A stretch of DNA of 64,000 bases from Patescibacteria group bacterium (GTDB lineage: Bacteria; Patescibacteriota; Patescibacteriia; SG8-24; DYFX01): positions 231,412 to 295,411 of the forward strand of contig JBAZZB010000002.1 in NCBI GenBank assembly GCA_041659045.1, in the 5' to 3' direction. The notes beneath the pieces were generated by a model. The model saw nothing but the letters and a program-made list of their open reading frames with translations, did not search any database and was not told the origin of the DNA. Of this stretch, positions 1-64,000 are shown piece by piece. Position numbers and translations under genes: made by a program. How positions within the stretch are numbered: the stretch's first letter is position 1; each line of letters opens with the position of its first letter.

Positions 1-408
1 GCCGACGACGAAGCCCTTCATCATGCCGGGATCGAGCGCCTCCGCGGATCCGCTCTCCTCAGTCGGCTTCTTGCCTTCCTTGGGAGCATCGCCCGCACCG
101 CGCCCCATGGCATCGATCGCTTCGTTGAACGCCTCGTAGACAACGTCTCCGAGGAAGCCGGGGATGAGCTTCTTGACCTCATCCTTCGGCAGCTCGAACA
201 CGTTGCCCAGGAACTCGATGCCCTTCGAAATCAGGGCGTGGGCTCCGGGCACCATTTCCTCGAGGTTCTCCCCGAGCTGGCCCTTCTTGATCAGGCTGCT
301 CAGGAGCGACTCGAGCACGGAGGGAAGCTTCCCACCGAGCTTGTAGCCGAACTTGTCGGCCTGTGAACCGAGGAGCTTCGCGAGATTGAATAGCTTGTCA
401 TCGGACAT
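1..408 (-). CDS. hypothetical protein, partial (the ORF runs off the window 5' edge)
   Basis: The minus-strand ATG is at 406-408. The open frame continues to position 1 and translates MSDDKLFNLAKLLGSQADKFGYKLGG... The ORF track omits it because there is no stop inside the window. Confidence 0.4.
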   Translation of the reverse strand, partial: MSDDKLFNLAKLLGSQADKFGYKLGGKLPSVLESLLSSLIKKGQLGENLEEMVPGAHALISKGIEFLGNVFELPKDEVKKLIPGFLGDVVYEAFNEAIDAMGRGAGDAPKEGKKPTEESGSAEALDPGMMKGFVVG

Positions 409-579
409 GTGAACTCCAGGTTGTCGAGGACCGACGAACCGGCCTCAGATTTAAGGCCGATTGCCACGTCTCTGGGGCAGAACTCCTGCTTCCAGCGTGA
501 CCGGGCAGTCTAGCACAAAGTTAGCTTTTTGTCAAGAGTTTTTGACACTATTTTGGCTATGATTAGGCCAGAAATACGC

Positions 580-608
580 TTGCGAAATGCAAAAAAGCCC
601 GATATACT
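580..608 (+). promoter_or_regulatory. putative sigma70-type promoter of hsp20 (TTGCGA-N17-TATACT)
   Basis: The -35 TTGCGA is at 580-585, followed by a 17-nt spacer and the -10 TATACT at 603-608, about 35 nt upstream of the hsp20 start. Confidence 0.4.
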
Positions 609-641
609 CTAAAAGGTTCTTATTCATATCTTCCCAGGGAT

Positions 642-1043
642 ATGGCCAAGCGAAAGGCGCAGGCAAAGAAAAACGAAGCGGTGAAGGTCGAGGAGCCTTG
701 GTTGGCCGACGAACTCGAGGGGCAACTCTCGGTCGACGTCTACCAAAAAGGCAACACTATCATTGTAAAATCAACGATCGCCGGGGTTGAACCTGAGGAC
801 CTCGAGATCTTCCTCAATCGCGACATGCTCACGATCAAGGGCAAGCGCGAGCACGAGGGACGCGTCGAGCGCGGCGACTATTTTATCCGCGAATGCTATT
901 GGGGACGTTTCTCGCGAACGATTATTCTGCCGAGCGACGTAAAGAGCGAAGAGGCGAAAGCGACTTTGAAAGATGGCGTTCTGACGATCGCTATGCCGAA
1001 AGCGCAGCACTCCCGCACTATCCCCGTAAAACTCATCATCTAA
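642..1043 (+). CDS. hsp20: small heat-shock protein, Hsp20/alpha-crystallin family
   Basis: 133 aa. The alpha-crystallin domain signature GVLTIAMPK and the overall Hsp20 architecture are present. Confidence 0.85.
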   Translation: MAKRKAQAKKNEAVKVEEPWLADELEGQLSVDVYQKGNTIIVKSTIAGVEPEDLEIFLNRDMLTIKGKREHEGRVERGDYFIRECYWGRFSRTIILPSDVKSEEAKATLKDGVLTIAMPKAQHSRTIPVKLII

Positions 1044-2960
1044 ATGTTCGATCGCCTCAAAAAAATCCTGCCGACTTCTCCCAGACACCTGGTGCTTGCA
1101 GGCGTTTTTTGTCTGCTCTTGATTTCGGGTCTCATCATGGTTCAGGTCGCGCGCGCGGACGGACGCATTTTGCCGAACGTGACGATCGGCGGTATTGATG
1201 TCGGCGGACTGACTCCGGATGAAGCGAAGACGAGACTCGACAACGCGCTCCGTGCATTGAACGTCGCTGGCGTACAGTTCCGCTATCAGGATCGTTCGTT
1301 GACCGTACGCGCCAATGACGTGAGCGCCGCGACGCCGACACAATCCCCCATCACCTACGATCTCAGCGGCATGGTGAACAGCGCCTTCGCCTTCGGTCAC
1401 GAAGATGGTAAGACCTCGCTGATCAAAGCGAACGTGCGCGCGCTCTTTGCTGACGTACGACAGCCTGTGCAACTTGTCGTGAACAAACAAGCGTTGCGTG
1501 ATCTTCTTGCGTTGCGCTTTAGCGAACTCGAACAGCCAGCACGCGACGCGGCGCTCACAATTGAACGTGTTGAGACTTCTTCAGGCAACGCGTCATCGAC
1601 GCCAACAACACGCGTTGACTGGCGCGTAAATGTTACTCCGGATTCGACAGGCATCACGTTTGATTACGATCGCGTCATCGACGAAGCGGCATCGGCACTG
1701 GAACGTTGGCAGGGCGTAGCGCTTGAACTTCACGCAACCACGAAAGTTCCGAGCGTCACCGTGACGGAGGCTGAGGGTGTCGTCGAGCGCGCGAAACAAG
1801 TTTTGGCTCGCGGTGACGCCAGCTTGGCCTACGACGACATGACCTGGTCGCTTTCTGACAAGGAGGTCGCAAAAGCCCTTATTGTATCGAGAAAAAGTGA
1901 CGGCCTTGTGGGACTGACTCTCAAACGCGACGTCTTAGAACCGCTCTTGAAAGAGGCGGCGAATGAAATCGAAAGCGATCCAAAACCCACGCGTTTCATT
2001 GTTGGTGAAGATGGTCGTGCGCACGACTTCCAAGGAGGCTCGCTCGGCAAGACTGTCGATTATGCAGCAAGCCTTGCGCGCGTCGATGAGCTGTTCGACA
2101 CCTCGGAGAACGGCATCTTCCCGATCGCTGTCACGACCGTCGCGGCCCCCGCATCGGATCCGATCGCCGAAGAACTCGGTATCAGCGAGATGCTCGGCTA
2201 TGGCACATCGAATTTTTCCGGCAGCCCAAAGAATCGGCGCATCAACATCGCGAACGGCGCCGCGCGACTCAACGGCATCATCGTGAAACCTGGCGAAGAA
2301 GTCGGTCTCATCGATTACTTGAAACCGTTTGATGCATCGGGCGGCTACGTACCGGAACTTGTCATCAAAGGCAACCGCACGGTACCGGAGTATGGTGGCG
2401 GCCTCTGCCAGATCGGCACGACAACGTTCCGTGCCACGATGGGCGCCGGTCTCCCGATCACGCAGAGGCAGAACCATTCGTATCGCGTGCGCTACTACGA
2501 ACCTGCCGGCACCGATGCGACATTGTATGACCCTGCTCCCGATTTCAAATTCGTAAACGACACGAAGTCGCATGCGATCTTGATTACGAAGATCACTGGC
2601 GATATCGCTCGATTCGAATTCTGGGGCACGCGCGACGGTCGCGTGCAGAAACAAGGGCCGATCAAGACATGGAACATCACCGCGCCGCCGGCTCCGAAAC
2701 TGATCGAAACTTCAGAACTCGCGGAAGGCGTGAAGAAATGTTTCGAATCTCCGCACGCCGGAGCAACGACGAACTTCACCTACTCGATCACCTATCCAGA
2801 CGGCACCGTGAAGGCACAAGACTTCCGTAGTGTCTACAAGCCGTGGCAGCAACAATGTCTCGTCGGCAAAGCGGGTGCGCCGCGTATCTCGCTCGGCAGA
2901 GACGGTTCGGTCAAAGAATTGCCACCGCTCGAATCGGCGACGAGCACGCCGGCGATTTAG
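1044..2960 (+). CDS. VanW family protein (membrane-anchored)
   Basis: 638 aa with an N-terminal TM helix. The motif YGGGLCQIGTTTFRA matches the VanW domain GGGvCQ core. The start ATG directly abuts the hsp20 stop. Confidence 0.65.
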   Translation: MFDRLKKILPTSPRHLVLAGVFCLLLISGLIMVQVARADGRILPNVTIGGIDVGGLTPDEAKTRLDNALRALNVAGVQFRYQDRSLTVRANDVSAATPTQSPITYDLSGMVNSAFAFGHEDGKTSLIKANVRALFADVRQPVQLVVNKQALRDLLALRFSELEQPARDAALTIERVETSSGNASSTPTTRVDWRVNVTPDSTGITFDYDRVIDEAASALERWQGVALELHATTKVPSVTVTEAEGVVERAKQVLARGDASLAYDDMTWSLSDKEVAKALIVSRKSDGLVGLTLKRDVLEPLLKEAANEIESDPKPTRFIVGEDGRAHDFQGGSLGKTVDYAASLARVDELFDTSENGIFPIAVTTVAAPASDPIAEELGISEMLGYGTSNFSGSPKNRRINIANGAARLNGIIVKPGEEVGLIDYLKPFDASGGYVPELVIKGNRTVPEYGGGLCQIGTTTFRATMGAGLPITQRQNHSYRVRYYEPAGTDATLYDPAPDFKFVNDTKSHAILITKITGDIARFEFWGTRDGRVQKQGPIKTWNITAPPAPKLIETSELAEGVKKCFESPHAGATTNFTYSITYPDGTVKAQDFRSVYKPWQQQCLVGKAGAPRISLGRDGSVKELPPLESATSTPAI

Positions 2961-3032
2961 ACTCACCCCCCTACCCCCTCTCTTTCAGAGAGGGGGTTTT
3001 GGTATCTGGAATCCTCCCCTGAAAGGGGAGGT
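2960..3032. repeat. approximately 75-bp repeat element, copy A (two hairpins: CCCCCTCTCT-TTCA-GAGAGGGGG and CCTCCCCT-GAAA-GGGGAGG)
   Basis: About 90% identical to the reverse complement of 27175-27247. The element starts immediately after the vanW-like stop codon. Confidence 0.6.
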
Positions 3033-3059
3033 GGCCGAAGGCCGGAGGGGTCTTAAACA

Positions 3060-3096
3060 AAAAAACCCTCGACATACGTCGGGGGTCTTTTTTTCT
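3060..3096 (+). terminator. intrinsic terminator (A-run, CCCTCGACATACGTCGGGGG hairpin, T-run)
   Basis: A GC-rich hairpin at 3066-3085 is flanked by a 5' A-run and a 3' T-run. It belongs to the CGAC-NTAN-GTCG hairpin family seen at four loci. Confidence 0.5.
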
Positions 3097-3443
3097 CCAG
3101 TATTTACGGAGTGGTCTGCAGAAAATCGCGCTCAAGAAGGTATCTGATAGAAGCGTTCGAGCCGGAGCCCGAAGTACCCTATGAGCTACCTCCATGCTTG
3201 TCGTGAGCGCGAGTTCCTATAGACCAGTGTGATTGGATCCGAAACGGTCGGGCTGTGACACAGAATGCAGAGCGCGGTGCTCAAGCAACGTCGAACACTA
3301 CCACGGGGTGGAAAACCTGTCAAGGAAATCATTCGGCTGTTTCACGAAATGTTTCATGTTTTATTGACGTTTTTAAGGCGAGCCGGGCATTTTTAGCCTT
3401 ATTTTGCCGTGTTTTGTCTGTCTGAAACCATTGACAAAATAGG

Positions 3444-3472
3444 CTTTTTGTGATATCCTGCTTCACATGAGC
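3444..3472 (+). promoter_or_regulatory. putative promoter (TTGACA-N17-TATCCT) at the island entry, overlapped by an ACAAAA/TTTTGT inverted repeat
   Basis: The sequence reads TTGACAaaataggctttttgtgaTATCCT. The imperfect palindrome ACAAAAtaggctTTTTGT overlaps the spacer and is a possible operator. Confidence 0.4.
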
Positions 3473-3536
3473 CTAGTCGCGGCTTTGCGACGAGCGCTCC
3501 CGTATTGCACGAAACCACCTGACTCAGGAGCACGCC

Positions 3537-3989
3537 GTGTCCAACCGCAAGCACCTTTCCTCGCTCCTCTCCAAGGAGACCAGCAACAAGGCCCTCGACG
3601 AGATCGAGGATCGCCGCATGAACGCCGAGCGCATGCGCGGCAAGTTCTGCGGCAGCAACCCGCCCTCGCGCTACATCGGGCTCTACGATGCCGTGGAGGT
3701 TGACGACGGCCGACTCGACCCGTTCGAGCGCAGCGGCTTCATCTCGGACGATCAGATCCCCGACGACCACGAGCCGTACGTGGAGGAGGACGACGAGGAG
3801 TACCTCGTCAGCGGCGGACTCCCGCCGGCCCCCACCAAGGCGACGCCTCACGGACCGCGCTCCAGCCAGAACTACGCGAAGAGCTACTACGACAGGCTGC
3901 CGCCGCTCAGCTGCGTGACCGTGATCATCAAGGGTCGCGGCCAGGTGCCGTACAAGGAGGTGCGCGAGCAGCTCCGCACGCAGCGCTGA
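3537..3989 (+). CDS. hypothetical protein (GC-rich island gene 1)
   Basis: 150 aa with a GTG start, preceded by CAGGAG. GC3 is high. Confidence 0.5.
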   Translation: MSNRKHLSSLLSKETSNKALDEIEDRRMNAERMRGKFCGSNPPSRYIGLYDAVEVDDGRLDPFERSGFISDDQIPDDHEPYVEEDDEEYLVSGGLPPAPTKATPHGPRSSQNYAKSYYDRLPPLSCVTVIIKGRGQVPYKEVREQLRTQR

Positions 3990-4028
3990 TCCTTCCCCCA
4001 TACATTCCCAGTCCAGTCAGGAGACACC

Positions 4029-4184
4029 ATGTTCGACACCGAAGACAACAGCAAGCTCATCGAGTCCCTCAACACCCTCAACATCACCCTCCAGAAGGTG
4101 CGCATCGACGGCACCTACCTCTTCACCGAGGACGACGTCGAGAACGCCGAGAAGTTCATCCGCACCTTCAACGAGGCGGCGTGA
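4029..4184 (+). CDS. hypothetical small protein (51 aa)
   Basis: The ATG is at 4029 and the TGA at 4182-4184. It translates MFDTEDNSKLIESLNTLNITLQKVRIDGTYLFTEDDVENAEKFIRTFNEAA. It is below the 60-aa cutoff of the ORF track. Confidence 0.4.
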   Translation: MFDTEDNSKLIESLNTLNITLQKVRIDGTYLFTEDDVENAEKFIRTFNEAA

Positions 4185-4351
4185 TGAAGATGATCGTCGC
4201 TTCCACCCAGAAGATCCGGGCAACGGCCTGGTACGAAGACTGCAGCCGCTACTCGGCGCAGTTCAACTGGCCCTTCGGCACCGGCGCCATCGTGGCGATC
4301 CTGCTCTTGATCGCCATCCTGGCGATCACGGGCGTCACCGCCAACCTCTGA
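4184..4351 (+). CDS. hypothetical small membrane protein (55 aa)
   Basis: A TGATG stop-start overlap couples it to the previous ORF. It translates MKMIVASTQKIRATAWYEDCSRYSAQFNWPFGTGAIVAILLLIAILAITGVTANL, with a C-terminal TM helix. Confidence 0.4.
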   Translation: MKMIVASTQKIRATAWYEDCSRYSAQFNWPFGTGAIVAILLLIAILAITGVTANL

Positions 4352-4490
4352 AGCGCTAGCGCTTCACTCAGTCTCGGGGAGAGTGACGACCTCCCCTTCC
4401 GCAATTGGCTCCCGAATCTATCGGGGCCCGATGCCGGAACAACCGGATCGCCAGTCAGAGTCCGCAGTACCGTACAACAAGGAGATCGAG

Positions 4491-5396
4491 ATGCAGCAGA
4501 ACGATTGCTTCAACCCCCGCGAGATCAAGCTCCTCACGTGGAGCCTGCGCGGAACCCCGCTCTACATTCTCATGGTCGTGATCGTGAAGCTCGCGACCGG
4601 CTGCGTCACGATCGAAGGTGACGATCCCGACATCATCGTCGTGAACGAGCCCGACGATCCCGAGCAGCCCGAGCCCCAGCCGGAGCCGACCGAGCCCGAC
4701 CTCGCCCCGCCCGATCCGCAGCCGGAGCCCGAGCCCTGGTGCGGGATGGAGACCGACATCACCGAGACCGACACCCCCGCCTTCGGCGAGGACTGGACGA
4801 ACGGACATCCGTTCGAAGTCGGTGGCGGCGTCGGCGCCATCGACATCGTCAGCGCGCCGGACTTCGTCTATGTGGTACTGAACTACTACGACGAGAGCAA
4901 CCTTCGGCGCCAGTACTGGGTCGTCGGCCAGCAGCTCGGCGTGAGCTACGTCGGTTGCGAGTTCTGGGTCCAGGACGTGGCGACCGACACGGCGAGGGCG
5001 CACATCTTGGTCAGCCGCATCTGTTGGTCCGAAGGCGGCACGGTCAACCACCGTGCCACCACCCTGTCGACGATCGACGTCGAGGAAGGACTGAATGGCA
5101 TCTGGCATCTCTGGGAGCTCGAGCAAGAGCAGGGCTGTCGGAACTACCAGATCGCGGCTGATGGCGCTGAGCTCGTCCTCGGAACGTACAACTGCCAGAC
5201 CGGGGGTCTCAGCGTCCGCCCGCTGCATCGCATGAGCGGCAACATCTGGGTCGGTGAGGAGAACATCCTCGTCGAGTACAACTACCCCTGGGCCTTCCAG
5301 CGCTTCATCGCATTCAACGCGACCGACGGCCTGCTGACCTACGAGCTCGCCGGCCAGCGCGACGTCCAGACCACCCGCTACCGCGCCTGCGAGTAG
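4491..5396 (+). CDS. hypothetical secreted/lipoprotein, paralog 1 (motif CVTIEGDDPDIIVV, Pro/Glu-rich linker, DWTNGH motif)
   Basis: The likely start is MQQNDCF, preceded by AAGGAG with a 7-nt spacer. The N-terminus has a hydrophobic segment ending ..LATGC. It shares the CVT(I/V)EGDDPD(I/T)IVV and DWTNGH motifs with the 6174..7964 ORF. Confidence 0.55.
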   Translation: MQQNDCFNPREIKLLTWSLRGTPLYILMVVIVKLATGCVTIEGDDPDIIVVNEPDDPEQPEPQPEPTEPDLAPPDPQPEPEPWCGMETDITETDTPAFGEDWTNGHPFEVGGGVGAIDIVSAPDFVYVVLNYYDESNLRRQYWVVGQQLGVSYVGCEFWVQDVATDTARAHILVSRICWSEGGTVNHRATTLSTIDVEEGLNGIWHLWELEQEQGCRNYQIAADGAELVLGTYNCQTGGLSVRPLHRMSGNIWVGEENILVEYNYPWAFQRFIAFNATDGLLTYELAGQRDVQTTRYRACE

Positions 5397-5417
5397 CTCG
5401 CTCCTTCTCATGTCCGT

Positions 5418-5515
5418 CCTCTGAGGCGACGCGGCGCGTTCGACCACGAACGACGCCGCGTCGCCTTCAGCCCTTGGGCCACCGAGCAACGTGCTCGGAG
5501 ACCGAGGCCCTGAAG
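5418..5515 (+). repeat. conserved structured intergenic element, copy E1
   Basis: CTGAGGCGACGCGGCG (5421-5436) pairs with CGCCGCGTCGCCTTCAG (5454-5470). A second stem follows, CCCTTGGGCC-ACCGAGCA-ACG-TGCTCGG-AGACCGA-GGCCCTGAAG (5471-5515). CTTCAG is complementary both to the 5' CTGAGG and to the 3' CTGAAG. Confidence 0.5.
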
Positions 5516-5549
5516 CTCCCAGTACTCATCGGATCCAAAAGGACACACC

Positions 5550-6050
5550 GTGCGCAAGCTCTTCACCTCATTCAGCGGTCTCATACTCCTCCTGAGCAAG
5601 GACGAACAGAACATCCAGCAGGAGGACCTCGACTCTGGACTCTTCTACTTCGGGTGCGTGCGCGAACACCTGTTCGGATCACTCGAAGAAGACGGACCCG
5701 AACCTTCCAAGGAGGATCTGCTCTCCAGGAAGTGGTCGGAGCGTATCGCTCAAACGTACTCACAGCGGTTCGTCCGCAGGAAGCAGGCGCTCGCGCGCAT
5801 CCGGGAGACGATCCTCAAGGCGGAGGAGCAGGGCCGCGTCCTCTGGCGCCCCACACCAGCGGATGAGCGCAGCTACAGCGCCTTCAACGCCTTCCTGACC
5901 CAACACGGTCTCACTCCGATCAACCTCGACGACCTGTCGCATGACCGCTACAGCCTGTCGAACGACCGGTTCCACTCCCACGACGCCGCGGCACTGCTCG
6001 CGACGGCGGGTGAGCTGGAGGTCTGGACTCACATGCGCGTCACCGACTGA
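5550..6050 (+). CDS. hypothetical protein (island gene)
   Basis: 166 aa with a GTG start, preceded by AAGGA. Confidence 0.5.
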   Translation: MRKLFTSFSGLILLLSKDEQNIQQEDLDSGLFYFGCVREHLFGSLEEDGPEPSKEDLLSRKWSERIAQTYSQRFVRRKQALARIRETILKAEEQGRVLWRPTPADERSYSAFNAFLTQHGLTPINLDDLSHDRYSLSNDRFHSHDAAALLATAGELEVWTHMRVTD

Positions 6051-6067
6051 CGTCACTCTCGTTCTTT

Positions 6068-6139
6068 CCTCTGGGAGGACATCGCGTCCTCTTCAGCCCT
6101 GGGCCACCGAGCAACGTGCTCGGCGACCGAGGCCCTGAA
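6068..6139 (+). repeat. conserved structured intergenic element, copy E2
   Basis: The stem CTGGGAGGAC..GTCCTCTTCAG is followed by CCCTGGGCCACCGAGCAACGTGCTCGGCGACCGAGGCCCTGAA. The second stem is 48 of 50 identical to E1. Confidence 0.5.
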
Positions 6140-6173
6140 ACGACTGTACGAGACACCACCGCGAGGAGACAGC

Positions 6174-7964
6174 ATGCGCACCTTGACCTTGATCGCTTTC
6201 GTGATTGCCGCTTGTGCGGCCTGCGTCACCGTCGAAGGCGACGACCCCGACACCATCGTCGTGATCGACGACAACGACTGCGACGGCGGCGTTCCGGAGA
6301 CGGACGCCGCGCCGGAGCCCGATGCGTCACCCGACGCTTCGCCCGACGCCGCGCCCGTGCTTCCCTTCCTCCACTTCCTGTTCGGCGGACCGCCGAGCGG
6401 GACGGAGGTCGCGACCGGCGCCCAGAACGAGCCGGTGCTGTGCTACAACATGTCGGCGAACGCTGACATGGAGATCCGGCGCTTCCGCGTCCGACTCAGT
6501 GCCCAGCACGGATTCCTGCTCAACGGTTCCACCCCCCGGTTCGGCGACATCAAGATCGTCGGCGGGAGCGGAAACGTGATCGCGGGTCCGATGGAGCTCG
6601 ATGTCGGTGGCAGCAGCTGGACGCAGACGTTCGTGATGAACGACGTCTTCGGTCTCGCTGCCGGCCAGACGACCGGTGGTTGCATCCAGCTGGATGTGAG
6701 CGCCGACCGAGGGCTGCACAACGAGCACATCGCGGTCGCACTGCTGCCGTTCGAGCTGGGAGACGTCGTCGTCACTGGCGACAACTCCTCGCTCCCGCTC
6801 TCACAGAGCGACATCGGCAGCGGCCTCTCGACCGAGCTCGTGCTCAAGGCTCCCCCTGGCGTCATGACCTACACGCTCGCTCCGGACGACACTGAGTCCG
6901 CGGCAAGCATCGTGGTCGGCAGCTCGACGAACGTCGTGCTCGCCAAGTTCCGCTTCATGGCGCAGAACGAAAGCCTGAAGCTCACGAAGGTGCGCTTCCG
7001 GCTGACCGATGTCGTGTTCGATCCGTCCGTTCCGCACGGCGTGGCGCAAGTCACGCTCTGGGACGGCGCAACGCACGTCGCCGGCCCCGTTCCTCCGACC
7101 GCATCCGGTTTCATCGACTTCTCGGGCTTCACCTTCACCGTCCCCCAGGACGGCACGAAGACGCTGACCGTGAAGGCGACGCTGAACCAGGTCGGTCCGG
7201 CGGGCGCGAACACCGGCATCGATGTCGGCGTCACGCTCTGCTCCGGAAACAACACCCAGACCTGCTGGACCGGCGGCCCCGACCCGATGGAAGACGGAAC
7301 GTACGAAGTGCGCAGCGCGGCGACCAACGCCGTGGTTGACACGATCGGAAATTCCGGCAACATCCAGGGACGCGCGAAGATCCTGCGCAAGACGAAGCCG
7401 ACCGTGACGCTGAACAGTCTGCCGTCGTCGACCCTGTCGAACGGCACGCAGACGATTTCTCGCTTCACGATCACGGCAGATGCTGCGGGGGACGTCTCGC
7501 TGAAGACCATCTTGCTCCAGTCGACACTCGTTGACACCGGCTCCGCGATCCTCTCGATCTCGTCGCCGGCGCTTCGGGAAGTTGGCCAGGGCACGAACCT
7601 GCCGATCGTGCCGTTCGCGGTGATCTGCATCGCCAGCTCGAACTGTGTGACGCAGCTGACCTTCGCAACCGAGGAAGTCATCGCTGCAGGAACGGCCCGA
7701 ACGTACGAACTTCGCGTGAACGTCACCGGAGCGGACGTGACGGGTGAGTCGATCAGCACGAAGCTGCTCGGCGATACGACGCGCGTCACGGGGTCCCTCG
7801 CGGGTTTCGATGGCGAAGCGGTCGGTACCGGTGCCTATCACTTCATCTGGTCGGACAACAGTGCGATCCCGCACAGCGCGGTCGTCGGCGGCTCTGCCGA
7901 CTGGACCAACGGACATCTTGTCCGCGCCCTGCCGACGGACTCGCAGACGCTCGTCCGCAACTGA
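6174..7964 (+). CDS. hypothetical lipoprotein, paralog 2 (lipobox IAAC, repeated beta-rich modules)
   Basis: 596 aa. The signal peptide MRTLTLIAFVIAAC carries a lipobox Cys and the start is preceded by GAGGAG. It contains the same CVTVEGDDPDTIVV and DWTNGH motifs as the 4491..5396 ORF. Internal KxRFRL-type repeats suggest Ig-like beta modules. Confidence 0.6.
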   Translation: MRTLTLIAFVIAACAACVTVEGDDPDTIVVIDDNDCDGGVPETDAAPEPDASPDASPDAAPVLPFLHFLFGGPPSGTEVATGAQNEPVLCYNMSANADMEIRRFRVRLSAQHGFLLNGSTPRFGDIKIVGGSGNVIAGPMELDVGGSSWTQTFVMNDVFGLAAGQTTGGCIQLDVSADRGLHNEHIAVALLPFELGDVVVTGDNSSLPLSQSDIGSGLSTELVLKAPPGVMTYTLAPDDTESAASIVVGSSTNVVLAKFRFMAQNESLKLTKVRFRLTDVVFDPSVPHGVAQVTLWDGATHVAGPVPPTASGFIDFSGFTFTVPQDGTKTLTVKATLNQVGPAGANTGIDVGVTLCSGNNTQTCWTGGPDPMEDGTYEVRSAATNAVVDTIGNSGNIQGRAKILRKTKPTVTLNSLPSSTLSNGTQTISRFTITADAAGDVSLKTILLQSTLVDTGSAILSISSPALREVGQGTNLPIVPFAVICIASSNCVTQLTFATEEVIAAGTARTYELRVNVTGADVTGESISTKLLGDTTRVTGSLAGFDGEAVGTGAYHFIWSDNSAIPHSAVVGGSADWTNGHLVRALPTDSQTLVRN

Positions 7965-7987
7965 CGTTCCTTCACCCTCAACCACAA

Positions 7988-8067
7988 CTCTGTAGCGCTC
8001 GGGGATGTTCGCATCCCCTTCAGCCTCCGACATCCACGCGCTCATGCTGGATGCCGAAGCCCTGAAT
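7988..8067 (+). repeat. conserved structured intergenic element, copy E3
   Basis: The hairpin GGGGATGttcgCATCCCC is followed by TTCAGCC. An inner hairpin CATCCA..TGGATG ends in GCCCTGAAT. The outer CTTCAG/CTGAA pairing is conserved while the inner stem differs from E1 and E2. Confidence 0.45.
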
Positions 8068-8096
8068 CCGACAGTTCTTCAAAAGAGAGGTCCGCC

Positions 8097-8993
8097 GTGA
8101 ACAACTCCCTCGGTCACTTCCACAACCTGCTCCGCACCATCGACGCGCTCGTGCTGAAGATCAGCTCGCCCGGCCACAAGGTCGGCGAGAAGCTCAAGGC
8201 GCTCGCGGCCTACGAGAAGGAGCTCGAGACCATCCCCGTCCACATCAAGACCCAGCGGGAGCTCCTGCTCACCTGCGCCAACCCGGAGGCCGGCCTCGTC
8301 GTCGAAGCGAACAAGCTTCTGCGCCGCATGCGCGACAACTGGGAGGGCTGCCTCCGCACCGACGCGCTGCTCGAGAAGCTGCGCAAGGAGATGTCGCGCA
8401 AGCGGCACATCACCGTCGCGGTGCAGACCATCGAGAGCGAGATCGCGGTGCTCGTCGCTTCCAACAAGGAGCGGCGCGCGACGTACCTCGAGCTCATGGC
8501 GCAGTACGTGGCCCTCGCGCACGTCGATCACCTCAACCGCGAGGCGCTGACGATCCGCACCGAGCTCAAGATCGTCTCCCTGGAGCAGCTGCTCGAGGAG
8601 AAGCTCGGCGAGCTCGACGAGGCGATCGCGTTCGCCGAGGAGGTCGCGATGGATCTCGACCAGCGCGCCAAGCGCCACCAGAAGGCCGTCGAGGCCCGCG
8701 CCAAGACGGAAGCCGAGGCCAAGGCCAAGGCGGAAGCCGAGGCGGTGGCGGCCACCGTCACGATCCCCGGGTTCGAGAACCCCGATGGTTCGCCCATCGA
8801 GTTCGAGAACGTCGAGCTCGACGCGCTCCCGCCGATCACCGTGCACCCCGCGATCGACCCCGATCTCGCGGCGTACATGAAGATCGAGGGGCTCGACCCC
8901 GAGAGCCCCGACGACGTCGCGCTCGCGATGGCGACGGCCGACTCGGGCGATCTCGTGGCCGCGCGCGAGATCTTCAGCAGCTGCACGGTCTGA
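8097..8993 (+). CDS. hypothetical coiled-coil protein
   Basis: 298 aa with a GTG start. The heptad-like charged sequence includes an AEAKAKAEAEA low-complexity stretch. Confidence 0.5.
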   Translation: MNNSLGHFHNLLRTIDALVLKISSPGHKVGEKLKALAAYEKELETIPVHIKTQRELLLTCANPEAGLVVEANKLLRRMRDNWEGCLRTDALLEKLRKEMSRKRHITVAVQTIESEIAVLVASNKERRATYLELMAQYVALAHVDHLNREALTIRTELKIVSLEQLLEEKLGELDEAIAFAEEVAMDLDQRAKRHQKAVEARAKTEAEAKAKAEAEAVAATVTIPGFENPDGSPIEFENVELDALPPITVHPAIDPDLAAYMKIEGLDPESPDDVALAMATADSGDLVAAREIFSSCTV

Positions 8994-9018
8994 CCGCTCA
9001 CAACGTCGCACCTTTCTT

Positions 9019-9124
9019 CCTCAGAGGGGACGCCTCGGCTCGTCGTTAACGAACGACGATGTCGAACGCGTCCCCTTCAGCCCCCGGCCAACAAGCATCA
9101 CGCTTGCCAGTCGGGGCCCTGAAA
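9019..9124 (+). repeat. conserved structured intergenic element, copy E4
   Basis: CTCAGAGGGGACGC..GCGTCCCCTTCAGCC is followed by CCCGGCCAA-CAAGC-ATCAC-GCTTG-CCAGTCGGGGCCCTGAAAAGG. The inner stem CAAGC/GCTTG shows compensatory base changes relative to the E1/E2 stem CGAGCA/TGCTCG. Confidence 0.5.
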
Positions 9125-9144
9125 AGGCCGCCCGTCCACCGTCC

Positions 9145-9603
9145 ATGACAAGACCGGAGTTCATCATGCCCGCACTGCACCTTATCAACACTGGCCGCCT
9201 CATCGACCTCACCGCGCGCACCAAGAAGCCGCCGGCTGATCTCAACATCGACGGCGTCGAAGTGCTCGGTTGGCCGCTCACCGGAGTGGCCGTGACGCTC
9301 AACAACGAACACGTCGGCACCCTGCACGTTCGGATGCGCGCCTTCTACCACTTCCGCGAGCTGTGCCGCAATCGCGGCGACATCGGGCTCGACGAGAAGC
9401 GCACCGACGTCATCCGCGATCTCATCGCCGCGTTCTCCTACGCCTCGCGCATCCGCTGGGAAAGCTCGTACCGCCGAGACAAGTTCGGTAACCTGATCCT
9501 GATCGACCGCGAGGAGAAGATCATGTTCATCGTCGACGAGGAGCGGAAGCTGCTGCTCGCCGTCTTCGACAAGGACGAGGCCGCGAACGCCGACAACCGC
9601 TAG
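9145..9603 (+). CDS. hypothetical protein
   Basis: 152 aa. An alternative start lies at the internal MPALHL. Confidence 0.45.
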   Translation: MTRPEFIMPALHLINTGRLIDLTARTKKPPADLNIDGVEVLGWPLTGVAVTLNNEHVGTLHVRMRAFYHFRELCRNRGDIGLDEKRTDVIRDLIAAFSYASRIRWESSYRRDKFGNLILIDREEKIMFIVDEERKLLLAVFDKDEAANADNR

Positions 9604-9618
9604 CTTCCGGAGACCTTC

Positions 9619-9876
9619 ATGACCGACACCCAGCACGCACGCACGCAGTTGCGCTACAGCCCGGATTTCGACATCTGGATCATCAAGTCGTTCGTCATCG
9701 TCACGCTGAGCGTTCTGCTCATGCTGCTCGTGGCCGGCATCGAAGAGGCCAGTCACACGGTGAGCACCGAGCTCAGCCGCTACGAGCCGACGATCGACAT
9801 GGTCATCCCCGCCAACAACGCCCCGTTCCGCGCGAACGGGCCCAACCTCGCCTTCGCAGAAGGAGTACGTCCATGA
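9619..9876 (+). CDS. hypothetical small membrane protein
   Basis: 85 aa with one TM helix (FVIVTLSVLLMLLVAGI). Confidence 0.45.
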   Translation: MTDTQHARTQLRYSPDFDIWIIKSFVIVTLSVLLMLLVAGIEEASHTVSTELSRYEPTIDMVIPANNAPFRANGPNLAFAEGVRP

Positions 9877-10103
9877 AGCAGCAGGTTCTGGCTCCGGACA
9901 CCATCGACAACACCATCCTCCAGTACCTTCACGAGCTGGACGCCCCGTCCACGCTCGATCCGGACGATCCGATCTTCGCCGGCATCGACCTCGAGCAGCC
10001 GCTCGGCATGGTCGAGGTCCACGGCGAAGACACCGATCGGTTCATGCGGCACCTCGGCGGCCTCCTCACCGAGGAAAGCGAGGTGCCGCAGAACGTCCCG
10101 TAA
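9873..10103 (+). CDS. hypothetical acidic protein
   Basis: 76 aa. The start is preceded by AAGGAG and forms an ATGA overlap with the previous ORF. Confidence 0.45.
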   Translation: MKQQVLAPDTIDNTILQYLHELDAPSTLDPDDPIFAGIDLEQPLGMVEVHGEDTDRFMRHLGGLLTEESEVPQNVP

Positions 10104-10119
10104 CTCAGTCAGAACGAAA

Positions 10120-10153
10120 GAGCCAGGCTCCATCATGGAACCTGGCTCGTATT
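10120..10153. terminator. bidirectional intrinsic terminator between the island and clpP
   Basis: The hairpin GAGCCAGGctccatcatggaaCCTGGCTC is followed by GTATTTTATTT. It sits between the convergent 9873..10103 ORF and the end of clpP. Confidence 0.6.
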
Positions 10154-10771
10154 TTATTTCTTGATGATCTTGTCGATCAGGCCGTACTTCCTGGCTTCTT
10201 CCGCCGTCATGAAGTTATCGCGGTCGGTATCCTTCTCGATTTTGGCGAAGGATTGTCCGGTGAAGTTCGCGAGATGGCGGTTGAGATCGTCCTTCATTTT
10301 CAGAATGCGCTCGGCGCGAATCTTAATGTCGGACGCCTGACCTTCGGCGCCGCCCAAGACCTGGTGAATCATGATCTCGGAGTTCGGAAGAGCGAAGCGC
10401 TTGCCCTTGGCGCCGGCGGCAAAGAGGAAGGCACCCATCGAAGCAGCCATGCCGACGCAGATCGTCGAGACGTCCGGCTTGATGATGTTCATCGTATCCA
10501 TGATCGCCATACCCGCCGTGACAGAACCGCCCGGCGAATTGATGTAGAGCTTGATGTCGCGATCCTTGTCTTGGCTTTCAAGGAACAGAAGCTGCGCGAT
10601 GACGATGTTCGCGATGTTGTCATCGATACCATCGCCGAGAAAAATAATTCGGTCGATCAAGAGGCGCGAATAAATATCGTACGCGCGCTCCCCCATCGGC
10701 GTCTTTTCGATCACCGTCGGGATAAGATAGTTGCTCGGCGAAATTGAATTGATCGTGTAGGGATTTTGCAT
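10154..10771 (-). CDS. clpP: ATP-dependent Clp protease proteolytic subunit
   Basis: 205 aa. The protein matches ClpP along its whole length, including the canonical catalytic regions around GMAASMGAF and MIHQVLGG. Confidence 0.95.
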
Positions 10772-10780
10772 ATCGCATTC

Positions 10781-10809
10781 AGTATATCGCCTGGCGCAAC
10801 CATTGACAA
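10781..10809 (-). promoter_or_regulatory. clpP promoter (minus strand TTGTCA-N17-TATACT)
   Basis: The reverse complement reads TTGTCAatggttgcgccaggcgaTATACT. The -35 shares the palindromic core TTGACAA with the divergent plus-strand promoter. Confidence 0.55.
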
Positions 10810-10831
10810 AGGCTCACGCATTTCGTAGGTT
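10803..10831 (+). promoter_or_regulatory. divergent promoter for the 10858..11592 gene (TTGACA-N17-TAGGTT)
   Basis: The sequence reads TTGACAaaggctcacgcatttcgTAGGTT. The two promoters are face-to-face and their -35 hexamers overlap. Confidence 0.45.
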
Positions 10832-10857
10832 TGCGTTGACCTAACAGGAGAAAGACC

Positions 10858-11592
10858 TTGAAGAGTCAGATCGAACTCGTTCCATTTCTGAACGAACTCC
10901 AGGAGAATTTCAAGCTCGTGGCCGACACGACCGTCGAGTTGGTTCCCGACTGGGAGCGCTGCTGGATGGAGGTCGCGCACTACGCGACGGCTCACACCGG
11001 CCGCACGACGATCAGCCACGCTGCGCTGCGCCATGCCGTCGCGTTGACGCTTCTGCATGTCGACGAGCCCATCAGTGACGCCAAGGAGTTCATCCGCACG
11101 TTCCAGGGCCGATCTTCCGAACTGGCGTACAAGTTCTCCGAGATTGTCTCCCGTCGCGCCGGTTTCCTTCCGAACGCGGCCACCTGGCGGCACGGCAAGC
11201 TGCTGCGAGACTTCGCTGGCGAGATCGGCACCTGGTTTGTCAGCGAGTGCTTCCACGGTTTCGCCCGCGAGGACGCAAACCATCCGGAACGTCGCGAGAA
11301 GCGCGAGAATCAGGCATTCGTCTATTCCTGCCTGCGCATGGATCCGTCCGGCACCCAGTTCATGGGGTTCCTGGCCGACTACACGGAGAGCACGAACCAG
11401 CTCGCGCACGTGACCCTCCCGCCCGAGGTCATCGTGGCGGCGATCCAGGGCTTCAAGCGGCTCGAGATGGAAGAGCAGCTCGGCGCGGCCACGGTCGCGC
11501 TCATGCACTACGGCACGCTCCGCACCTATACGAAGCACGACCTGCTCAAGGTCATCACCATGATCGCCGAGATCGAATCCTCGAACGCATAA
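10858..11592 (+). CDS. hypothetical protein (GC-rich)
   Basis: 244 aa with a TTG start preceded by AGGAGAAAG. It is followed by the terminator GCCACCGacgcaCGGTGGC plus T6. Confidence 0.5.
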   Translation: MKSQIELVPFLNELQENFKLVADTTVELVPDWERCWMEVAHYATAHTGRTTISHAALRHAVALTLLHVDEPISDAKEFIRTFQGRSSELAYKFSEIVSRRAGFLPNAATWRHGKLLRDFAGEIGTWFVSECFHGFAREDANHPERREKRENQAFVYSCLRMDPSGTQFMGFLADYTESTNQLAHVTLPPEVIVAAIQGFKRLEMEEQLGAATVALMHYGTLRTYTKHDLLKVITMIAEIESSNA

Positions 11593-11620
11593 GCCACCGA
11601 CGCACGGTGGCTTTTTTAAT
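11593..11620 (+). terminator. intrinsic terminator
   Basis: GCCACCGACGCACGGTGGC is followed by TTTTTT. Confidence 0.6.
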
Positions 11621-11642
11621 TTTAACGAGCGGCACCTTGCCC

Positions 11643-11700
11643 CCCCCATGTCATCCCCGTCGCCCCCATGTCATCCCCGCCTGCGCGGGGATGACATGAG
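11643..11700. repeat. iteron-like element: two direct 20-nt repeats CCCCCATGTCATCCCCG followed by an inverted copy CGGGGATGACATG
   Basis: The direct copies are at 11643-11659 and 11663-11679 and the inverted copy is at 11683-11700. A fourth partial copy GGAATGACAT lies near 11752. The last two arms form a 13-bp perfect palindrome, CATGTCATCCCCG-cctgcg-CGGGGATGACATG. Confidence 0.5.
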
Positions 11701-11790
11701 GAGGTATGAAGATGGCATATGTATACAGAAACAAAAATTCCAGCTTTCGCTGGAATGACATATCTAGGTAACGGCACGCAAGCACCCCGA

Positions 11791-12807
11791 TTAAATCGCC
11801 GGGAGTTCGAATTGCGGTCCGAGGTCGCTTTGCTGGACGACCCAGCCGTCGGGACGTTCGACGATCGCGCCGTCGACAAGAAAACCAGCGGCTTTGCGAT
11901 GTCCTCCCCCACCATACGCTTTCGCGAGTTCAGCGACGTCCGTTTCTGTCGCGCTGCGATAACTTCCTTTCACGCGTTTCTTTTCCATCTCTTTGAGCAC
12001 CAGCACCACATCGGCTTGCAAAAGATGATTCAAAAAATTCGAGAGGCCTTCCAGGTATTCATCATCGACAGGATGATCTTCAAAATCTTCGCGGAAAAGC
12101 GCGGTCGAAGCGAGTTTGGTTTCCGGATTCCAGCGCAAACGCTCAAGCGCACGTCCCCAAAGCTTCAGGGCATCGAACGGCTTGTTGCGCATGAGTCGAC
12201 GCGTGATGTCTCGAATCGAAACGCCTTTCAAAAGAAGTTCGGAGGCGATCTCGAGACTCTTCACGGTCGTAGCCGGGTTCGAAAAATTTGAGGTGTCGGT
12301 CAAAAGACCCGTCATGAGGCATGTCGCCATCGATCGCGAAATTTCGATGTGGTTGTCGTCAAAAAATTCATGTACCACTTCCGCAGTAGACGAAGCTTTC
12401 GTCATCACGAGGTTTCCGTCGCCGAAGAGTGTGTTCGTGATGTGGTGATCGAAGTCGGCGATATACGGGCGCTTCGGCATCGCGCTCACAAACGCCTCAA
12501 TGCCGGCGTACTTCAAGTCCCCCGCGTCGAACACACAGATCATATCGATGTCTTCCTCTGCAAAAATGTTCGGATCTGTCTGCACGTCGCGGATACGCGG
12601 AAAATAGGCGTAGGCCGAGGCGGGTTCGTCGACACAAAAGGCGTGTGCAACACGCCCGTGATCGCGAATCCAATTATAGACAGCCATCATGGCACCAAGC
12701 GTGTCGCCATCCGGTTTGCGGTGCGCAACAAGAATCGGCTTCCGTGCGGCGGAAAGCTTCTGGAAAATCTGTTGTGACGTGGCGCGGTGCGGCATAGGTA
12801 CGGCCAA
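11791..12807 (-). CDS. nrnA: DHH-family phosphoesterase, NrnA-like (oligoribonuclease/pAp phosphatase)
   Basis: 338 aa. The DHH motif (ADFDHH) and the DHHA1 motif (GGGGH) are both present. Confidence 0.8.
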   Translation of the reverse strand: MAVPMPHRATSQQIFQKLSAARKPILVAHRKPDGDTLGAMMAVYNWIRDHGRVAHAFCVDEPASAYAYFPRIRDVQTDPNIFAEEDIDMICVFDAGDLKYAGIEAFVSAMPKRPYIADFDHHITNTLFGDGNLVMTKASSTAEVVHEFFDDNHIEISRSMATCLMTGLLTDTSNFSNPATTVKSLEIASELLLKGVSIRDITRRLMRNKPFDALKLWGRALERLRWNPETKLASTALFREDFEDHPVDDEYLEGLSNFLNHLLQADVVLVLKEMEKKRVKGSYRSATETDVAELAKAYGGGGHRKAAGFLVDGAIVERPDGWVVQQSDLGPQFELPAI

Positions 12808-12848
12808 TGAGCATACGGAAAATAAAAAAACCCGTCAAGATGACGGGG

Positions 12849-13532
12849 TCAGGCGACATGGATGCGGATCCCGCCGCGACCAAGGCCGAAAGTGGCGTGA
12901 CTGAACCGGGCACGCACGACCATGGTGCCGAAGAGCAACTCAACGCCTTCTTCAGAGAACGACGTCCATATCTCGCGGAAGAAGGCGTGATCCTCTTCGC
13001 GCAAGGCCTGTTGAAGCGGCGGATCATGCCCCGCGGGCGAACGAGGCGTCTTCGGATGTTTGAAGATGCTCTCAAGCATCCGCAACAATCCCTCTTCGGG
13101 TATGCCTGCAGCATCGATCAGACTGCGCATGACCGCGAGCTGCGGCGTCGTATCCAGCTCCGGCGGAGCGTTGCCGTTCGCCGTTGTGAGCTCGTCGTGC
13201 TTTCGGAGCAGCGACTCGCTTCCCATCGGGGAGAACCCCGCATGATACGGCCAAGCATCGAGCGTGCAGGCATCGCCGGCGACATCGAACTCCTTCTTCA
13301 GCTCGAGCATCTCCGCGCGCATCATCGTCTCGACCGAGCTGGTGTAGAACGGCAGCGTCGGACCGCCAGGAACGATCGCCGTGCGGCGAGCGCGCGGATG
13401 AAGGGCACGGATAGCGTCGTGAAAGACCCGCAGCATCCTGAAACCGGTATCGAGCACGCGCTCGAAGTCGTACACCGGCCCTTCGGCCGCGACCACACCC
13501 GGAAAATCCGTCGGCGTGATGAAGCGGATCAT
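12849..13532 (-). CDS. hypothetical protein, tandem paralog B (C-terminal RFSHATFGLGRGGIRI)
   Basis: 227 aa. Its N- and C-terminal patterns are shared with the 13529..14176 ORF, and the two overlap by 4 nt. Confidence 0.5.
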   Translation of the reverse strand: MIRFITPTDFPGVVAAEGPVYDFERVLDTGFRMLRVFHDAIRALHPRARRTAIVPGGPTLPFYTSSVETMMRAEMLELKKEFDVAGDACTLDAWPYHAGFSPMGSESLLRKHDELTTANGNAPPELDTTPQLAVMRSLIDAAGIPEEGLLRMLESIFKHPKTPRSPAGHDPPLQQALREEDHAFFREIWTSFSEEGVELLFGTMVVRARFSHATFGLGRGGIRIHVA

Positions 13533-14176
13533 TCTTCTTCCTCCTCTCCATCACGATCGACTTCGTGCAAGTAGCGCGAGATCTTGATCGGACCGACACC
13601 CTTGCCGAACGTCTCGTGTGGGAAGCGCACTTGCACCGCCTGGTCCCGATCGTTGGGCTGGTAGGCGTCCCAGGTAATGCCGCGCGGCAGAAAGCCTTCG
13701 AGCACTTGGCGCAGAAAGTTGTACTGAGGCTCATCAAACGGGTCGGTCATGCCGTCGCGCATCATGACGTACAGCACCGGCGTCGGATCAAGTTCGTCCC
13801 AGTTGAGGTCGTAGTCCGTCAGGCAATTGATCATCGGCCCGTTCAGGCTGTCATGCCCAAGCAGGTAGAGATCGATCATAAACGGACCAAAGTACACCGA
13901 GCAGCAGAGTGGAACCGCGTCGAACCGCGTGATCTTGCAATCATCGTAGATGTAATCGATCGCGGCGTAGCTCTCGTCCCCAAACGGGTGCTCCCCATCT
14001 TCAAACGCAAAGGCGTAGGTGGGAGGCTCGCTGTTCGGGAAACGCATCATGGCGCGCTGGTAGAGCGTCCGAAGGATGGCAAACGCCACTTCGATAACCT
14101 TCGGCAGATCGAACTTCGGGCCGTCGGCAATGACCGTGTCATTGTCGAGTTCGCGGAGCTTCTTCAGCATGATCAC
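13529..14176 (-). CDS. hypothetical protein, tandem paralog A (C-terminal RFPHETFGKGVGPIKI, poly-Glu tail)
   Basis: 215 aa. The start is preceded by AAAGGAG. It is a paralog of the downstream ORF. Confidence 0.5.
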   Translation of the reverse strand: MIMLKKLRELDNDTVIADGPKFDLPKVIEVAFAILRTLYQRAMMRFPNSEPPTYAFAFEDGEHPFGDESYAAIDYIYDDCKITRFDAVPLCCSVYFGPFMIDLYLLGHDSLNGPMINCLTDYDLNWDELDPTPVLYVMMRDGMTDPFDEPQYNFLRQVLEGFLPRGITWDAYQPNDRDQAVQVRFPHETFGKGVGPIKISRYLHEVDRDGEEEEE

Positions 14177-14216
14177 TCCTTTGTCTAAGGTGCCGCGTCC
14201 AGCATCGTCTCCTCCG

Positions 14217-14245
14217 CTTGAAACGTCAAGAGATTACAGGTACTT
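14217..14245 (+). promoter_or_regulatory. smc promoter (TTGAAA-N17-TACTTT)
   Basis: The sequence reads TTGAAAcgtcaagagattacaggTACTTT. It is divergent from the promoter of the minus-strand paralog pair. Confidence 0.45.
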
Positions 14246-14270
14246 TAAGGAGGTAATAGCCGCTTTCCCC

Positions 14271-16577
14271 ATGTATCTCCAGCGCATCGAAATGCAGGGT
14301 TTCAAGACGTTCGCCAACCGCACGGTTTTGGAATTCCTCCCCCCGAAAGAAGGCAACCGCGGCACAACCGCGATCGTCGGCCCGAACGGCTCCGGTAAGT
14401 CGAATATCGCTGACGCTGTCCGTTGGGTGCTGGGCGAGCAATCGCTCAAGCTCCTGCGCGGTAAAAAATCGGAAGACGTCATTTTTAGCGGCTCCGAAAA
14501 ACGCTCGCGCTCCGGGTTCGCCGAAGTCTCCTTGGCACTCAACAACGAAGCGGGCGGCAACGATATTGAATATCCGGAAGTTGTCATCACGCGCCGTATC
14601 TACCGCGACGGCGAATCGGAATACCTCATCAACAAGAACAAGGTGAAGCTGCAGGAAGTCATCCTGCTTCTTGCACGCGCCAACTTCGGACAGCGCACCT
14701 ACTCCGTCATCGGCCAAGGCATGATCGATGCGATCCTCGTCGCTTCGCCGAAAGAGCGCAAGGAGTTTTTCGATGAAGCTGCGGGCGTGAAGCAGTATCA
14801 ACTCAAGCGCGAATCCGCCGTCCGCAAGCTCGATGCTTCGGAAGAAAACTTGAAGCAGGCCGAACTCATCCTCGCCGAAATCGAACCGCGCATGCGTTCG
14901 CTCTCGCGCCAGGTCCGCCGCTTGGAAGAGCGCGCCAATCTTGAAAAAGAATTGCAGGAACTTTCAATCCTCTACTTCGGCACGCAGTGGAAACAGATTA
15001 GGGAAGAGATGGCCGCAATCGACGCCAAAACGAAGCTCGTCGAAGAAAGCCGCAAAGCCAAGGAAAAGGAAATCGAAGCCATCCGCGCCGAGCTCGCCGG
15101 CATGGAAACAGAAGAAACGAAATCCGACGGCTTGATCGCACTCCAGAAGGACTACGAGAAAGAGATGGAAAAGCGCAACAGTTTGCGCGAGAAAGAAATC
15201 CAGCTCAAGAACCAAATTCGGATGGAGCAGATGAAGGCACAGGCGGCCAACGCACCGGCGCTGCCCATGCCACTCCCCCGCATCGTCGAAGAAGTTTCCT
15301 CGATCTCAAAGCGTCACGACGAACTTGTCGCCTCGATCATGGGCGCGAAAACGCTCGAGCAGGCGCAGCAAGCGGCGCGCGAACTTGAAAAGCTCGGCAA
15401 GCAAATTGAAGAACTGCTCTCGGAACTCCGCGAACCCGGCCACAAGGAAAAGCAGGAAAAGAAGGAACCAACGGTTCCGGTTGCGATGCAAAAGGAGCTC
15501 GAGGAAACGCTCGTCGCCATCTCCGAAATGGGTAAAACGCTGACGGACCTTCAAGGCCAAATGCAGCGTTGGGGCCAGGAAGAGGCCAAAAAGCGTGGTG
15601 CCTTCTTCGAGATTCAGCGCAAGATGCAAGGCTTCCAGTCAGAACTCTTCGAACTCGACCGTCACCTCTCCGACCACCGTGTCGAACGCGCGCGCATCGA
15701 AACCCGCCGCGAAACCATCGAGCGCGAAGCGCGCGAAATGATGGGTGAGGAAGCTCAAGCCGCGCTTGCCGCCGAACCGAAAGAGAAGGTCGACGCATTA
15801 ACTCTCTCCCCTCGCCTCCACCAACTCCGCACGCAAGTCGCCGCGATCGGCTCGATCGATCAAGCCGTCGTCGACGAATATAAGGAGATCAAAGAACGCT
15901 TCGACTTCCTCTCCGGACAAGTCGAAGACCTGCACAAAACGAAAGCTTCTCTTGTGGTGATGATCGAAGAGCTCGACATTCTGATCAAGAAACAATCGGA
16001 CGCATCGTTCCGTCGCATCAACCAGCACTTCGGAGAATTCTTCAAACAACTCTTCGACGGCGGCACCGCTTCGCTTGAGAAAATCGAGCGCGAAGAGGAT
16101 GAAGATGAAGTCGCCGATGCCGAAAAAGCGGCCGCCGCGGAAGCTGCAGGCGTCGAAGAGGAAGAAAAGAAGGAGGCCGTCTCCGCCGTGCCGAAAGAGT
16201 CCTGGCTCGGTCTCGAAATTTACGCGAACCCTCCGGGCAAGCGCGTGAAGTCGATCCATTCACTCTCCGGCGGCGAGCGCGCCATGACATCGATCGCGCT
16301 TATCTGCGCCATCATGACGACGAACCCTTCGCCCTTCGTAGTGCTCGACGAAGTCGACGCCGCGCTCGACGAATCGAACGCCTCGCGCTTCGCTGCGATC
16401 ATCGACGAACTCTCTCACAAGACGCAGTTCCTCGTGATCACGCACAACCGCTACACGATGCAGAAGTCGCAAGTGCTCTACGGCGTCACTATGGGTGAAG
16501 ATTCAACATCGAGCGTTCTCTCGCTCCAGCTCGAAGACGCGGAACGCATTCGCGGACAGAAAACCGTAACGGTGTAA
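14271..16577 (+). CDS. smc: SMC-family chromosome segregation ATPase, unusually short (768 aa) with a reduced coiled coil and no evident hinge
   Basis: The N-terminus MYLQRIEMQGFKTF...IVGPNGSGKSNIADAVRWVLGEQS carries the Walker A motif. The C-terminus LSGGERAMTSIALICAI...FVVLDEVDAALDE carries the signature and Walker B motifs. The upstream 65 codons of the track ORF are likely not translated. Confidence 0.75.
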   Translation: MYLQRIEMQGFKTFANRTVLEFLPPKEGNRGTTAIVGPNGSGKSNIADAVRWVLGEQSLKLLRGKKSEDVIFSGSEKRSRSGFAEVSLALNNEAGGNDIEYPEVVITRRIYRDGESEYLINKNKVKLQEVILLLARANFGQRTYSVIGQGMIDAILVASPKERKEFFDEAAGVKQYQLKRESAVRKLDASEENLKQAELILAEIEPRMRSLSRQVRRLEERANLEKELQELSILYFGTQWKQIREEMAAIDAKTKLVEESRKAKEKEIEAIRAELAGMETEETKSDGLIALQKDYEKEMEKRNSLREKEIQLKNQIRMEQMKAQAANAPALPMPLPRIVEEVSSISKRHDELVASIMGAKTLEQAQQAARELEKLGKQIEELLSELREPGHKEKQEKKEPTVPVAMQKELEETLVAISEMGKTLTDLQGQMQRWGQEEAKKRGAFFEIQRKMQGFQSELFELDRHLSDHRVERARIETRRETIEREAREMMGEEAQAALAAEPKEKVDALTLSPRLHQLRTQVAAIGSIDQAVVDEYKEIKERFDFLSGQVEDLHKTKASLVVMIEELDILIKKQSDASFRRINQHFGEFFKQLFDGGTASLEKIEREEDEDEVADAEKAAAAEAAGVEEEEKKEAVSAVPKESWLGLEIYANPPGKRVKSIHSLSGGERAMTSIALICAIMTTNPSPFVVLDEVDAALDESNASRFAAIIDELSHKTQFLVITHNRYTMQKSQVLYGVTMGEDSTSSVLSLQLEDAERIRGQKTVTV

Positions 16578-16585
16578 AAGAAAAA

Positions 16586-16615
16586 GGCCCCGATCACATC
16601 GGGGTCTTTGCGTTT
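16586..16615. terminator. bidirectional terminator (GGCCCCGATcacATCGGGGtC plus TCTTTGCGTTT)
   Basis: The hairpin is at 16586-16606 and serves smc on the plus strand and the Cys-rich gene on the minus strand. The module ..PYR-stop-AAACGCAAAGA-hairpin recurs at 17077 and 18581. Confidence 0.6.
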
Positions 16616-17021
16616 AGCGGTACGGATACGCCGGGAGGCCGGTGCCGCTTTGATGCGCGAGCTTGAGCTTCAAGAGCGGCATGGCATCGTCGAAAGAACC
16701 CAGGTGCGGCAACTCCACGCCGAGAAGCTTGGCATCCGGTTGCGCGGAGAGCTGCCCGCAGCCGTCGCAGACATACGCCGGCGAATACCAGGAACAGCCA
16801 CGCGCGTCAGCAACGTCCTTGACCAGCTCCCACAGCGTGAGAAGTCGGCGTCCACAGCATCGATACTCAACGTGCGCCGAGCTTTCCGTGGCGACAGCCA
16901 CCAAGCCGGCATTGCTGGCGCGGGCTTCGTCGACAGACACGTGATCGAGCTCCAACACGCGCAGCCCGGACGCTTCCAGCATGCGGGCAATTCTTGTCTC
17001 TGACATAAAGACCTCCTTCAT
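16614..17021 (-). CDS. hypothetical Cys-rich protein (CxxC..CDGCG zinc-ribbon-like), C-terminal ..AYPYR
   Basis: 135 aa containing the motifs YRCCGRR...YVCDGCGQL. Its 3' end is conserved with the 18609..19223 ORF and with the fragment at 17108..17221. Confidence 0.5.
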   Translation of the reverse strand: MKEVFMSETRIARMLEASGLRVLELDHVSVDEARASNAGLVAVATESSAHVEYRCCGRRLLTLWELVKDVADARGCSWYSPAYVCDGCGQLSAQPDAKLLGVELPHLGSFDDAMPLLKLKLAHQSGTGLPAYPYR

Positions 17022-17076
17022 TGAGCCGACGTTAGCATTGGCTGCTGAGCTTGTCCAAAAAAATTCGGAAATAAAA

Positions 17077-17103
17077 CGACGGCCCGAGAGGGTCGTCTTT
17101 GCG
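17077..17103 (-). terminator. terminator hairpin CGACGGCCCgagaGGGTCGTC (minus-strand sense followed by TTTTATTT)
   Basis: It is a paralogous copy of the terminator module. It sits downstream of the gene fragment and not of a full gene. Confidence 0.5.
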
Positions 17104-17107
17104 TTTA

Positions 17108-17221
17108 GCGATACGGGTCCACCCGAAGATCGATGCCGCTACGATGCGCACGCTTGAAGAGCAGACGTACGGTATCGCTGTCGTCCTTCCAGCCGGCGAC
17201 GGCTTTGAGGAACTCGCGGGC
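17108..17221 (-). pseudogene. decayed 3' fragment of a Cys-rich family gene (..AGWKDDSDTVRLLFKRAHRSGIDLRVDPYR-stop)
   Basis: The 38-codon frame ends in DPYR plus a stop and is followed by the same terminator module. It is bounded upstream by an in-frame stop at 17222-17224. It shows about 70% nucleotide identity to the 3' end of the 16614..17021 gene. Confidence 0.4.
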
Positions 17222-17299
17222 TCACCAAGAATTGACACGCGAACGTTTTTCTGCCAGACTCCCACGTTCGCATCCCAGACCTTTCTCCGGAGGAAACTG

Positions 17300-17695
17300 A
17301 TGAAGATCGTGACCGTGACCCGCACAGAATTCGAAGGCCAGCCCGAAGGCTTCCGCTCCTTCTTCCACGGCACCCTGCCAGACGGCCGTCATGCCGTCGT
17401 GCTCCTCTCCAAAGATGCACGTGCCTACGGCGATCTGGAGCGCGCGTCATACTATCGGGTCTACGTCGGCACGCCCGAGCAACTCGACGAGATCACCGTC
17501 ACGCATGCCCTCACGTACCGCGGCAAGTCCGTGATGCTGCACTGCGGCATCGAACGACGGTTGTGTGTCCCCTTGGTGCGTGCCGCGGACGATCCGTTGC
17601 CTGATCCCAACAGCCCGAATGCCGCGCGTCTCGAGCGGGATCCGATCCAAGTCCTCAAGACCGCCGTCTTTCCGCCCGTTCCCGATCAGAAATGA
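17300..17695 (+). CDS. hypothetical protein
   Basis: 131 aa starting MKIVTV, preceded by GGAGGA with a 7-nt spacer. The promoter TTGACA-N17-CAGACT lies at 17232 and a terminator CCGCCC..GGGCGG plus CTTTT follows the gene. Confidence 0.5.
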   Translation: MKIVTVTRTEFEGQPEGFRSFFHGTLPDGRHAVVLLSKDARAYGDLERASYYRVYVGTPEQLDEITVTHALTYRGKSVMLHCGIERRLCVPLVRAADDPLPDPNSPNAARLERDPIQVLKTAVFPPVPDQK

Positions 17696-17751
17696 AACCG
17701 CCCACCGCTTTGCGCGGAGGGCGGCTTTTACATTTCGGAAATCCGATCAGA

Positions 17752-18561
17752 CTATTCCTTTCCGCCTTTGTTCCAACCGCTGAAGGCCTTGAGGATCTCA
17801 AGCGGAACCGTGAACACGACGGTGTTCGAAGCGTCCGACGAGATGTCGTTGATCGAGTTCAGCGTGCGCAGATGGAGCGCGCCGGGTGTCTCGCCGAGGA
17901 GGCGCGCAGCGTTCGCCAGGTTTTGCGCGGCGGCGACTTCGCCTTCCGAGTTGATGATGACGGCGCGGCGTTCACGCTCGGCTTCAGCTTGCTTGGCGAT
18001 CGTACGGACCATGTCGGTCGGCAGGTTGATATCCTTGAGTTCAACCGTCGTGACTTCGACGCCCCAGCCGCTCGTGGCGTGATCGACGATCTTCTCAATC
18101 TTCTCCGAGATGACCATGCGCTGCGAGAGGAGTTCGTCGAGCGTCACTTCGCCGACAATGTTGCGCATCGTGGTTTGCGCGAGCTGGAGCACGGCGTAGT
18201 CGACGTTCTGGATGTCGATCACCGCTTTGGCCGGATCGCTGATCTTGTAGTAAATGACGGCGTTCACCTTGGCCGAGACGTTGTCCTTCGTGATCGCGTC
18301 CTGCGGCGGGACGTCGACGGCGCGCAGACGCATGTCGACTTTGGTCATCGACTGGAACACCGGGATCACAAGACGCCAACCTGGTTCAGCAACATTCGAA
18401 AAGCGCCCCATCGTGAAACGGACACCGCGCTGGTACTGGTTGATCTGCCGAAGACATGCGAGCAAGAGACCGATGATGACGATGAGCGGGAATCCTCCGC
18501 CCAAAAGAAGGTCAATCATATGTGTAGACGTGAAGGAATAACGATGCCGCGAGGATAACAC
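17752..18561 (-). CDS. SPFH/band-7 (stomatin/HflK-like) membrane protein
   Basis: 269 aa with an N-terminal TM helix. A full-length SPFH domain is present. Confidence 0.85.
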   Translation of the reverse strand: MLSSRHRYSFTSTHMIDLLLGGGFPLIVIIGLLLACLRQINQYQRGVRFTMGRFSNVAEPGWRLVIPVFQSMTKVDMRLRAVDVPPQDAITKDNVSAKVNAVIYYKISDPAKAVIDIQNVDYAVLQLAQTTMRNIVGEVTLDELLSQRMVISEKIEKIVDHATSGWGVEVTTVELKDINLPTDMVRTIAKQAEAERERRAVIINSEGEVAAAQNLANAARLLGETPGALHLRTLNSINDISSDASNTVVFTVPLEILKAFSGWNKGGKE

Positions 18562-18580
18562 GCAGCCGTGGAAAATAAAA

Positions 18581-18606
18581 CGACGACCTCGCGGGGTCGT
18601 CTTTGC
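18581..18606 (-). terminator. terminator hairpin CGACGACCtcgcGGGGTCGTC plus TTTGCGTTC
   Basis: This is the third copy of the ..PYR-stop plus hairpin module. Confidence 0.5.
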
Positions 18607-18608
18607 GT

Positions 18609-19223
18609 TCAGCGGTATGGCTCATCGTCAATCGTCTCGCCGAGCCGATTCTTCACCGAAAGCAGTTGCGAACGTAGCGTGTCGCGGCGATGATCTATGT
18701 CCGCGACTTGCTTCTCCAAGCGCTTCTTTCGTTCCGCAAGTGGTTCTTCCGATTGATCCGATCCGCGCTTCATTCGGGCCAGGAAGTCGGAGAGGTCGAC
18801 AGCCCCTTGCCAGGCGAAGCGGATACGCATGGGCGCATCCCATTCATCGCTATGCAAGCGGTGACAATGCGCGCAGACGTTTCCGAAATCGACAAGGGTT
18901 TTGCCATCCATGAAATCTTCGGTTCTGCACAATCGATACACGGTTCCACAACAGGCACCGCAATTGATTCCCGAACGCGCCACGAAAGCCACGTCGTCAG
19001 GCTTCAAGCGATGCACGTTTGGCTGCCGGTTCGGAAACCAGATGAAGCCGACCTTTTCGAGCTGTCTCACGACATCCAGTGCGGGATCCGCCGCGCTGAC
19101 GAGACGGAGCTGAAGCCTCTTGCGCCGAAGCGCGTACTGTCCGGAGACAAACGCGATCAGCAGAGAGATAACACTAACTGCGAGCGTTTCCATCAGAACC
19201 TCCCCTGTAATGGAACGGCGCAA
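18609..19223 (-). CDS. hypothetical membrane-anchored Cys-rich protein with a C-terminal coiled coil, ending ..DEPYR
   Basis: 204 aa with an N-terminal TM helix. The Cys cluster CGACCG...CAHCH is followed by a charged coiled-coil region. Confidence 0.5.
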   Translation of the reverse strand: MRRSITGEVLMETLAVSVISLLIAFVSGQYALRRKRLQLRLVSAADPALDVVRQLEKVGFIWFPNRQPNVHRLKPDDVAFVARSGINCGACCGTVYRLCRTEDFMDGKTLVDFGNVCAHCHRLHSDEWDAPMRIRFAWQGAVDLSDFLARMKRGSDQSEEPLAERKKRLEKQVADIDHRRDTLRSQLLSVKNRLGETIDDEPYR

Positions 19224-19257
19224 TGTATCAGGGGGCGTGCCTTACGTCAATATAAAA

Positions 19258-19285
19258 GGACGACCCGTGAAGGTCGTCTGTGTAC
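19258..19285 (-). terminator. terminator hairpin GACGACCcgtgaaGGTCGTC
   Basis: It belongs to the same GACGACC stem family and sits downstream of the 19305..20060 ORF. Confidence 0.5.
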
Positions 19286-19304
19286 TGACAGGGCTGTGAT
19301 CCGA

Positions 19305-20060
19305 TTATCCCTTGTCCGACGTCGTCTCCCCATCGGGCTGGAGCGGCGTGCCGCGGAAGGGTTCGACGTCGGTGCGGAGCCGCAGCTCGCCATCGAGTCG
19401 CTCGATCTCGCGCTCGATCGCTTCGAGCTCCGGACACAACCGACGATGCTCCGCGCGAAGTCGCACGAGTCGCTCGGCTTTGAGGCCGCCGGGATCCAAA
19501 CACTCCTGGTCTTCGAACCAGCGCAGGATGTTCCCGACGCCGACGAGTGCGCTCGGCGGACAATCCCAAGGACTCACGACGATCTTGCCGCATGAACTGC
19601 AGCACCGGAAGCACGACTCGATCACCTGGCTGGTCGTCTTGTCTGCTTTCCGCTGTTGCACGACCTGCGTGACCCAGTAGCCGAAGCCGTCGCAGTAGAG
19701 GCACGCCTCGTCAGGAACGGCGAAGCACCTACCGATCTGCGCAGATTCGTTCCGCTGGAACAGCATGCTGAGCGTGGTCAGGCGACCCGGCCCCTCTTGG
19801 AACCAAGCGCCTTCGCCCGTGATGAACTCTCCCCCACGACCATCAGTCGTGATGATCGTGAACCCGTGCCGTTCGAGGCGTTGCTCGAACGCGTCCAAGA
19901 ACTGCGTGCTCTTGTTCGGTTCGAACGGCGACGGCGGCAACGGGTGCCGAGTTCCGTCGACGAGCTGCTCCTTCTTCGGCCTCGTGATGAACCAGATCGC
20001 CGCGGCGATGAAAGCCATTGCGGCAGCAAGACCAAGAATCGGTTGAAGAACGTACAGCAT
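19305..20060 (-). CDS. hypothetical membrane-anchored Cys-rich protein with a C-terminal coiled coil
   Basis: 251 aa with an N-terminal TM helix. The Cys clusters are ACLYCDGFG and CFRCCSSCG. The start is preceded by AAGGAG, which lies inside the end of the upstream micro-ORF. Confidence 0.5.
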   Translation of the reverse strand: MLYVLQPILGLAAAMAFIAAAIWFITRPKKEQLVDGTRHPLPPSPFEPNKSTQFLDAFEQRLERHGFTIITTDGRGGEFITGEGAWFQEGPGRLTTLSMLFQRNESAQIGRCFAVPDEACLYCDGFGYWVTQVVQQRKADKTTSQVIESCFRCCSSCGKIVVSPWDCPPSALVGVGNILRWFEDQECLDPGGLKAERLVRLRAEHRRLCPELEAIEREIERLDGELRLRTDVEPFRGTPLQPDGETTSDKG

Positions 20061-20062
20061 CT

Positions 20063-20203
20063 CTACTTCTCCTTGTTGGAGTTGCGTGACCGCTCATCGC
20101 GGCGTGCGAGCGCGATCACGAGAGCAACCAAGAGCACGACAGCAATGATGATGCCGAGCGAGACATGGACGACATCGGACTCCGTGATGGTAATACCGTC
20201 CAC
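20063..20203 (-). CDS. hypothetical small TM protein (46 aa), co-transcribed with the 19305..20060 ORF
   Basis: GTG start preceded by GAGGAGG. It translates VDGITITESDVVHVSLGIIIAVVLLVALVIALARRDERSRNSNKEK. Its stop lies 2 nt before the next start. Confidence 0.35.
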   Translation of the reverse strand: MDGITITESDVVHVSLGIIIAVVLLVALVIALARRDERSRNSNKEK

Positions 20204-20375
20204 GGTGAACCTCCTCGTGGCTTCTGTATGACGGGCAAGACGTGCTCCGCCTCCCGATGTCGGGATACGACACGATGGCATGAAAAATCGATTTTCGTCA
20301 AGATGCATCTCTTGCGAAAGGATCGGGCGCAGTACGAGATAAAAAATCCGACCGTGCCAGGAAGACAGCGGTCGG

Positions 20376-20993
20376 TCAGGCGGCGGACGGACCAGGATCG
20401 GGTTCTTGATCCGCGGACGTGACAGGTGGATCGACCACGAGACTGAGGACGCGCCCACCCTTCTTGGGGGTCGGCTTGCTCGTCAGTTCGCCAGAGGCGA
20501 GCTTGCTGCGGAGCGTGGACACGGACTCGAGACCCTGCTTCAGCAAAGCCTCCGTCTCGTCGAGCGCACAAGCGATCGCAACGTGCTCACGACCTTCTGC
20601 GGGAACGCCGTCGAACACCTTGAGGGCTTCGATCAGATTTCCGCGCTCCACGACGATGTGATGAAGCACACCCACATCCTCCATGAGGTTGTTGTGGTAG
20701 ACGACTCCGCAGTAGGCGCACACGAGGCACAGATCATTGATCTCCACCTCGCTCTCGTACTCGAATTCCGGCTCATGAGGAACGATCTCCTCCAGGAAGA
20801 ACAGGGGCTTCTCGCACGGAACGCAGTACATCGTCGAGCAGCCTTCACCTCCATGCAGATGCAACTCGCCGAGACGTTCTGGAGTCGGGCGCAGGCAGGC
20901 GAAGCTCACGATGAATCCAACTTCGCGCAACCGCCGCACGAGTGGAGTCTGCTCGTACTTCGTACCGGACACCTGTTCGTTTTGATCGGTCAA
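20376..20993 (-). CDS. hypothetical Cys-rich protein (CSTMYCVPC...CLVCAYCG)
   Basis: 205 aa with a TTG start preceded by AAAGGAGG. Its zinc-ribbon-like motifs resemble those of the 16614..17021 family. Confidence 0.5.
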   Translation of the reverse strand: MTDQNEQVSGTKYEQTPLVRRLREVGFIVSFACLRPTPERLGELHLHGGEGCSTMYCVPCEKPLFFLEEIVPHEPEFEYESEVEINDLCLVCAYCGVVYHNNLMEDVGVLHHIVVERGNLIEALKVFDGVPAEGREHVAIACALDETEALLKQGLESVSTLRSKLASGELTSKPTPKKGGRVLSLVVDPPVTSADQEPDPGPSAA

Positions 20994-21059
20994 CGCGACC
21001 TCCTTTGTATGGTCATCGCTTTTTTCCCACGGACAGCCTCCTGCGTCAAGACACCGACC

Positions 21060-21088
21060 TTGACGACCGCGCCTCTATCCCCTATAGT
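21060..21088 (+). promoter_or_regulatory. rpsP promoter (TTGACG-N17-TATAGT)
   Basis: The sequence reads TTGACGaccgcgcctctatccccTATAGT. It is followed by a 5' UTR of about 90 nt containing the hairpin CGCCCCGC-ATAC-GCAGGGCG. Confidence 0.6.
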
Positions 21089-21178
21089 ACCCCCGTTCGC
21101 GCCCCGCATACGCAGGGCGAGCTGCAGAACCGCGGGAAGCTCTCACCCCGCGTTTCTCATACGTTTTATCTCATACCA

Positions 21179-21472
21179 ATGTTGTCCATCCGCCTCTCCC
21201 GCGTCGGCAAAAAGAAGATGCCGTCCTACCGCCTGATCGTCACCGAAAAAACCCGCGACCCGTGGGGCAAGGTGCTCGAACAGCTCGGCACGTACGACCC
21301 GCTCTCCAAGCCACGCAAAATCGCGTTCGACATCGAGCGCGTAAAGTACTGGATGTCGAAGGGCGCTCAACCGTCCGCGACCGTCCATAACATGCTCGTC
21401 GATCTCAAAGCGATCGAAAGCGAAAAAACCAAGGCGCACCCGACTCACAAAGTCACCGCCGAGGAAAAGTAA
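21179..21472 (+). CDS. rpsP: 30S ribosomal protein S16
   Basis: 97 aa. The N-terminus MLSIRLSRVGKKKMPSYRLIVTEKTRDPWGKVLEQLGTYDPL matches bS16. No Shine-Dalgarno sequence is visible. Confidence 0.9.
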   Translation: MLSIRLSRVGKKKMPSYRLIVTEKTRDPWGKVLEQLGTYDPLSKPRKIAFDIERVKYWMSKGAQPSATVHNMLVDLKAIESEKTKAHPTHKVTAEEK

Positions 21473-21486
21473 GCCGCAACAACGCC

Positions 21487-21515
21487 TCGCATACGCGGGG
21501 CGTTTTGTGTATTGA
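21487..21515 (+). terminator. terminator hairpin CGCCTCGC-ATAC-GCGGGGCG plus TTTTGTGT
   Basis: The hairpin has the same CGCATACGC core as the hairpin in the rpsP 5' UTR. Confidence 0.55.
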
Positions 21516-21593
21516 GAAGTCGTTCGCGTGTTGACGCTTTTGCCTGCGCGAGCCTACGCTTGATCTAGACCAACCTCCGCCAAGGAGTGCCCC

Positions 21594-22148
21594 GTGGAAT
21601 CCAAAGCCCTTACGACCCTCGCGCCGCTATCGCTTGTCCCGACGTCTTCGATGCCGCGGCACAAAGGCAAGGAGCTTGCGGATCTCGTTTGCGCGCGTCG
21701 CAACGAGATAGGAAACGCCCTCGTGCATGCCGGCGGCGCCATCGGGCTCGCCTTCTGCGGCGCCTTTTGCGGATTCATGGCGGCCCTCGGTTTCGTCTAT
21801 CCGTTCTTCCCAATGTGGTACTTCCTCATCACGCTGACCGTCTGCTTGTTCTCATTGCTTGGTGCCGGCGTGATGGTCAGTCTCGTCGTCAACGACGTGT
21901 ACGCGTTTCGCAGGAAGAAGATTCCCCCAACGCTTCAATCTGAGGCCGCCGAAGAGGCGCGGCTGCTCGAAGCCGCATGGGAGCTCAATAGCCAGATCAT
22001 GGAGTGGAACGAATCCGCCAGACGCGCGGCCTCTGAAACGGAGATCGAACCGGTCTACACCGAGCTCCTTCACGCGAAGCGTCGCAAACTCGCGCGCCTT
22101 CGAGATGGGGCTCTGGCCTACCTCGAATGTTCGACCAAAGATCCATAA
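21594..22148 (+). CDS. hypothetical membrane protein (2 TM plus C-terminal coiled coil), tandem paralog 1
   Basis: 184 aa starting MES.., with its own promoter (TTGACG at 21529) and terminator (GATCCataacGGATC plus T-run). It has the same length and architecture as the 22221..22775 ORF. Confidence 0.5.
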   Translation: MESKALTTLAPLSLVPTSSMPRHKGKELADLVCARRNEIGNALVHAGGAIGLAFCGAFCGFMAALGFVYPFFPMWYFLITLTVCLFSLLGAGVMVSLVVNDVYAFRRKKIPPTLQSEAAEEARLLEAAWELNSQIMEWNESARRAASETEIEPVYTELLHAKRRKLARLRDGALAYLECSTKDP

Positions 22149-22220
22149 CGGATCTTTTTTCTTTTGCCGATGATTGACAAGCGCGCGAAGATACCCCTAC
22201 CCTGCCACTAGGAGGTTGCC

Positions 22221-22775
22221 ATGGAATCCACCTCGCTCGTACTCTTGCCGCGTCTGGAATTGATCGGTGCGGAAACACTCCCTTCGAAAGACCGCCGCGA
22301 ACTGGCGATGCGTACCGAGCAGCAGCGCTTTGTGGAAAAACAGCTGGCCTCCGCTATCGGACTCACATTTCTCTCCGGCGTTTTTACGATGATCTACGGA
22401 ACGATTCTGTTCTTTTCATGGGGCCACGCGCTGTTTTCCCCAATCTTCTCCGGTATCATGCTTCTCGCCGCCCTGTCGGCAACGTACATCATGAGCAACG
22501 TATCCGTTCGACTCCAACGCTCACTGCGAGTGGAGAGAGTGCCAGCCAAGCTCGTTGAGCGGGCGGCGGCGGAGAACGCCTTGTGCTCGCTGGCAATCGA
22601 TGTCGATCACTATGCTTCCAACTGGAACAACGCGGCCGCTCACGTCGAAGCGCTGAGCGAACCCGATCCGGCGCTCCTAGAACGTCTTCGGAAACACCGC
22701 AAAGTTCTTGAAGCCAAGCAGCGGGAGCTTCGGCAACTTGCGAAGCGTCTCGAACGCATCAACAAGACCTCTTGA
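22221..22775 (+). CDS. hypothetical membrane protein (2 TM plus C-terminal coiled coil), tandem paralog 2
   Basis: 184 aa starting MES... The promoter is at 22169 and the terminator AAGACCtcttgaagGGGTCTT plus T-run follows. Confidence 0.5.
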   Translation: MESTSLVLLPRLELIGAETLPSKDRRELAMRTEQQRFVEKQLASAIGLTFLSGVFTMIYGTILFFSWGHALFSPIFSGIMLLAALSATYIMSNVSVRLQRSLRVERVPAKLVERAAAENALCSLAIDVDHYASNWNNAAAHVEALSEPDPALLERLRKHRKVLEAKQRELRQLAKRLERINKTS

Positions 22776-22868
22776 AGGGGTCTTTTTTCTTTGTTAGGCT
22801 TCTTGAGGAGGCTGATGGAGGTCGGCAGCCGCCAACTGAACCCGTTATATTCACCGCATACAGAAGGT

Positions 22869-23207
22869 ATGGCAAGAGAAATGGACCAGGAGTTCGTCGA
22901 GTACATCGTGAAAGGCATCGTCGGTCATCCCGAGGACGTCGAGACGGAACGCACGATTGATGAGCGCGGCGTGTTGATCACTTTGAAGGTCAATCCGGCG
23001 GACATGGGCTACGTTATCGGCCGCCAGGGCCAGACGGCGCGCTCAATCCGCACACTGCTCAAGATCGTCGGCGCAAAGAACAACGCCCGCGTGAACCTGA
23101 AGATTTACGAACCGGAAGGCTCCCGCCGCGCCCACAGCGCCGGCAGCAGCGAGCAACCGATCGCGCGCGAGGACATCGATACCTCCGCCGTCGACCTGCA
23201 GCTCTAA
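22869..23207 (+). CDS. khpA: KH-domain RNA-binding protein KhpA-like
   Basis: The start MAREMDQEFVEYIVKGIVGHPEDVETERTIDERGVLITLKVNPADMGYVIGRQGQTARSIRTLLK is a KhpA-type KH domain. A C-terminal extension of about 35 aa follows. Confidence 0.75.
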   Translation: MAREMDQEFVEYIVKGIVGHPEDVETERTIDERGVLITLKVNPADMGYVIGRQGQTARSIRTLLKIVGAKNNARVNLKIYEPEGSRRAHSAGSSEQPIAREDIDTSAVDLQL

Positions 23208-23222
23208 AACGAAAAGCAAAAA

Positions 23223-23258
23223 CGACTCCCCCGGCCACAAGCCGAGGGAGTCTTTGTT
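23223..23258 (+). terminator. intrinsic terminator
   Basis: The hairpin GACTCCCccggccacaagccgaGGGAGTC is followed by TTTGTT. Confidence 0.5.
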
Positions 23259-23374
23259 ATGCCTCTTTTCGGCCGTGGCATGCCATAAAAGTGTCAGCCT
23301 CTTGACACAATTTAGGCCACTCTGCTAGGACCCTCTTGCTGGCATGAGCCAGCGATTCCCCAAAGGAGATTGTC

Positions 23375-24145
23375 GTGAAGAAGCTCTCGAAAGAAACGTT
23401 CCTTGCATCGTGCCTGATGACTGCCTGCCTCGCTTCCCTCTTCATCCTGTCGAGTGGATGTGCGGAGGACGAAGACGCCATACCGCAAGCCTTGAGTGAA
23501 GCAGACCTCGTCGAAGACGACGACCTCAGGTCCGCGAAAGTATCGCGTGACGAGCCGGACAACCCCAACCCCGCTGGCGGAAAGATTGCGAAGGCGGCTG
23601 CGGCCCCGTTTCACTACGACCGCATCAAGGCACGCGACTATGCCGTACGGTACGCCAAGAAGCCGAATCGCTTGATCGCCTACTGCGCGCTGCGTGATGG
23701 TACTCCGGCGGACTGTACGAACTTCGCCTCGCAGACCCTCTGGGCAGGCGGCGTGCCGATGAACCACAACGTATCGGATAACGAAGGTTGGTGGTATCGC
23801 TACGGCTGTATCCCAACCGGAAGCAGTAAAAGCTGGCGCCAGGTCAATCACCTCGTGAGCTATCTCGTGACCGAAAGCAACATCGGTGAATTTCGGCGAC
23901 GGGCCCGCGATCTCGAGCTCGGTGATCTCATCTTCTATCGGTTGCCGCAGGAAGAGAACGACTACCGATGCGATGGAAACCTGTTCAACCACTCAACGGT
24001 TGTCACGGGATTCAACGAACTCGGTGAACCTCTCGTGTCGTACCATTCGAATGACGCGTTGAACGTCTTGTGGCACGTGAAGAACGGGTCACGAATCGCG
24101 CTTGGCGAAGCGTGCGCAACAGCGTTCGTCCACATCAAGAACTGA
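23375..24145 (+). CDS. lipoprotein with a putative amidase (Amidase_6 / CHAP-like) domain
   Basis: The signal peptide carries the lipobox LSSGC. The motif DCTNFASQTLWAGG resembles the catalytic Cys motif of putative cell-wall amidases. Confidence 0.5.
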   Translation: MKKLSKETFLASCLMTACLASLFILSSGCAEDEDAIPQALSEADLVEDDDLRSAKVSRDEPDNPNPAGGKIAKAAAAPFHYDRIKARDYAVRYAKKPNRLIAYCALRDGTPADCTNFASQTLWAGGVPMNHNVSDNEGWWYRYGCIPTGSSKSWRQVNHLVSYLVTESNIGEFRRRARDLELGDLIFYRLPQEENDYRCDGNLFNHSTVVTGFNELGEPLVSYHSNDALNVLWHVKNGSRIALGEACATAFVHIKN

Positions 24146-24233
24146 CCGGTTCGGCCACTCGGCCGGTCAGTTCCCTTTTTTATAACCAACCCCGTTGACA
24201 TAAATCAGCGGGAACTGCTATCACTTCATCACT

Positions 24234-24386
24234 ATGTACAAATACCTTCTCATTGGCCTGATCGCCGTGGCGAGCATTGGTTACGTGGTCGTCGACGAAC
24301 TCTACTTCGCCGAACCTGTCGTTACCGACTGCTGCGCGAACGGTTTTGATGCCACCCCCTACGAGATGCAGCCGGCGCAACCTTGA
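24234..24386 (+). CDS. hypothetical 50-aa peptide with an N-terminal hydrophobic helix and a DCC motif
   Basis: It translates MYKYLLIGLIAVASIGYVVVDELYFAEPVVTDCCANGFDATPYEMQPAQP. Its own promoter TTGACA-N17-TATCAC is at 24195-24223, the transcript is near-leaderless, and the terminator GCCGGC..GCCGGC plus T7 follows. It is below the ORF-track cutoff. Confidence 0.35.
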   Translation: MYKYLLIGLIAVASIGYVVVDELYFAEPVVTDCCANGFDATPYEMQPAQP

Positions 24387-24446
24387 CGCCGGCTCGTTTT
24401 TTTGATACCTTCCTCGGTCATCCCAACCTCATGACAGGAGAACCCG

Positions 24447-25181
24447 ATGACGAACCAAGCCGCTCTTTCACCAGCCGAGCGCGACGCGCTGCGCCCCATC
24501 GCCGACACCTGGATGCGCGAGTACATCTTCGCGTTGGGCGAGGCCTCCTTCAACCCGAATACGACACTCGAACAATGGATCGATGTCGCCTGGGAGAAGG
24601 GCCTGCTCGACCACGTCTCGCCGACCGATCCGGCCGTGCGCGAGGCTCGCGCCCGCATGGGCCGCACCCTCTGGCGCGAGCGACAGGACCCCGTGCTCTA
24701 CTGGCGCCTCCAGTACGCGCTGGAGAACTTCCGCGTCAGCGCACAGCACACGCGAACGTCTGGGCCCGCCGCCCAAGCGTGCGTGGAGCTCAGCAAGGAG
24801 TTGGGCAAGAATCGCACCAAGCTTGAAGAGTACTTCCCGAAGCTGAAGTACCACTCGAGCTGGCCGTGGTACTTGGAGCTCAGCAAGCTCCTCATGGCGC
24901 GTGCGCAGAAGACGCTGCGCGGCATGGGAGTGACGCCGCACGAGCCCACGTTGCGTCGGCACTCGACCGGCGTTTTCCGCGGCATTCCCGTCGAGATCGA
25001 GACCGTTTGCGATGACGGAACGCTGTGGCTTCAAGCAACTGAATGGGGTGAAGGCAACGCGAATGTTATCGCGCTTCTCGACCTCATGACCGGGGACTAC
25101 CAGCTCAATGACGGCCGCGGCATCTGTCCGAGCCTGATCGATGCAACCGTTTTCACGCCCTACAAGGACAAGGATCGCTAG
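24447..25181 (+). CDS. hypothetical protein (GC-rich)
   Basis: 244 aa preceded by CAGGAGA. The terminator GAAGGGttttCCCCTTC plus T7 follows. Confidence 0.5.
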   Translation: MTNQAALSPAERDALRPIADTWMREYIFALGEASFNPNTTLEQWIDVAWEKGLLDHVSPTDPAVREARARMGRTLWRERQDPVLYWRLQYALENFRVSAQHTRTSGPAAQACVELSKELGKNRTKLEEYFPKLKYHSSWPWYLELSKLLMARAQKTLRGMGVTPHEPTLRRHSTGVFRGIPVEIETVCDDGTLWLQATEWGEGNANVIALLDLMTGDYQLNDGRGICPSLIDATVFTPYKDKDR

Positions 25182-25227
25182 AAGGGTTTTCCCCTTCTTT
25201 TTTTATTAGCATGCTGCTTCCCTCATC

Positions 25228-25256
25228 TTGACAATGAGGCCAAAATGCACTATGTT
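25228..25256 (+). promoter_or_regulatory. promoter TTGACA-N17-TATGTT
   Basis: This is a near-consensus sigma70-type promoter upstream of the 25313 ORF. Confidence 0.55.
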
Positions 25257-25312
25257 CCCGTCAGCTTCGAAGCATCTTGCGACGAAGAATCAACTTTCAC
25301 GACGAGGTGCGC

Positions 25313-25924
25313 GTGTCGAAAGATCCCTTCTCAACGATCGCCAAGATCGCCGTATGGTTCCTTCTCGGCCTGACCCTGGCCACCCTGCCTGCAAATTGCC
25401 GGCGGAACGACCGACTGGATGCGCTCGAGAAGCGCCTGGCGGAAAAGGATGCGGCAGCGAAGCCGAAGAGCGAGAAGCTCTACGTCGTGGCCGAGCCGGA
25501 GGATCCCGTGCCCGTACCGGGAGCAGTCATCTCGATCAACATGGTCGAGGAGAAGCCCGACGAGGTCTACCGCGACATCACCGTCGTCACATCGATCGTC
25601 CACGCTCCTGGCACCGGATGCCGGCTCTCGCACTTGCGTGAAGAGATCACTGCCCTCGAGATCCGCGGCCGCTACGTTCTCGTCCAGTACGAACGGCGCG
25701 GTACCACGGAGGAGATCGAGTCCTGGCGGAAGAAGTGGTTCTATCGCACCGACCCACCCTTCTGCGAGAACGGCGACATCGGCGTGATGAGCTTCGAGGA
25801 TTTCGAACGCTATCGATACGGCGCGGAAACCGACGTCATCGTGCAGCGAGAGCAGCGCGAGGAGCTCGCGCGGATACACATGCTCTTTCCCGAGTTATTG
25901 GCAACGCCAGCTGAAGGACCCTAA
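25313..25924 (+). CDS. hypothetical secreted/membrane-anchored protein
   Basis: GTG start preceded by GAGGTG. The N-terminal hydrophobic segment is IAKIAVWFLLGLTLATLPANC. The terminator GAAGGACcctaacGTCCTTC plus T-run follows. Confidence 0.45.
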   Translation: MSKDPFSTIAKIAVWFLLGLTLATLPANCRRNDRLDALEKRLAEKDAAAKPKSEKLYVVAEPEDPVPVPGAVISINMVEEKPDEVYRDITVVTSIVHAPGTGCRLSHLREEITALEIRGRYVLVQYERRGTTEEIESWRKKWFYRTDPPFCENGDIGVMSFEDFERYRYGAETDVIVQREQREELARIHMLFPELLATPAEGP

Positions 25925-26010
25925 CGTCCTTCTTTTTTTGTTCCACCGTTCGATTCTTGACGCGACTTCGGGCGCACGTTAAGGTGACACCTTATCCCGA
26001 ATACTGCGGC

Positions 26011-27156
26011 ATGGCGCTAACGGAGCGACAACAGGTCCTCGATCAACTTCGGACGTCCGAGCGTCCCCTGATCGTTTTCCGCAAGGATTGGAACCCCGAC
26101 ACCGCCGCATCGGCCGTGGCGCTCGCCGTTGGTTTGGAAAGCGCTGGCAAGAAATGCGAAATCGTCTGCGACGGTTTTGCCGCGCCGGAGCATCTTGGAT
26201 TTCTCCCCCAACTCAAGCGCGTACGCCCGGAAATCACCGCGCTACGCACCTTCGTTATTTCCGTCGACACGCAGAAGAGCCGCATTGGCGAACTCTCGTA
26301 TGAATCGAAAGACGGTTTTTTGCACATCTACCTCACTCCGAAAAACGGCACGCTTGAAGCCGAGCATGTGAAGACCGGCACGACCGAGTACCGTCACGAC
26401 CTGATCATCTCGATCGATACCCCGGACCTCGCCTCGCTTGGCGCCGTGCGCGACGTCGCTTCCGATTTTTTCTTCCGCACGCCGATTTTGAACATCGACC
26501 ACTCAATCGCCAACGAGCGCTACGGCCAAATCAACAACGTCGAATCGACAGCCGCCTCAACCAGCGAAGTCGTCTACCGCTTACTGCGCGAACTTGATCG
26601 TCCGATCGACGCCGATCTTGCCACGGCACTACTCACCGGCATCGTTTCCAAAACGCGCAGCTTCAAGTCCGGCGCCATCACGCCACAGACGCTTTCCGCG
26701 GCTTCTGAACTTGTCGCCGCTGGCGCTCAGCGAGATCTTATCGTTTCAAGTCTTTACCGCACGAAGACGATTCCCGTTCTGCGCCTCTGGGGTCGAGCAC
26801 TGGCACGCCTCAAATTTGATTCGACGCTCAAGCTCGTTTCGACCGTGCTGACGCGGCAGGACTTCACCTTAGCTGGTGCCGGAGAAGCTGCTCTGCCGGA
26901 CGTGATCGATGATTTGATTCTCTCCTCACCGGACGCCGAAACAATCGTCTTGATCCACGAACGCGAGGATGGACATATCTGCTGCCTGATCCGCAGCGAC
27001 ATCCGCCGCGACGCCGACACACTCACCGCGCGCTGGGAAGGCGAGGGTGGCCACACGCAGTCGCGTTGCTTCATCAAGGGGAAAACGCCCGCTGAGGCCG
27101 AACAGGAAATCATGGCGCATGTCAGAAATGAGATGCAGAAGACGCGGGCTCTCTGA
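26011..27156 (+). CDS. DHH-family protein, degenerate NrnA paralog (DHH replaced by IDHS; the GGH DHHA1 motif is retained)
   Basis: 381 aa starting MALTERQQ. The upstream TTG at 25957 belongs to the -35 box TTGACG and is not a start codon. The architecture matches the 11791..12807 gene. Confidence 0.6.
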   Translation: MALTERQQVLDQLRTSERPLIVFRKDWNPDTAASAVALAVGLESAGKKCEIVCDGFAAPEHLGFLPQLKRVRPEITALRTFVISVDTQKSRIGELSYESKDGFLHIYLTPKNGTLEAEHVKTGTTEYRHDLIISIDTPDLASLGAVRDVASDFFFRTPILNIDHSIANERYGQINNVESTAASTSEVVYRLLRELDRPIDADLATALLTGIVSKTRSFKSGAITPQTLSAASELVAAGAQRDLIVSSLYRTKTIPVLRLWGRALARLKFDSTLKLVSTVLTRQDFTLAGAGEAALPDVIDDLILSSPDAETIVLIHEREDGHICCLIRSDIRRDADTLTARWEGEGGHTQSRCFIKGKTPAEAEQEIMAHVRNEMQKTRAL

Positions 27157-27174
27157 CCCCTCCGCCCTGCGGGC

Positions 27175-27247
27175 ACCTCCCCTTTCAGGGGAGGATTTTA
27201 ATTACCAAAACCCCCTCTCTGAAAGAGAGGGGGTAGGGGGTGAGTCA
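27175..27247. repeat. approximately 75-bp repeat element, copy B (inverted relative to copy A)
   Basis: Its reverse complement reads GACTCACCCCCTACCCCCTCTCTTTCAGAGAGGGGGTTTTGGTAattaaAATCCTCCCCTGAAAGGGGAGG. It abuts the stop codon of the minus-strand 27245..28159 ORF and lies between convergent genes. Confidence 0.6.
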
Positions 27248-28159
27248 GTATGTCGTCTCGATTGGCCTGACAATGCGAAGCGTGTGGCTCTGCGTGCTCT
27301 CCCCAGTTTCACTCTCTCCAAGCGCGTACACCGTCCAGGCTTGAAACCCTTTCGGGATCGCGAGCGTCCACGTTTGCTGACCTTCCAATTCGCTTGCCAG
27401 CGTTGCCTGTCCGAGTTCGTATGGTTGCGACCCGGGATTGTGCGGATACTCCGTCGCCAGCACACGAACCCTGGCGAGGCCGCGACTCTTCACTAAAAAC
27501 ACAGAGTCAGGATAGTAGTTGTGCGTCGTGTATTCCCACTTCGACGGCGTGACGTTCAAAAGATCAATCTGCACGTTCGTGTTCCAATCGCTCGGATCCG
27601 CTTGGCTGACCTCACCCGCCGCGACGCTCACGAGAATCGGCGAATGATTTTTGCACGTTTCCAATTTTCCGCACTTCACGTGCTCAGACCAATACGCACG
27701 CTTGCCACTTTCATCATCCACGCGAGTGGCATACACCCAATAGTTGCCCGGCTCGGCCGCAATCACAAACTCGGTCGCGCCATTGATCGTTTGCTGACAA
27801 AATACTTTTTCACCCTTCTCGAGATTTGCAGCGCACACACGTTGCGCTGGAACGCTCACCCCTTCAGGTGCGGAAATGCGTCCTACAATGGTGCCGCTTC
27901 CTGCACCACCCGCACAAGCAATTTTTGTGCAGCTCCAGCCGGTCGTGCCACACGTGCACACGTTACAGCCGTCATCTGCTTGGCGCTGCTCGCTTTCATG
28001 ATACGTCTGCCCCTGGTAGTCGCAGCTGAGCACGCCTGCAGCATAGGTTACGCCTCGCAAACTTAGCACCGCTTCTTTCACGGGGTGATACCCGAAATAG
28101 ACAAGCAGCGCGAAAAGCGCGATGAGAACGTATTTGCGCAAGAGGGCGATCATGCCCAC
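27245..28159 (-). CDS. hypothetical secreted Cys-rich protein, co-transcribed with malic enzyme
   Basis: 304 aa with an N-terminal signal anchor and a Cys-rich N-terminal region (CDYQ..CNVCTCGTTGWSCTKIAC). It begins 8 nt after the malic-enzyme stop. Confidence 0.5.
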   Translation of the reverse strand: MGMIALLRKYVLIALFALLVYFGYHPVKEAVLSLRGVTYAAGVLSCDYQGQTYHESEQRQADDGCNVCTCGTTGWSCTKIACAGGAGSGTIVGRISAPEGVSVPAQRVCAANLEKGEKVFCQQTINGATEFVIAAEPGNYWVYATRVDDESGKRAYWSEHVKCGKLETCKNHSPILVSVAAGEVSQADPSDWNTNVQIDLLNVTPSKWEYTTHNYYPDSVFLVKSRGLARVRVLATEYPHNPGSQPYELGQATLASELEGQQTWTLAIPKGFQAWTVYALGESETGESTQSHTLRIVRPIETTY

Positions 28160-28167
28160 ATTCTATC

Positions 28168-29319
28168 TTACTCGGCGGCGGCTTGGGAGACGGCGGCAGC
28201 AACGGCAACCGTCGCGCTTTTATCGAGCGCGTCGGGAATAATGCGCTCCACGCTTGGTTCAGGCACAAGATTCGCAAGCGCCTGCGCGGCGGCGAGCTTC
28301 ATATGCTCGGTGATTTTCAAGGCACCCGCGTCAAAAACGCCACGGAAAACTCCGGGGAACGCCAAGAGATTATTGATCTGGTTTGGGAAATCGGAGCGTC
28401 CGGTCGCCACAACTCCGGCACCTCCGGCTTTGGCTTCGTCCGGCATGATTTCCGGCGTCGGGTTCGCCATGGCGAAAATGATCGGCCGCGTCGCCATGCT
28501 ACGCACCATTTCTTGCGTCATGATTCCACCTTTCGAAAGACCGATGAACACGTCCGCGCCCACGAGTGCATCGGCCAACGTGCCGGCAAGAGCGCGCGGG
28601 TTTGACCACGCGAGCAGCGCCGTCTTCGATTCATCCAAGTCGGTTCGCTCTTTGCCGATGACGCCTTTTGAATCGCACAGCGTAATATCGGTCGCGCCGT
28701 ACGCGCGCAAAAGTTTGGCGACGGCGACGCCGGCGGCTCCGGCTCCAGAGAAAATAATCTTCGCGCTCGCGAGGTCACGACCAAGCGTCTTGCAGGCATT
28801 GATCAAACCAGCCAAGACAACGATGGCGGTGCCGTGTTGATCGTCATGAAAAACAGGAATATCCAATTCTTCCGTCAGGCGGCGTTCAATCTCGAAGCAA
28901 CGCGGCGCGGAGATATCTTCCAGGTTGATGCCGCCAAACGTCGGCGCAATGCGCTTCACCGTCTCGACGATTTCGTTCACGTCTTTTGTCGCAAGCGCAA
29001 TCGGAAAGGCGTTGAGTCCGGCGAATTCTTTAAAAAGAATCGCTTTCCCTTCCATGACAGGAAGTGACGCGAGCGGGCCGATGTCACCGAGGCCGAGCAC
29101 GGCGGTTCCGTCCGTTACGACCGCAACGGTTCTGCCTTTAAGCGTGAGCTTCTTCGCGAGAGACGGATCTTTCGCAATCGCGAGGCACGGCGCGGCGACG
29201 CCCGGTGTATAGACCGTCGAAAGCGTTTCGCGATCAGTAACCGGAACAACGCTCACGACATCGAGTTTACCCTGATATTTTTCGTGGAGTTCCAGTGAGG
29301 CGGCGTTGTAGTCTTTCAT
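28168..29319 (-). CDS. maeB: NAD(P)-dependent malic enzyme (short bacterial type)
   Basis: 383 aa. The protein matches malic-enzyme N-terminal and NAD-binding domains along its full length (GxGxxG at SGAGAAGVAVAKLL). Confidence 0.9.
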   Translation of the reverse strand: MKDYNAASLELHEKYQGKLDVVSVVPVTDRETLSTVYTPGVAAPCLAIAKDPSLAKKLTLKGRTVAVVTDGTAVLGLGDIGPLASLPVMEGKAILFKEFAGLNAFPIALATKDVNEIVETVKRIAPTFGGINLEDISAPRCFEIERRLTEELDIPVFHDDQHGTAIVVLAGLINACKTLGRDLASAKIIFSGAGAAGVAVAKLLRAYGATDITLCDSKGVIGKERTDLDESKTALLAWSNPRALAGTLADALVGADVFIGLSKGGIMTQEMVRSMATRPIIFAMANPTPEIMPDEAKAGGAGVVATGRSDFPNQINNLLAFPGVFRGVFDAGALKITEHMKLAAAQALANLVPEPSVERIIPDALDKSATVAVAAAVSQAAAE

Positions 29320-29389
29320 GACGGCAAATGAGTTTCAGATGCATATCGTAGCATCGGCCTTATAAAAGAAAAAGAACCGCGAATGCGGT

Positions 29390-30196
29390 TCAGCCGTTGT
29401 ACGGCGTGACGGTCAGGAACCAGACGTCAGGACGGCGATAGCCGTCACGGTCGTTGAAGTCGCTGTCGAGCCTCCATTGCATGGAGCGGTCCCGATGATC
29501 GTTGACATCATCCTTCACGCCTGGAGTGAGCAGCACCGGAACCATCTTCTGCTCGGACCGGCGAGGCTCCTGATGCGTACCCAGAGCGTAGATGCGGCAC
29601 GGGCCGTACTTGTAGACCCAGTCCTCGGCGCTGAGATGCTCCGATACTTCGGCAGCAAACGAGGCCGCCTGGTGGAAGTTCGCGTGATGGAAGCCGCGAG
29701 CCCGGAGGTCAGCGGCCACACGCGGAAGCCCGGACGACACGCCGCGCATCACGTCCTCGCGGTACTGCGGATCGCCCATCGCATAGGACACGAGCGTGCA
29801 GCGAAATTCCGACGGGCCGTCATACGTTCCCGGGAACCACTCGTCGCGCTCGCCGCTGCCAGCGACATACTCGGCGAGCCGCCACTTCAACAACCCCGCC
29901 TTCTCGAGCGCCTCGCCGCGCGGCAGAAAGTCTCGCGCCTTGAAGACGTGGTTCGACTCCTTCATCAGGAGACCCGAGCTGGGACGGCGGCGAACGAAGG
30001 CTTGGATGCGCTGGAAGTTGTCGAGCGCCCACTGGGCATCGCGTTGGTCAAGCTCGTCGATGAACGCGCGGAAGGCCGTTTCGAGACCGAATCCCTGCGC
30101 GCGCGTGATCGTGCCGGGCATTTTTTGATCAGACAAGGAACACTCTCCTGTGTTGGAAGATACCGTCCTTGTAGCAAAACGGAGCGTCTTTGTCAA
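29390..30196 (-). CDS. hypothetical protein
   Basis: 268 aa with an ATGA overlap with the upstream EVE gene. An alternative internal start lies at MPGTITRAQ. Confidence 0.45.
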   Translation of the reverse strand: MTKTLRFATRTVSSNTGECSLSDQKMPGTITRAQGFGLETAFRAFIDELDQRDAQWALDNFQRIQAFVRRRPSSGLLMKESNHVFKARDFLPRGEALEKAGLLKWRLAEYVAGSGERDEWFPGTYDGPSEFRCTLVSYAMGDPQYREDVMRGVSSGLPRVAADLRARGFHHANFHQAASFAAEVSEHLSAEDWVYKYGPCRIYALGTHQEPRRSEQKMVPVLLTPGVKDDVNDHRDRSMQWRLDSDFNDRDGYRRPDVWFLTVTPYNG

Positions 30197-30648
30197 CGCT
30201 CGGCAACCTTCAGGATCGCTTCAAATTCCTTCTCCGTCACCGGTTGCACGGAAAGCCTGGAACCGCGCTCCAGCAGCACCATATCTTTCAGTGCCTTCAT
30301 GCTGCGCAACTCATCAAGCGAAATCAAACGCGGAAATTTTTTCACGAATCCCACGTCGACGCAGTGCCAGATCGGTTTTGTTTTCGTGGCCTTCGGATCA
30401 AAGTACTGGCTCTTCTTTTCAAACTGCGTCTCGTCGGGATGCGCCTCGGCGACAACCTTGGCGAGTCCGGCCACGCCCGGAGGAATTGTGCTGGAATGAT
30501 AGAACAGCACCGCATCACCGACACGCATCTCCTTCATAAAATTGCGCGCTTGATAATTACGTACGCCACTCCAGGCGTCTTTTTTCAGACGTTTCAGGTC
30601 ATCGATCGAGAAAGCGTCCGGTTCAGTTTTCATCAGCCAGTAGCGCAT
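30193..30648 (-). CDS. EVE (PUA-like) domain protein
   Basis: 151 aa. MRYWLMKTEPDAFSIDDL...WSGVRNYQARNFMKEMRVGDAVLFYHS is the canonical EVE signature. Confidence 0.85.
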   Translation of the reverse strand: MRYWLMKTEPDAFSIDDLKRLKKDAWSGVRNYQARNFMKEMRVGDAVLFYHSSTIPPGVAGLAKVVAEAHPDETQFEKKSQYFDPKATKTKPIWHCVDVGFVKKFPRLISLDELRSMKALKDMVLLERGSRLSVQPVTEKEFEAILKVAER

Positions 30649-30737
30649 AGTGCGCCCAGTCTACCGTATTCGCATTGACGCCGCCCAGAGCCGGCGTTAA
30701 AGTGCCGCCACGCCGAACTTCCGGCGAGGAGGCACGC

Positions 30738-31328
30738 ATGCGCTCTCTCATTCTCATGACGCTCCTGGCCGTTTGCGCTCTCCCTCGCTCCGCCGCGGCC
30801 GAAAACGTCGAAACGGACGCTCCAGTGATCGAATCGTGGACCGACTTCGGCGGCACGATTCCGTTCCGAGGCGCGACCGGCATCCGGCTCCAAGGCCGCG
30901 TCGTGATCAGCCAAGACGATCTGCGCGACGCCTACGAAGCCAGCATCGGCGCCTCTCGCGAGCTCTGGCCGCACGCCGGACTCGACGTGACCGCCGGGTA
31001 CGGCTACGGCGGCGAGCAGCACACGTTCATTCTCACCGCCTTCCACGAAGCGACATTCGGCAAGGGCGTACACAGCCGCGGCTACGCGGTCGAACAGCGG
31101 CTGCGTCATGGCGACGGCTGGACGCACGAAGGCTTCTACCGCGTCGACTACGCCGTCGTCGGGCTACACCTCGCGCATCTCGGAATCAACGAGCTCGCCG
31201 CAGGCTTCCAACTCGGCACCGGGCTGGGCTACCGCCAAGCGCGCGTCGAAGCGCGTTTCTCCTTCGGCCTCGCGGGTTCGGCACCCGATCGCGTCACGGC
31301 TTGCGTCCTCACCTTCAACGTCCCTTGA
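30738..31328 (+). CDS. hypothetical secreted beta-rich protein, paralog 1
   Basis: The signal peptide is MRSLILMTLLAVCALPRSAAA and the start is preceded by GAGGAGG. It shares Gly/aromatic beta-strand motifs (..LTFN..) with the 32495..33181 ORF. Confidence 0.5.
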   Translation: MRSLILMTLLAVCALPRSAAAENVETDAPVIESWTDFGGTIPFRGATGIRLQGRVVISQDDLRDAYEASIGASRELWPHAGLDVTAGYGYGGEQHTFILTAFHEATFGKGVHSRGYAVEQRLRHGDGWTHEGFYRVDYAVVGLHLAHLGINELAAGFQLGTGLGYRQARVEARFSFGLAGSAPDRVTACVLTFNVP

Positions 31329-31402
31329 AACGGGACGTTTTTCATTTGCGCGATCGCGAGGTTGGAGTTACCATGCGGCCTGTCCAAGCAAGGAGCACGA
31401 CC

Positions 31403-32413
31403 ATGTCCAAGATCGAAGAGGAACTGCAAGCGGCTCGCGCACGTCGAGACGCGAGCACGCAAGAAGCCGCATCCGAAATGCAGGCCCTTACCGCGCGTAT
31501 CAAGGCCGGCGAAACCACTGGCGACACGATCCGCGATTATCTCATCGCGAACTGGCCGGATACAGCCGCATCGCCGGAGGGCGCGAAGATCGAGGAAGCC
31601 TATCGCTCGCTCGTGGCGCGTACGGCCGGTAAGAAGGGACAGTTCGTGCTGCTCATCGAGCGTGAAAAGATCCACGCCGGCGGCTGCGAGGTGCAGTGGG
31701 CGCCGATGCGCGAGAGCTTTGCGTTCGGGCGGCTCGAGGGGGACGCATTGCGTCTCAGTCTCCACATGGCTGGCTGGGCTTTCCCGACAACGCAGTTCTC
31801 CCGCTACGGCGACGTTCACAATCTTCGCACCTTTTACAAAGATCCAGAGATTCACAGCGAGCAAGGAAGCCTGCGTCCCTGGTGCGAGATCGCGTTCTTC
31901 AAGCTGCAATCGGAGCAAGTCGATCTGAACGGTTGCGAGAACCCGGGGTTTGCCTATTTCAACCTCGGCGTCGATTACAACAGCCCGATCATGAAGCTCG
32001 TGATACTGATCGGCAACGACGAGATCGACGCCTGGTGCCGCCGCATCCGCGCGGACGGCGATCTGATCAAGGTTATTCAAACAACGAAGTATCGGGTCGA
32101 TACCGCGCGCGTCGACATGATTCGCCAGCTGGCGAAAGCGATTGGCGCCGATCCCGAAGGGATCCTGGCGGTCAAGCAACTCAATGACCTCGAACGCGCC
32201 GAGACGCTCGAGAAGCTCCAGACTGAAGTGGAGCGCCTGCGTGTCGCGAACGAAGGTTTCAAGGAAGCGAAGACACCGGCCGATGGAGCTCTTCACGGCG
32301 GAACCGTCGTGACGGCCCGCGAGAACATTCTCAAGCTCCTCGACAAGGCCGAAAGCCTCGGCATCAACGACCCGTTCATCCAGCGCCTCCGCGCCGCCCA
32401 CCCCGCGAAATGA
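31403..32413 (+). CDS. hypothetical protein
   Basis: 336 aa starting MSKIEE, preceded by AAGGAG with a 7-nt spacer. The long 30773..32413 frame in the ORF track is a read-through artefact. Confidence 0.5.
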   Translation: MSKIEEELQAARARRDASTQEAASEMQALTARIKAGETTGDTIRDYLIANWPDTAASPEGAKIEEAYRSLVARTAGKKGQFVLLIEREKIHAGGCEVQWAPMRESFAFGRLEGDALRLSLHMAGWAFPTTQFSRYGDVHNLRTFYKDPEIHSEQGSLRPWCEIAFFKLQSEQVDLNGCENPGFAYFNLGVDYNSPIMKLVILIGNDEIDAWCRRIRADGDLIKVIQTTKYRVDTARVDMIRQLAKAIGADPEGILAVKQLNDLERAETLEKLQTEVERLRVANEGFKEAKTPADGALHGGTVVTARENILKLLDKAESLGINDPFIQRLRAAHPAK

Positions 32414-32494
32414 TCGCGGGTTTTTCTTTTGTCGCATCTTGACGGAAGGCTTTGCGTATGCTAGTTTCCGCACGGATCTCAACTTGGAGGAACC

Positions 32495-33181
32495 ATGATC
32501 CGATCACTCTTCAGTATCGCTCTCGCCTGCATCTGCCTGACTCAGCGCGAAGCGCGCGCCGAACCGTCTGTCGTGTACGGAGAAGGAACCTTCATCGCGC
32601 GCAAGCGGGTGAACGAAAACGTCTTCTTCTTCGGCGAAGTGCGCCATCTGGAAGGACTCGGCACCGAGCAGTTCGAAGAGATGCTGACGAGCGCGGTGCT
32701 CGGCTTCGGCGGAAACTTCGCGAACGGGATCCGTGTCGAGACCGGCTTCGGACTCGTCGCCCGTCTCGAGCGCGGTCGACACGCCGAAGAACTCGCGGGA
32801 ACCACCGTGTCCTGGCTCGAAGAGGAACGCATGAACGGTTGGTCCGAATCGTTCCGCGTCTTCATGGAGCACGGTCGCATCGCGACGGCGGGCGAAGTCC
32901 TGATCGGCATGCCGTTCTCTTCGAACGAGAACCGAAAGCCGTTCATCGAGGGCCGTTACAGCCTCGCCGTGCTCGTCGCCGGAAAGAAGGACGAGGGCAG
33001 GCGCTTCTGGTTCGGCATCCATGTCGATCAGCTGAACACGCGCCTCACGGACGGCCTCAACCTGACGTTCGCCTTCGGCAAGATGAACGTCGTCTCGCTC
33101 CGTCTCTCCCTGAACTCCGGCCTCACCGACAACGCGCCCGAATGGTCGTCGCGTCTCGGTCTCGTCTGCGACTTCGAGTGA
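32495..33181 (+). CDS. hypothetical secreted beta-rich protein, paralog 2
   Basis: The signal peptide is MIRSLFSIALACICLTQREARA and the start is preceded by GGAGGAA. It shares motifs with the 30738..31328 ORF. Confidence 0.5.
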   Translation: MIRSLFSIALACICLTQREARAEPSVVYGEGTFIARKRVNENVFFFGEVRHLEGLGTEQFEEMLTSAVLGFGGNFANGIRVETGFGLVARLERGRHAEELAGTTVSWLEEERMNGWSESFRVFMEHGRIATAGEVLIGMPFSSNENRKPFIEGRYSLAVLVAGKKDEGRRFWFGIHVDQLNTRLTDGLNLTFAFGKMNVVSLRLSLNSGLTDNAPEWSSRLGLVCDFE

Positions 33182-33200
33182 TCGAAGTCGTTTTTATTTT
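33169..33200. terminator. bidirectional intrinsic terminator
   Basis: The hairpin CGACTTCGagtgaTCGAAGTCG is followed by TTTTTATTTT. It lies between the convergent 32495 ORF and dedA. Confidence 0.55.
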
Positions 33201-33838
33201 GCGCGCCGACTTCGCAACCACTCGCGAATGATTTGGATCAGTGCCGGAAGTCCCGGGATGATAATCATGGCGAGAATGACGATTTCAAAATTCTTTTTGA
33301 TGATCGGTACGTTGCCGAAAAAGTATCCGCCGAAGACAAAGAGCGTCACCCAAAGCGCTGCGCCAAGAACATTATAAAGAGAGAAAACGGAGGCCTTCAT
33401 GTGACCAACGCCTGCGACAAATGGGGCGAAGGTGCGGATGATCGGCATGAAGCGCGCGATCACGATCGTCTTTGCGCCGTAGCGTTCGTAGTACCACTGC
33501 GTTTTTGCAATGTGTTCTTTTTTGACCGGAAGTCCACCGAGCGATCCCGTTTCAAGCACGCGTGCACCGACTTTGAGACCGATGCGGTAGTTCAAACCAT
33601 CACCCAAAACCGCCGCAACAAACAAAAGCGTCCAAACAACCCAGACATTCAAAGCACCCGTCGCGGAAAAAGCACCAGCCGCGAAGAGGAGCGAGTCGCC
33701 CGGCAAAAAAGGCGTGACGACCAAACCCGTCTCGCAAAAAACGATCAGAAATAGCGCGCCGTAGATCCAGTTGCCGTAGGTCGCGATCGCCGTTCCCAGC
33801 GTAGCATCCAGATGCAAGAGAAGATCAAGAAATTTCAT
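33194..33838 (-). CDS. dedA: DedA family membrane protein
   Basis: 214 aa. The DedA/SNARE-associated signature ..PGDSLLFAAG.. is present together with multiple TM helices. Confidence 0.85.
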   Translation of the reverse strand: MKFLDLLLHLDATLGTAIATYGNWIYGALFLIVFCETGLVVTPFLPGDSLLFAAGAFSATGALNVWVVWTLLFVAAVLGDGLNYRIGLKVGARVLETGSLGGLPVKKEHIAKTQWYYERYGAKTIVIARFMPIIRTFAPFVAGVGHMKASVFSLYNVLGAALWVTLFVFGGYFFGNVPIIKKNFEIVILAMIIIPGLPALIQIIREWLRSRRAK

Positions 33839-33914
33839 AGCCGCTTCATTCTACGCCATCTTGACAAAATGGTCATTTTGAGGTAAAGATCGTTCATCCA
33901 AGAAAGAGGCGCAC

Positions 33915-34231
33915 ATGCTCGAAGTCAAGACTGACGAGACGATCACCACCATCCGCGTTCTGGCGAGCCAGGGCGCGATCAACTTCGACACCGACAAGCT
34001 CGAGGGCTTCGAGGGCGTGATCGCGGACGTGTTCTCCGCACACGGCATGGGGACCCGCGAGACGTTGATGGAGGATTCGGTACTGATCGACCATGCCGGA
34101 GAGTTCGTCTCCGGCCTCGCCGTGATCTTCCCCAACCTCGAAACCATCACGATCAGCCGCAGCATGAGCTCGGCCGACGGCGGCGGGCGGTACGACTGGA
34201 AGACCTTCCAGCGCAAGCCGCAGACCAGCAA
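33915..34231 (+). CDS. hypothetical protein
   Basis: 105 aa. The promoter TTGACA-N17-TAAAGA is at 33857 and the start is preceded by AGAAAGAGG. Confidence 0.4.
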
Positions 34232-34303
34232 GAGCAGCTGACAGTACGCATCTCGCGTGTTCTAGAGAGCCCTACGGCTCTCTTTTCTTTTGGTAAATAG
34301 GCG

Positions 34304-34332
34304 TTGACACGCCCCTCGGAAGTTGGTATCCT
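34304..34332 (+). promoter_or_regulatory. promoter of the tRNA pair (TTGACA-N17-TATCCT)
   Basis: The sequence reads TTGACAcgcccctcggaagttggTATCCT, about 38 nt upstream of the tRNA-Arg gene. Confidence 0.5.
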
Positions 34333-34370
34333 CCCTCCGTTCGCTTTCCGGTATACAATGAATCCTGCAT

Positions 34371-34447
34371 GTCTCCGTAGCTCAATTGGATAGAGCGGCG
34401 GGCTTCTATCCCGAAGGTTGCAGGTTCGATTCCTGCCGGGGACACCA
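34371..34447 (+). tRNA. tRNA-Arg (anticodon TCT)
   Basis: The acceptor GTCTCCG/CGGGGAC, D arm GCTC..GAGC, anticodon loop CTTCTAT (TCT at 34405-34407), T arm GCAGG-TTCGATT-CCTGC and an encoded CCA all fit a tRNA. There is one G-A mismatch at the base of the anticodon stem. Confidence 0.8.
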
Positions 34448-34451
34448 GCAT

Positions 34452-34526
34452 GGCGGCCATCGTTCAGTGGTAGGACAGTGGATTGTGGTTCCACGAATGA
34501 GGGTTCGATTCCCTCTGGCCGCCCCA
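34452..34526 (+). tRNA. tRNA-His (anticodon GTG) with an encoded G-1
   Basis: An extra 5' G pairs with the C73 discriminator. The acceptor is GCGGCCA/TGGCCGC, the anticodon loop is TTGTGGT, the T arm is GAGGG-TTCGATT-CCCTC, and CCA is encoded. Confidence 0.85.
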
Positions 34527-34534
34527 TGAGAAAA

Positions 34535-34562
34535 ACACCTGCAAGGGTGTTTTTTTCTTTGG
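34535..34562 (+). terminator. intrinsic terminator after the tRNAs
   Basis: ACACCtgcaaGGGTGT is followed by TTTTTTTCTTT. Confidence 0.6.
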
Positions 34563-34632
34563 GCGGCATTGACTTTTCCCGAATTATCGGCATACTTGCT
34601 TCGTCACGAAACCCTCCACGTGGAGACTGCCC

Positions 34633-35706
34633 ATGTCCGAGCTCGCACAGAATCGCCTCCTCCATCTTGCCGCTGCCTGCGGCGTCGTTCGCCAGGTCGT
34701 TGACCATCTTCGCCACGGATACACGCCCGACTTCCACACGGCCCACCTCGCAGCGCCCGTCTTCGACGACGTGCGCGAGTACGCCACCTGGTACGCCTCC
34801 GGTTTCCCCCGCGACGTCATTTCGAAGCTGGGGCACGCCAAGGTGTCCAAGCTCGTCCTCGCCGGCGACTTCGATGCGGTACGTGTGGCAGTCTGTGCCA
34901 ACCTGCACTGCGAAGACAGCGGCTGCCACGAAGCGCACGAGATGACCACCGAGCTGCGCGGCCTGACTGAAGACGAGCGTCTCGAGCTGGTCGATCACAA
35001 CCAGAAGATGTACCTGGCGGTCACCGTCGGTTACATCCGCTGCACGCTAGCTCGGGTCTGCGACCGCCGGGACGACTACGAGTGCGCCCGCGGCCACCTC
35101 GAGCATCCGGTCTTTGCCGCGCTGCCCAAGCCGGTGCTGAGCCGGATCGAGCTCGAAATCTGCGAGTACTGGAAGGACGGAATGCTGAACGGCGCTCGCA
35201 CGATGATGGACGCGGCGCTGAGCCGCGACCACAACTTCTTCTGGAGCATGGCGAACCGCGCGGTCGGCTGCGGCGTGCCCGTCGAGCCGATGCCGATCAA
35301 CCCCGAACTCCTGCCCGAAGACCTGTTCCCCGCCCCGGAGATCATCATGAAGAAGAAAGAGAACGTGCTCCTTCACCTCGCCCTCGCCGTCGGCTACGCC
35401 CGTCTCAGCCGCAAGAGCGTCGAGGATGTCGACACCGTCATGGCGCTCACGTTCGCTCAGGCGCACCTCGAGCTCGAAGCGTTCCGCGACCTCTCGGCCG
35501 CCTTGCGCAAGATCGTCGTCGACGAGATCCACATGCTCGCGCACGATGGCAACGGCACGCCGGACCAGGGCGTCGAGCTCATCGAAGCTGCTGTCGCCGG
35601 CAAGTACGGCCCGTGCTGGAAGCTCGCCAACTATCGGCTCCACCAGCGCGAGCCGAGCCACCGCCCGGTCCTGGCAGCGGCGATCGACCCTGCCTGGCTC
35701 CTCTGA
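34633..35706 (+). CDS. hypothetical protein (GC-rich, Cys/His-rich N-terminal half)
   Basis: 357 aa. The promoter TTGACT-N17-ATACTT is at 34569. The terminator GACTCGCtatctgaaGCGAGTC plus T-run follows the gene. Confidence 0.5.
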   Translation: MSELAQNRLLHLAAACGVVRQVVDHLRHGYTPDFHTAHLAAPVFDDVREYATWYASGFPRDVISKLGHAKVSKLVLAGDFDAVRVAVCANLHCEDSGCHEAHEMTTELRGLTEDERLELVDHNQKMYLAVTVGYIRCTLARVCDRRDDYECARGHLEHPVFAALPKPVLSRIELEICEYWKDGMLNGARTMMDAALSRDHNFFWSMANRAVGCGVPVEPMPINPELLPEDLFPAPEIIMKKKENVLLHLALAVGYARLSRKSVEDVDTVMALTFAQAHLELEAFRDLSAALRKIVVDEIHMLAHDGNGTPDQGVELIEAAVAGKYGPCWKLANYRLHQREPSHRPVLAAAIDPAWLL

Positions 35707-35771
35707 GACTCGCTATCTGAAGCGAGTCTTTTTCTATGAAAAAAACCGACGTGTGCAACGTCGGTTACGTT

Positions 35772-35987
35772 CTAGAAACCGTACTCTTTCAGAGTAACGA
35801 TGTGGCCGCACATACCGCACGGCCCGCTCACAACAAACTTGGCGCCGCAATACGGACAATTCTGTCCGGGTGTACACGCAATGCATGGTCGTTGTCCTTC
35901 GGTCGTCGAGACCTTCTTCACGCCCTTGCAGCTGGCACACGCTTTCGGCTTGAGATCAGAAGGATCGGGAGTTTCCATTTCAACCAT
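35772..35987 (-). CDS. hypothetical small protein with four CxxC pairs (double zinc ribbon)
   Basis: 71 aa containing CASCKG..CIAC..CPYCG..CGMCGH. The start is preceded by AGAGAGGGGG. It lies downstream of the sensor kinase on the same strand, and the terminator AACCGACGttgcacaCGTCGGTT plus T-run follows. Confidence 0.4.
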   Translation of the reverse strand: MVEMETPDPSDLKPKACASCKGVKKVSTTEGQRPCIACTPGQNCPYCGAKFVVSGPCGMCGHIVTLKEYGF

Positions 35988-36029
35988 GGTCCCCCTCTCT
36001 TAACACCTTTTCTCCCGTCAGGGAAGTCC

Positions 36030-37595
36030 TTACTTCACCGGCAGAGCAAGCGTAACGGTCGCCCCCTTACCTTCGCCTTCGCTCTCGATCCACACTTTGC
36101 CGCCGTGCGCCTCAACAACATGTTTTACGATAAAAAGTCCGAGCCCCGTGCCATCGGGTGAACTAAGCACTGCCGCCTGCGAGCGGAAAAATTTATCAAA
36201 AACTCGCTCAATATCGCTTTTTGAAATACCGATGCCCTCGTCGGAAATAGAACACGTCTGATACGCATTGCCATCAATCTTCGCGTCGGCCACGCGCACG
36301 GTTACGGTACCACCCTCTTTGCAGTAGGTAATGGCGTTGTCAGCTACGATCTTCAGCGCGAAAGAAATTTTTGCTTTGTCGAAGGGGATCTCCTTCAATT
36401 GGCTCTTGGTACGTTCAAAATTCCATTTCAACTTCCGACGCGCCAATGCTTTTTCAGAATGATCGTGAATGTCCTGCACGAGCTCCCAAAGGAACGCGGG
36501 CTTTTCATCTAGCACGAGCTTCCCCGTTTCAATATCAAGAGTCGCAAACACGCGCTCAAGAGTTTCGATGAGATACACACTGCGCTGGCGTACCGTCTCG
36601 ACGGCCTCGCGAAGTTCTGGCGCGAGCTTTTTCTCAGCCATCGCATCGGCCAATAATTCGCCGCTCCAGCGGATGGAGGAAAGTGGCGTACGAAACTGGT
36701 GAGATACGACGTCAATGAATTCAGAGCGCGCCCGACTTGTCGCTTCAAGCTGCTCACGCGTTATCTGCAACTCCTTCACCGTTTCTTCAAGGTGTCCGGC
36801 CTGTCGGCGCAAATCTTGATCGGCTGTACGAAGACCTTTGGCCTGCGCGAACGTCTCGTTCTCAAGTTCATGAAGCAATTTAACCTTCGCGGCCCAAAGC
36901 ACGGTTTTCGGCGTGAGACTGAGAAGATTCTTTAATGCCGGCAAAAAACCGTACGTCGCCTCGACGTCGAGGTAGGCCTGCTCAAAAAGATTTCGCGATG
37001 TTGTATGCCCGAGCGTAACGTGCAAAAGGCTGTACCACTGCTGGAAAAGCGCCGCCACGATTTCACCGCACTCCGTCATGTTGCGCATGCGCGCGGGCTG
37101 GTACGGAATGCCGTGCGCGAGATCAAGCTTCACGCCTTTCCACGGCGTTTCACTTAGGGCATTGGCGAGAATACGCTCGCTGACGTGCTGGCCGAAAAAA
37201 ACACGACTTCGCTTGGCATACGCCGCAAGGAGCGCTGAAGCGAGCGCGAGCAGTTGCGGCTCCGGTGCTAACAGCAGCAACCGAAACGTCGGGTACGCGC
37301 CTTCAGGAAAAAGCGCGAGGGTTTGTTGCCGAATCGTTTCGAGCGACAACGTACCCTTCGATTCGCGCACCAGCTCCCCTTCCGCCTCAAGGTAGAGCTT
37401 GGCAAAACGCTGCTCGCGATCACCTCTTTTTTCAAGAAATGCTTCGTCGGCGCGCAGACGAAATCGCTCGGCAAATACGGAATCGCCGGAGAGTCGACCG
37501 AGCAGCGCGAAGACGTCGAGGATGGCGTCAGCCATACCTACTTCAATATTTTTTTGTACAAAGCACGCGCGTAGAGAGCACCCGCCAAAAGACAC
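36030..37595 (-). CDS. sensor histidine kinase (cytoplasmic, no cognate response regulator adjacent)
   Basis: The HisKA region (EFIDVVSHQFRTPLSSI) and the HATPase_c region (GTGLGLFIVKHVVEAHGG) are both present. The likely true start is MADAIL at about 37535, overlapping the stop of the upstream small membrane protein. Confidence 0.8.
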   Translation of the reverse strand: MSFGGCSLRACFVQKNIEVGMADAILDVFALLGRLSGDSVFAERFRLRADEAFLEKRGDREQRFAKLYLEAEGELVRESKGTLSLETIRQQTLALFPEGAYPTFRLLLLAPEPQLLALASALLAAYAKRSRVFFGQHVSERILANALSETPWKGVKLDLAHGIPYQPARMRNMTECGEIVAALFQQWYSLLHVTLGHTTSRNLFEQAYLDVEATYGFLPALKNLLSLTPKTVLWAAKVKLLHELENETFAQAKGLRTADQDLRRQAGHLEETVKELQITREQLEATSRARSEFIDVVSHQFRTPLSSIRWSGELLADAMAEKKLAPELREAVETVRQRSVYLIETLERVFATLDIETGKLVLDEKPAFLWELVQDIHDHSEKALARRKLKWNFERTKSQLKEIPFDKAKISFALKIVADNAITYCKEGGTVTVRVADAKIDGNAYQTCSISDEGIGISKSDIERVFDKFFRSQAAVLSSPDGTGLGLFIVKHVVEAHGGKVWIESEGEGKGATVTLALPVK

Positions 37596-37825
37596 GCGGC
37601 ACCAACCGCCTCAACCACAGGGACGAACGCAAGAAGAAGCCCCAACAGGTCAAAAAGATTCGCGACACCGATAGCCGTCGTACCGAACGCGAGCAAGATC
37701 CATGTCACGTTCATCTTCGCTCCTTTGTTGAGCATGATGAACGTAAACGATGCGATCGTCGCGCCAAAACAGCAAAACGCCGTAACCGCGGGCAAAAGAT
37801 AGACAAGCGTCGTTGTATCAAACAT
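37538..37825 (-). CDS. hypothetical 3-TM small membrane protein, translationally coupled to the kinase
   Basis: 95 aa with three hydrophobic helices. Its stop overlaps the probable kinase start. Confidence 0.45.
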   Translation of the reverse strand: MFDTTTLVYLLPAVTAFCCFGATIASFTFIMLNKGAKMNVTWILLAFGTTAIGVANLFDLLGLLLAFVPVVEAVGAACLLAGALYARALYKKILK

Positions 37826-37849
37826 GCGTGGTGATTCTCCTACAGTCTA

Positions 37850-38836
37850 TCATGCTTTGCGGCCTTTCCGCTTGTCGTGAAATGCTTTGTAGACTTCCTG
37901 CAGGTGCGAGTCGGTGATGTGCGTGTAGATTTGCGTTGTCGTGACGGAAGCGTGGCCGAGCAAAGACTGCACGCTGCGAAGGTCCGCGCCGTTCATCAGG
38001 AGATCCGTGGCGAACGAGTGGCGCAACGTGTGAGGAGAAATGCTTTTCGTGATGCCAGCGATCTTGCGATAGTGCTCAACAATACGTTGTACGGTACGTG
38101 AAGTGAGACCAGACATCTCATCACGTCCCTTCGAGGCACGATCATGGCTCACAAAGAGCATCGGGCTCATATCCCGGCGCGCTTCTTGATATTTTTTGAG
38201 CCAGCCCTTCGCGTCGTCAGAAAAAAACACGACGCGGTATTTCGAACCCTTTCCTTTTACGGTGAATTCGCTTCGATTGAAGTTGATATCTCCCAGCTTC
38301 AAGCTGCAAAGTTCCGAGACGCGCAAACCGGTCGACCAAAGCAGTTCAAGAATCGTGCGGTCGCGCAGGCGCACAATATCCGGGCCTTGCGACTTCATCG
38401 GCGCATCAAGAAGCTTTTCAATTTCCTTCGGTTCCAAAAATTCGACGTGTCGATCGGGCTGCTTCGCGAGTTCGATCTTTTCCGCCGCCAATGTTTCAAT
38501 ATCGCGCTTCGAGAGATACTTCAAAAAAGCACGCAGGGCGATCAAGTGATAGTTTTGCGTATTTTTCTTGAGCATCACGCCGTGACTATCCTCAAGACGG
38601 TTCAACCACAGACGGAACTGGCGCACCGAATCGAGGGTGATCGCGCTTGCTTTGCTAATCCCCTTGTCTAAAGCCCAGTCGGCAAACCGTCCCAAATAGA
38701 AACCATAGTTCTCCCGAGTGCGTTTTGAGCGGTTTTTCTCGATTTCCAAGTAGTCGCCGAAATCACGGATCAGCTCGTGAACCTGGCTTTTTTTGGCTAA
38801 GGTATCAACTTTTTCTTTGAGTGCCATATTTGTCAA
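37850..38836 (-). CDS. xerC: tyrosine site-specific recombinase, XerC/XerD-like
   Basis: 328 aa. The C-terminal catalytic signature HTLRHSFATDLLMNGADLRSVQSLLGHASVTTTQIYTHI is that of a tyrosine recombinase. Confidence 0.8.
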   Translation of the reverse strand: MTNMALKEKVDTLAKKSQVHELIRDFGDYLEIEKNRSKRTRENYGFYLGRFADWALDKGISKASAITLDSVRQFRLWLNRLEDSHGVMLKKNTQNYHLIALRAFLKYLSKRDIETLAAEKIELAKQPDRHVEFLEPKEIEKLLDAPMKSQGPDIVRLRDRTILELLWSTGLRVSELCSLKLGDINFNRSEFTVKGKGSKYRVVFFSDDAKGWLKKYQEARRDMSPMLFVSHDRASKGRDEMSGLTSRTVQRIVEHYRKIAGITKSISPHTLRHSFATDLLMNGADLRSVQSLLGHASVTTTQIYTHITDSHLQEVYKAFHDKRKGRKA

Positions 38837-38845
38837 AATAGGTTG

Positions 38846-38889
38846 ACAGAAACCGTGTTTTCTGCTAAGATTGGCCGTTCCGGATAGTT
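38846..38889 (+). promoter_or_regulatory. promoter TTGACA-N17-TAAGAT preceded by the palindrome TGTCAA-aatagg-TTGACA
   Basis: The -35 is at 38861-38866 and the -10 TAAGAT follows a 17-nt spacer. The 6-6-6 palindrome involving the -35 has the same architecture as the one at 527-544 upstream of hsp20. Confidence 0.45.
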
Positions 38890-38943
38890 CATTTCTTTGA
38901 CTGTTAGGCGCCCGGAACCGCCACCAACCCAGAGGAGTCTCAC

Positions 38944-39996
38944 TTGAAAGACTGGATCAATGCCTTTTCGATCTGCATCTTCGGATGCACGATCGCGTTC
39001 TTCCTCAAGGAAGGAGCCTTCAAGGACAAGGAGCATGTCGTGCACGCCGGAACGTTGCCTCGTGCGACGTCAGACCGGAGTCCTGTTTCTGCGAACGTGA
39101 TGCGGGCGATGAGCGAGGAACCCTCCTCGGACGTCGAGATGCCGATCGCCTACGTTCCATCGAACCAGAACCAGCTCTGCGCGGCATACGACACCGTCGC
39201 GCACCCGGAGCAGATCCTCGATGTCCTGACGCTCGCCAGCCAACGCGGTTGTCGAACGATCAAGGGTGTGAAGATCTGCGCTCCCGTCGAGGTCTTGTAC
39301 GCCATCTGGCGCATCGAGACGGGTCACGTCGATGGCGCAGGTCTCGCATCAGGCAGATGCGACCTGATGGAAGAGCTGCGACGTCGTGATGGTGCCGCTG
39401 GTACCAAGCACGGCGCGGGCATGCTGCGCATGGCCGAGAAGTTCAAGTGGAACAAGGTCTACGGCGAAAACCTAGAGCGCATGACCTGTTCATGCCCCAA
39501 GATCGTCGATGACAAAGACCCAGTGACCGGGGACGTGATCGGCAAGAAGAAGTACGGCTACGGCGGTTGCTGTGGTCCGTTCCAATTCTCTGGCGCGGAA
39601 GTGGTCGACTGGGCGATCGAACAGAACCTCGATCCACTTTCCTTTTGCGGCGGCGCGCTCATTGCCTCGCAGGACATCGTCTTGCGCTACGAGCGAGCCA
39701 TCAAGAAAGGATACGCGCACGGAGTACCCGCCTGGCGACGAGCCATCAGCAGCTACTACGGGCGTGATCCGAAGTCTGAGTACTACCTGAAGGCGTTGAG
39801 CAAGTGGGAAACCATCTACGGGTGGCAAGCCTGCGAACTCAAGACGACCGAAGACGGTACCCAGAGCTGGACGCGCAAGAGCAATGGCGAGGTCTGCGAC
39901 CAAGCCGCGCTCGAAAGGCAATGGGACTTCGTGCGTTCGCAAATCGTCGCACAGTCGATGCGAAGCGTTCGCTACCACCAAAGCCTGCGACAGTAA
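38944..39996 (+). CDS. hypothetical secreted protein (Cys-rich, possible lysozyme-like fold)
   Basis: 350 aa with a TTG start preceded by GAGGAG, a signal peptide and many Cys residues. The motif GGCCGPFQF weakly recalls a transglycosylase-like motif. Confidence 0.45.
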   Translation: MKDWINAFSICIFGCTIAFFLKEGAFKDKEHVVHAGTLPRATSDRSPVSANVMRAMSEEPSSDVEMPIAYVPSNQNQLCAAYDTVAHPEQILDVLTLASQRGCRTIKGVKICAPVEVLYAIWRIETGHVDGAGLASGRCDLMEELRRRDGAAGTKHGAGMLRMAEKFKWNKVYGENLERMTCSCPKIVDDKDPVTGDVIGKKKYGYGGCCGPFQFSGAEVVDWAIEQNLDPLSFCGGALIASQDIVLRYERAIKKGYAHGVPAWRRAISSYYGRDPKSEYYLKALSKWETIYGWQACELKTTEDGTQSWTRKSNGEVCDQAALERQWDFVRSQIVAQSMRSVRYHQSLRQ

Positions 39997-40155
39997 GTCG
40001 CACATTCGTTCCTTCCGAACATCTCACTCTCTCTCAGAGGCCGCACGCTGGGCCTCTTTTGTTATTGTACGACACTTCTTCTGTTTGACCGAGTCCTGCA
40101 CGATTGATAGCGTAAATAGAGGCAACCCGCCGCATCGACGGACAAGGAGGTTTGT

Positions 40156-40905
40156 ATGTCCGACGCACGACTGGGACGAGACACGCTGTCGGTTCGATTC
40201 GTTCACGTGGCGCTGGTGTTGATCCTGGCGATCACGCTCGCGATGCTTGCGATCATGCTGCTCATTCACGCTTCCGATTCCTCGTCGACGACGAAATACG
40301 GAAAGCGTACGACGGAGCAGCAGAACGAGACCGCAATCCACGAGGCCGGCCACGCACTGCTGAGTGCAGCCATCCTGCCAGAGCGACCGATCGAGGACAT
40401 TCTGATCTACGTCGAGTACGACGAGGCGGACGGCAAGCTCGGTCTGACGCACGTCGGCACGGTGCCCGCGCTCTACATGACGCATCCCGAGTTCGTCACG
40501 AAGGCTGACGCGATGTTCTACCTCGGCGGCGCCGCTGCAGAGGAAGCCGTCTTCGGCACGAAGCCTCAGCAGGACTACACCGACAAGGACATGGTGGGCG
40601 AGGAGCTCCTGAAGTACTGTGGTGCCGGTGACGGCAGCCAGTGCGGCGAGTGCCCAGCCTCCGACCTCGTAGGCAAGACTTGCATGATCAAGGGACACAT
40701 CGTGTCCTATCGAGATCTGCTCTATGTCGAGACGCTCGCCATCGCGAAGCTCAATCGCGAACTGCTGGCGCAACTCGCAAACGAGCTGATGCAGCAGCCG
40801 GTTCGCAACCGCGAGCGGCGACTCGATGCGGCACAACTCAAGGCGTTCTTCGCGGGGCATCCGATCCAGTTGCCGCCGAGTCCGCCCGTTCCAAAGACCC
40901 CGTAA
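40156..40905 (+). CDS. membrane-anchored zinc metallopeptidase, FtsH (M41)-like protease domain without an AAA module
   Basis: 249 aa with an N-terminal TM helix. The HEXXH motif in the context NETAIHEAGHALLSA resembles the FtsH peptidase-domain signature. The start is preceded by AAGGAGG. Confidence 0.5.
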   Translation: MSDARLGRDTLSVRFVHVALVLILAITLAMLAIMLLIHASDSSSTTKYGKRTTEQQNETAIHEAGHALLSAAILPERPIEDILIYVEYDEADGKLGLTHVGTVPALYMTHPEFVTKADAMFYLGGAAAEEAVFGTKPQQDYTDKDMVGEELLKYCGAGDGSQCGECPASDLVGKTCMIKGHIVSYRDLLYVETLAIAKLNRELLAQLANELMQQPVRNRERRLDAAQLKAFFAGHPIQLPPSPPVPKTP

Positions 40906-40994
40906 CCTCGGGGTTTTTTTCTTTGCGCTGAGACTACGCATTGACACAGCGCACATTTCACGCTACGTTCCGCTCACCTTCCAAGGAGGGATTC

Positions 40995-41579
40995 ATGACG
41001 CGCGCAGCGATTTTTGTCGGGAGTGAACTGCGTTTCCACGAACAGGCCAAGACGCTGGAAGAGTATCTCCTTCACGAAGTCGGCATGCGCAGACACACCG
41101 TCGCACTCGTGCCGTGCTGGAACAAGGAGCCAGACGACGTGCTCTGGACCATCGGCTTGCACTCCGCGAAGGCGAACAAGCAACCACTCCTCCTCGCCTA
41201 CCTCGGACACGGGTTTGAGAACGGTTGGTCGTATGGATATCGATCGAAGGGACATCCTCTGCAGATCGGTTATGACGCGATCGGCTCAAAGTTGCGCGAA
41301 CACCGCGGCCCGCTCCTCGTCGTGAATGAATGCTGTCACGCCGGCAGAATCCAGGATCAGATGACCTGGATCAACAGCGACAAGGTCCCTGTCGGCGTTC
41401 TTGCTGCCTGCGACGCCAGTGAAACGTCTTACGGGGCAATGCTTCCGGACATCATTGCCCTTTGGCGCTCCAGAAAGCCCTACACTCCCGTCGTTCGTCG
41501 CTTGGCAGCGCGGAAGGACCACGAAGAGCAGCGTTGGGGTGCCCCGCTCGACCACCATTTTTTCGCGAAGCCCGCCTAG
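40995..41579 (+). CDS. caspase/legumain-like (His-Cys dyad) cysteine peptidase-like protein
   Basis: The spacing and context of YLGHGFENG and LLVVNECCHAG resemble the catalytic His and Cys of clan CD peptidases. The start is preceded by AAGGAGGG. Confidence 0.4.
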   Translation: MTRAAIFVGSELRFHEQAKTLEEYLLHEVGMRRHTVALVPCWNKEPDDVLWTIGLHSAKANKQPLLLAYLGHGFENGWSYGYRSKGHPLQIGYDAIGSKLREHRGPLLVVNECCHAGRIQDQMTWINSDKVPVGVLAACDASETSYGAMLPDIIALWRSRKPYTPVVRRLAARKDHEEQRWGAPLDHHFFAKPA

Positions 41580-41720
41580 GGCTTCTTTTTCTTTTATCTT
41601 AGCCAAGACTTGACGACTCTCCCCTGTTTTGTTAGTCTTCTCGCGTACTTAATCCCTGCCACGCGGCTCGGTTTTGGCCTCGAGCGGCCTTTACTCGGCG
41701 CGAAGGCTTATAAAAGATGT

Positions 41721-41981
41721 ATGCTCGACAAGAAGGCAAAGGAAAAAATCATCGAGAAGTTCAAGACGCATGATCAGGACACCGGTTCTGCTCAGGTCCA
41801 GATCGCCATCCTTACGGCTGAGATCAAGGATCTTACGGACCACCTGAAAATGCATAAGAAGGACTTCTCTTCTCGCCGCGGTTTGCTGCGCAAAGTCAAC
41901 GAGCGCCGCAAGTTGCTCCGCTATCTCCAGCGCGAAATGCCGAAGGAGTACGCGAAGCTCACCGAAAAGCTCAAAGTATAA
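41721..41981 (+). CDS. rpsO: 30S ribosomal protein S15
   Basis: 86 aa. MLDKKAKEKIIEKFKTHDQDTGSAQVQIAILTAEIKDLTDHLKMHKKDFSSRRGLLRKV is canonical uS15. The promoter TTGACG-N17-TAGTCT lies at 41609. Confidence 0.85.
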   Translation: MLDKKAKEKIIEKFKTHDQDTGSAQVQIAILTAEIKDLTDHLKMHKKDFSSRRGLLRKVNERRKLLRYLQREMPKEYAKLTEKLKV

Positions 41982-41989
41982 ATGATAAG

Positions 41990-42050
41990 CGCGTCGCGTT
42001 TAGGGCCTTCGGGCTCCACGCGACGCGTTTCCGGTTTTTATAAGGATTTT
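41990..42050 (+). terminator. long terminator/attenuator hairpin after rpsO
   Basis: An 11-bp stem GCGCGTCGCGT..ACGCGACGCGT encloses a GGGCCttcGGGCTCC sub-hairpin and is followed by TTCCGGTTTTTAT. Confidence 0.5.
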
Positions 42051-42104
42051 CCCGCATAAGGCGGGCTCCGCATATGCGGGGAAAAACTCAACTATTTTCA
42101 TTTT

Positions 42105-42713
42105 ATGGCCGTTATTAAGCAAAAAAGTCAGCGCGTCGGGGTCTTTATCGACGTGCAGAACATGTATTACTCGGCGAAGAACCTTTACAACTGCCGCGTC
42201 CATTTCGGCAATATCGTCGAAACAGCGGTCGCCGACCGCCAGCTTGTCCGCGCGATCGCCTATGTCGTTCGCGCTGGCGTTCCCGAAGAACAGTCGTTTT
42301 TCGACGCTTTGACCAAGCTCGGCATCGAAACCAAGGAGCGCGAAGTCCAGGTTTTCTTGGGCGGCGCCAAAAAAGCTGACTGGGACGTCGGCATTGTCGT
42401 CGATGCGATCCGTCTTTCCCCTAAACTCGACGTGGTCGTGCTCGTCTCGGGCGACGGCGACTTCATTCCCTTGGTCGAATACCTTCAAAACATGGGTGTT
42501 CAGACCGAAGTCATGGCCTTCCGCGAAACTTCTTCCTCAAAACTGGTCGAAGAAGTTGATGATTTCATCGACTTGTCACGCGACCAAGCCCGCTACCTGA
42601 TCCCAACTCGCCACACCGGACGCGCTCCGAGCACCCGTGGCTCAAAATCCGCTCCGACCGCCGACGACGTCGATCCGAACATCAGCAAGATGCTCCAGGA
42701 CGATCAGGAATAG
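42105..42713 (+). CDS. NYN-domain (LabA-like) protein
   Basis: 202 aa. VGVFIDVQNMYYS...DVGIVVDAI...DVVVLVSGDGDFIPLVE are the NYN/LabA motifs. Confidence 0.8.
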   Translation: MAVIKQKSQRVGVFIDVQNMYYSAKNLYNCRVHFGNIVETAVADRQLVRAIAYVVRAGVPEEQSFFDALTKLGIETKEREVQVFLGGAKKADWDVGIVVDAIRLSPKLDVVVLVSGDGDFIPLVEYLQNMGVQTEVMAFRETSSSKLVEEVDDFIDLSRDQARYLIPTRHTGRAPSTRGSKSAPTADDVDPNISKMLQDDQE

Positions 42714-42714
42714 T

Positions 42715-42800
42715 CGTTTTCCCCGCAGGTGCGGGGAGGCAGCCGCCCGAACTTCGGACGCCTGCCTCCTCCCATCAAGGGAGGGCTAATACCTAGCACG
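42715..42800 (+). promoter_or_regulatory. structured pnp leader (three consecutive hairpins)
   Basis: The three hairpins are CCCCGCaggtGCGGGG, GAGGCAGccgcccgaacttcggacgCCTGCCTC and CTCCCatcaaGGGAG. The position is analogous to RNase III-processed pnp leaders in rpsO-pnp operons. Confidence 0.35.
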
Positions 42801-42898
42801 TTTCGAGCGCGCGAGGAGACAGTTCGCAGTCCTGTCTTGCCGAACAGTCGGCGGCACGGGACTGAGTACTGGCCTCGCCGCGCATTGGAACGACAACT

Positions 42899-45052
42899 AT
42901 GACCAAGCAGTTCTCGCTTGAATGGGGCGGTAAAACGCTCTCTGTTGAGATTGGCAAAATTGCCAAGCAGGCCAACGGTTCGTGCACGGTGCGCTACGGC
43001 GACACCGTCGTGCTCGTCACCGCCACGATGAGCTCCGGCTCGCGCGACGGCATCGATTTTCTTCCGCTCTCGGTTGAGTGTGAAGAACGTTTGTACGCCG
43101 CAGGAAAAATTAAGTCCTCGCGCTTCTTGAAGCGTGAAGGTCGTCCGACCGATGATGCCATTGTCGTCGGCCGCATGATCGATCGCTCGATTCGTCCGCT
43201 CTTCGAACAGAAGATCCGCAACGAAATCCAAGTCGTCTTCACGACACTCGCGTTCGATAAGGAAAACGATTACGACATTCCGGCAATGATCGGCACCTCG
43301 ATCGCGGTCGGTATGTCTGATATTCCGTGGGCCGGTCCGGTCGCGGGTATCCGCGTCGGTCGCGTCGGTACGGAGTGGGTCATCAACCCGTCGTACGAAG
43401 CGCGCGAGAAGAGCGACCTCGACGTTGTCATTGTCGGCACACCGACGCACACGACGATGGTCGAAGCGGAGAGTAGCGAAGCGAAAGAAGAAGACGTGAT
43501 GGCCGGCATGCGTTTCGGCGCGAAGCATCTTTCCGAAGTCCAGGCCTTCATCGAAAAAATTATCACCGAGGTCGGCAAGCCGAAGCGTTCGGTTAACGAC
43601 CTGATCGGCATCGATGAAGAAACCGCGAAAGAAAAAGAGGCGTTAATCGCCAAATCGCGCGAATTCATTTTCCCGAAAATCCGCGAGTATCTTTTCGCCA
43701 CGCCGAAAGCGACGAAAGTCGAACGCCGCGAAGCGAAGTCCGCACTCGCACACACGCTCGATGAATACTTGAAGACCGAACAGGTCGGCAAGGACAAGCG
43801 CAAATGGGCGCTCGACGCGATGCAGAAATGGGTTGAGGAAGTCGTCTCGCAGATCATCTTGGACGAAGGCAAACGCTGCGACGGCCGCGCGCTCGACGAA
43901 ATTCGCGAGCTTTCCGCCGAAGTTGCGCTGCTTCCGCGCGTTCACGGTTCCGGCCTGTTTTCTCGAGGTGAAACGCAGATCCTCTCGACCGTCACTTTGG
44001 GTGCCCCGTCCGATGTCCAGCTGGTCGACAGCATGGAGTTCGACGAAAAGCGCCGCTACTTCCACCACTACAATTTCCCTCCGTACTCTGTCGGCGAAAC
44101 GGGCCGCTTCGGCGGTGGCGGACGCCGCGAAGTTGGTCACGGTGGTCTTGCTGAACGCGCATTGATCCCAGTGCTCCCCGCGAAAGAAGATTTCCCGTAC
44201 ACGATCCGCGTTGTCTCCGAGACACTCGGTTCGAACGGTTCCTCCTCGCAGGGTTCCATCTGCGGCTCGACGCTCGCGCTCATGGACGCCGGTGTACCGA
44301 TCAAGAAACCGGTGGCGGGCATCGCGATGGGTATCGCAACTGATCCGAACGACATCAACCGCTACAAGATCATCACCGACCTCCAAGATTTGGAAGACGG
44401 CGCTGGCGGTATGGACTTCAAGATCGGCGGTACGCGCGACGGCATCACTTCGATTCAGATGGACACCAAGACGAAAGGCCTCACTTGGCAGATCGTCGAA
44501 GAGACGCTGACGAAAGCGAAAGCCGCGCGCTTGCAGATTCTTGATGTCATGGCGAAAGCGATCGCGACACATCGTCCGGAACTTTCTCCGTACGCGCCGC
44601 GCATCATCATCATCAAGATCAATCCGGAACTCATCCGCAACGTCATCGGTCCCGGCGGCAAAGTCATCAACGACATCATCGAAAAAACTGGCGTGCAGAT
44701 CGAAGTCGAAAACGACGGCACGGTCACGATTACCTCCGCCAACCTCGAAGGCCTCGAAGCCGCGAGGAAACGCGTCGAGGATCTCACGCGTGAACTCAAG
44801 CCTGGCGAATTCTTCCCTTCCGGCAAAGTCACGCGCATTCTCGACTTCGGCGCATTCGTCGAAGTCCTGCCCGGTCAGGAAGGCATGGTCCACATCAGCG
44901 AGCTCGACACGAAGCGCGTCGAGAAAGTCACGGACGTCGTGAAGGTCGGCGATATCATCCCAGTCGTCGTCATCAAGATTGACGAGCTGGGCCGCGTCAA
45001 CCTAAGCTTGAAGCGCGCTAAGGAGAAACTGAATGGCACTGCTTCCCAATAA
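42899..45052 (+). CDS. pnp: polyribonucleotide nucleotidyltransferase (PNPase)
   Basis: 717 aa with two RNase PH domains plus C-terminal KH and S1 domains (..KPGEFFPSGKVTRILDFGAFVEV..). Confidence 0.95.
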   Translation: MTKQFSLEWGGKTLSVEIGKIAKQANGSCTVRYGDTVVLVTATMSSGSRDGIDFLPLSVECEERLYAAGKIKSSRFLKREGRPTDDAIVVGRMIDRSIRPLFEQKIRNEIQVVFTTLAFDKENDYDIPAMIGTSIAVGMSDIPWAGPVAGIRVGRVGTEWVINPSYEAREKSDLDVVIVGTPTHTTMVEAESSEAKEEDVMAGMRFGAKHLSEVQAFIEKIITEVGKPKRSVNDLIGIDEETAKEKEALIAKSREFIFPKIREYLFATPKATKVERREAKSALAHTLDEYLKTEQVGKDKRKWALDAMQKWVEEVVSQIILDEGKRCDGRALDEIRELSAEVALLPRVHGSGLFSRGETQILSTVTLGAPSDVQLVDSMEFDEKRRYFHHYNFPPYSVGETGRFGGGGRREVGHGGLAERALIPVLPAKEDFPYTIRVVSETLGSNGSSSQGSICGSTLALMDAGVPIKKPVAGIAMGIATDPNDINRYKIITDLQDLEDGAGGMDFKIGGTRDGITSIQMDTKTKGLTWQIVEETLTKAKAARLQILDVMAKAIATHRPELSPYAPRIIIIKINPELIRNVIGPGGKVINDIIEKTGVQIEVENDGTVTITSANLEGLEAARKRVEDLTRELKPGEFFPSGKVTRILDFGAFVEVLPGQEGMVHISELDTKRVEKVTDVVKVGDIIPVVVIKIDELGRVNLSLKRAKEKLNGTASQ

Positions 45053-46214
45053 GCTAAGCGGCCTCCAAGCGCTCCTCCTTCTGGGAGGGGCGTTTGTTTT
45101 CGTTGGATTTCTCATTGTCCGTTCATACACGCTGGTCCTCGATACCAGCCCGACGGCCCCGCCTCAGTCTGAAATCGTGCTTTCCATCGTGAAACGCGAT
45201 GAGACGTTTCTGAAGAGCGCCGCCTGGGCAAAGTTCCTCGCCGCGCTTCCAAAAGAAGCCGCTCAGGCACTTTCACAGGCACAAGCCGACCACACAGCAA
45301 CTCTTTTTGCTGTTCGTGGTGAGGACGGCGCCCTCGCTTGGGGTTTGGTTGAAGCACTTAGTACTTCCCGCGGACAAAGCCAGAAACCCCAACGAAAACT
45401 CGTACCTCGTGAGGTCGGGGCCGTGGGTTCATTTAGAGTTGCCGGACAAACTCAGCCGATCCAAGCCTACTTTGAGCCTGAATTGGTACGGTTTGAGATT
45501 GGTCGTGGTTATCGTGGACTTTTGGCCAATCCAGTTCCCTTCACCATGGGCCGCAGGCTTATTCAACCGATCAATCAACAAATCGCTCACCTTGAGAAGC
45601 CGTCCGAGGCCAGCTGGGGGAAAGCACCCGCCTTGTTTCAGTCTACAATGCAGCGTTTTAAGGGCCTTGCTGATCCCTGGACCTGGCCGGGGAGGGTTGA
45701 ACTCGCTGTTAGTGCCTCATCGACCGGGGAGACGCTCTACCCCTTCCTTTTGTTCTATAAACCAACAGTTGGCCAGAAGAATGTGGCCAAACAAACGGAG
45801 GATTTTGCGAGGAATCTGCTTGCTCAGGCGGCCCCGCAGACAGTGCTGGTGAACTTGCCTGACGACAGCCAAATGACCGAATTCCGCCACGATCCTGAAT
45901 CTATCCAAAAGGAGGAGATTCGGAACCAGTTTGGCACCCTTCTGAGGCTCACAGCCCCTGGAAAATCCCAAAGAATGCTGGTGTTTCTGGCGGATGACCA
46001 TGAGGTCTGGATCAGCAACGATCTTGCCCTGATTCAAGCTGGGTTTCTTGATAACGTACAGGCGACAACCCCAAGCTCTGCTTGTGACCGTGACAGCATC
46101 GGCGGTTTTGCCTCACTTTCAGGTCAGAGTTTTTCGTATGGAAGTTTTTCAAGGGTGAATATCTCAATTAATGATATTGAGACCGGGTTATTCACACTCT
46201 GTGGATATTATTGA
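45033..46214 (+). CDS. hypothetical membrane-anchored protein (lower GC, about 50%)
   Basis: 393 aa. The start lies inside the pnp 3' end, preceded by AAGGAG with a 7-nt spacer. It has an N-terminal TM helix. Confidence 0.5.
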   Translation: MALLPNKLSGLQALLLLGGAFVFVGFLIVRSYTLVLDTSPTAPPQSEIVLSIVKRDETFLKSAAWAKFLAALPKEAAQALSQAQADHTATLFAVRGEDGALAWGLVEALSTSRGQSQKPQRKLVPREVGAVGSFRVAGQTQPIQAYFEPELVRFEIGRGYRGLLANPVPFTMGRRLIQPINQQIAHLEKPSEASWGKAPALFQSTMQRFKGLADPWTWPGRVELAVSASSTGETLYPFLLFYKPTVGQKNVAKQTEDFARNLLAQAAPQTVLVNLPDDSQMTEFRHDPESIQKEEIRNQFGTLLRLTAPGKSQRMLVFLADDHEVWISNDLALIQAGFLDNVQATTPSSACDRDSIGGFASLSGQSFSYGSFSRVNISINDIETGLFTLCGYY

Positions 46215-46340
46215 TGGATTTGTGGATAACCTTATCCACTAGAACTCACAGATAATCCACAGTGTTGTGCACAGCGTACCGTAGCCTTAACTGAATAAGC
46301 TCACTTCGCCTTATTTTAATGAGAATATCTATCCACAGAA
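46199..46340. other. DnaA-box cluster (five boxes) with an adjacent AT-rich tract
   Basis: Boxes versus the TTATCCACA consensus: ATATCCACA (reverse complement of 46200-46208), TTATCCACA perfect (reverse complement of 46221-46229), TTATCCACT (46232-46240), TAATCCACA (46253-46261) and CTATCCACA (46329-46337). AT-rich stretches follow at 46300-46380. Confidence 0.5.
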
Positions 46341-46821
46341 CGCAGATTGACCCAAGCCGTTTTTTCAGGTATAGTTATTACAGAGAACGTTGACAACTGA
46401 ATCGCGGAAAGACCACTGAGAGATGCCTACCGAAGCTTAGCTTGGGTGCACATCCCTCTCCCTTACTTTTCTCCTTGCAAAACAAAAATCAAAAGCATCC
46501 TGGTTCTGCCTCAAATATGTCGTGCTTCGGCACTGACCCGAGGATTGGAACCGTTGGAAGGTTGGGGAGGTTGTTCTTTCAGCCCACCGTTGGCTAGTCC
46601 TTCAATCGCTGCGGCGAACAGAAGGCTCAACGCGCGGCACTCAGGAGCTCGAGAGTATTGCGGATTTGTCCTAGCACGTCTTTTACAGGCGTTCTGAGAC
46701 AAATCCGCATACACACTCTCGAGCTTTTTCTTTTGTAGAATACCCGGGTCTGACCCTTGCCATGAACGGGTGGATCCACTATACTTTTACCAAGGCCAGA
46801 AGCCCGTTTTTTTAGAGAAGT

Positions 46822-47187
46822 ATGGACAAGAATACCCTCAAAACACTTGAAGAAAAACTGATCGCGGAGCAGGCTAAGCTCGAAGTTGAGCTGAGCGGCT
46901 TCGCTCAGAGGAATCCTCAGAACGCTGACGATTTCAACGCGGATTTCCCACAACTTGGCGATAAGGAGGATGAAAATGCTTCCGAGGTTGCCGAGTACTC
47001 GAAAGACCTGACGGTTGAGCGCACGCTGGAAGCATCGCTGCGCGACGTGAAGAAAGCGCTCGAGCGCGTTCAGGACGGCACGTACGGCACCTGTAAATAC
47101 TGCAGCAAGGTGATCGACGAGAAGCGCTTAATGGCGCGACCGACATCGACCTCCTGCATCGACTGCAAGAAACTGTTCACGGAATAA
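46822..47187 (+). CDS. dksA: DksA/TraR-family C4 zinc-finger regulator
   Basis: 121 aa. The C-terminal sequence CKYCSKVIDEKRLMARPTSTSCIDC is a C4 zinc finger and the N-terminus is a coiled coil. Confidence 0.7.
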   Translation: MDKNTLKTLEEKLIAEQAKLEVELSGFAQRNPQNADDFNADFPQLGDKEDENASEVAEYSKDLTVERTLEASLRDVKKALERVQDGTYGTCKYCSKVIDEKRLMARPTSTSCIDCKKLFTE

Positions 47188-47193
47188 GCTAAC

Positions 47194-47225
47194 CCCCCCG
47201 ACAACCGTCGGGGGGCTTTGCTATA
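47194..47225 (+). terminator. intrinsic terminator
   Basis: CCCCCCGACaaccGTCGGGGGG is followed by CTTTGCTAT. Confidence 0.55.
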
Positions 47226-47234
47226 CTGGACTCC

Positions 47235-47666
47235 ATGAAACTACAGACGCGTTGGACACTGATCGCAGCAAGCGCCTTTCTTCTCGACCGCCTTTTAAAA
47301 CATCTGGCTCTTTCAGGAGCGCATGCCGGTGGAGACAACGGACTTCTCCGATTCGCACTCTTCCGCAACGACGGCATCGCCTTCAGTCTCCCCTTCTCCG
47401 GACCACTCGTTTGGCTGCTGAGTATCGGGATACTCGCTTTTATCGGGCGCTTGGCGTATAAAGACTTTCGAACCAAGCACTATAAGCGAGCGGAGGCCTA
47501 TCTCTTCTTCGTTCTCGGAGCCTGCAGTAACTTGTTTGATAGAATCGTCTACGGCTTCACAGTCGATTATGCGATCTTCTTCCGCCTTTCAGCCGTGAAC
47601 ATTGCCGACGCAATGATCATTGCCGGGGCGGCCTGGCTTGTCCTAAAGGCTCCTGGAAAGAAATAA
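47235..47666 (+). CDS. lspA: lipoprotein signal peptidase (signal peptidase II)
   Basis: 143 aa with four TM segments. The conserved Asn/Asp motifs (NDGIAFS; FDRIVYGFTVDY; NIADA) are present. Confidence 0.8.
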   Translation: MKLQTRWTLIAASAFLLDRLLKHLALSGAHAGGDNGLLRFALFRNDGIAFSLPFSGPLVWLLSIGILAFIGRLAYKDFRTKHYKRAEAYLFFVLGACSNLFDRIVYGFTVDYAIFFRLSAVNIADAMIIAGAAWLVLKAPGKK

Positions 47667-47670
47667 TTTT

Positions 47671-48039
47671 ATGCCGAATCTTTTTCTCGAAAAATCGATT
47701 GACGTCAACACCCCGGCGGCAAAGGTCTGGAAGCATTTGTGCGAGAAGTACGCTTCTGATTGGGAGGTTGGCTCTTCAATTCAAGGGCGGGGCGCGGATG
47801 GAAAAATCCTGAAGCTGGAGCAGGAAAAGTTGCTGAAGCACAATCTCTTGCGCATGAGCGCTGACGGAGTTGCCACGCTTTCTTCTGTCATTACGTACGA
47901 GCTCCGCGAACACAACGGCATGACCATTCTGGTCGCGAGAGAAAGTTTTGCCGAAGCACAGAGCGACAAGGCATTTACAGAGGCGCTCTCGGGCTGGGAC
48001 GCGACATTGGCTGCCTTAAAGGCCGAAGCGGAGAAATAA
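47671..48039 (+). CDS. SRPBCC-superfamily (AHSA1/Bet v1-like) protein
   Basis: 122 aa. The N-terminus is ..SIDVNTPAAKVWKHL.., typical of the AHSA1/SRPBCC family. Confidence 0.45.
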   Translation: MPNLFLEKSIDVNTPAAKVWKHLCEKYASDWEVGSSIQGRGADGKILKLEQEKLLKHNLLRMSADGVATLSSVITYELREHNGMTILVARESFAEAQSDKAFTEALSGWDATLAALKAEAEK

Positions 48040-48043
48040 AAAA

Positions 48044-48070
48044 CGAGGGGCTTGCCCCTCGTTTTTTTGT
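48044..48070. terminator. bidirectional intrinsic terminator
   Basis: CGAGGGGCttgcCCCTCG is followed by TTTTTTT and preceded by AAAAAA. Confidence 0.6.
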
Positions 48071-48071
48071 A

Positions 48072-48485
48072 CTAGATGCGCTTGTGTGAAAGGACACAGC
48101 CAATCGCATGTGTCACTTTTTTTGAACCTTTTTCATATGCCGGCGCGATGTCCATGACCACATGCGTTTTACTGCCGTTTTTACGAACAAAGTCGTGCGC
48201 AATAGCACTCATCGCGTGCCCTTGGTAAAGATCCAGCAGGTCTTTGAGACCATCGCGAATGCCAGCATTCGCAAGAAGCGTATCGAAACGCGCTCGCGTA
48301 AGTTCCCTGCGATGATACCCCGTCAGTTCAAGAAAAGAATCGTTTGCGAAGATGAATCGCGCGTCTTTATCGAGAACAAAGCAGGGCGTCGGTAAACGTT
48401 TAATCCAAGCAAAAGGCACGGCTTGCAGCACGGCGCGCTTTCTTGTGGTTTGCCTTAAGACATTGATACTACGGGACTTCGGCAT
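48072..48485 (-). CDS. PAS-domain protein
   Basis: 137 aa. The PAS signature is CFVLDKDARFIFANDSFLELTGYHRRELT. Confidence 0.6.
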   Translation of the reverse strand: MPKSRSINVLRQTTRKRAVLQAVPFAWIKRLPTPCFVLDKDARFIFANDSFLELTGYHRRELTRARFDTLLANAGIRDGLKDLLDLYQGHAMSAIAHDFVRKNGSKTHVVMDIAPAYEKGSKKVTHAIGCVLSHKRI

Positions 48486-48526
48486 GTGGGACTGCTATAC
48501 TTCAATGCAAATACAGTAGCAGACCT

Positions 48527-49198
48527 ATGACGAAGCATGAAGGCCATCGGCACGGTTCGACGGACGACACGCAGCACCTGAGCGCTCTTGAACATGCTCA
48601 TGGGCCGCTCCCGCAACTCATGATTGGCGACATCATCTTGGTTCGACACAAGAAGTCGCTCATTCGAAATTTTTTGCGTAAGATCACGAACAGCTATTGG
48701 GACCACGCAGCGCTCGTAATTTTTTCGAGAAACCCCGAGAAGGGCTACTCGAGCAATATTATTGCGGAAGCGATTCAGCATCGTGCCATCGACGCGTGGC
48801 GACGCGGTGTTGAGGTTCATAAAATGGATCGCTACCTCAACGAACCCGACTTGTACGACGTGGGCGTAAAACGTTGCATGGATATCGACGACGAAATTCG
48901 CGACCATGTGCGCGCATTCACGCTTATGAACGTCGACGCTCCGTATTATCGTCTTCCTCTCGCAGACCTCGCGCTCGCGTCTGTCTCGCGCGTCATTCGG
49001 AAGTTTGTCCTCAAGCGCCAACGATTCACATGCAGTGGCTTGATCCAAAAAGCCTATTGGAATGCGGCGCCGTGGGAGAGAAGGCATGGTTTTGCTTTCC
49101 GTGATTTTGGCGATTCGCCGATTGAACTGCAGGAACTTGTTTCGCCGGGCGATATCGCAAAAAGCGATGTCTGCGCGTGGATTTGGAATCGCCACTGA
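48527..49198 (+). CDS. permuted papain-like (YiiX/C92-like) protein, tandem paralog 1
   Basis: The motifs YWDHAALVI and FTCSGLIQKAYW (a permuted His...Cys pair) are present. It shares the C-terminal SPGDIAKS motif with the next ORF. Confidence 0.45.
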   Translation: MTKHEGHRHGSTDDTQHLSALEHAHGPLPQLMIGDIILVRHKKSLIRNFLRKITNSYWDHAALVIFSRNPEKGYSSNIIAEAIQHRAIDAWRRGVEVHKMDRYLNEPDLYDVGVKRCMDIDDEIRDHVRAFTLMNVDAPYYRLPLADLALASVSRVIRKFVLKRQRFTCSGLIQKAYWNAAPWERRHGFAFRDFGDSPIELQELVSPGDIAKSDVCAWIWNRH

Positions 49199-49199
49199 T

Positions 49200-49835
49200 A
49201 TGCACGTCGGTCGATATTCCGATATCAGGAGCGCGATGCGAAATCTGCAAGTCGCCGATATCATTCTCACGCGCACGAAAAACGCGAACTGGCTCTTGAG
49301 AGGCATTCGTAATGTCAGCCGTTCCCATTGGAATCACAGCGCTCTTGTTTTCCAAGTTGTTCATCAAGAAGACGCGGATCCGGAGGTACTGATCGTGGAA
49401 GCGCTTGATCATGGCATAGAAATCCATCGTCTACACAACTACCTCGACTCTAAGGAATTCGACATCGGTATCAAACGCATCCCGAACCTTACAGAGTCGG
49501 AGCGCGAACGTATCCTTGCCTACTTTCTAGAGAACATTGATACGCCGTACGATTTCACGAGACTCTTCGGATACGTGCTCAATCGCGCGGCGCTGAAAAT
49601 TGCAGGCGTGAGGATTCGCGACATGGTGGCGCAAAGGATCATCAACATCGACAACTTTGTTTGTTCCACGTTCACGCAGCGCGCGTTTTACCTTGGCGTC
49701 TCGCCCGACAAACGTGATCGCGTCATGTTTAAAGAGGGCGCTGATACGAACTTTCTCTACCAACTCGAGTTCATCTCTCCGGGAGACATTGCGAAGAGTA
49801 CCAACACCGACTGGCTCTACAACCCACACGAATGA
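49200..49835 (+). CDS. permuted papain-like (YiiX/C92-like) protein, tandem paralog 2
   Basis: The start MHVGRY lies 1 nt after the upstream stop. The motifs HWNHSALVF, FVCSTFTQRAFY and SPGDIAKS are present. The terminator CCCCTTGcgtgctgCAAGGGG plus T5 follows. Confidence 0.45.
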   Translation: MHVGRYSDIRSAMRNLQVADIILTRTKNANWLLRGIRNVSRSHWNHSALVFQVVHQEDADPEVLIVEALDHGIEIHRLHNYLDSKEFDIGIKRIPNLTESERERILAYFLENIDTPYDFTRLFGYVLNRAALKIAGVRIRDMVAQRIINIDNFVCSTFTQRAFYLGVSPDKRDRVMFKEGADTNFLYQLEFISPGDIAKSTNTDWLYNPHE

Positions 49836-49881
49836 GCGAACCCCTTGCGTGCTGCAAGGGGTTTTTGGTAGGGCGCTTCAT

Positions 49882-51399
49882 ATGCCTGCCAATATTCTTT
49901 CTGCCGCTTTGATCGGCGTCGACGCTGCGCCAATCGAAATTGAATCGGACGTTGCTAACGGCCTGCCCGCTTTCGTGATTGTCGGCTTGCCGGACGCCGC
50001 TGTCCAAGAGGCACGTGATCGCGTAAAGACTGCGCTCAAGAACAGCGGCTTCTCGTTTCCTCGAACTCGCCTGACCGTAAACCTTGCGCCGGCTGATCTT
50101 CGAAAAGCCGGACCGGCGTTCGATTTACCGATAGCGGTTTCCATCATGGTCGGGTCTGGAGAGCTGAAGTATGAGGCCGTGCAGGGCGCGCTCTTTCTCG
50201 GCGAACTCGCGCTCGACGGCTCGCTCCGTCCCGTCGCCGGAGTCTTGGCGGCCACTCTTCTCGCGAAAAAACTTGGTGCGACGCGTATCTTTGTGCCAAA
50301 AGAAAACGCGAGCGAGGCAGCGCTTGTGCCGAACATTCAAGTTTTTGGCGTGCCAACACTCTCCGTGCTTGCCGAGCATCTGCACGGCATACACGTGTTT
50401 GAGCCGCATCACGCGACGGAGCCAGCTGACGATGACGTGGGTGAAAGCGGGTATGACTTCGCGTCGATTGCCGGGTTAGAGCAAGCAAAACGAGCGCTGG
50501 AAATCGCCGCGGCGGGTGGTCATAATATTCTTCTCTCCGGTAGTCCGGGCGCGGGCAAAACTCTTCTCGCGCGTTCGATTCCATCGATCTTGCCGCGCAT
50601 GACGTATGAGGAGGCGCTTGAAGCGACAAGAATCCATAGCGTTGCGCATCTTCTACCGCGTTCGTCCCCTCTCTTGCAGTCACGTCCCTGGCGCGCGCCG
50701 CACCATACGGCAAGTACCGCGGCGATCATCGGCGGCGGTACAAATCCGCACCCAGGCGAAGTCACGCTCGCGCACCGTGGAGTTCTCTTTCTTGATGAGT
50801 TTCCAGAATTCCCGAGGCCCGTGCTTGAAGGTTTGCGACAGCCTCTTGAAGATCGACGCGTGACGGTCAGCCGTGCTTCTGGCACTTTGGAATTCCCCGC
50901 GTCGTTCATGCTCGTGGCCGCGCGCAATCCTTGTCCTTGCGGTTTTTTTGGCGACCCTGAACGCGCTTGCGTCTGCACACCATCATCACTCGAACGCTAC
51001 CGCAAGAAGATCTCCGGCCCGCTTCTTGATCGTATTGATCTCTACGTGGAAGTACCGCGCACACCGTACGAAAAACTCGCAGCAGCTGGAGAAGCGGAAA
51101 CATCGTTTGTCGTGCGAGGTCGTGTCAGCGCGGCAAGAGACGCGCAATCACGCCGCAATGCTTTTTTCGGAGCAATTACCAACGCGGATATTCGCGGCCG
51201 TGATCTTAAAAAGATATGCGTGATTCCGCGTGAGGCCGAGACGCTTTTGCTCGCCGCTTCCAAAGCACTGCATCTTTCGCCGCGCGCTATTCATCGCTGT
51301 CTCAAAGTCGCGCGCACGATTGCAGACCTCGCTGAACGAGAACGTATCGAAACTCCAGACGTCGCCGAAGCGTTGCAGTATCGACCGAAGCAGGAATAA
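49882..51399 (+). CDS. yifB: YifB/ComM-family Mg-chelatase-like AAA+ ATPase
   Basis: 505 aa. It has an N-terminal Lon-like domain, Walker A (LLSGSPGAGKT), Walker B (VLFLDEFPEF) and a C-terminal domain. The upstream part of the track ORF is not coding. Confidence 0.85.
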   Translation: MPANILSAALIGVDAAPIEIESDVANGLPAFVIVGLPDAAVQEARDRVKTALKNSGFSFPRTRLTVNLAPADLRKAGPAFDLPIAVSIMVGSGELKYEAVQGALFLGELALDGSLRPVAGVLAATLLAKKLGATRIFVPKENASEAALVPNIQVFGVPTLSVLAEHLHGIHVFEPHHATEPADDDVGESGYDFASIAGLEQAKRALEIAAAGGHNILLSGSPGAGKTLLARSIPSILPRMTYEEALEATRIHSVAHLLPRSSPLLQSRPWRAPHHTASTAAIIGGGTNPHPGEVTLAHRGVLFLDEFPEFPRPVLEGLRQPLEDRRVTVSRASGTLEFPASFMLVAARNPCPCGFFGDPERACVCTPSSLERYRKKISGPLLDRIDLYVEVPRTPYEKLAAAGEAETSFVVRGRVSAARDAQSRRNAFFGAITNADIRGRDLKKICVIPREAETLLLAASKALHLSPRAIHRCLKVARTIADLAERERIETPDVAEALQYRPKQE

Positions 51400-51429
51400 A
51401 AAATCCCGCAGCGTAGTAGCTGGCGGGTT

Positions 51430-51831
51430 TCAGTTCCAAGTGACGAACAAGAGGTAGATAGACTGCAGACCCATGAGGATCCACTGGGCGCGGGCGTGAA
51501 GCATCTCAGACCCATGAGGCCAGAACACGCCCTCAAGCAAGAGAAAGAGCGCAACGACAAGCAGCTGCACGAACATGAACAGAAGCGCCAGTCCGAGGTT
51601 GCCGCTGCCGCCCGACTTGGCGGTGTAAACGCTGACAAGGAACGTCAGGAACCCACCGAGGCCCACGAAGAACGTGAGCTTCCAGGCGAGCTCGCCGAAG
51701 TTGGTTGCGGGTGCGTAGGCAAGCGTGGCATACGAAAGCGCGGCAAGCGCAGCGATCGTCAGGCACACGACAACGAAACGGTTGAAGTCCCGGTTCGCAT
51801 CGTGATAGGCGTCCTCTGGAGGATGCGTCAT
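51430..51831 (-). CDS. hypothetical 4-TM membrane protein
   Basis: The probable start MTHPPEDAY is preceded by AAGGAG with a 7-nt spacer. Confidence 0.45.
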   Translation of the reverse strand: MTHPPEDAYHDANRDFNRFVVVCLTIAALAALSYATLAYAPATNFGELAWKLTFFVGLGGFLTFLVSVYTAKSGGSGNLGLALLFMFVQLLVVALFLLLEGVFWPHGSEMLHARAQWILMGLQSIYLLFVTWN

Positions 51832-51900
51832 CAGAATCTCCTTGGTTGAAAGACCTGTTGCTGTCACGAGCCTAGCAGAAGGTCTCGGTCGCATCAAGAG

Positions 51901-51932
51901 AAAACCCCCCGACATATGTCGAGGGGTTTTTC
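51901..51932. terminator. bidirectional terminator (CCCCCGACATATGTCGAGGGG family)
   Basis: The sequence AAAACCCCCCGACATATGTCGAGGGGTTTTTCTT is a near-copy, in inverted orientation, of the hairpin at 3066-3085. Confidence 0.55.
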
Positions 51933-51933
51933 T

Positions 51934-52329
51934 TCAGACCGCGGGCGCGGCGGGCGGCGTTTGCGTCGGCGGTGTCGTCGGTTTGTCTTCCGTTCCGTAC
52001 GCGAGGTACACGTAGAGAATCAGGTTGAACGGCGAAAGGACAGCGACGAGTCCCCACCACTTTTCAACACCGAAACGTTCGCAGAGCGCCATCGTCGCCA
52101 TAATGAGCGCTACGATGTTCACAATCGGCAGGAAGAACAGAATCAGCCACCACATCGGCTTCTTCGCGATCTTGAGAAGCAGCACCATGTTGAGAAGCGG
52201 CAAAACCGCAAACCATTTCGGCTCCTCTTTCGTGCGATCCGCCATCTTCCAGAGCACGAACGTCATGACAACGTGAAAGAGGCTGAAAGCGACCCAGGGC
52301 GAGATCCCGAACGGTTGAGACTCAAACAT
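51934..52329 (-). CDS. hypothetical membrane protein with a Pro/Thr-rich C-terminal tail
   Basis: 131 aa with three TM helices. Confidence 0.45.
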   Translation of the reverse strand: MFESQPFGISPWVAFSLFHVVMTFVLWKMADRTKEEPKWFAVLPLLNMVLLLKIAKKPMWWLILFFLPIVNIVALIMATMALCERFGVEKWWGLVAVLSPFNLILYVYLAYGTEDKPTTPPTQTPPAAPAV

Positions 52330-52334
52330 AGTGG

Positions 52335-53705
52335 TTACTTATAGTAGGTAAGCGGGTTGACGCGTTTGCCGTTCACGTAGATCTCGAAGTGCAAGTGGGG
52401 TCCCGTTGAACGTCCTGTCGAGCCAACCATGCCGATCGTTTGTCCTTTAAGGACTTGGTCGCCGACCTTCACATACATCTTACTATGGTGCGCGTAGCGC
52501 GTAACCATGCCGTTGCCGTGATCGATCAGGACCATGTTTCCGTAGCCGCCGGAGTTCCAACCCGAGTAGGTAACGATACCGGCATCTACGGCGTAGGTCG
52601 CGTTCGAAAGACTGCCGTTGATGTCGAGTCCTGCGTGCCTGACTTTGAAGTATTGGTTGATGCGCTTCTGATCTGTCGGCCAAACAAGGTCGACGCCTTC
52701 CGCCGTTTGGCTCGGCGGAGCTTCCGCCGGAGGTTTGAAGACATCGCGTACGTCACCGAGGCGCGGCGGAGCAGCTGGGGCTGGGGCACGCGCGATGACC
52801 GGCGGTCGACCTTCCGGAATCACGAGCTCTTCCCCGATCTGAATCTGCGACGGCGAGGATACGCGGTTTGCCGCCAAGATCTTATCGACATCGGATCCGT
52901 ATTTTTTCGCAATCACACCGAGCGTCTCGCCACGCTTTACCGTATGCAGCACGCCGGTCACCGGAAGAATCGTCAGCTTCTGACCGAGGCGCAGTACCGA
53001 ACGCGCCGTGAGGTTGTTGGCCCAGAGCACCGTGTTGATGCTGACTCCGTATTTTTTCGCGATACTGCTCACGGAGTCGCCTTGTTGTACTTCATACAGG
53101 CTCGGCTTCGAAATCACGATCTCTTCATGCTCGACCGGGACTGGCTCATCCGTTCCACCGATCACGCCAGGAATCGCGACGCCACTTTGATCATACGTCA
53201 GCGGAGTCGTCTCGTTCGGCAGCGCAAGCGCAACTTGCTTCGTCGAAGTCGCACCACCGTCCGGCACGACGTTCAATTGTGATTCGGCGTACACGTCCCC
53301 AGAATCAGGGCTGACGTATTCATCCGTCGCCACGTTGAAGAGGTCGAAGAACATCGCCTGCTTCACTTCCTGACCGGCATCCGTGCTCGCACCGTGGGCG
53401 TACAAATTGCTGGTCGCGACAAAAACGGAAATAACCGCAATGACCGCATGGACAACGTAGCGATGACCGAAGATCGCAAAGAACGTGCGGCGCACCGGGG
53501 GCAAGAAGGTCGTTGCGGAAATCTTGAGACGCAACAACACTCGATAGAGAAAAAAGGCGATGCGACGCAAAAAAGCCTTCCAAAGAAAGACAAAGGGAAC
53601 AGCGACGATTTTCAAGAGAACAAAAAGCACCCTGCCAATTGCCTTTGCTAACGTTAGCAAAAACAAGAGGAACTTCACGAAGTACTTTTTAAGGGGTGTT
53701 GGCAT
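52335..53705 (-). CDS. LysM-domain M23 family metallopeptidase
   Basis: 456 aa with an N-terminal TM helix and two LysM repeats (YEVQQGDSVSSIAKKYG; HTVKRGETLGVIAKKYG). The C-terminal M23 domain carries HxxxD...HLHFE. Confidence 0.85.
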   Translation of the reverse strand: MPTPLKKYFVKFLLFLLTLAKAIGRVLFVLLKIVAVPFVFLWKAFLRRIAFFLYRVLLRLKISATTFLPPVRRTFFAIFGHRYVVHAVIAVISVFVATSNLYAHGASTDAGQEVKQAMFFDLFNVATDEYVSPDSGDVYAESQLNVVPDGGATSTKQVALALPNETTPLTYDQSGVAIPGVIGGTDEPVPVEHEEIVISKPSLYEVQQGDSVSSIAKKYGVSINTVLWANNLTARSVLRLGQKLTILPVTGVLHTVKRGETLGVIAKKYGSDVDKILAANRVSSPSQIQIGEELVIPEGRPPVIARAPAPAAPPRLGDVRDVFKPPAEAPPSQTAEGVDLVWPTDQKRINQYFKVRHAGLDINGSLSNATYAVDAGIVTYSGWNSGGYGNMVLIDHGNGMVTRYAHHSKMYVKVGDQVLKGQTIGMVGSTGRSTGPHLHFEIYVNGKRVNPLTYYK

Positions 53706-53809
53706 TGAGAAACGCCTTTTTTCACTAATGTTAGCTGATTTTCACCCATCACAACCGTTGCAGCCGATATAGTCAGGGTAGGCCTTCAAATGGGGTGCGT
53801 CAAGGAAAT

Positions 53810-54436
53810 TCAGAGAGGAAAAAGCATCTTCTTTATGGGCGCGTAACTTTTTCTGTGTAGGGCGCTCACGCCAAGAGTGTGGAGCGCGGCCTGATGTTCC
53901 TTTGTGCCGTATCCTTTGTGTCGCGAAAATCCGTACCCCGGATAGAGCCCGTCGAGTCGATCCATTTCAAGATCACGTTCGACCTTGGCGATGACCGAAG
54001 CGGCTGCCACCGACTTGATCGTGAGGTCGCCGCGGATGACAGCTTTTTGCGGCATCGGCAGATTCGGAATACGAAAGGCGTCGGTCAACACAAACTGCGG
54101 AACCGTCGAGAGACCTTCAATCGCCCGACGCATGGCCAGAGCACCTGCCACACGAATGTTGAGTTGATCGATCTCTTCGGCCGACGCAATACCAACCGCC
54201 CAGGCCATCGCCTCGGCTTTAACGTCTCGTGCGACTCGTACACGTTGATCAAGTGAAAGCGTTTTTGAATCTCGAATCAATCCGATCCCGGAATCAAAAG
54301 GTAGAATCACCGCGGCGGCATAGACGGGGCCGGCCCAGCAACCACATCCCGCCTCATCAACACCAGCGACAATCGCAAATCCCTGCGCTAAAAGAGCACG
54401 TTCTTCTTTAAAGGTTGGAATCACTACTGGAGCCAT
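53810..54436 (-). CDS. rnhB: ribonuclease HII
   Basis: 208 aa. The catalytic motif GVDEAGCGCWAGPV and the rest of the protein match RNase HII. Confidence 0.85.
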   Translation of the reverse strand: MAPVVIPTFKEERALLAQGFAIVAGVDEAGCGCWAGPVYAAAVILPFDSGIGLIRDSKTLSLDQRVRVARDVKAEAMAWAVGIASAEEIDQLNIRVAGALAMRRAIEGLSTVPQFVLTDAFRIPNLPMPQKAVIRGDLTIKSVAAASVIAKVERDLEMDRLDGLYPGYGFSRHKGYGTKEHQAALHTLGVSALHRKSYAPIKKMLFPL

Positions 54437-54526
54437 ATTTCATTTATATTGACACTATCTGCGTCTGCTGTTAACCTCCATTCTTGTCAGAGGGCTTACG
54501 TAGACCATCCCTGAAAGGAGAGGCCG

Positions 54527-54922
54527 ATGAGAGCCTCCAACAAAGACGAAGAGTGCGTAGAGAGCAGTGAGCAGCGCGAGTGTCGTCCGCGCTATGCACC
54601 GCATCTTCACATGGGCGGACGTCTGCCAACAACCATCGTTGTTGAGCAGTACGAAAGGGACATCCTCACGAGAGAATCGGAGGAGAGCATCCCTCGCGCT
54701 TCGGTGCAGTACTCGCGGGTCACGATCGGTCACGGTCGGACGCGCTTCCTCGGGCCGAAGAAGCTCAACCAGTTCCTCAGCATCGAGCTGGGGCTTCGCG
54801 ACTGGTTGGAACAGGACGAACCGGATGAGGACATGTTCGAATACGAGCTGGATGACGATGCGCACGAGGACCAAGCCTCCTTCAGCGAGCTCGAAGCTGA
54901 CGACAACCCACACCTGAACTGA
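54527..54922 (+). CDS. hypothetical acidic protein
   Basis: 131 aa. The promoter TTGACA-N17-TAACCT is at 54449 and the start is preceded by AAAGGAGAGG. Confidence 0.4.
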   Translation: MRASNKDEECVESSEQRECRPRYAPHLHMGGRLPTTIVVEQYERDILTRESEESIPRASVQYSRVTIGHGRTRFLGPKKLNQFLSIELGLRDWLEQDEPDEDMFEYELDDDAHEDQASFSELEADDNPHLN

Positions 54923-54975
54923 TCAATCCGCCCATACGGTCTCACACGTGCCGAACCCTGCGTTCGGCCTTTTTT

Positions 54976-55004
54976 ATTGACAGTTTTAGCTTATTTTCAT
55001 AAAG
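54976..55004 (+). promoter_or_regulatory. hppA promoter (TTGACA-N17-TAAAGT) in an AT-rich spacer
   Basis: The sequence reads TTGACAgttttagcttattttcaTAAAGT. It is preceded by the terminator GCCGAACcctgcGTTCGGCC plus T6. Confidence 0.55.
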
Positions 55005-55042
55005 TAGCTCTGTTGTTTTATTCATAGTTTTCGGGACTCGGT

Positions 55043-57043
55043 ATGTCCAATGTTCTCATTTTTGCCTTGGCAGCGGGCTTGGTAGCCGTCGGCTACGGTC
55101 TGTTCCTGGCCAAGTGGATCCTGAAGCGCCCCGCCGGTGACGCCAAAATGCAGGCGATCGCTGAAGCGATTCAGGAAGGTGCGAAAGCCTATCTCGGTCG
55201 TCAGACCAAGAGCATGGCCTACGTCGCCGCCGCGCTTACGCTCGTCATCTGGTGGGCCCTCGGCCTTACCTCGGCCGTCGGCTTCCTTATCGGAGCCGTC
55301 CTGTCCGCAGCCGCTGGTTACATCGGCATGATGATCTCGGTCAAAGCCAACGTGCGCACGACCGAAGCCGCAAAAAGCGGAATGGCCGCGGCGCTCGACA
55401 TGGCCGTTAAGGGCGGAACCGTCACGGGACTTCTCGTCGTCGGTCTTGCGATCATCGGCGTTGCCGGCTTCTATGCCGTCACGAAGGATGTCGCCGCACT
55501 CGTCTCGCTCGGTTTCGGTGGTTCGTTGATTTCCGTCTTCGCCCGTTTGGGTGGCGGCATCTTCACGAAGGCCGCTGACGTCGGTGCTGACCTCGTCGGT
55601 AAAGTCGAAGCTGGTATTCCGGAAGACGACCCGCGCAACCCGGCCGTTATTGCCGACAACGTCGGTGACAACGTCGGCGACTGCGCAGGTATGGCCGCTG
55701 ACCTCTTCGAGACGTATGCCGTCACGGCCATCGCCGCGATGTTGCTCGGTTCCCTTGTTTTCGAAGACGTCCCGGCCGCGGTTCTCTACCCGCTCGCAAT
55801 TGGCGCCGTGTCGATCGTGACAAGCATCATCGGCACGCTCTTCATCAAGCTTGGAGCCAAGCAGAACATCATGGGCGCCCTCTATAAGGGTCTCATCGTT
55901 TCCGGTGTGCTCTCGGCTGTCGCTTTCTACCCGCTTACGAAGTGGATGTTTGCTGACACGGGCATTGCACCGATGCGCTTGTTCCTCTCGTCGCTCGTCG
56001 GCGTCGCCGTCACGGGCCTCATGATTTGGATCACCGAATACTACACGGGCACTCAGTACAAGCCGGTCCAAGACATCGCCAAGGCTTCTGAAACGGGCCA
56101 CGGCACGAACATCATCGAAGGCCTCGCGGTCTCGATGAAGTCGACCGCCTATCCGATTCTCGTCATCGCCGCTGGCATCTTGCTCTCCTACGGTTGGGCA
56201 GGCGTCTACGGCGTGGCTGTCGCATCGATGGCGATGTTGTCCTTCGCGGGCATTGTCGTCACGATCGACGCCTTCGGTCCGATCACGGACAACGCGGGCG
56301 GCATCGCCGAAATGGCGGGCCTTCCGAAAGAAGTCCGCGACGTCACCGATCCGCTCGACGCGGTCGGCAACACGACCAAAGCCGTCACCAAGGGCTACGC
56401 GATCGCTTCCGCCGGACTCGCCGCCGTCGTGCTGTTCTCCTCGTTCCTCGAGGACTTCAAGCGCTACTACGGTCTCTCCTCGGTTTCGTTCGACCTCGCT
56501 GACGTGCGCGTGCTGATCGGCCTCCTCATTGGTGGCATGATCCCCTACCTCTTCGCCTCGATGGGCATGCAAGCCGTCGGACGCGCCGCTGGCGCCGTCG
56601 TTGAAGAAGTTCGCCGCCAGTTCCGCGAGATCAAAGGCATCATGGACGGTTCCGGCAAGCCGGATTACGGCGCGGCCGTCGACATCGTCACGAAGTCCGC
56701 TCTGCGCGAGATGATCAAGCCGGCGCTTCTGCCCGTCTTGGTCCCTGTCGCGGTCGGCCTCATCCTCGGCCCAATGGCGCTCGGCGGTCTCCTCGTCGGT
56801 ACCATCGTCACCGGTCTCTTCGTCGGTCTCTCCATGACAACCGGCGGCGCGGCTTGGGACAACGCCAAGAAGTACATCGAAGCGGGCCACCACGGTGGTA
56901 AGGGTTCCTTCGCCCACCAAGCAGCTGTCACCGGCGACACCGTCGGCGATCCGTACAAGGACACGGCTGGTCCGGCGATCAACCCGATGATCAAGATCAT
57001 CAACATCGTCGCCCTGCTCTTGATTCCGTTCCTCCTGAAGTAA
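55043..57043 (+). CDS. hppA: K+/H+-translocating membrane pyrophosphatase
   Basis: 666 aa with multiple TM helices. [19 protein letters not shown] and [21 protein letters not shown] are H+-PPase signature motifs. Confidence 0.9.
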
Positions 57044-57054
57044 GAGGACAACAA

Positions 57055-57086
57055 ACCTCTCGACGTACGTCGAGAGGTTTTTTTGT
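57055..57086 (+). terminator. intrinsic terminator (CCTCTCGACGTACGTCGAGAGG family)
   Basis: A 22-nt perfect palindrome is followed by TTTTTTT. Confidence 0.6.
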
Positions 57087-57192
57087 ACCCATTCCACAAA
57101 TCCTGCCAGGAATGAGGAAAGATTGACGCCGCACGCATCACCTGATACGTTCCGCTGTCGGAGTAGCTTTCCCAACCGACAAGGAGCCAGCG

Positions 57193-57912
57193 ATGCATGA
57201 CGATGATGATGATAACGGACGCAGCGGAATGTTCTTGCTCGTCTTCTTCGGACTCATTGCCGCCTACGCGGCCACGGGCCTGGTCTTGGGTCTTTTCAGT
57301 TCCCTCGCACGTGACCTGACAGCCTTCTCGACTGGCTCGTACGCCACCATCGCCGCCCGTGATGACGGTGTGTCGATGATTGTGGCCAATGCCATGACGA
57401 TGGCCGTCATCACGCTTCCGCTGTCTGTCATCCCAACGCTTATCGTCGGCAGACTCATCAGGCGCGGTCAGCAGACGAAGAAGCCGGCCGTCCAAATGCT
57501 CGTGCCCCAGCCAGGCAAGAAACCGCTGACGGGGTGGCGGGCGCTCATCATGGCCCTGCACAAGATCGCCGCTGTTGTGTTCTACGAGGAGTTCTACACG
57601 CGCTGGATCTTCCTCGGGGTCTTGGCGAGTCTTGCTTGGTTCCAGGGCCCCGTCGCCTTCTATACGCTGTTCTTCATCGGTAACGGCGCCTGGGCGCTTG
57701 TTCACCTGACGAACTACCCGGCGGGTGCGCGGAATCCCCTCCGTATCCTGCCGCATTTCTTCCTCGGGATCCCGATGACGATCATGTTCCTGCGGTACGG
57801 TCTGCTCGGCGCCTTCATCGGACACTTCCTCTGGAACATGATCCCGATCCTTCCCGCCTGGATCGATCAGATCAAGCGCGGCGTACCGCTCACCCTCAAA
57901 AGCTCCGGCTGA
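57193..57912 (+). CDS. CPBP-family intramembrane metalloprotease (CAAX protease/Abi-like)
   Basis: 239 aa with multiple TM helices. The motifs are EEFYTRW (EExxxR), LVHLTNY (FxxxH-like) and HFLWN (HxxxN). The promoter TTGACG-N17-TACGTT is at 57122 and the start is preceded by CAAGGAG. Confidence 0.65.
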   Translation: MHDDDDDNGRSGMFLLVFFGLIAAYAATGLVLGLFSSLARDLTAFSTGSYATIAARDDGVSMIVANAMTMAVITLPLSVIPTLIVGRLIRRGQQTKKPAVQMLVPQPGKKPLTGWRALIMALHKIAAVVFYEEFYTRWIFLGVLASLAWFQGPVAFYTLFFIGNGAWALVHLTNYPAGARNPLRILPHFFLGIPMTIMFLRYGLLGAFIGHFLWNMIPILPAWIDQIKRGVPLTLKSSG

Positions 57913-57982
57913 TCGGAGCTTTTTTTAGTCTTGACGTGCTGGTCATCGAACGCTATAAGAGAGGCATCACCACGGAGGTGTC

Positions 57983-58672
57983 ATGCCAGTCTTTTCAAAC
58001 TCTCTCGAACTCGAGCGGCGCATGATCGCGCTCGGGACCGATCGAGCGTTGATGTCAGCATCATTTGAGCGCTTGGAAGCGTTCAAGAAGCGGTTTCGTG
58101 ACGAGAAGTACATGCTCATGTCACCGAAGCAGCTCGAGAAGAGCACGAACCTCGCAACGGGTACGGAAAGGGATACGGAAAAGAAGTTCGATAAGGAGGG
58201 TTTGGCCGAGGCGCTTGCCGTCGTGACCGGCACTCCGAAGTGCGACATCTCGTTCCTTCGACTCGAAGAGTGTCGGGCGATGCCGCGCAACAAACAGTTC
58301 GACCTCTACGAACTCGCGCGCGCCAATTCGCCGCGCCGCAAACTCATCACCCCAACCTATCGACGGTTTGTGGCTTTGAAGGACGAGGACGGCCGTACGA
58401 TGGGCGACGTCGTCCATGGCGCGATCGGCACGCGACGTATGACGCTGGCGCTCGACAACACCTTCGGCAATGCCTTCGCGAGCTTGTTGAAGCACGACAT
58501 CGTTGCGCTCTGGGTTACGCACTTCATGTCGCTCGTACCGCCAAAACAGGGCAAGCTCCCGGACATTGGCCGCGCGGGCGCGACTGGCAACATGGTCGAG
58601 TACGTCACCAAGGTGCTTCCTGCGGCGTACCTCCCCAAGAATCCGGCACAATGGATCGTCTTCACCGCATGA
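57983..58672 (+). CDS. hypothetical protein
   Basis: 229 aa. The promoter TTGACG-N17-TATAAG is at 57934 and the start is preceded by GGAGGTG. The terminator GACCCGctacGGGTC plus T-run follows. Confidence 0.45.
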   Translation: MPVFSNSLELERRMIALGTDRALMSASFERLEAFKKRFRDEKYMLMSPKQLEKSTNLATGTERDTEKKFDKEGLAEALAVVTGTPKCDISFLRLEECRAMPRNKQFDLYELARANSPRRKLITPTYRRFVALKDEDGRTMGDVVHGAIGTRRMTLALDNTFGNAFASLLKHDIVALWVTHFMSLVPPKQGKLPDIGRAGATGNMVEYVTKVLPAAYLPKNPAQWIVFTA

Positions 58673-58787
58673 CCCGCTACGGGTCATTTTCTTTTTCCAA
58701 ACTCGGTACGTCGGTCGTAATTGAAGTGCCTTGACTCCGCTTCGTTTTTCCGCCACACTACCCGAGATTCACCACCTCTTCTTATAT

Positions 58788-60074
58788 ATGAAGTACGACA
58801 TCAAAGACCTTCCGAGGAGTCAGAAAGAAGTGAAAGTTACCGTCGATGCCGAAGAACTTAAACCGTTCTTGGAGCGCGCGGCGACCGAACTCTCGCAGAA
58901 AGTAAAAATCGAGGGCTTCCGTCCGGGCAAGGCGAGCTACGATATCGTTGCCAAGCGCGTCGGCGAAATGGCGATCCTTGAAGAGGCTTTGCCGCGCCTC
59001 GTACAGAAGCAGCTTGTCGAAATCATCAAGAAGGAAAACCTGGAAACCGTCGGCGAACCTTCGATCAACGTCGAGAAGGCCGCGCCGGGCAACGAAGTGA
59101 TTTTTACCGCCACCGTTTCGCTTCTTCCCGCCATCAAAAAAATGGCGGACTACGCTTCGATTAAAATCGAAGCCAAAGATGTCTCCGTGAAGGAAGATGA
59201 AATTGAAAAAGTCATCTCCGAGCTGCGCAAGATGCAGAGCACCGAAGAAGAGGTCGAACGCGAAGCGACTGACAAAGATAAAGTCACCGTCGACATGATG
59301 ATGGCGATCGACAAGGTCGCTGTTGAAGGTGGCGCGACAAAGGGTCACGCGATTTATCTTAACGAGCCGTACTACATTCCGGGGCTGAACGAAAAAATCA
59401 TCGGCATGAAGAAGGGCGAGCAAAAGATCTTCTCGCTCACGTTCCCGAAAGACAACTTCAACAAAAATCTCGCCGGCAAAGAGGTTGAGTTTACGGTCGA
59501 TATGAAGGGCGTCCACGAACTCAAGCACCCTGAGCTCGACGACTTCTTCGCCAAACGCCTGGGCCAGGAAAACATGGAGAAGCTCCGCGCTTTGCTTCGC
59601 AAGAACCTGGAAGACGAGGCGAACATGAAGGAGCAGCAGCGCCAGGAAGCCGCGGCGCTCGAAGAACTTCTCAGAAAGTCTGAGATCGAAGACGCCCCAG
59701 AATCACTCGTCAACAACGAGGCACACAAGATGATGCACGAGATGGAGCACTCGATCGCCAAGCAAGGCATGGCTTTCGCCGATTACCTGAAGAGCATCGG
59801 CAAGTCGCACGACGAACTCTTGCTCGACTTTGTCCCGGACGCCATGAAGCGTGTGAAGTCGATGGTCGTCATGCGCGAAATCGCCCGCCGCGAGAAGCTT
59901 GATCCGACCGACAAAGAAGCGCTCGACGAGCAGCTCAAGATGCTCAACATGTACGCCGACGATCCGGAGACGCAAGCCCGCGTCCGCTCCGAAGAAGGCG
60001 AAGACTACATCCGCGCAATGCTGAAGAACCGCAAGGTGCTCCAGTTCATCCGCGAGACGATGATCAAGAAGTGA
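58788..60074 (+). CDS. tig: trigger factor
   Basis: 428 aa. MKYDIKDLPRSQKEVKVTVDAEELKPFLERA... shows the N-terminal ribosome-binding domain, the PPIase-like middle domain and the C-terminal domain organisation. Confidence 0.85.
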   Translation: MKYDIKDLPRSQKEVKVTVDAEELKPFLERAATELSQKVKIEGFRPGKASYDIVAKRVGEMAILEEALPRLVQKQLVEIIKKENLETVGEPSINVEKAAPGNEVIFTATVSLLPAIKKMADYASIKIEAKDVSVKEDEIEKVISELRKMQSTEEEVEREATDKDKVTVDMMMAIDKVAVEGGATKGHAIYLNEPYYIPGLNEKIIGMKKGEQKIFSLTFPKDNFNKNLAGKEVEFTVDMKGVHELKHPELDDFFAKRLGQENMEKLRALLRKNLEDEANMKEQQRQEAAALEELLRKSEIEDAPESLVNNEAHKMMHEMEHSIAKQGMAFADYLKSIGKSHDELLLDFVPDAMKRVKSMVVMREIARREKLDPTDKEALDEQLKMLNMYADDPETQARVRSEEGEDYIRAMLKNRKVLQFIRETMIKK

Positions 60075-60258
60075 GGCTGTCGGGCATGCCCCTTCACTCA
60101 CTGCGGAACTCGGCTTCCCCGACTACGTCGGGGAACCGGCTCGCGCAGCCAAGAGCGCTCGCCTGCCTCAAACAGTCCTCGCTCGTTTCGGAGCATGCCA
60201 GACAGCCCGGTGGAGAGTAGGTAAAAGGAAAGCGGCCGCAAAGCCGCTTTTTTGTTAA
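60075..60258 (+). ncRNA. candidate small RNA or structured 3' UTR: a domain of about 135 nt closed by a 15-bp long-range helix, followed by an intrinsic terminator
   Basis: GGCTGTCGGGCATGC (60075-60089) pairs with GCATGCCAGACAGCC (60193-60207), enclosing internal hairpins that include CCCCGACTACGTCGGGG. The terminator AGCGGCcgcaaaGCCGCT plus T6 lies at 60231-60254. The region has no coding potential. Confidence 0.25.
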
Positions 60259-60640
60259 ATGAAAAACACGCTTCTATCGTTGGCTGCTGATAACCTCTCT
60301 TTTTCCGAGAGAGGTCACATAGGAGAATCGCGGGCTGTCCCTTGAAGCTCCCAGCCTAACGGGTACAAAGCGTGCAGAGATGTACGGTCGCCCAGCGTCG
60401 CGTGCAACTGCGCGGCCTCATCCGCCCAACGGGCGTTGCCGGCATTGCCAACGGGTCCAGCGGCGCAGAAGGGAGGCTCCCGCGCGGCGCGTGCAGCGAA
60501 CGTACGCTGCCTATATTGGACTGTTCATGCAGGAACAGTCAAGGATTACCAAATATCATCCTGAACGCAGTGAAGGATCCCTTTCCGGAGAGTGGTTCTT
60601 CGCTTCGCTCAGAATGACAAAAGTGTTACCCTCTCGTTAT

Positions 60641-61474
60641 ATGAAATTCGGCGCACACGTATCGGCCGCAGGCGGCCTTTGGAACGCCCCGGAAAACGCA
60701 GCGAAGGTCGGCTGCGAGATTTTCCAATTCTTTTCTCGCCCACCCCAGGGAGGCAACGCAGCAGCAATCACGCCGGAGGTCGCCAAGAAATTCCGCGACG
60801 CCTGCGAGAAGTATGAGCAGGAACTTTGGGTCATCCACGCGCCCTACATCATCAACTTCGCCTCGACGACGGAACGCATCCGAAACGGCTCCATTCGCAT
60901 CATTCGGGAAGAACTGGAGCGCGGGTCGACCCTGGGTGCTCGCGCCGTCATGTTCCATCCGGGCTCCGCGCGGGACGTTCCACTCTCTGAGGGTATTCGG
61001 ATGGTCGCAGACGGCGTGAACGAACTCCTCAAAGGCTATAAAGGCACCACGCAGCTTTTGATTGAAATCTCGGCGGGTAGCGGTTCCGTCATCGGCGATA
61101 CCTTCGATGAGGTTCGCGACATTCTGAAGCTCGTCAAAAGCGAGAACGTCGGCGTCTGTTTCGATACGGCCCACGCGTTCGCTTCCGGTTACGATTTGCG
61201 TGACAAGAAGGCCGTGGCAGCCACCTTTGACGCTTTCGACAAGGAAGTCGGGCTCGAACGGCTCGTGATGTCTCATTGCAACGATTCCAAAGTGGAGCTT
61301 GGCGCCAAGAAAGATCGACACGATTTCTTAGGCGATGGCCATATCGGTCTAGGTGGTTTTAAAGAGATGTTGGCCGACAAAAGACTCTCCAACCTCTTCT
61401 GGGTTGTCGAAACGCCCCCTGAGGGTCAGGAAGCTGACATCAAAAAGCTCAAAAAGATCCGCGCTTCGCTATGA
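60641..61474 (+). CDS. nfo: endonuclease IV (AP endonuclease, Nfo)
   Basis: 277 aa starting MKFGAHVSAAGGL. The Xyl-isomerase-like TIM barrel carries the Nfo His/Asp/Glu metal ligands. The upstream 87 codons of the track ORF are not coding. Confidence 0.85.
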   Translation: MKFGAHVSAAGGLWNAPENAAKVGCEIFQFFSRPPQGGNAAAITPEVAKKFRDACEKYEQELWVIHAPYIINFASTTERIRNGSIRIIREELERGSTLGARAVMFHPGSARDVPLSEGIRMVADGVNELLKGYKGTTQLLIEISAGSGSVIGDTFDEVRDILKLVKSENVGVCFDTAHAFASGYDLRDKKAVAATFDAFDKEVGLERLVMSHCNDSKVELGAKKDRHDFLGDGHIGLGGFKEMLADKRLSNLFWVVETPPEGQEADIKKLKKIRASL

Positions 61475-61725
61475 GCATTTTGAGCGTAAAGGTTATCCCC
61501 AAAAGTGGTCGTACTGAGCTCAAGTTTGAGGGGGAATTACTCAAAGTTTGGCTCAAATCCGCACCTGAGGATGGAAAGGCAAATGATGAATTAGTGCGAA
61601 TATTAGCAAAGAAATTGGATATTTCTCGTGCGCATGTGGAAATTCTCCACGGGAAATCCACAAGAAATAAAACTGTGGATATCACGGGGATAAGTATGGA
61701 GGAAATGAAAAAGACCCTTGCTTAA
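61471..61725 (+). CDS. DUF167 (YggU/UPF0235) protein
   Basis: 84 aa. MSILSVKVIPKSGRTELK...LKVWLKSAPEDGKANDELVRILAK is the DUF167 signature. It forms an ATGA overlap with nfo. Confidence 0.7.
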   Translation: MSILSVKVIPKSGRTELKFEGELLKVWLKSAPEDGKANDELVRILAKKLDISRAHVEILHGKSTRNKTVDITGISMEEMKKTLA

Positions 61726-62003
61726 AGGGTCTTTTTCTTTGGTTCAGGGACCGGATCAAGCCCGGCCTGACTCCAGGGGTGACAGCGAAGGACGCGCTTG
61801 GTTGCCAGGACCCACCCATGAAAGAAACCGTGCTTCCCAAATGCCTGGTACGCATACTCGGAACAGGTGGGATGAAACTTGCAGTACCCATTCGGATAAA
61901 GAAAGCGCAGCGGGCCATGATCGAGCGAGAGGGTTCGCTGATAGAACCGTATGAGAAGCTGTACAAGGCGCGTCATGCAATCAGTTGCAGCTTCTTGAGG
62001 CAA
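61722..62003 (-). CDS. yidD: membrane protein insertion efficiency factor YidD
   Basis: The motif YPNGYCKFHPTCSEYAYQAFGKHGFFHGWVLATKRVLRCHPW is the YidD signature. The start is uncertain and may be the internal MTRLV. Confidence 0.7.
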   Translation of the reverse strand: MPQEAATDCMTRLVQLLIRFYQRTLSLDHGPLRFLYPNGYCKFHPTCSEYAYQAFGKHGFFHGWVLATKRVLRCHPWSQAGLDPVPEPKKKTL

Positions 62004-62230
62004 GAGAGCACCTGCGTTTCCAATTCTGCATACTCGAGGTCTAGCGCCCTTGTTTGCGTCAGAAGCATCACGTCGTAACCTGGCTTGATCTCGTCGAGAT
62101 GTTTTCTCAGGATTTCACGAATGCGCCGGCGAAGAAGGTTTCTTTTTACCGCCCTCTTATGCACCTTGATACCGACAACGACTCCAAAACGAGAGTGCGG
62201 GAGAGCATTCTCCCGCACTTTCATGCTCAC
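61973..62230 (-). CDS. rnpA: ribonuclease P protein component (short form)
   Basis: 85 aa. FGVVVGIKVHKRAVKRNLLRRRIREILRK is the RnpA RNR motif. The stop overlaps the yidD start region. Confidence 0.75.
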   Translation of the reverse strand: MSMKVRENALPHSRFGVVVGIKVHKRAVKRNLLRRRIREILRKHLDEIKPGYDVMLLTQTRALDLEYAELETQVLSCLKKLQLIA

Positions 62231-62326
62231 AGCCTTTGAAAAGGCACTTTTTTTGCTGCGGGCCAGGAGGGAGAAATCTTTCTCCGCCTTGAGCCGATGC
62301 GTGGCTGGAAGCAGATCTCGTTGAGT

Positions 62327-62482
62327 CCTACTTCTTACCCATGCGCTTCACGGCGACACGCTTGCGTCCCTTGAGGCGGCGGCGCTTCAAGACGTTACGG
62401 CCGGCCTTCGTGCGCATGCGCTTGCGATAACCATGGACCTTGCTGTACTTACGCTTCTTCGGCTGGTATGTGCGTTTCGGCA
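62327..62482 (-). CDS. rpmH: 50S ribosomal protein L34
   Basis: It translates [51 protein letters not shown] (51 aa). It is below the ORF-track cutoff. Confidence 0.9.
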
Positions 62483-62489
62483 TATTTAG

Positions 62490-62640
62490 CTAATATTAGC
62501 GATTTATGAATCCACACCCCTGTGGGGATGGGAGAAGTTATCAACAGGTTACCAACACTTTGATTTTTTGTGAAGCATTTGTGGGGATAGTTGCTCACCT
62601 GTGGATGATGTTGTAGGCTTTGATCAGTGTTTTTTAATTT
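62490..62640. promoter_or_regulatory. rpmH-dnaA divergent intergenic region with degenerate DnaA boxes and AT-rich tracts
   Basis: The candidate boxes are TGAATCCACA (62507), TTATCAACA (62536), TCATCCACA (reverse complement of 62600-62608) and two TATCCCCACA-like sites (reverse complements near 62520 and 62580). The AT-rich runs are TTGATTTTTTGTG and TGTTTTTTAATTTT. Confidence 0.4.
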
Positions 62641-62649
62641 TCCCCGCGT

Positions 62650-64000
62650 ATGACCACGCACGAGCTGTGGCAAGCCGCCCTCGGCGAGCTTGAACTGTCC
62701 CTGTCGAAAGCGAACTACACAACCTGGTTCCGAAACACCTTTATTTCGACATTCGACGACGGCCGTATCGTGGTTTCCGTTCCGAATACGTTTACAAAAG
62801 CTTGGCTCGAGAAGAAGTATCACACGGCGATCCTCAAAGCCCTCCAGAACGTCGCAAAGGAAGGGGCTCGCGAAGTGCACTATAAGGTTGAGTTGAAGCC
62901 TTCGGCTCCTCAGGACATTATTACTTCCGTTGGTGCAGCCCCGACCGTTGCGTCTGTCGCCCCGAGTCAGGCCGCGCATCAAGAAGAAGAGGTCGCAGAG
63001 GGTAGCAAGGATTTTAGTTTGAATCCCCGCTACACGTTTGAACACTTTATTGTCGGTAAAACCAACGAATTGGCGCACGCGGCGGCCCTCGCGGTTACCG
63101 AAAAGCCCGGTCGCTACAACCCGCTCTTCATTTACGGCGGTGTCGGTCTCGGAAAAACGCACCTTTTGCAGGCAATCGGCCACAAAATGGTCGAAATGAA
63201 CCCGCGCACAAAGGTTCTTTACGTTACCTGTGAACGTTTCACCAACGAATTCATTCACGCCGTCCGTAATGGTCGCGGCAAGGAATTCAAGGACACCTAT
63301 CGTGGCCTCGACCTGCTTTTGATCGACGACATTCAGTTCATCACCGGTAAAGAAGGCACACAGGAGGAGTTTTTCCATACCTTCAATGCTCTTCACCAGT
63401 CGAACAAGCAGATCATCATGAGCTCCGACCGCGCTCCGAAGGCCATTCAGGGTATTGAGCAGCGCCTCGTTTCACGTTTCGAATGGGGCATGATGGTCGA
63501 TATCAGCACGCCGGACCTCGAAACCCGCGTTGCCATTCTTGAATCGAAGTGCAAGGAAAAACACTACGAAATTCCGCGCGAAATCCTTTCCTACGTTGCC
63601 AGCGCCATTCAGTCGAACGTGCGTGAATTGGAAGGCACCCTCAACAAGATCATCGCCTACCATCAGTTCAAAAACCTGAAACCGAGTCTCGAAACGGTGC
63701 GCGAGCTCGTTTCGACGATAAACAACGCGGCTGGAACCAAAAAGAACCTCACTCCGAAGGATCTTTTGGATACCGTTGCCAACTACTACGATATTGCCGT
63801 GGCTGATTTGCTCGGAAAGTGCCGTGAAAAAAGGCTTTCATTCCCCCGCCAGATCATCATGTACCTCATGCGCGAGGAGCTCAGCTCTTCGTACCCTTCT
63901 ATCGGTAAGATGATTGGTGGCCGCGATCACACGACGGCAATTCACGCCTACACGAAAATTGTCGCCGATATTCAGGAGGACGAAAAGCTTCGCCACGACC
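62650..64000 (+). CDS. dnaA: chromosomal replication initiator DnaA (3' end beyond the window)
   Basis: The sequence begins MTTHELWQAALGELELSLSKANYTTWF and includes the AAA+ Walker A motif GGVGLGKTHLLQAIGH and the sensor regions. The frame is open to the end of the window. Confidence 0.95.
   Translation, partial: MTTHELWQAALGELELSLSKANYTTWFRNTFISTFDDGRIVVSVPNTFTKAWLEKKYHTAILKALQNVAKEGAREVHYKVELKPSAPQDIITSVGAAPTVASVAPSQAAHQEEEVAEGSKDFSLNPRYTFEHFIVGKTNELAHAAALAVTEKPGRYNPLFIYGGVGLGKTHLLQAIGHKMVEMNPRTKVLYVTCERFTNEFIHAVRNGRGKEFKDTYRGLDLLLIDDIQFITGKEGTQEEFFHTFNALHQSNKQIIMSSDRAPKAIQGIEQRLVSRFEWGMMVDISTPDLETRVAILESKCKEKHYEIPREILSYVASAIQSNVRELEGTLNKIIAYHQFKNLKPSLETVRELVSTINNAAGTKKNLTPKDLLDTVANYYDIAVADLLGKCREKRLSFPRQIIMYLMREELSSSYPSIGKMIGGRDHTTAIHAYTKIVADIQEDEKLRHD

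Follow-up and report, generated by a model that had tools for sequence, protein, structure and literature searches.

A structured two-hairpin repeat between the cistrons of a variable lipoprotein operon in Patescibacteria

The operon and its setting

The DNA analysed here, a 64-kb stretch of a Patescibacteria chromosome referred to throughout as the window, has a G+C content of about 57% and a GC skew that is negative over its full length, which suggests the bottom strand as a possible template of the lagging strand. The stretch from about 4000 to 10000 rises to 63–65% G+C and forms part of an island (about 3100–10150) of ten co-oriented genes, flanked by a gene for a VanW-domain protein (1044–2960) and a convergent clpP (10154–10771). 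The closest relatives of the window are MAGs labelled Patescibacteria group or Minisyncoccota, among them CP129476.1, a complete genome of 1.17 Mb; positions 2967–10457 are matched at 99.99% identity by a Logan contig (L043). The island comprises the following features.

3431–3459, plus strand: predicted sigma-70-like promoter, TTGACA-17-TATCCT, 10/12 matches with a TG extension, the sole one in the island
3537–4351, plus strand: co-oriented genes g1–g3
4491–5396, plus strand: g4, predicted lipoprotein, paralogue of g6, element-flanked
5550–6050, plus strand: g5, element-flanked cistron
6174–7964, plus strand: g6, predicted lipoprotein, paralogue of g4, element-flanked
8097–8993, plus strand: g7, element-flanked cistron
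9166–9603, plus strand: g8, first gene of the conserved tail, element-flanked
up to 10103, plus strand: g9 and g10, the last genes of the island
10120–10148, no strand assigned: predicted two-way terminator hairpin, located after the operon and before the convergent clpP

A scan of the island between the promoter and the terminator detected no further promoter- or terminator-like site. Judged by their sequences, the promoter is taken as the probable start of a single operon that holds all copies of the element described below, and the two-way terminator as the putative end of the transcription unit. An ECF-type promoter within the element was considered and discarded, as its GGAAC and CGT motifs do not stand at promoter spacing.

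The proteins encoded by the operon are remarkably poor in recognizable features. None of the ten matched Pfam, NCBIfam or PHROG, and no RNA-binding, nuclease or recombinase domain was found in any of them. A lipoprotein-like N-terminus is common to g4 and g6 (repeat family D10), and lipobox-like motifs suggest that both are lipoproteins. Homologues are very rare: among 5.8 billion protein clusters, 13 proteins were recovered for g6, three for g8 and two for g7. The g8 family (H) has 18 representatives in 1.84 billion proteins, with zero informative domains; an AlphaFold model of g8 built from a three-sequence alignment was unusable (pLDDT 38), and a metagenome retrieval anchored on g8 gave zero matches. 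When the proteins of relatives were compared with Pfam, the sole match was a Sigma70_r2 domain fused to a g7-like gene in one locus (L005).

Five copies of a two-hairpin element

Five copies of an element composed of two hairpins, HP1 and HP2, lie between the cistrons of the island, four of them canonical (E1–E4) and one diverged (E0). The diverged copy (4376–4439) was absent from the set E1–E4 listed in the sequence-only reading of this DNA that preceded the present analysis. The window has four matches to the pattern CTTCAGCC-N30-36-CCCTGAA (at 5465, 6091, 8018 and 9075), against 0.00 expected from 100 shuffles.

4376–4439, plus strand: E0, between g3 and g4; HP1 GGGGAG..CTCCCC at 4376–4396, HP2 at 4396–4439
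5397–5420, plus strand: CU-rich, G-poor tract that starts right behind the stop codon of g4 and flanks E1 on the left
5421–5470, plus strand: HP1 of E1, long and GC-rich; core 5424–5436/5454–5466, inner hairpin CGTTCG-ACCA-CGAACG
5465–5515, plus strand: HP2 of E1; CUUCAG/CUGAAG, CC/GCC internal loop, CUUGG/CCGAG, CCGAGCA-ACG-UGCUCGG; 61.7 bits
6071–6140, plus strand: E2; HP1 CTG-GGAGGAC..GTCCTC-T-CAG at 6071–6096, HP2 at 6091–6139; 63.8 bits
8001–8066, plus strand: E3; HP1 GGGGATG-TTCG-CATCCCC at 8001–8018, HP2 at 8018–8066; 61.0 bits
9025–9123, plus strand: E4; HP1 AGGGGACGC..GCGTCCCCT at 9025–9076, HP2 at 9075–9123; 59.9 bits

Both pairings that had been reported for E1 are present. In the first, CTGAGGCGACGCGGCG (5421–5436) pairs with CGCCGCGTCGCCTTCAG (5454–5470), through 13 perfectly matched nucleotides (5424–5436/5454–5466) followed by CTG/CAG across one G.T; in the second, CTTCAG...GGCC (5465–5488) faces ...GGCCCTGAAG (5492–5515) in a 24-nt inverted repeat of 75% complementarity. 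Through its outermost CTG/CAG pairs, HP1 thereby shares sequence with the CTTCAG at the base of HP2. The HP2 of E2 is 95% identical to that of E1 (repeat family D4) while the genes that flank them are unrelated. In E4, HP1 carries an inserted inner hairpin, TCGTCGTT-AACG-AACGACGA. Counterparts of the CU-rich tract of E1 are located at 6051–6070, 7965–8000 and 8994–9024.

Anatomy of the element

The element is a structured intercistronic repeat specific to one operon, and its parts follow each other in a set order, in the same orientation as the genes: upstream stop codon, CU-rich tract, HP1, HP2 and a leader bearing a Shine-Dalgarno (SD) sequence. The CU-rich, G-poor tract of 20–40 nt starts at the stop codon of the upstream gene and is always placed 5′ of HP1. 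The first hairpin is GC-rich, with the consensus GGGGACG-CCUCG-CGUCCCC, and the CCCC at the end of its 3′ arm borders immediately on UUCAG. Its loop is often CCUCG and can accommodate an entire inner hairpin (type CGTCGTT-NNNN-AACGACG). RNA folding predicts the two adjoining hairpins for each intergenic region. The second hairpin abuts the first with no spacer and measures 48–51 nt, typically about 49, in all copies. Its base helix, (C)UUCAG/CUGAA(G), leads into an asymmetric internal loop that never varies (CC in the 5′ arm, GCC in the 3′ arm); above this come a helix of seven positions with a central mismatch, a conserved C.A, a helix of 3–7 bp and a variable terminal loop. At the DNA level the base reads CTTCAG...CTGAA(G) in 27/27 canonical copies and CTTCCG...CCGGAA in E0, whose base helix has UUCCG/CGGAA in place of UUCAG/CUGAA and whose architecture is otherwise the same. 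Neither hairpin has a top of fixed sequence or length, and the CC/GCC internal loop contains the only conserved unpaired residues. The leader 3′ of HP2 extends over 27–52 nt. As a sequence family the element is apparently undescribed; as a kind it falls into the known class of intercistronic hairpin repeats.

Selection on structure

Compensatory changes in both hairpins support selection on the structure of the element, in agreement with the proposal made earlier from E4. The difference between the inner stems on which that proposal was founded is real (CAAGC/GCTTG in E4 versus CCGAGCA/TGCTCGG in E1), and the covariation that was looked for beyond E4 in a wider alignment was found, at six pairs of HP2 and three positions of HP1. 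In the upper stem of HP2, six of ten pairs have changed on both sides, which yields 26 double-change cells against 11.8 ± 2.6 in column shuffles, a number reached in none of 500 shuffles. Sliding the pairing partner by one to three columns lowers pairing from 90% to 14–56%. All canonical copies have the same five base pairs, UUCAG/CUGAA, and in the base helix of E0 an A-U pair is replaced by C-G in a compensatory change. For HP1, pairs were counted from base-anchored sequences: in 16 distinct short versions, all 96 cells of the six basal pairs are Watson-Crick, with compensatory alternation of G-C, A-U and U-A at the three covarying positions. Examples of such arms are GGGGACG/CGUCCCC, GGGGAUG/CAUCCCC and GGGAACG/CGUUCCC, as well as GGAGGAC/GUCCUC versus GGUGGAC/GUCCAC.

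The strand on which this structure acts is less readily assigned. A G.U pair can form only in the sense RNA, while an A.C combination can pair, as G.U, only in the antisense strand. In true RNA helices, G.U is normally far commoner than A.C. Among the sense and antisense minimum free energy (MFE) pairs of 28 sequences, the HP2 helices contain 483 Watson-Crick pairs, 25 G.U and 37 A.C. About 20 of the 37 A.C cases represent one conserved C.A position, and by our count the independent events are about equal (approximately 12 G.U vs 10 A.C). Since HP2 displays no clear excess of G.U over A.C, it bears no clear sense-strand RNA signature. Folding energies summed over 25 HP2 sequences amount to -672 kcal/mol for the antisense and -550 kcal/mol for the sense strand. 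Sense-only G.U pairs do occur, for example in UCUGGUG/CGCCGGA and in the HP1 extension of E1; the HP1 helix, being all Watson-Crick, provides no strand information. Some of the HP2 'mismatches' may have a function, as breaks within a long helix.

Distribution among relatives

Related loci were gathered via contigs encoding homologues of g6, g7 and g8 and by pattern scans of genomes and metagenomes. This search yielded about 35 copies in 15 distinct syntenic Patescibacteria loci, all of them intercistronic in one operon that lies between the VanW gene and clpP. Because most loci were found through proteins and not through the motif, the invariant hairpin base is not an artefact of retrieval. 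The coding DNA that flanks the elements in these loci is 72–87% identical to that of the window. The operon has the same plan in every locus: the head (A/B/C or P90) and the tail (H, I, J) are conserved, and the middle is variable, with one to four genes that belong to the lipoprotein paralogues D, F and K413 or to E and G. Elements are found at each junction of the variable middle and nowhere else, with none among the head genes A, B and C or the tail genes H, I and J; non-paralogous genes (E, G and H) also have them on their 5′ side. Near-identical copies of E0 are present in four other loci (L001, L008, L013 and L019), and across the five genomes the HP2 of E0 varies in its loop only.

The distribution of the element is narrow and comprises one variable lipoprotein operon in a small Patescibacteria lineage. 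A covariance model of HP2 (R1) gave 26–27 sense matches of 47–73 bits in the 168–170 kb made up of the window and the related loci, and zero copies outside the operon, either in the rest of the 64-kb window or in the 168–170 kb searched. A pattern scan of 596 Gb of genomes returned true matches only on contigs of the Patescibacteria/Minisyncoccota type, and in the complete genome CP129476.1 pattern matches are confined to this operon, a test limited by the strictness of the pattern. No element matched Rfam, whether at the gathering score or at E<=10. A phage or plasmid origin was set aside after a megablast search of positions 4300–9300 against phages, a distant blastn search of E3 against plasmids and phages and a pattern scan of viral contigs had each given zero matches.

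Exchange between copies

Gene content and order differ from genome to genome: F precedes G in the window and follows it in L003, F is missing from CP129476.1, and G is missing from L014. The two sides of an element tend to accompany different genes. The CU tract and HP1 tend to go with the upstream gene, F always being followed by an E3-type copy; the 3′ half of HP2 and the leader tend to go with the downstream gene, and every HP2 before G reads CGAA[G/U]C, except that of L001. Left halves of the E2 and E3 types are each found with right halves of both the Hb and the Hc type, so the four-gamete test fails. The G–H element of CP129476.1 combines the left half of one L003 copy (L003c) with the right half of another (L003d), joined within CTTCAGCCTC, and corresponds to the remnant that a precise loss of the F module would leave. 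The reassortment of halves at CTTCAG and the homogenisation of HP2 within genomes show the elements to be recombination hinges, at which exchange may be site-specific or plainly homologous.

A proposed role in the mRNA

The elements are certainly present in polycistronic mRNA, since they lie in one transcription unit in the orientation of its genes. The favoured explanation, which is put forward tentatively, is that they act as mRNA punctuation for processing, stability or translation and are also recombination hinges. We infer that the acting molecule would be the mRNA itself. The second hairpin, with its irregular helix of about 20 bp, its conserved internal loop and its invariant junction, would be the target of a factor that reads its structure or its sequence, the most obvious candidate being an RNase III-type double-strand RNA endonuclease. 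After cleavage, or without it, HP1 and HP2 would shield the flanking cistrons from exonucleases and would set the translation level of the next cistron, and the expression of neighbouring genes would thereby be uncoupled. Similar copies would at the same time serve as hinges at which homologous exchange swaps, deletes and homogenises gene modules. On this view, recombination between copies would arise incidentally and would give the operon its modular middle.

The format of HP2 is consistent with RNase III recognition: 5 bp, a 2×3 internal loop, seven positions, a C.A, 3–7 bp and a terminal loop, in an intercistronic location, with about two helical turns in total and a conserved asymmetric internal loop. 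Helices of about two turns with an asymmetric internal loop are the format of phage T7 RNase III sites. The early and late mRNAs of this phage have such sites between genes (R0.3, R0.5, R1.1 and others), and the hairpin that remains at the mRNA end can stabilise the transcript. The likeness lies in the repeated, similar intercistronic elements of one polycistronic transcript and in the irregular hairpin of about 20 bp with its conserved asymmetric internal loop. Several differences exist, however. In the present element an additional, strictly paired hairpin (HP1) abuts HP2 with no spacer, the sequences of the junction and the base are invariant, and the host molecule is a Patescibacteria chromosome rather than a phage. 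Functionally the element looks most like the T7 RNase III sites, and formally like the attC sites of integrons.

Points against mRNA punctuation were also recorded. The sense-strand signature is missing, HP2 folds better as antisense, and no RNA-binding or nuclease domain was recognised in any protein of the operon. Pairing of the CU tract with the SD sequence, which is no stronger than with shuffled flanks, was likewise counted against it.

A possible folded-DNA site resembling attC

An alternative, raised in general form in the sequence-only reading and here regarded as rather unlikely, is that the element works as folded DNA, as attC does, in a cassette system other than an integron. Of the two strands, it would probably be the G-rich bottom one that folds into the two hairpins; a recombinase would exchange strands in CTTCAG, and the mobile cassette would consist of HP2, leader, gene, CU tract and HP1. 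Much of the comparative evidence is compatible with such a site: only the variable genes (D, F, K413, E and G) are flanked by elements, gene content and order vary between genomes, the junction element of CP129476.1 fits a precise loss of the F module, and left and right halves reassort at CTTCAG with failure of the four-gamete test. A.C being as common as G.U and the better folding of the HP2 bottom strand also speak for it, as does the negative GC skew if the bottom strand is the template of the lagging strand.

In form, both the element and attC are imperfect palindromes with a conserved (here invariant) hairpin base, a variable, covarying centre and unpaired or asymmetric bases, the asymmetric internal loop of HP2 offering possible extrahelical bases. 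Both lie in the same orientation between promoterless, co-oriented genes whose content varies by strain, and in both the bottom strand folds better. The attC substrate is the folded bottom strand, and the stem-loops between integron cassettes can modulate translation of the downstream gene (PMC8876359), so that an influence on the next cistron in the mRNA, and with it a dual role in DNA and RNA, has precedent.

Against an attC-like site, the annotation of each locus, covered to ±10 kb, contains no integrase, transposase or HUH gene, and recombinase-type domains were not found among the operon proteins. Among the neighbours in at least eight loci, which encode HSP20, VanW, ClpP, DHH/DHHA1 and SMC_N proteins, no recombinase family is listed; IntI and attI are absent. 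The integron core boxes (RYYYAAC/GTTRRRY) are lacking, as had been stated in the sequence-only reading, the base of HP2 being CTTCAG...CTGAA(G). Whereas attC is a single hairpin with exchange at its 3′ end, the element has two, and its apparent exchange point lies between them. In all relatives its locus has kept its synteny and has been inherited vertically, and viral contigs, plasmids and phages gave zero matches. Homologous exchange within the most conserved 10–15 nt would produce the same breakpoints. Moreover, left halves are not bound to particular genes: the E2-type half follows members of four families (E, K413, D and G), which fits gene conversion better than cassette movement. The more specific proposal of an undescribed cassette system, either integrase-less or served by a recombinase acting in trans, in which exchange at CTTCAG inserts, deletes and reorders lipoprotein modules, is given a still lower probability; such a system would be analogous to integrons and unrelated to them in sequence and site architecture.

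Less probable readings

Two further explanations appear improbable, to about the same degree. According to the first, translation would be coupled: the CU tract would pair with the SD sequence of the next gene across both hairpins to form a three-way junction, and the next cistron would be translated only when the ribosome finishing the previous one opens this helix. The MFE folds of E0, E1, E2 and E3 are indeed closed by a CU tract–SD helix, and anti-SD-like CU tracts (CUUUCCUC, CCUUCUC) exist in most copies. However, the mean number of paired bases is 3.8 versus 3.1 with shuffled sequence, the observed value is the higher one in only 12/27 copies, no covariation could be shown, and any C/U-rich tract pairs with GGAG.

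The second denies the elements a dedicated function and views them as spacer remnants, copied along with lipoprotein paralogues or spread in the manner of a MITE and evened out by gene conversion. In keeping with this, D, F and K413 are paralogues and HP2 is homogenised within genomes, to the point that two copies in L001 are identical and E1 and E2 of the window agree at 95%. Compensatory changes in both hairpins argue against it, and so does the invariance of base and junction in canonical copies at loci whose flanking coding DNA is 72–87% identical. The restriction of variation in the HP2 of E0 to the loop in five genomes, the presence of elements before the non-paralogous genes E, G and H, and the lack of visible terminal inverted repeats, target duplications and copies outside the operon likewise speak against it.

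The pairing of one strand with two partners had originally suggested an attenuator or riboswitch-like device, in which CUUCAG alternates between an upstream CUGRGG and a downstream CUGAAG and thereby controls the next gene. This idea has become very improbable. The three-site logic on which it was based (CTGRGG..CTTCAG..CTGAAR) holds for E1 and E2 and breaks down in E3 and E4, where the upstream site reads CTGTAG and CTCAGAGGGG, respectively; in homologues of E3 it drifts further, to CCGTAG and CTGCCG. For 30 distinct copies, the HP1+HP2 fold with its UUCAG/CUGAA helix was compared with the best fold in which UCAG is barred from that helix and either finds a partner upstream or is left single-stranded. 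In 27/30 copies the two-hairpin fold has the MFE or lies within 0.5 kcal/mol of it, and the alternative comes within 2 kcal/mol in 12/30, mainly those with HP1 of the E1, E2 or E4 type.

What favours a switch is confined to these types, in which the shared strand can pair in two ways as in attenuators and riboswitch platforms. The gap between conformers is 1.4 kcal/mol in E1 and 0.5 kcal/mol in E4, it ranges from -0.3 to 1.6 kcal/mol in E2-type copies elsewhere (4.2 kcal/mol in the E2 of the window), and the CUG...CAG extension occurs in all E2-type HP1s, including the compensatory GGUGGAC/GUCCAC variant. By contrast, more than half of the copies have no near-isoenergetic alternative. Most E3-type copies (those of the window, L001 and L014) as well as L026 and L027 have no upstream partner, the alternative costs 2.7–6.4 kcal/mol in E0 and L037, and the compensatory change in E0 preserves the downstream helix only. 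Nor does the element possess the parts of such a device, namely a U-tract terminator after any hairpin, a leader peptide, a conserved core resembling a ligand pocket or aptamer, or an alternative helix shared by the family; the hairpin tops vary in sequence and length, and Rfam gave zero matches. The sequence after HP1 is UUCAG and that after HP2 is rich in A and C; terminators were detected by the scan only at the operon ends. An SD-sequestering helix, the other kind of expression platform, is not apparent either, SD pairing being no higher than in shuffled controls. The fold energies, the change in E0 and the lack of a U-tract and of an unpaired core therefore argue against an attenuator or riboswitch. 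In the copies that do have an alternative, the modelled competition resembles branch migration at the bases of two stacked hairpins, over three to five pairs.

Several known classes of element were also considered and rejected. The REP/BIME elements of proteobacteria and the Correia elements of Neisseria resemble the present element in being GC-rich imperfect palindromes between cistrons. They act in DNA, through recombination and protein binding, and in mRNA as stabilisers, Correia elements being RNase III targets. In contrast to the one to five copies per operon seen here, they number tens to hundreds genome-wide and feature a GTAG motif or terminal inverted repeats together with a RAYT or transposase. 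A REP/BIME or MITE identity was discarded because the R1 model detected no dispersed copies in 168 kb, a GTAG head is missing, and no aligned copy has terminal inverted repeats or a target-site duplication. HP1 as a tyrosine-recombinase core (a 7-6-7 palindrome) is contradicted by its covarying arms and by a 'spacer' that takes hairpin insertions of 25–30 nt. A target hairpin of a diversity-generating retroelement (DGR) was dismissed because the window has neither a template/variable repeat pair nor a reverse transcriptase, and a hammerhead-like ribozyme because Rfam ribozymes gave zero matches.

Implications

Patescibacteria (CPR) are tiny episymbionts with reduced genomes, from which very few regulatory RNAs or repeat families are known. 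The element described here is strongly constrained and occurs only in a single operon, which changes fast and encodes predicted surface lipoproteins; within it, the element marks exactly the genes that are gained and lost between strains. The immediate impact of the finding is limited by this narrow distribution, and its function is proposed from sequence. If the preferred reading as mRNA punctuation is true, individual cistrons would be tuned without extra promoters; if the element instead is a folded-DNA site, it would represent a new cassette-exchange mechanism that varies surface proteins. Under either reading, the element constitutes a candidate new family of RNA or DNA motifs, one that has been aligned, is supported by covariation and can be searched for with a working covariance model.

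Copies and variants of the two-hairpin element

A diverged fifth copy of the two-hairpin intercistronic element, E0, which was missing from the sequence-only reading (E1 to E4 listed), lies between the third and fourth genes (g3 and g4) of the ten-gene operon (window 4376-4439). The base helix of its second, irregular hairpin (HP2) is UUCCG/CGGAA, and variation in the E0 HP2 is confined to the loop in the five genomes compared. In the first, GC-rich hairpin (HP1), an optional inner hairpin recurs as a loop insert in some copies only, either as CGTCGTT-NNNN-AACGACG or in the version found in E1, CGTTCG-ACCA-CGAACG:

Window 9040-9059, HP1 inner hairpin
Window 5437-5452, HP1 inner hairpin
Related locus L008, copies at 5513 and 6566, HP1 inner hairpin
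Related locus L001, copy at 5746, HP1 inner hairpin

In a short Logan contig (L042, 1-60), HP2 is present together with the HP1 3′ arm (ACGTCCCC), but unrelated sequence occupies the position of the 5′ arm, reflecting either a breakpoint within HP1 or an assembly chimera.

Other repeats and RNA genes in the window

In a separate 51-nt repeat family, a hairpin precedes the conserved GTCTTTGCGTTTAGCG; in minus-strand orientation, the conserved tail comes first and leads into a terminator bearing a T-run. Two near-identical palindromic terminator-like hairpins (ACCCCCTCTCT...AGAGAGGGGGT) are separated by 24 kb.

16578-16628, 17069-17119, 18573-18623 and 19250-19300, the four copies of the 51-nt family, inside 2.7 kb
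2973-2997 and 27210-27234, the two terminator-like hairpins
34371-34526, adjacent tRNA-Arg(TCT) and tRNA-His(GTG) genes

Operon genes and their setting

Genes g4 and g6 are 82% identical over the stretch encoding a lipoprotein-like N-terminus (window 4601-4657 and 6221-6277), where both products share the motif CVT[IV]EGDDPD.IVV; a third paralogue of 413 aa is found in four related loci (L003, L019, L024 and L037). In the related locus L005, the product of the g7-like gene (11971-13095) continues beyond the common N-terminal 190 residues with a Sigma70_r2 domain (E=4.6e-20), and a remnant of the g7 C-terminal coding sequence persists 3′ of that gene's stop codon. Approximately 7 kb upstream of its operon, the same locus harbors five tandem T4SS_pilin (PF18895) genes (1-1922), which fits a host belonging to the Patescibacteria.

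Although its G+C content is 63-65% (window 4000-10000) compared with 55-60% in the flanks, the operon is not a recent insertion, since its position between the VanW gene and clpP is syntenic across all relatives.

Follow-up and report, generated by a model that had tools for sequence, protein, structure and literature searches.

A probable tandem array of zinc-ribbon-like paralogues with shared 3′ modules between rpsP and smc in a Patescibacteria genome

In the reduced genomes of Mycoplasma and Borrelia, variable surface lipoprotein loci consist of lineage-specific paralogues that evolve fast and lie in tandem. The locus described here, part of a 64 kb window (the whole stretch of DNA that was analyzed) from a Patescibacteria genome, resembles these loci in its clustered paralogues, high protein divergence, gene number that varies between close relatives, conserved noncoding flanks, and pseudogene remnants. 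It also recalls integron cassette arrays, being a row of single-gene units with short imperfect palindromes at gene 3′ ends, with unit content that varies among relatives and breakpoints at palindromic sequences. Taken together, the data make it likely that the locus is a tandem array of independent units between rpsP and smc, built from a clade-restricted zinc-ribbon family, in which a shared 3′ module marks the end of a unit, units originated by duplication, and rearrangement takes place at the joints.

The array and its joints

Four family genes (p205, p251, p194, and p135) occur in the window, and related arrays were examined in about eight metagenomic loci (L014, L015, and others named below), mostly on short contigs. 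Listed neighbors of the arrays, in the window and elsewhere, are rpsP, a KH-domain gene, Amidase_6, DHH, and smc. The first array gene, p205 (20376..20993, minus strand), encodes a soluble protein of subfamily 1 and adjoins rpsP. Its predicted terminator, a CCGACCG...CGGTCGG hairpin with a T-run (20348..20375, minus strand), has a folding energy of −18 kcal/mol (z-score −2.8), and the stem is retained in L014, L017, L019, and L020 (as a CCGATC variant in L015) around a variable loop. A small membrane protein of 46 aa (20063..20203, minus strand) precedes the membrane-anchored p251 of subfamily 2 (19305..20060, minus strand); its stop lies 2 nt ahead of the p251 start, which makes translational coupling of the two probable, and counterparts of 44–47 aa stand ahead of the next family gene in L014, L015, L017, L019, L020, and L147. 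The membrane-anchored p194 of subfamily 5 (18609..19193, minus strand; ending in IDDEPYR-TGA) follows, and then an SPFH/Band 7 gene from outside the family (17752..18519, minus strand; Pfam PF01145, E = 3.9e-40, 138 bits vs. a gathering cut-off of 23.6). A 132-aa gene in the opposite orientation (17297..17695, plus strand), for which a search for relatives found none, has a GGAGG ribosome-binding site ahead of its ATG and appears to share a bidirectional terminator with the SPFH gene (17701–17724). The region upstream of it contains a gene remnant (17108..17221, minus strand), the last 38 codons of a p135-like paralogue (ending in IDLRVDPYR). The soluble p135 (16614..17006, minus strand; ending in AYPYR-TAA) is convergent with smc.

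An earlier sequence-only reading had described three minus-strand frames ending in PYR. All three are present (16614..17006, 17108..17221, and 18609..19193), with two starts corrected: p135 begins at ATG 17006 (130 aa, identical to database protein P0014) and p194 at ATG 19193 (194 aa, identical to P0001), each preceded by a GGAGG ribosome-binding site. The 3′ module proposed for these units would consist of the P-Y-R codons (here the last three), the stop, an A-rich ACGCAAAG spacer, a GC-rich hairpin, and a U-run. The stop is followed by AACGCAAAGAC at all three sites, and its reverse complement, the exact 11-mer GTCTTTGCGTT, has no occurrences in the 64 kb window beyond those at 16604, 17095, and 18599. 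The pattern GACGNCC-N3-8-GGNCGTC likewise occurs only at 17078, 18582, and 19259 (0.05 expected by chance). These hairpins belong to the remnant, p194, and p251; the claim that p251 is followed by a stem of this type is thus borne out, at 19259, and the claim of one shared module is upheld for the spacer at all three frames and fails for the hairpin of p135, which is instead CCCCGAT-gtg-ATCGGGG (16588–16604), common to p135 and smc.

Each joint can be read as a predicted terminator. Copy 1 of the module (16578..16616), a putative bidirectional terminator for p135 and smc, comprises the stop, ACGCAAAG, hairpin, and T-run, with plus-strand GTCTTTGCGTTT as a candidate U-tract for smc; it has orthologous copies in L014 and L019, and in L015 the same spacer precedes another hairpin after the last array gene. 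Copy 2, together with the predicted p135 promoter (17022..17107, minus strand), comprises the TAA stop (17105–17107), ACGCAAAG, the hairpin GACGACCC-tctc-GGGCCGTC (17078–17097), and a T-run, ahead of −35 TGGACA (17052–17057) and −10 TAACGT (17029–17034). Copy 3 (18568..18611, minus strand) carries the TGA stop, the ACGCAAAG spacer, the hairpin GACGACC-ccgcga-GGTCGTC (18582–18601), and a T-run that continues into the predicted SPFH gene promoter; it is identical at 41/41 nt to the joint after a different paralogue (p224) in L020, where the SPFH gene also sits after this joint. The joint 3′ of p251 (19222..19278, minus strand) runs from the hairpin GACGACC-ttcac-GGGTCGTC (19259–19278, −18.8 kcal/mol) and T-run into the predicted p194 promoter (−35 TTGACG, 19245–19250; −10 TACATT, 19222–19227), and from hairpin through −35 box is identical in L014.

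The stems are GC-rich with 7–8 pairs, start 9–40 nt past the stop codons, fold with energies of −11 to −19 kcal/mol, and are followed directly by U-runs (GTTTTATTTT, GTTTTATTTC, CCTTTTTCTTTT, and CTTTTATATT). Across 12 aligned joints, 98.8% of cells are paired, an A-C mismatch in copy 2 being the only unpaired cell; compensatory changes are seen in three of the seven pairs, and none of 500 shuffles matched these figures. The GACGNCC hairpin type is confined to the arrays, in the window and in the related loci, and every array gene is preceded by a predicted TTGACR-17-TAnnnT promoter and by a GGAGG ribosome-binding site. From these features, we infer that the hairpin and U-run form an intrinsic terminator of the bidirectional type, with promoter activity beyond it: each unit would be an independent transcription unit whose terminator continues straight into the −35 box of the next gene. 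The ACGCAAAG spacer is more conserved than a terminator would strictly need.

Similarity among the modules was compared with that among 52-nt windows around 65 terminator-like sites (2068 pairs; mean score 7.9, SD 2.6, 99th percentile 17). Module pairs scored 32 (p194 and the remnant), 21, 21, 19, and 18; since these exceed random pairs, the likeness that the sequence-only reading had proposed stands. Repeated terminator modules also occur elsewhere in the window (2973/27234 and 3065/51928/57054), and such repeats are therefore no peculiarity of this locus.

Turnover and origin of the joints

The gene content of the locus turns over among related genomes, as had been suggested from the window alone. 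In seven related metagenomic genomes (L014, L015, L017, L019, L020, L074, and L147), the rpsP–smc interval contains 1 to 8 family genes, only the rpsP side being counted where a contig ends early. The window and its nearest relative, L014, are collinear at 77%–95% nucleotide identity (blastn) except at 16618–19245, a 2.6 kb variable segment (minus strand) with p194, the SPFH gene, the 132-aa gene, the remnant, and p135; the L014 counterpart spans 805 bp and carries one different paralogue (p255). The breakpoints fall at the −35 box (homology ends at 19246) and at the stop codon (it resumes at 16617, with 95% identity). Identical stretches between joints are short (16–26 nt), so recombination at joints is at most plausible; short-homology recombination or gene conversion between joints is a plausible source of the array changes. 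Vertical inheritance with independent deletions could also have left breakpoints at the joints.

We suggest that duplication of a gene together with its terminator produced the units and hence the likeness of the module copies. Selection on pairing would have kept the terminator while coding sequences diverged fast, and the joints would serve as sites of array rearrangement, at which gains, losses, and replacements break, possibly driven by short-homology recombination or gene conversion. The sequence-only reading had further proposed that duplication was recent, which fits the remnant and the p135 tail and does not fit the family in general: the paralogues split into at least six subfamilies, common to genomes with housekeeping dS of about 0.7–1.3.

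It is possible, if doubtful, that the modules are kept alike mainly by ongoing gene conversion (concerted evolution), with joints selected as cassette-shuffling sites in a recombinase-independent analogue of integrons. Joint likeness does not follow the subfamily of the gene upstream (the p194 joint, for example, equals that of L020 p224, from another subfamily), all three L147 joints carry a common, lineage-specific G-C variant of the stem, the breakpoints lie exactly at joints, and the module of the remnant is a mosaic. However, joints are often more similar to their orthologues in another genome than to other joints of their own genome (window p251 and L014 p249; window p194 and L020 p224), and selection for termination with slow compensatory evolution accounts for the conservation without conversion. 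No recombinase gene is listed in or near the array in the window or the related loci, and each unit has a predicted promoter of its own, which integron cassettes do not.

The PYR codons raise the question of whether the protein end, rather than the terminator, is what is conserved. PYR belongs to a peptide motif of the family, RTDxxP[YF]R, of which the P[YF]R portion recurs in subfamilies 2 and 5 and in orphan members across genomes. It appears unlikely that PYR-stop works as a signal at the C-terminus (as a degron or as a sorting or docking tail) and that this role fixes the last codons and adjacent nucleotides. Aromatic-Arg C-termini do recur (window p194, p135, and the remnant; L019 p102, SIYR; L147 p73, GMYR, and p193, PPHR), and the motif is kept among subfamily 2 orthologues. 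Yet in most homologues P[YF]R is internal, with 16–40 more residues after it, and so PYR is no C-terminal signal, a possibility that the sequence-only reading had marked for checking; the motif is internal in subfamily 2 (RTDVEPFR in p251, with a 16-aa tail), L019 p274, and L147 p254, which indicates that a free C-terminus is not required. The p194 orthologue P0026 ends in GPPHR, and the motif is wholly absent from several members (C-termini PPAA in subfamily 1, GTQTI in subfamily 3, and MYY in subfamily 4). Conservation of the untranslated spacer and hairpin is, moreover, beyond the reach of protein-level selection.

A small repeated or mobile terminator element of REP or MITE type, inserted independently behind unrelated genes, would make the modules no evidence of gene duplication. 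Repeated intergenic hairpin modules behind apparently unrelated genes do exist in this genome, including a double-hairpin repeat of ~90 nt at about 2967–3060 and about 27150–27240 (around 93% identical) and a further hairpin family at 3065, 51928, and 57054. For the array modules this origin is very unlikely: the genes upstream of every copy are homologous, the coding tails are also similar (over 63 nt in the case of p135 and the remnant), the AACGCAAAGAC spacer and the GACGNCC hairpin are each found nowhere else in the 64 kb or in the flanks of related loci, and beyond the hairpin itself there are no target-site duplications or terminal inverted repeats.

The protein family and a gene remnant

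A family HMM, seeded with p205 orthologues and iterated over 1011 ORFs of six genomes, recruits array genes only, each at E < 1e-3 before inclusion (p194 at 2.8e-4 and p135 at 6.5e-4); the next non-array ORF has E = 0.34. This iterative search unites all PYR-ending genes and the gene at 19305–20060, as had been claimed, and adds a fifth member, 20376–20993, that had been missed. Four Cys residues are invariant in alignments of 7 and 18 sequences, and AF2 models of p205 (mean pLDDT 77, core >90) and p194 (pLDDT 82.5) place secondary-structure elements in the same order, with the same predicted topology. Two CxxC knuckles are kept family-wide, with about 25–35 residues between them, and are flanked by strands in the models (p205 63–72, 83–92, and 97–101; p194 70–77, 84–94, and 97–107); subfamily 1 has three further conserved Cys. 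The proposed Cys-rich, zinc-ribbon-like character of the family thus holds. The architecture consists of an optional N-terminal membrane helix with basic residues, a helix with RxLExxGF, a beta-sheet with CxxC...CxxC, a short helix, a long helix, the RTDxxP[YF]R motif, and a disordered tail. The N-terminal hydrophobic helix and long C-terminal helix noted earlier in p194 and p251 are real (by sequence in both, and in the p194 model). The proteins are probably cytoplasm-facing, either membrane-tethered or soluble, and probably bind zinc and oligomerize through the long helix, with RTDxxP[YF]R probably docking on a partner.

Searches of Pfam, NCBIfam, PADLOC, PHROG, and PDB recovered no relative of the family, and 1.84 billion representative proteins yielded 17 matches. 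These results sustain the earlier suggestion of lineage specificity and point to a small zinc-ribbon family that had not been described before and is so far confined to genomes closely related to this one. Family proteins evolve fast as compared with smc: between the window and L015, SMC is 92% identical (omega 0.07), against 66% for subfamily 1 (omega 0.24) and only 32% for subfamily 2. Orthologues of p205 are present in all related loci (52%–74% identity), and the p251 orthologue P0003 is 74% identical.

The Cys/His clusters and single membrane helix had suggested anti-sigma-like or related membrane signaling proteins of the zf-HC2 type, an assignment that is scarcely tenable: there is no zf-HC2 or other Pfam or NCBIfam match at E ≤ 1, element order is reversed (membrane helix first, Cys4 ribbon after), no sigma factor gene is listed next to the array in the window or the related loci, and two window members have no membrane helix.

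The fragment at 17108–17221 is a genuine, decayed gene remnant, as the sequence-only reading had it: it lacks a start codon, a TGA lies in frame upstream, and 63 nt align with the p135 3′ end at 79% (score 61 vs. 31 for the best of 200 shuffles), with 50% protein identity to the p135 tail (BLASTP, E = 0.004). Its module matches that of p194 at 85% over 52 columns, such that a p135-like coding tail is joined to a p194-like hairpin. Remnant and p135 tail are the only pair that resembles a comparatively young duplicate, and the remnant is probably the last trace of one unit, left behind by a rearrangement at the joints that introduced or inverted the 132-aa gene. Patescibacteria are rich in diversity-generating retroelements, and the geometry alone—a noncoding near-copy adjoining the 3′ end of a gene, with a hairpin downstream—would suit a template repeat, with the p135 3′ end as variable region and the hairpin as homing structure; this candidate is to be dismissed as extremely improbable, being contradicted by 13 mismatches of all types that are not restricted to adenines in either copy, with no reverse-transcriptase Pfam match on record among called genes of the syntenic loci, a near-copy that continues past the stop codon into the terminator, and a standard p135 promoter after it.

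Comparison with described systems

A bolder interpretation, to which we assign a distinctly low probability, is that the array is a recombinase-independent cassette system whose joints are selected as exchange points, and that its proteins have an apparently new fold and act in conflict or partner recognition through RTDxxP[YF]R as docking motif. If so, the joints would let this Patescibacteria lineage swap, duplicate, and delete members of a cytoplasm-facing, partly membrane-tethered family, and fast diversification would reflect conflict or partner recognition, for example against phage or in handling a host cell.

Unlike the Mycoplasma and Borrelia lipoproteins, the proteins here appear to face the cytoplasm, to judge from basic residues after the membrane helix and the Cys4 site, and have no lipobox or signal peptide; the locus lacks phase-variation repeats and invertible promoters and has an intact predicted promoter in every unit. 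Integron arrays differ in that no integrase or tyrosine recombinase IntI stands beside this array; its joints are short terminator hairpins with U-runs, without RYYYAAC/GTTRRRY cores, and each unit has its own −35/−10 and ribosome-binding site within one protein family throughout.

The predicted proteins share with C4 zinc ribbons two CxxC knuckles, placed at beta-hairpin turns in the AF2 models, but the ribbon is embedded in a larger helix-sheet-helix domain without a Pfam, NCBIfam, or PDB match. With zf-HC2 anti-sigma factors (PF13490) they share a predicted membrane helix and metal site, whereas the domains come in the opposite order, Cys4 takes the place of HxxxCxxC, and the profile does not match.

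The joints themselves are closest to intrinsic terminators, with a GC-rich stem of 7–8 bp, a loop of 3–6 nt, and an immediate U-run; as in the bidirectional kind, an A-rich tract 5′ of the stem mirrors the U-run, and the smc-side copy lies between two convergent genes. They differ in that the same stem and spacer recur after several paralogues and in different genomes, and in that the U-run is fused to the next −35 box, producing a compact terminator-promoter joint.

A single family between rpsP and smc

The source is a metagenome-assembled Patescibacteria group bacterium genome (NCBI locus tags WC866_047xx) with a contig of 319,851 bp and a window GC content of 57.5%. An array of minus-strand genes occupies the interval bounded by the plus-strand genes rpsP (ending at 21472) and smc (14076–16577). 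It contains four family members, p205 (20376–20993), p251 (19305–20060), p194 (18609–19193), and p135 (16614–17006), as well as a 46-aa membrane protein (20063–20203), an SPFH/Band 7 gene (17752–18519), and a non-coding gene remnant (17108–17221), all on the minus strand. The PYR gene ends of the sequence-only reading are real, but p135 and p194 begin at 17006 and 19193, starts that are each preceded by GGAGG and match database proteins P0014 and P0001. A 132-aa gene (17297–17695, plus strand) lies within the array in the opposite orientation and shares a bidirectional terminator (17701–17724) with the SPFH gene; it is absent from the related metagenomic loci L014, L015, and L019, and has no relatives in any library searched (including Pfam, NCBIfam, PADLOC, and PHROGs, and phage genomes by tblastn). 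Two adjacent plus-strand genes at 21594–22148 and 22221–22775 each encode a 184-aa membrane protein; the pair shares 25% identity (E = 1e-9), as ancient paralogues, and neither has a known family. L015, L017, and L020 carry a single 183–205-aa gene in their place instead.

BLAST and two-sequence profile comparison (hhalign) among the window paralogues gave no significant match; homology emerged only through intermediate members from related genomes. An HMM built on p205 orthologues (52–74% identity) and iterated across 1011 ORFs (the window plus five related loci) picked up nothing but genes from the rpsP–smc interval, each at E < 1e-3 before inclusion (window p194, 2.8e-4; p135, 6.5e-4; L014 p255, 2.4e-4; the p251 clade, 1e-11 to 1e-15); the best ORF from outside the array reached E = 0.34. 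All members show the same collinear elements, and the array genes are one family. The earlier grouping of the Cys-rich proteins thus stands, although it omitted p205, a fifth member. AlphaFold models of p205 (mean pLDDT 77, core >90) and p194 (mean pLDDT 82.5) support this conclusion, with a common predicted order of a helix, three to four strands bearing both CxxC knuckles, a short helix, and a long helix. The p194 model has an extra N-terminal helix (residues 2–33), hydrophobic and then RRKR.

Profile scans of all family members against Pfam, NCBIfam, PADLOC, and PHROGs returned no match, nor did a PDB sequence search, tblastn of p251 against phage genomes, or a metagenome scan with a protein pattern; a literature search yielded nothing relevant. 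Foldseek comparison of the p205 and p194 models with the PDB, and of p205 with viral structures, gave best E-values of 0.08–0.6, and a resemblance to phage tail-terminator proteins was weak and not significant. In a full HMMER search of 1.84 billion representative proteins, no more than 17 matches reached E ≤ 1e-3, some of them repetitive Cys-rich false positives. The family is very narrow and undescribed. One distant member from the representative library (P0023, 376 aa) carries the whole domain twice in tandem in one polypeptide.

All-against-all BLASTP resolves at least six subfamilies plus orphans. Subfamily 1 (window p205) is soluble, ends in PPAA, and is found in every genome whose contig includes the array start; subfamily 2 (window p251) is membrane-anchored; subfamily 3 has the motif LWDRLEDAGF; subfamily 4 ends in MYY; subfamily 5 includes window p194, P0026, and L019 p144; and subfamily 6 includes L014 p255 and L019 p282. 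The orphans are window p135 with the remnant, L019 p102, and L019 p274. In subfamily 1, the extreme C-terminus D-P-x-P-P-A-A is conserved after a disordered linker, and seven Cys are invariant in the p205 orthologue alignment (C33, C52, C57, C60, C89, C92, C95), which suggests another metal site in addition to the ribbon.

That these proteins lie in the cytoplasm is indicated by the basic residues following the membrane helix and by the Cys4 site. The predicted long helix suggests oligomerization, and the conserved linear motif at its end suggests docking to a partner. The possibility raised earlier of anti-sigma-like proteins is rejected, as nothing ties the family to sigma factors; a HicA toxin assignment, drawn from a stretch of "LExxGF plus strands," lacks profile or fold support.

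The 3′ module and the joints

The sequence-only reading had described three PYR endings followed by a common sequence, and the feature is genuine and clean, and was rightly recognized. The 64 kb contain three copies of GTCTTTGCGTT and no more (16604, 17095, and 18599), and the hairpin GACGNCC-N3-8-GGNCGTC is likewise present exactly three times in the window (17078, 18582, and 19259; 0.05 expected). Such a hairpin had been assigned to every PYR gene; it is present at 17078 and 18582, but that of p135 is CCCCGAT/ATCGGGG. The four 3′ ends align as one family in a repeat alignment of the window, with 79% identity over 63 nt between the p135 and remnant copies and 80% over 51 nt between the remnant and p194 copies; for the hairpins of the latter two, with the spacer included, the figure is 85% over 52 aligned columns. 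A comparison with other terminators, which the sequence-only reading had called for, used 65 terminator-like sites of the window; all 2068 scored pairs of 52-nt windows gave a mean of 7.9 (sd 2.6, 99th percentile 17). Module pairs scored 32, 21, 21, 19, and 18, a similarity that greatly exceeds the genomic background.

The last codons of these genes belong to a peptide motif that the family carries where the long helix ends. In subfamily 2 it reads R-T-D-x-x-P-[FY]-R-[GD] and is followed by 16–30 more residues (window p251, VEPFRG; L015 p260, APYRD; P0019, DPFRG; P0022, DPFRD); it is also present in L019 p274 (SPYRD) and L147 p254 (DPFRG). Subfamily 5 terminates at the motif (window p194, DDEPYR; P0026, GPPHR), as do window p135, the remnant, L019 p102 (SIYR), and L147 p73 (GMYR). 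The proposed PYR tail is thus conserved in orthologues as a motif, but the motif does not include a free C-terminus, and several subfamilies lack it. L019 p144 is a shortened member of subfamily 5 in which CCG TAT codons persist between the premature stop and the hairpin; the module is therefore ancestral to this subfamily. The C-terminal peptides of FtsZ and SSB, considered as a parallel, differ in spacing.

Throughout the arrays, the stop codon is followed, often after an A-rich spacer, by the hairpin and a T-run merging into TTGAC(A/G), then 17 nt, a −10 box TAnnnT, GGAGG, and the next start. These joints carry the sequence properties expected of terminators fused to promoters. Their hairpins are 7–8 bp and GC-rich, with folding energies of −11 to −19 kcal/mol. 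When twelve GACGNCC-type joints from six genomes were aligned, 98.8% of cells were paired and 3/7 pairs showed compensatory changes, values reached in 0/500 shuffles; selection maintains pairing in the hairpin. The sole unpaired cell lies in the remnant's hairpin, as expected of a terminator no longer serving a gene.

In the window and the searched flanks of its relatives, the GACGNCC hairpin occurs inside arrays only. A metagenome scan with the hairpin pattern found 120 mostly unrelated loci, since GACGACC hairpins are generic, with a family member in L074 only. A scan for TAYCGCTRAACGCAAAGAC of a genome collection that does not contain the source genome gave 12 single matches in unrelated taxa, about chance level.

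Several individual joints show further features. Between 18447–18612 and L020:10620–10785, identity is 84% across the joint, the promoter with its extended −10 TGTTATCCT, and the first SPFH codons; the first 41 nt, including the hairpin loop, are identical, and the neighboring family genes belong to different subfamilies. At 19279–19304 (compared with L014:1924–1930), the window has ~28 extra nt between the p251 stop and the hairpin, missing in L014; this insert (..CACAGCCCTGTCAGTACACAGAC) is weakly similar to the PYR-stop-spacer module, at 63% over 51 nt with the hairpin counted in, and is possibly a degenerate copy of it. The joint at L019:1960–2075, which follows the subfamily 2 gene, has a ~95-nt palindromic insertion (TTTTGTCATCCCGA...TCGGGATGACAAAA) between terminator and next promoter, possibly a miniature inverted-repeat element.

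Turnover of the array

Synteny of the interval extends to seven related metagenomic genomes, but the number of family genes in it varies: four plus the remnant in the window (with the SPFH and 132-aa genes), three in L014, four in L015, eight in L019, at least four followed by SPFH in L020, at least three in L147, and one seen in L074. These genomes are not very close; dS between the window and L015 is ~0.7–1.3 in the smc, ClpP, and DHH genes (omega 0.03–0.1). Between the same two loci, subfamily 1 proteins are 66% identical (omega 0.24) and subfamily 2 proteins only 32%; between the window and L014, family omega is 0.25–0.28, while the smc 3′ end is 100% identical in protein. At the protein level, the family thus evolves much faster than smc, ClpP, and DHH.

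The window and L014 are collinear by blastn from 21233 to 19246 (77%) and from 16617 to 16302 (95%); between these stretches lie 2.6 kb in the window versus 805 bp with one different paralogue in L014. On the left, the break falls at the −35 box that follows the p251 terminator, and on the right, at the stop codon of the smc-adjacent gene. The array varies between genomes, and its rearrangement breakpoints coincide with joints.

The remnant (17108–17221, AREFLKAVAGWKDDSDTVRLLFKRAHRSGIDLRVDPYR) had been read as a decayed duplicate, and its sequence bears this out: TGA lies in frame directly upstream, a usable start codon is absent, and 63 nt match the p135 tail at 79%. It is a mosaic, its coding part like the p135 tail and its hairpin like that of p194, and on its 3′ side comes a joint of the usual, complete form that includes the p135 promoter. 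It is the leftover of a full unit once upstream of p135, whose 5′ part was lost where the opposite-strand 132-aa gene now begins.

We infer that units multiplied through duplication of a gene plus its joint, and that the repeated joints would act as short homologies where units are lost, gained, converted, or replaced. This rests on three observations: the joint after window p194 (subfamily 5) is 41/41 identical to that after L020 p224 (subfamily 3), both upstream of SPFH; three L147 joints have a common lineage-specific G-C stem variant; and the joint closest to a given one follows, in most cases, a gene other than the orthologue. These resemblances should not be over-read, as identical runs between joints are short and selection for termination by itself keeps stems similar; that the joints are selected exchange sites is a minority possibility. 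An origin of the module as a mobile terminator element is also worth considering, as other repeated hairpin modules stand behind unrelated genes in this genome, but here the upstream genes are homologous and similarity extends into coding sequence. A retroelement template repeat for the remnant and p135 is excluded by the mismatch spectrum.

Two other hairpin repeats were observed in the window. A ~90-nt intergenic repeat (~2967–3060, plus strand; ~27150–27240, minus strand; ~93% identical, in opposite orientation) contains two strong hairpins (CCCCCTCTCT/AGAGAGGGGG and CCTCCCCT/AGGGGAGG), begins directly after the stops of different genes (1044–2960 and 27245–28159), and resembles a terminator module of the REP or MITE type. 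A second terminator hairpin family, CC(C/T)CTCGAC(A/G)TA(C/T)GTCG(A/G)G(A/G)GG with A- and T-runs on either side, occupies three unrelated intergenic sites: 3065 (plus), 51928 (minus), and 57054/57079 (both strands).

Significance and comparison with known systems

Patescibacteria have small genomes rich in genes of no assigned function. The core of this locus is ordinary biology, paralogues retaining their terminators; its setting is a hypervariable array built from one undescribed protein family, structurally without a match, in a lineage that is uncultured and has a reduced genome. It offers a clean example of how variation arises in a small genome, in which an interval between two housekeeping genes is rebuilt among fairly close relatives and the punctuation of terminators and promoters stays constant. 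A repeated gene 3′-end sequence can be plain terminator inheritance with no special signal, a calibration point for genome scans. The family, compact, confidently modeled, and with no known relative, is tractable for structural and interaction studies.

An integron-like system does not fit the array, which lacks an integrase and attC cores and whose units have their own promoters; should recombination prove to favor the joints, the locus would offer a simple model of cassette turnover without a dedicated recombinase. The spacer ACGCAAAG is often present after the stop, sometimes as a one- or two-base variant. At the smc end, its reverse complement GTCTTTGCGTTT, conserved in L014, L015, and L019, is the U-rich tract after the hairpin for the convergent smc transcript; in the sense direction, folding pairs the spacer's AAAG with the U-run, lengthening the stem. 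Internal copies may simply be inherited, and an additional role may exist, as conservation of the spacer goes beyond what termination by itself would demand. A bidirectional-terminator meaning is plausible, as both the smc-end tract and the AAAG/U-run pairing in the joints resemble known bidirectional terminators.

Follow-up and report, generated by a model that had tools for sequence, protein, structure and literature searches.

Does a dense group of DnaA boxes lying far from dnaA mark a displaced replication origin in this member of the Patescibacteria, or a site at which DnaA regulates its own cycle or a neighbouring promoter? In the 64-kb window, meaning the whole stretch of DNA analysed here, a scan for TTATCCACA-type boxes found one perfect DnaA box, five with a single mismatch and one with two, at positions 46188–46337 and on both strands. 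They are box a (46188–46196, + strand, TTATTCACA, one mismatch), box b (46200–46208, − strand, ATATCCACA, one mismatch), box c (46221–46229, − strand, TTATCCACA), which is the only perfect box in the window, box d (46232–46240, + strand, TTATCCACT, one mismatch), box e (46253–46261, + strand, TAATCCACA, one mismatch), the weak box e′ (46265–46273, + strand, TTGTGCACA, two mismatches, one when compared with TTATNCACA) and box f (46329–46337, + strand, CTATCCACA, one mismatch). Boxes a and b form a convergent pair with a 3-bp gap inside the last codons (F-T-L-C-G-Y-Y-stop) of a 393-aa ORF, boxes c and d stand back-to-back with a 2-bp gap, and box f ends 9 bp 5′ of the −35 hexamer of a predicted promoter. 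The spacings of 11–12, 21 and 64 bp within the cluster are near-integral helical turns.

Over the whole window, 13 box matches were observed against approximately five expected, and 100 Markov simulations gave a maximum of two matches per 150-bp window; the Poisson probability of at least six matches in 150 bp at the local base composition was 7.5e-13. The index A of Bacillus subtilis, calculated over four successive boxes with no more than one mismatch to TTATNCACA, was used as the measure of stable binding, with a threshold of A > 0.3. A was 1.05 both for 46188–46240 and for 46221–46273, whereas the next-best value outside the cluster in the 69.9 kb read, and also that of the dnaA flanks, was about 0.01. 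Alignment of DnaA domain IV to that of B. subtilis DnaA showed that RDHTT..H and the PRQ arginine are intact and that GGRDHTTAIHA is conserved. Stable binding of DnaA at the cluster is plausible from an A of 1.05 against a threshold of 0.3.

The cluster is located between the 393-aa ORF (45033–46214, + strand), which lies downstream of pnp and has no Pfam family, and a gene for a 121-aa DksA/TraR-family zinc-finger protein (46822–47187, + strand; PF01258, 27.4 bits versus a cut-off of 24.9). The latter is followed by lspA (PF01252), and this synteny was compared in relatives. The spacer between the 393-aa ORF and the dksA-like gene is approximately 600 bp, non-coding, relatively AT-rich and conserved in length. 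The dnaA gene (62650–64000, + strand, cut by the window end) starts 16.4 kb from the cluster. The rpmH–dnaA spacer (62484–62649) carries one-mismatch boxes at 62538 (TTATCAACA) and 62600 (TCATCCACA) as well as two-mismatch boxes; these boxes are conserved in 13 relatives, and the spacer probably provides both the dnaA promoter and the upstream arm of boxes for the origin. The layout agrees with the initial annotation, which had placed the cluster between a pnp-associated gene and dksA about 16 kb from dnaA and had described the rpmH–dnaA boxes as weaker. Its count of one perfect and four one-mismatch boxes in both orientations was likewise reproduced, over 138 bp, with a further one-mismatch box at 46188 (+), the sixth, just outside the range that it covered.

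To locate the origin, a basal unwinding system was defined as at least three DnaA-trios (3′-NAN-5′, consensus 3′-GAT-5′) within 16 bp of a box and flanked by an AT-rich tract (PMC8287927). The combination of box, GC spacer, trios and AT-rich tract was found at dnaA–dnaN only, at extended coordinates 64246–64304 (L001 7261–7319), directly 5′ of dnaN, past the window end and 18 kb from the cluster. There, a conserved DnaA box, a GC spacer and five DnaA-trios (TTATCCACG-cgc-TTA CTG TTA CTT CTG) precede a 30-mer of 90% AT, the richest of the 69.9 kb read, and the module is conserved in relatives. At the cluster, the trio scan returned a single NTN run of four triplets, overlapping box b; neither a DnaA-trio array nor an outstanding AT tract was found beside the boxes, the richest 30-mer reaching 77% AT, a value equalled by many others in the window.

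Strand bias pointed to the same place. The cumulative G−C minimum of the 69.9 kb fell at 64913. Bulk GC skew was negative nearly throughout the window, with plateaus, and was replaced as a measure by four-fold-site GC skew with a gene-strand term. This strand term was −0.11 to the left and −0.13 to the right of 46.3 kb, and the SSE was 198 for a switch at 46.3 kb, 153.5 for no switch and 145.6 for a switch at 64.2–65.5 kb. Among 12 loci compared, the term changed from negative to positive at dnaA–dnaN in nine and rose there in 11. The skew sign was equal on both flanks in 13 distant loci that carry this box module, and the cumulative minimum lay at the cluster in none of 20 related loci. In close relatives, the strand term to the right of the cluster was near zero rather than clearly negative, with few genes and much noise. 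The four-fold-site skew of pnp versus comM in 28 genomes was not used, because pnp is strongly C-biased everywhere and is confounded by high-expression codon bias. A literature search on DnaA boxes or replication origins of Patescibacteria found nothing specific. Within the 69.9 kb read, the trio module, the skew minimum and the strand-bias switch all map to dnaA–dnaN, and on this evidence the cluster is not the origin; as read from the sequence, the replication origin is the canonical dnaA–dnaN spacer, with the rpmH–dnaA boxes as its upstream arm.

The displaced oriC that the initial annotation had offered as one interpretation is not supported by these results, while its other two suggestions, a datA/DARS-like site or a DnaA-controlled promoter, are supported by conserved boxes, an A of 1.05 and an adjoining promoter, as far as such features can be judged from sequence. 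The AT-rich tract that it had regarded as a possible unwinding element does exist (46262–46400, 59% AT, the window as a whole having 42%). Its richest 30-mer is ordinary, however, no trio array adjoins the boxes, and the tract is, on its predicted elements, a terminator-like hairpin followed by a conserved sigma-70-type promoter. The hairpin (46294–46320, + strand; AATAAG...CTTATTTT), read from the sequence, is AT-rich, ends in a T-run and would be, for the 393-aa ORF before it, a weak element of the terminator type. Its stem co-varies in relatives (for example, AATAAGCC-TAAAC-GGGCTTATTTT in L005), and distant relatives have equivalent hairpins; the consensus terminator scan made no call at 46294–46320. 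The predicted promoter (46347–46375, + strand; TTGACC-17-TATAGT) has 10 of 12 consensus matches, with GATTGAC and GGTATA(G/C)T invariant in all nine close relatives, and distant relatives have TTGAC-17-TATTAT-type promoters at the same place. In both the close and the distant relatives compared, the boxes were always directly 5′ of a promoter and never in a promoter-free spacer. A separate predicted promoter serves the dksA-like gene (46757–46785, + strand; TTGCCA-17-TATACT), of which CTTGCC and TATACT are conserved in close relatives. The promoter beside the boxes serves a structured RNA gene, overlooked in the initial annotation, and not dksA directly.

This gene (46382–46735, + strand) would specify a conserved, unclassified structured RNA of approximately 350 nt, as indicated by covariation and by its predicted promoter and terminator. 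Its start was set from the −10 hexamer and its end at the T-run after a hairpin at 46646–46725. RNAalifold gave 98 pairs for the RNA, 33 of them with compensatory double changes. A covariance model of the central arm (46449–46580) matched 10 close and 11 distant loci, all between the boxes and dksA; in this arm, 91% of the cells pair versus 74% in shuffles, and double changes occur at 24 of 37 pairs. Searches with the covariance models R1 and R2 gave no match to the RNA in L018, L019, L020, L034, L049, L044, L064 or L030. By eye, a pyrimidine strand, an A-rich loop and a purine strand seemed common to L019, L049, L018 and L044, which is a visual impression. The RNA occurs in at least two clades of Patescibacteria and probably in more.

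Comparison with known RNAs gave no assignment. The RNA had no match in Rfam 15 at the gathering score, and a search of Rfam 15 at E values up to 10 with the versions of the window, L025 and L019 returned scattered unrelated weak matches (E ≥ 0.07) far below the gathering score. ARAGORN found neither a tRNA nor a tmRNA at the locus. A tmRNA was rejected by eye for want of a tRNA-like end or tag frame, SRP RNA because no domain IV motif was seen by eye, and 6S RNA because no 6S-like central bubble was seen by eye. An RNase P-like P4 pair (GGAAAGUCC/ACAGAA) was also rejected, as by eye it is not conserved and the ACAGAA-like stretch varies and sits in a local hairpin. Pairing of the A-rich loop of the RNA (ACAAAAAUCAAAAG) with a T-rich element of the rpmH–dnaA spacer (62558–62572, CTTTGATTTTTTGTG) was rejected because it showed no covariation, the CTTTGATTTTTTGTG motif being invariant while the loop varies across the same genomes. 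The literature search on structured RNAs of the CPR found nothing specific.

The cluster is retained at the equivalent position in nine close relatives. In all nine, box b is invariant as TGTGGATAT, and the codons ACA, TGT, GGA and TAT at the end of the 393-aa ORF are invariant, while protein identity is 35–67% and third positions are GC-rich; the frozen synonymous sites of box b point to DNA-level selection on this box. Box c is kept in eight of the nine, the ATCCACA of box e in seven, and box f in six or seven, inverted in one of them. At the position of box e′, an TTGTNCACA / TTGAACACA motif recurs in both clades. At least 11 distant relatives, with PNPase identities of 55–60%, carry two or three perfect boxes at the corresponding site, and in 11 of 11 the spacing of these is fixed at 31 bp. 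The ancestral module comprises two or three boxes, and the six-box array is specific to the clade of the window. A divergent pair like boxes c/d, TGTGGATAA-N2-3-TTATCCACA, is also present in L023, L025, L028 and L061, and takes the form TGTGGATAT-N3-TTATCCACA in L030, while convergent pairs occur as TTATTCACA-4-TGTGGATAA in L019, L020 and L034 and as TTATCAACA-4-TGTGGATAA in L049. The layout of the inverted pair varies by lineage, convergent or divergent, with gaps of 2–35 bp. Two perfect boxes in L082 (21155/21204) were rejected as members of the same module, as they form the two termini of a perfect palindrome of 58 bp next to a tRNA.

The order of boxes, RNA and dksA-like gene is common to 21 loci from two clades of Patescibacteria whose PNPases are 55–60% identical. 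Where the RNA and dksA are split by an insertion of 2 kb, in L004, the boxes remain with the RNA. In L015, the RNA gene is absent, yet two perfect boxes are kept 5′ of dksA, so that the link between boxes and RNA promoter is not a strict one. The nearest strong box lies approximately 9 bp from the −35 hexamer in the window, approximately 10 bp in L044 and 70–130 bp in Uhrbacteria-like genomes, and across lineages a terminator-like hairpin often sits between the two. The variable distance and the intervening hairpin make the arrangement looser than a classical operator. The distance of the cluster to dnaA or oriC is 16–18 kb in the window, and 9–13 kb in L015 and in L007+L072.

Considering the boxes, the promoter and the RNA together, we propose the following scenario. 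The cluster most likely links the RNA to DnaA, or acts as a DnaA buffer close to the origin. DnaA may form a stable multimeric complex on the cluster boxes, and DnaA at box f (centre near −49), with the array behind it, would modulate RNA polymerase at the RNA-gene promoter. The output of the RNA would then track how much DnaA is present or its nucleotide state, and hence the replication cycle, and the cluster would also soak up DnaA as the DnaA-box clusters of B. subtilis do. Being 18 kb from oriC, the cluster would be duplicated right after initiation. A non-origin, origin-proximal cluster that makes transcription of the RNA responsive to DnaA and also titrates DnaA is, in our judgement, somewhat favoured by the sequence features. 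The narrower proposal that the RNA is under direct control of the replication initiator, as a replication- or cell-cycle-coupled riboregulator in reduced-genome bacteria, is tentative. Of the three interpretations in the initial annotation, the regulatory site and the DnaA-controlled promoter have been retained and the displaced origin has not.

The cluster may instead be purely an element of the DnaA cycle, of the datA, DARS or B. subtilis cluster type, that titrates DnaA or, once the site has been replicated, changes its nucleotide state, and that adjoins the RNA promoter incidentally. We regard this as possible but rather doubtful. It would account for the high density and affinity of the boxes (A = 1.05), for an origin-proximal position typical of the B. 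subtilis clusters and of the box enrichment near oriC in E. coli, for the persistence of boxes in the RNA-less L015, and for the resemblance of pair a/b (TTATTCACA-3-TGTGGATAT) and of the pairs in L019, L020, L034 and L049 to DARS1 I/II. However, an ancestral module of just two or three boxes would have a small titration capacity, no single DARS-like core is conserved among lineages, and incidental adjacency does not fit boxes that are always directly 5′ of a promoter. Such an element is also compatible with the proposed coupling to the RNA, as the B. subtilis clusters likewise regulate neighbouring genes. A DnaA roadblock or terminator that ends the pnp–393-aa ORF unit and insulates the RNA gene from read-through is improbable. 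The boxes lie on either side of the ORF stop codon and, in several lineages, ahead of the weak AT-rich terminator-like hairpin, but box f and the nearest box in L044 are past the hairpin and directly beside the −35 hexamer, and a roadblock of the orientation-dependent type would not need boxes on both strands.

It is very improbable that the cluster is a chromosomal origin displaced from dnaA or an auxiliary part of a split origin, even though no other DnaA-box cluster in 70 kb is as dense or as good, the cluster lies in a length-conserved, relatively AT-rich non-coding region of about 600 bp, and bulk GC skew, about −0.03 at first, shifts towards 0 near 46 kb both in the window and in close relatives. 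That region is taken up by a structured RNA with its promoter and by terminators; the NTN runs at its boxes do not exceed four triplets, and no AT tract stands out. The four-fold-site strand term is unchanged at 46.3 kb, where a switch model fits much worse, and neither the skew signs around the 13 distant loci nor the position of the cumulative minimum (at the cluster in 0/20) suggests an origin, while a complete and conserved unwinding module is present at dnaA–dnaN. Scarcely credible is the view that this is no DnaA site and that the motif is kept by coding constraint on the 393-aa ORF or by another protein. Boxes a and b do fall within conserved C-terminal codons; against this, four or five boxes lie outside coding sequence, box b is frozen at its synonymous positions, perfect 9-mers occur in distant relatives with no tblastn match to the 393-aa ORF, the same 9-mer is found at the dnaA flanks, and the residues with which DnaA reads it are conserved.

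Several consequences follow for these organisms. Origin callers that count boxes would misplace oriC in these Patescibacteria, the best cluster being 18 kb off the unwinding module, and, with the textbook unit of box, DnaA-trios and AT-rich tract 5′ of dnaN, evidence for the basal unwinding system now reaches the Candidate Phyla Radiation. As a DnaA site outside the origin that is deeply conserved in Patescibacteria, the cluster points to an abundant-looking RNA beside a DksA-like gene. If DnaA does control the RNA, the locus would offer a simple handle on the coupling of replication to gene expression in these organisms, and the RNA would represent both a new RNA class and a new kind of target in the DnaA regulon.

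Among known systems, the DnaA-box cluster belongs to a known kind, and the RNA is the more novel by-product. The E. coli datA locus lies approximately 470 kb from oriC. Like datA, the present cluster gathers about five DnaA boxes away from the origin, has an RNA gene adjacent and is replicated after initiation; datA requires an IHF site for its function and promotes DnaA-ATP hydrolysis, and the two have no sequence homology. The RNA gene next to datA is the glyV-X-Y tRNA operon (PMC10950094). DARS1 and DARS2 of E. coli have a three-box core including an inverted pair, and the a/b pair, TTATTCACA-3-TGTGGATAT, resembles DARS1 I/II, TTATCCACT-5-TGTGGATAA, with a 3-bp instead of a 5-bp gap. DARS has been shown to function in E. 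coli (PMC4585315). Among the lineages of Patescibacteria, the pair geometry varies, being divergent in the Uhrbacteria-like group and having gaps of 9–35 bp elsewhere. With the canonical oriC and its basal unwinding system (Pelliciari et al., 2021; PMC8287927), the cluster shares DnaA boxes only; it is without DnaA-trios, AT-rich unwinding tract and skew switch, whereas the dnaA–dnaN spacer of the same genome has all three. DnaA-regulated promoters include those of sda, ywlC and yydA in B. subtilis (PMC2533591) and mioC in E. coli (PMC4585315). As at such promoters, dnaA autoregulation included, the boxes are immediately 5′ of a sigma-70-type promoter, with box f 9 bp away, but the target is an unclassified RNA of approximately 350 nt, and the distance between box and promoter depends on the lineage. 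The nearest counterparts in several respects are the non-oriC DnaA-box clusters of B. subtilis at gcp-ydiF, yqeG-sda, ywlC-ywlB, ywcI-vpr, yydA-yycS and thdF-jag, for which A ranges from 0.36 to 1.64 (Ishikawa et al., 2007; PMC2533591). The cluster differs from these in its Patescibacteria host, in having two boxes within the end of the upstream coding sequence, and in adjoining a gene for a structured non-coding RNA instead of a protein gene. It shares with them at least four tightly packed boxes, at least one of them perfect, an A of 1.05 that falls within the B. subtilis range, and a conserved intergenic position on a promoter near oriC, and, as in B. subtilis, the neighbouring gene may plausibly be regulated by DnaA while the cluster buffers the initiator.

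In this Patescibacteria (CPR) genome of ~57% G+C, rpsO, an NYN-domain gene, pnp, a 393-aa ORF (ORF393), a 608-bp non-coding gap, a DksA/TraR-type zinc-finger gene (dksA), lspA and a comM-like gene follow one another, and the DnaA-box cluster sits at the 3′ end of ORF393 and the start of the gap. Allowing up to one mismatch, the search of the whole 64-kb window for TTATCCACA returned 13 matches, six of them within 46188-46337: box a (46188, + strand, TTATTCACA), box b (46200, − strand, ATATCCACA), box c (46221, − strand, TTATCCACA, the sole perfect box of the window), box d (46232, + strand, TTATCCACT), box e (46253, + strand, TAATCCACA) and box f (46329, + strand, CTATCCACA). When a two-mismatch box at 46265 (TTGTGCACA) is included, the start-to-start spacings of 12, 21, 11, 21, 12 and 64 bp are near whole helical turns. 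Simulated sequences all held at most two matches per 150 bp, and the Poisson probability of six, given local composition, is ~7e-13. The cluster of five boxes described in the initial annotation was thus confirmed and is slightly stronger than stated. The complete DnaA of the strain, taken from the overlapping Logan contig L001 (identical to the window over 7015 bases, with zero mismatches), gives an end-to-end alignment to B. subtilis DnaA (E = 7e-121), and its domain IV retains the GGRDHTTAIHA base-reading segment and the PRQ arginine, residues reported to specify TTATCCACA (Ishikawa et al., 2007, PMC2533591).

Among related loci collected via PNPase, with one genome per species, the distance from pnp to the cluster is unchanged in every close relative with a retrieved locus extending beyond pnp (L003-L007, L009, L012, L050, L065), and the cluster persists in a distant group of genomes that carry the annotation Uhrbacteria or Patescibacteria (PNPase identity 55-60%). 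The module of the distant group has two perfect boxes, TGTGGATAA, spaced by exactly 31 bp in 11 of 11 loci, often with a third perfect box, inverted, 2-3 bp after the second; other variants occur in L015, L018-L020, L030, L034, L044, L049 and L064. Box b overlaps the final ORF393 codons, of which the synonymous positions (ACA, TGT, GGA, TAT) are unchanged in nine genomes despite only 35-67% identity of the ORF393 proteins, which indicates that box b is under selection at the DNA level.

The gap was dissected with an alignment of nine relatives. At 46294-46320, a T-run accompanies a short, AT-rich hairpin with a co-varying stem, and together they read as a weak ORF393 terminator. The 3′ end of box f lies 9 bp upstream of the −35 hexamer of an invariant promoter, GATTGACC-17-GGTATAGT (46347-46375; 10/12 consensus matches), followed by a highly conserved ~350-nt block with a long hairpin (46646-46725) and TTTTTCTTTT at its 3′ end; the dksA-like gene is preceded by another conserved promoter (46757-46785). 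With its own promoter and terminator, the block forms a putative + strand structured RNA gene (46382-46735) between the cluster and the dksA-like gene. RNAalifold gave 98 pairs over 350 nt, 33 with compensatory double substitutions and few broken. The structure includes a long purine/pyrimidine helix, inside which a conserved A-rich stretch, CAAAACAAAAAUCAAAAGC, is single-stranded. When the central arm (46449-46580) was searched as a covariance model, 10 close and 11 distant loci matched over its full length, all on the same strand and between the boxes and dksA. In the central-arm alignment, which is fitted to its own model, the share of paired cells is 91%, compared with 74% in shuffled and 32-49% in slid controls, still a large margin, and 24/37 pairs show double changes. 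Three divergent RNA versions matched zero families in Rfam 15, and ARAGORN did not find a tmRNA. Because of this strong covariation, the promoter and the database negatives, the 600-bp gap is, on sequence grounds, an unclassified structured RNA gene, which occurs in no fewer than two Patescibacteria clades. The AT-rich stretches proposed as a DNA-unwinding element were accordingly ruled out as such, since they resolve into the terminator-like hairpin, box f, the promoter and the conserved RNA.

A T-rich invariant element of the rpmH-dnaA spacer, CTTTGATTTTTTGTG (62558-62572), is nearly complementary to the A-rich loop of the RNA; because the two do not covary in the genomes where both are known, the complementarity is probably coincidental low complexity. 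One close relative carries a ~2-kb insertion between the RNA gene and dksA (L004 13900-15940). Window positions 45000-50000 have a lower G+C (0.51 vs 0.58), and two neighbouring paralogous Peptidase_C92-like genes (48527-49198 and ~49236-49835, longest ORF from 49062) are found in L005, L006, L050 and L065 and missing from L003, L007, L009 and L012; as these genes come and go among close relatives, the region is a variable patch.

With the sequence lengthened to 69.9 kb by L001, an unwinding module was found directly upstream of dnaN (L001 7261-7319, or 64246-64304 on the window scale, 246 bp beyond the window end). The 261-bp dnaA-dnaN spacer carries TTATCCACG, a spacer cgc and TTA CTG TTA CTT CTG, the opposite strand of which, 3′-AAT GAC AAT GAA GAC-5′, provides five triplets with the DnaA-trio central adenine; TATATCTATATATTTTTAAACAAATAGAAT, immediately after the trios, is 90% AT, the richest 30-mer in all 69.9 kb. 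This predicted module matches the basal unwinding system of Pelliciari et al. (PMC8287927), comprising a box with ≤2 mismatches, a spacer of ≤16 bp and ≥3 NAN trios. GGTTATCCACGCGCTTACTGTTACT is the most conserved block of the spacer among close relatives, and more distant relatives have tandem-box textbook modules, such as TTGTCCACC TTATCCACC tcc CTA CTA CTA TTA TTG plus an AT tract. Such a trio array, sought at every box of the 46-kb cluster, was absent. Two one-mismatch boxes 181 bp apart (61493-61501 and 61674-61682), coding and ~1 kb from rpmH, lie inside a DUF167/YggU-like gene (61471-61725); this pair recurs with identical spacing in relatives (L068 3705/3886, L069 5200/5381, L070 8812/8993), and it may belong to the box field of the origin as an outlying element. 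In a distant relative, a perfect 58-bp palindrome with a perfect DnaA box at each end (L082 21155-21212) lies immediately 3′ of a tRNA gene, ~10 kb from dnaA. Another locus, L084, has four one-mismatch boxes (1147-2583) 8-9 kb upstream of dnaA, near its cumulative-skew minimum (2343), along with a textbook unwinding module at dnaA-dnaN.

Bulk GC skew gives no usable signal in the window, and four-fold degenerate-site skew on called genes was therefore used, split into a coding-strand and a chromosome-strand term. In the window, + and − genes showed −0.221 and 0.000 left of 46.3 kb, and −0.194 and +0.063 right of it, a difference equal in amount on either side. Switch models gave an SSE of 198 with a switch at 46.3 kb, by far the poorest fit, 153.5 with none and 145.6 for the best, at 64.2-65.5 kb. 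Over the full 69.9 kb, cumulative G-C reaches its minimum at 64913, coinciding with the dnaA-dnaN unwinding module. In 12 loci of relatives obtained via DnaA, the strand term, which may partly mirror expression-linked codon bias, is higher beyond the dnaA-dnaN spacer than before it in 11 (equal in L070) and turns from negative to positive in nine (mean −0.079 to +0.101); the cumulative-skew minimum lies within ~1.3 kb of the spacer in seven loci. None of 20 loci has this minimum at the box cluster. Skew sign is identical on either side of the cluster in 13 distant loci, and the strand term is negative on both sides in the seven where it is computable and clearly non-zero (L015, L016, L017, L021, L025, L027, L058); in close relatives the term right of the cluster is ~zero, comes from few genes and carries no information. 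The strand-term sign change and the sequence module agree on dnaA-dnaN. The initial annotation's suggestion of an origin displaced to the 46-kb cluster, where there is neither trio array nor skew switch and the gap appears to be an RNA gene, is rejected on good though indirect evidence. Left of the inferred origin, the + strand carries ~70% of called genes (~45/62; rpsO, pnp, tig and two tRNAs among them); these genes point at the origin and so meet the fork head-on. A head-on gene majority is unusual among bacteria. The pnp-dksA block of L018, L020, L049 and L064 has positive skew and is apparently co-directional.

The affinity/spacing index A, of which values >0.3 set apart eight stable DnaA-binding regions from the rest of the B. 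subtilis genome, is 1.05 for the cluster and ~0.01 for the dnaA flanks of the Patescibacteria genome studied here. This value and the placement of box f beside the −35 hexamer favour the initial annotation's other proposals, a DnaA regulatory site or a DnaA-controlled promoter. We propose that a stable DnaA complex would form on the cluster and control the adjacent promoter, which in this genome belongs to the RNA, and that the cluster may also buffer free DnaA because it would be replicated immediately after initiation; the unwinding module lies 18 kb from the cluster here, and dnaA lies 9-13 kb from it in L015 and the merged contig L007+L072. On balance we consider this combined reading somewhat more likely than not. 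It is rather unlikely that the cluster serves purely as an element of the DnaA cycle, a weighting that reflects three observations: L015 lacks the RNA and retains two perfect boxes upstream of dksA, and the box-to-promoter distance differs among lineages, both in keeping with such an element, whereas the boxes remain beside the RNA in L004, where the insertion parts the RNA from dksA.

The convergent pair a/b is like boxes I/II of DARS1, as read from E. coli K-12, making a DARS-like reading possible, but the geometry of the pair is not kept across lineages. As a DnaA complex governing the RNA promoter, the cluster would belong to a kind of element already known, its novelty being the host phylum, the depth of conservation and the partner RNA. 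The A of the cluster is comparable to the values of 0.94 for rpmH-dnaA of B. subtilis and 0.36-1.64 for the non-origin clusters of that species.
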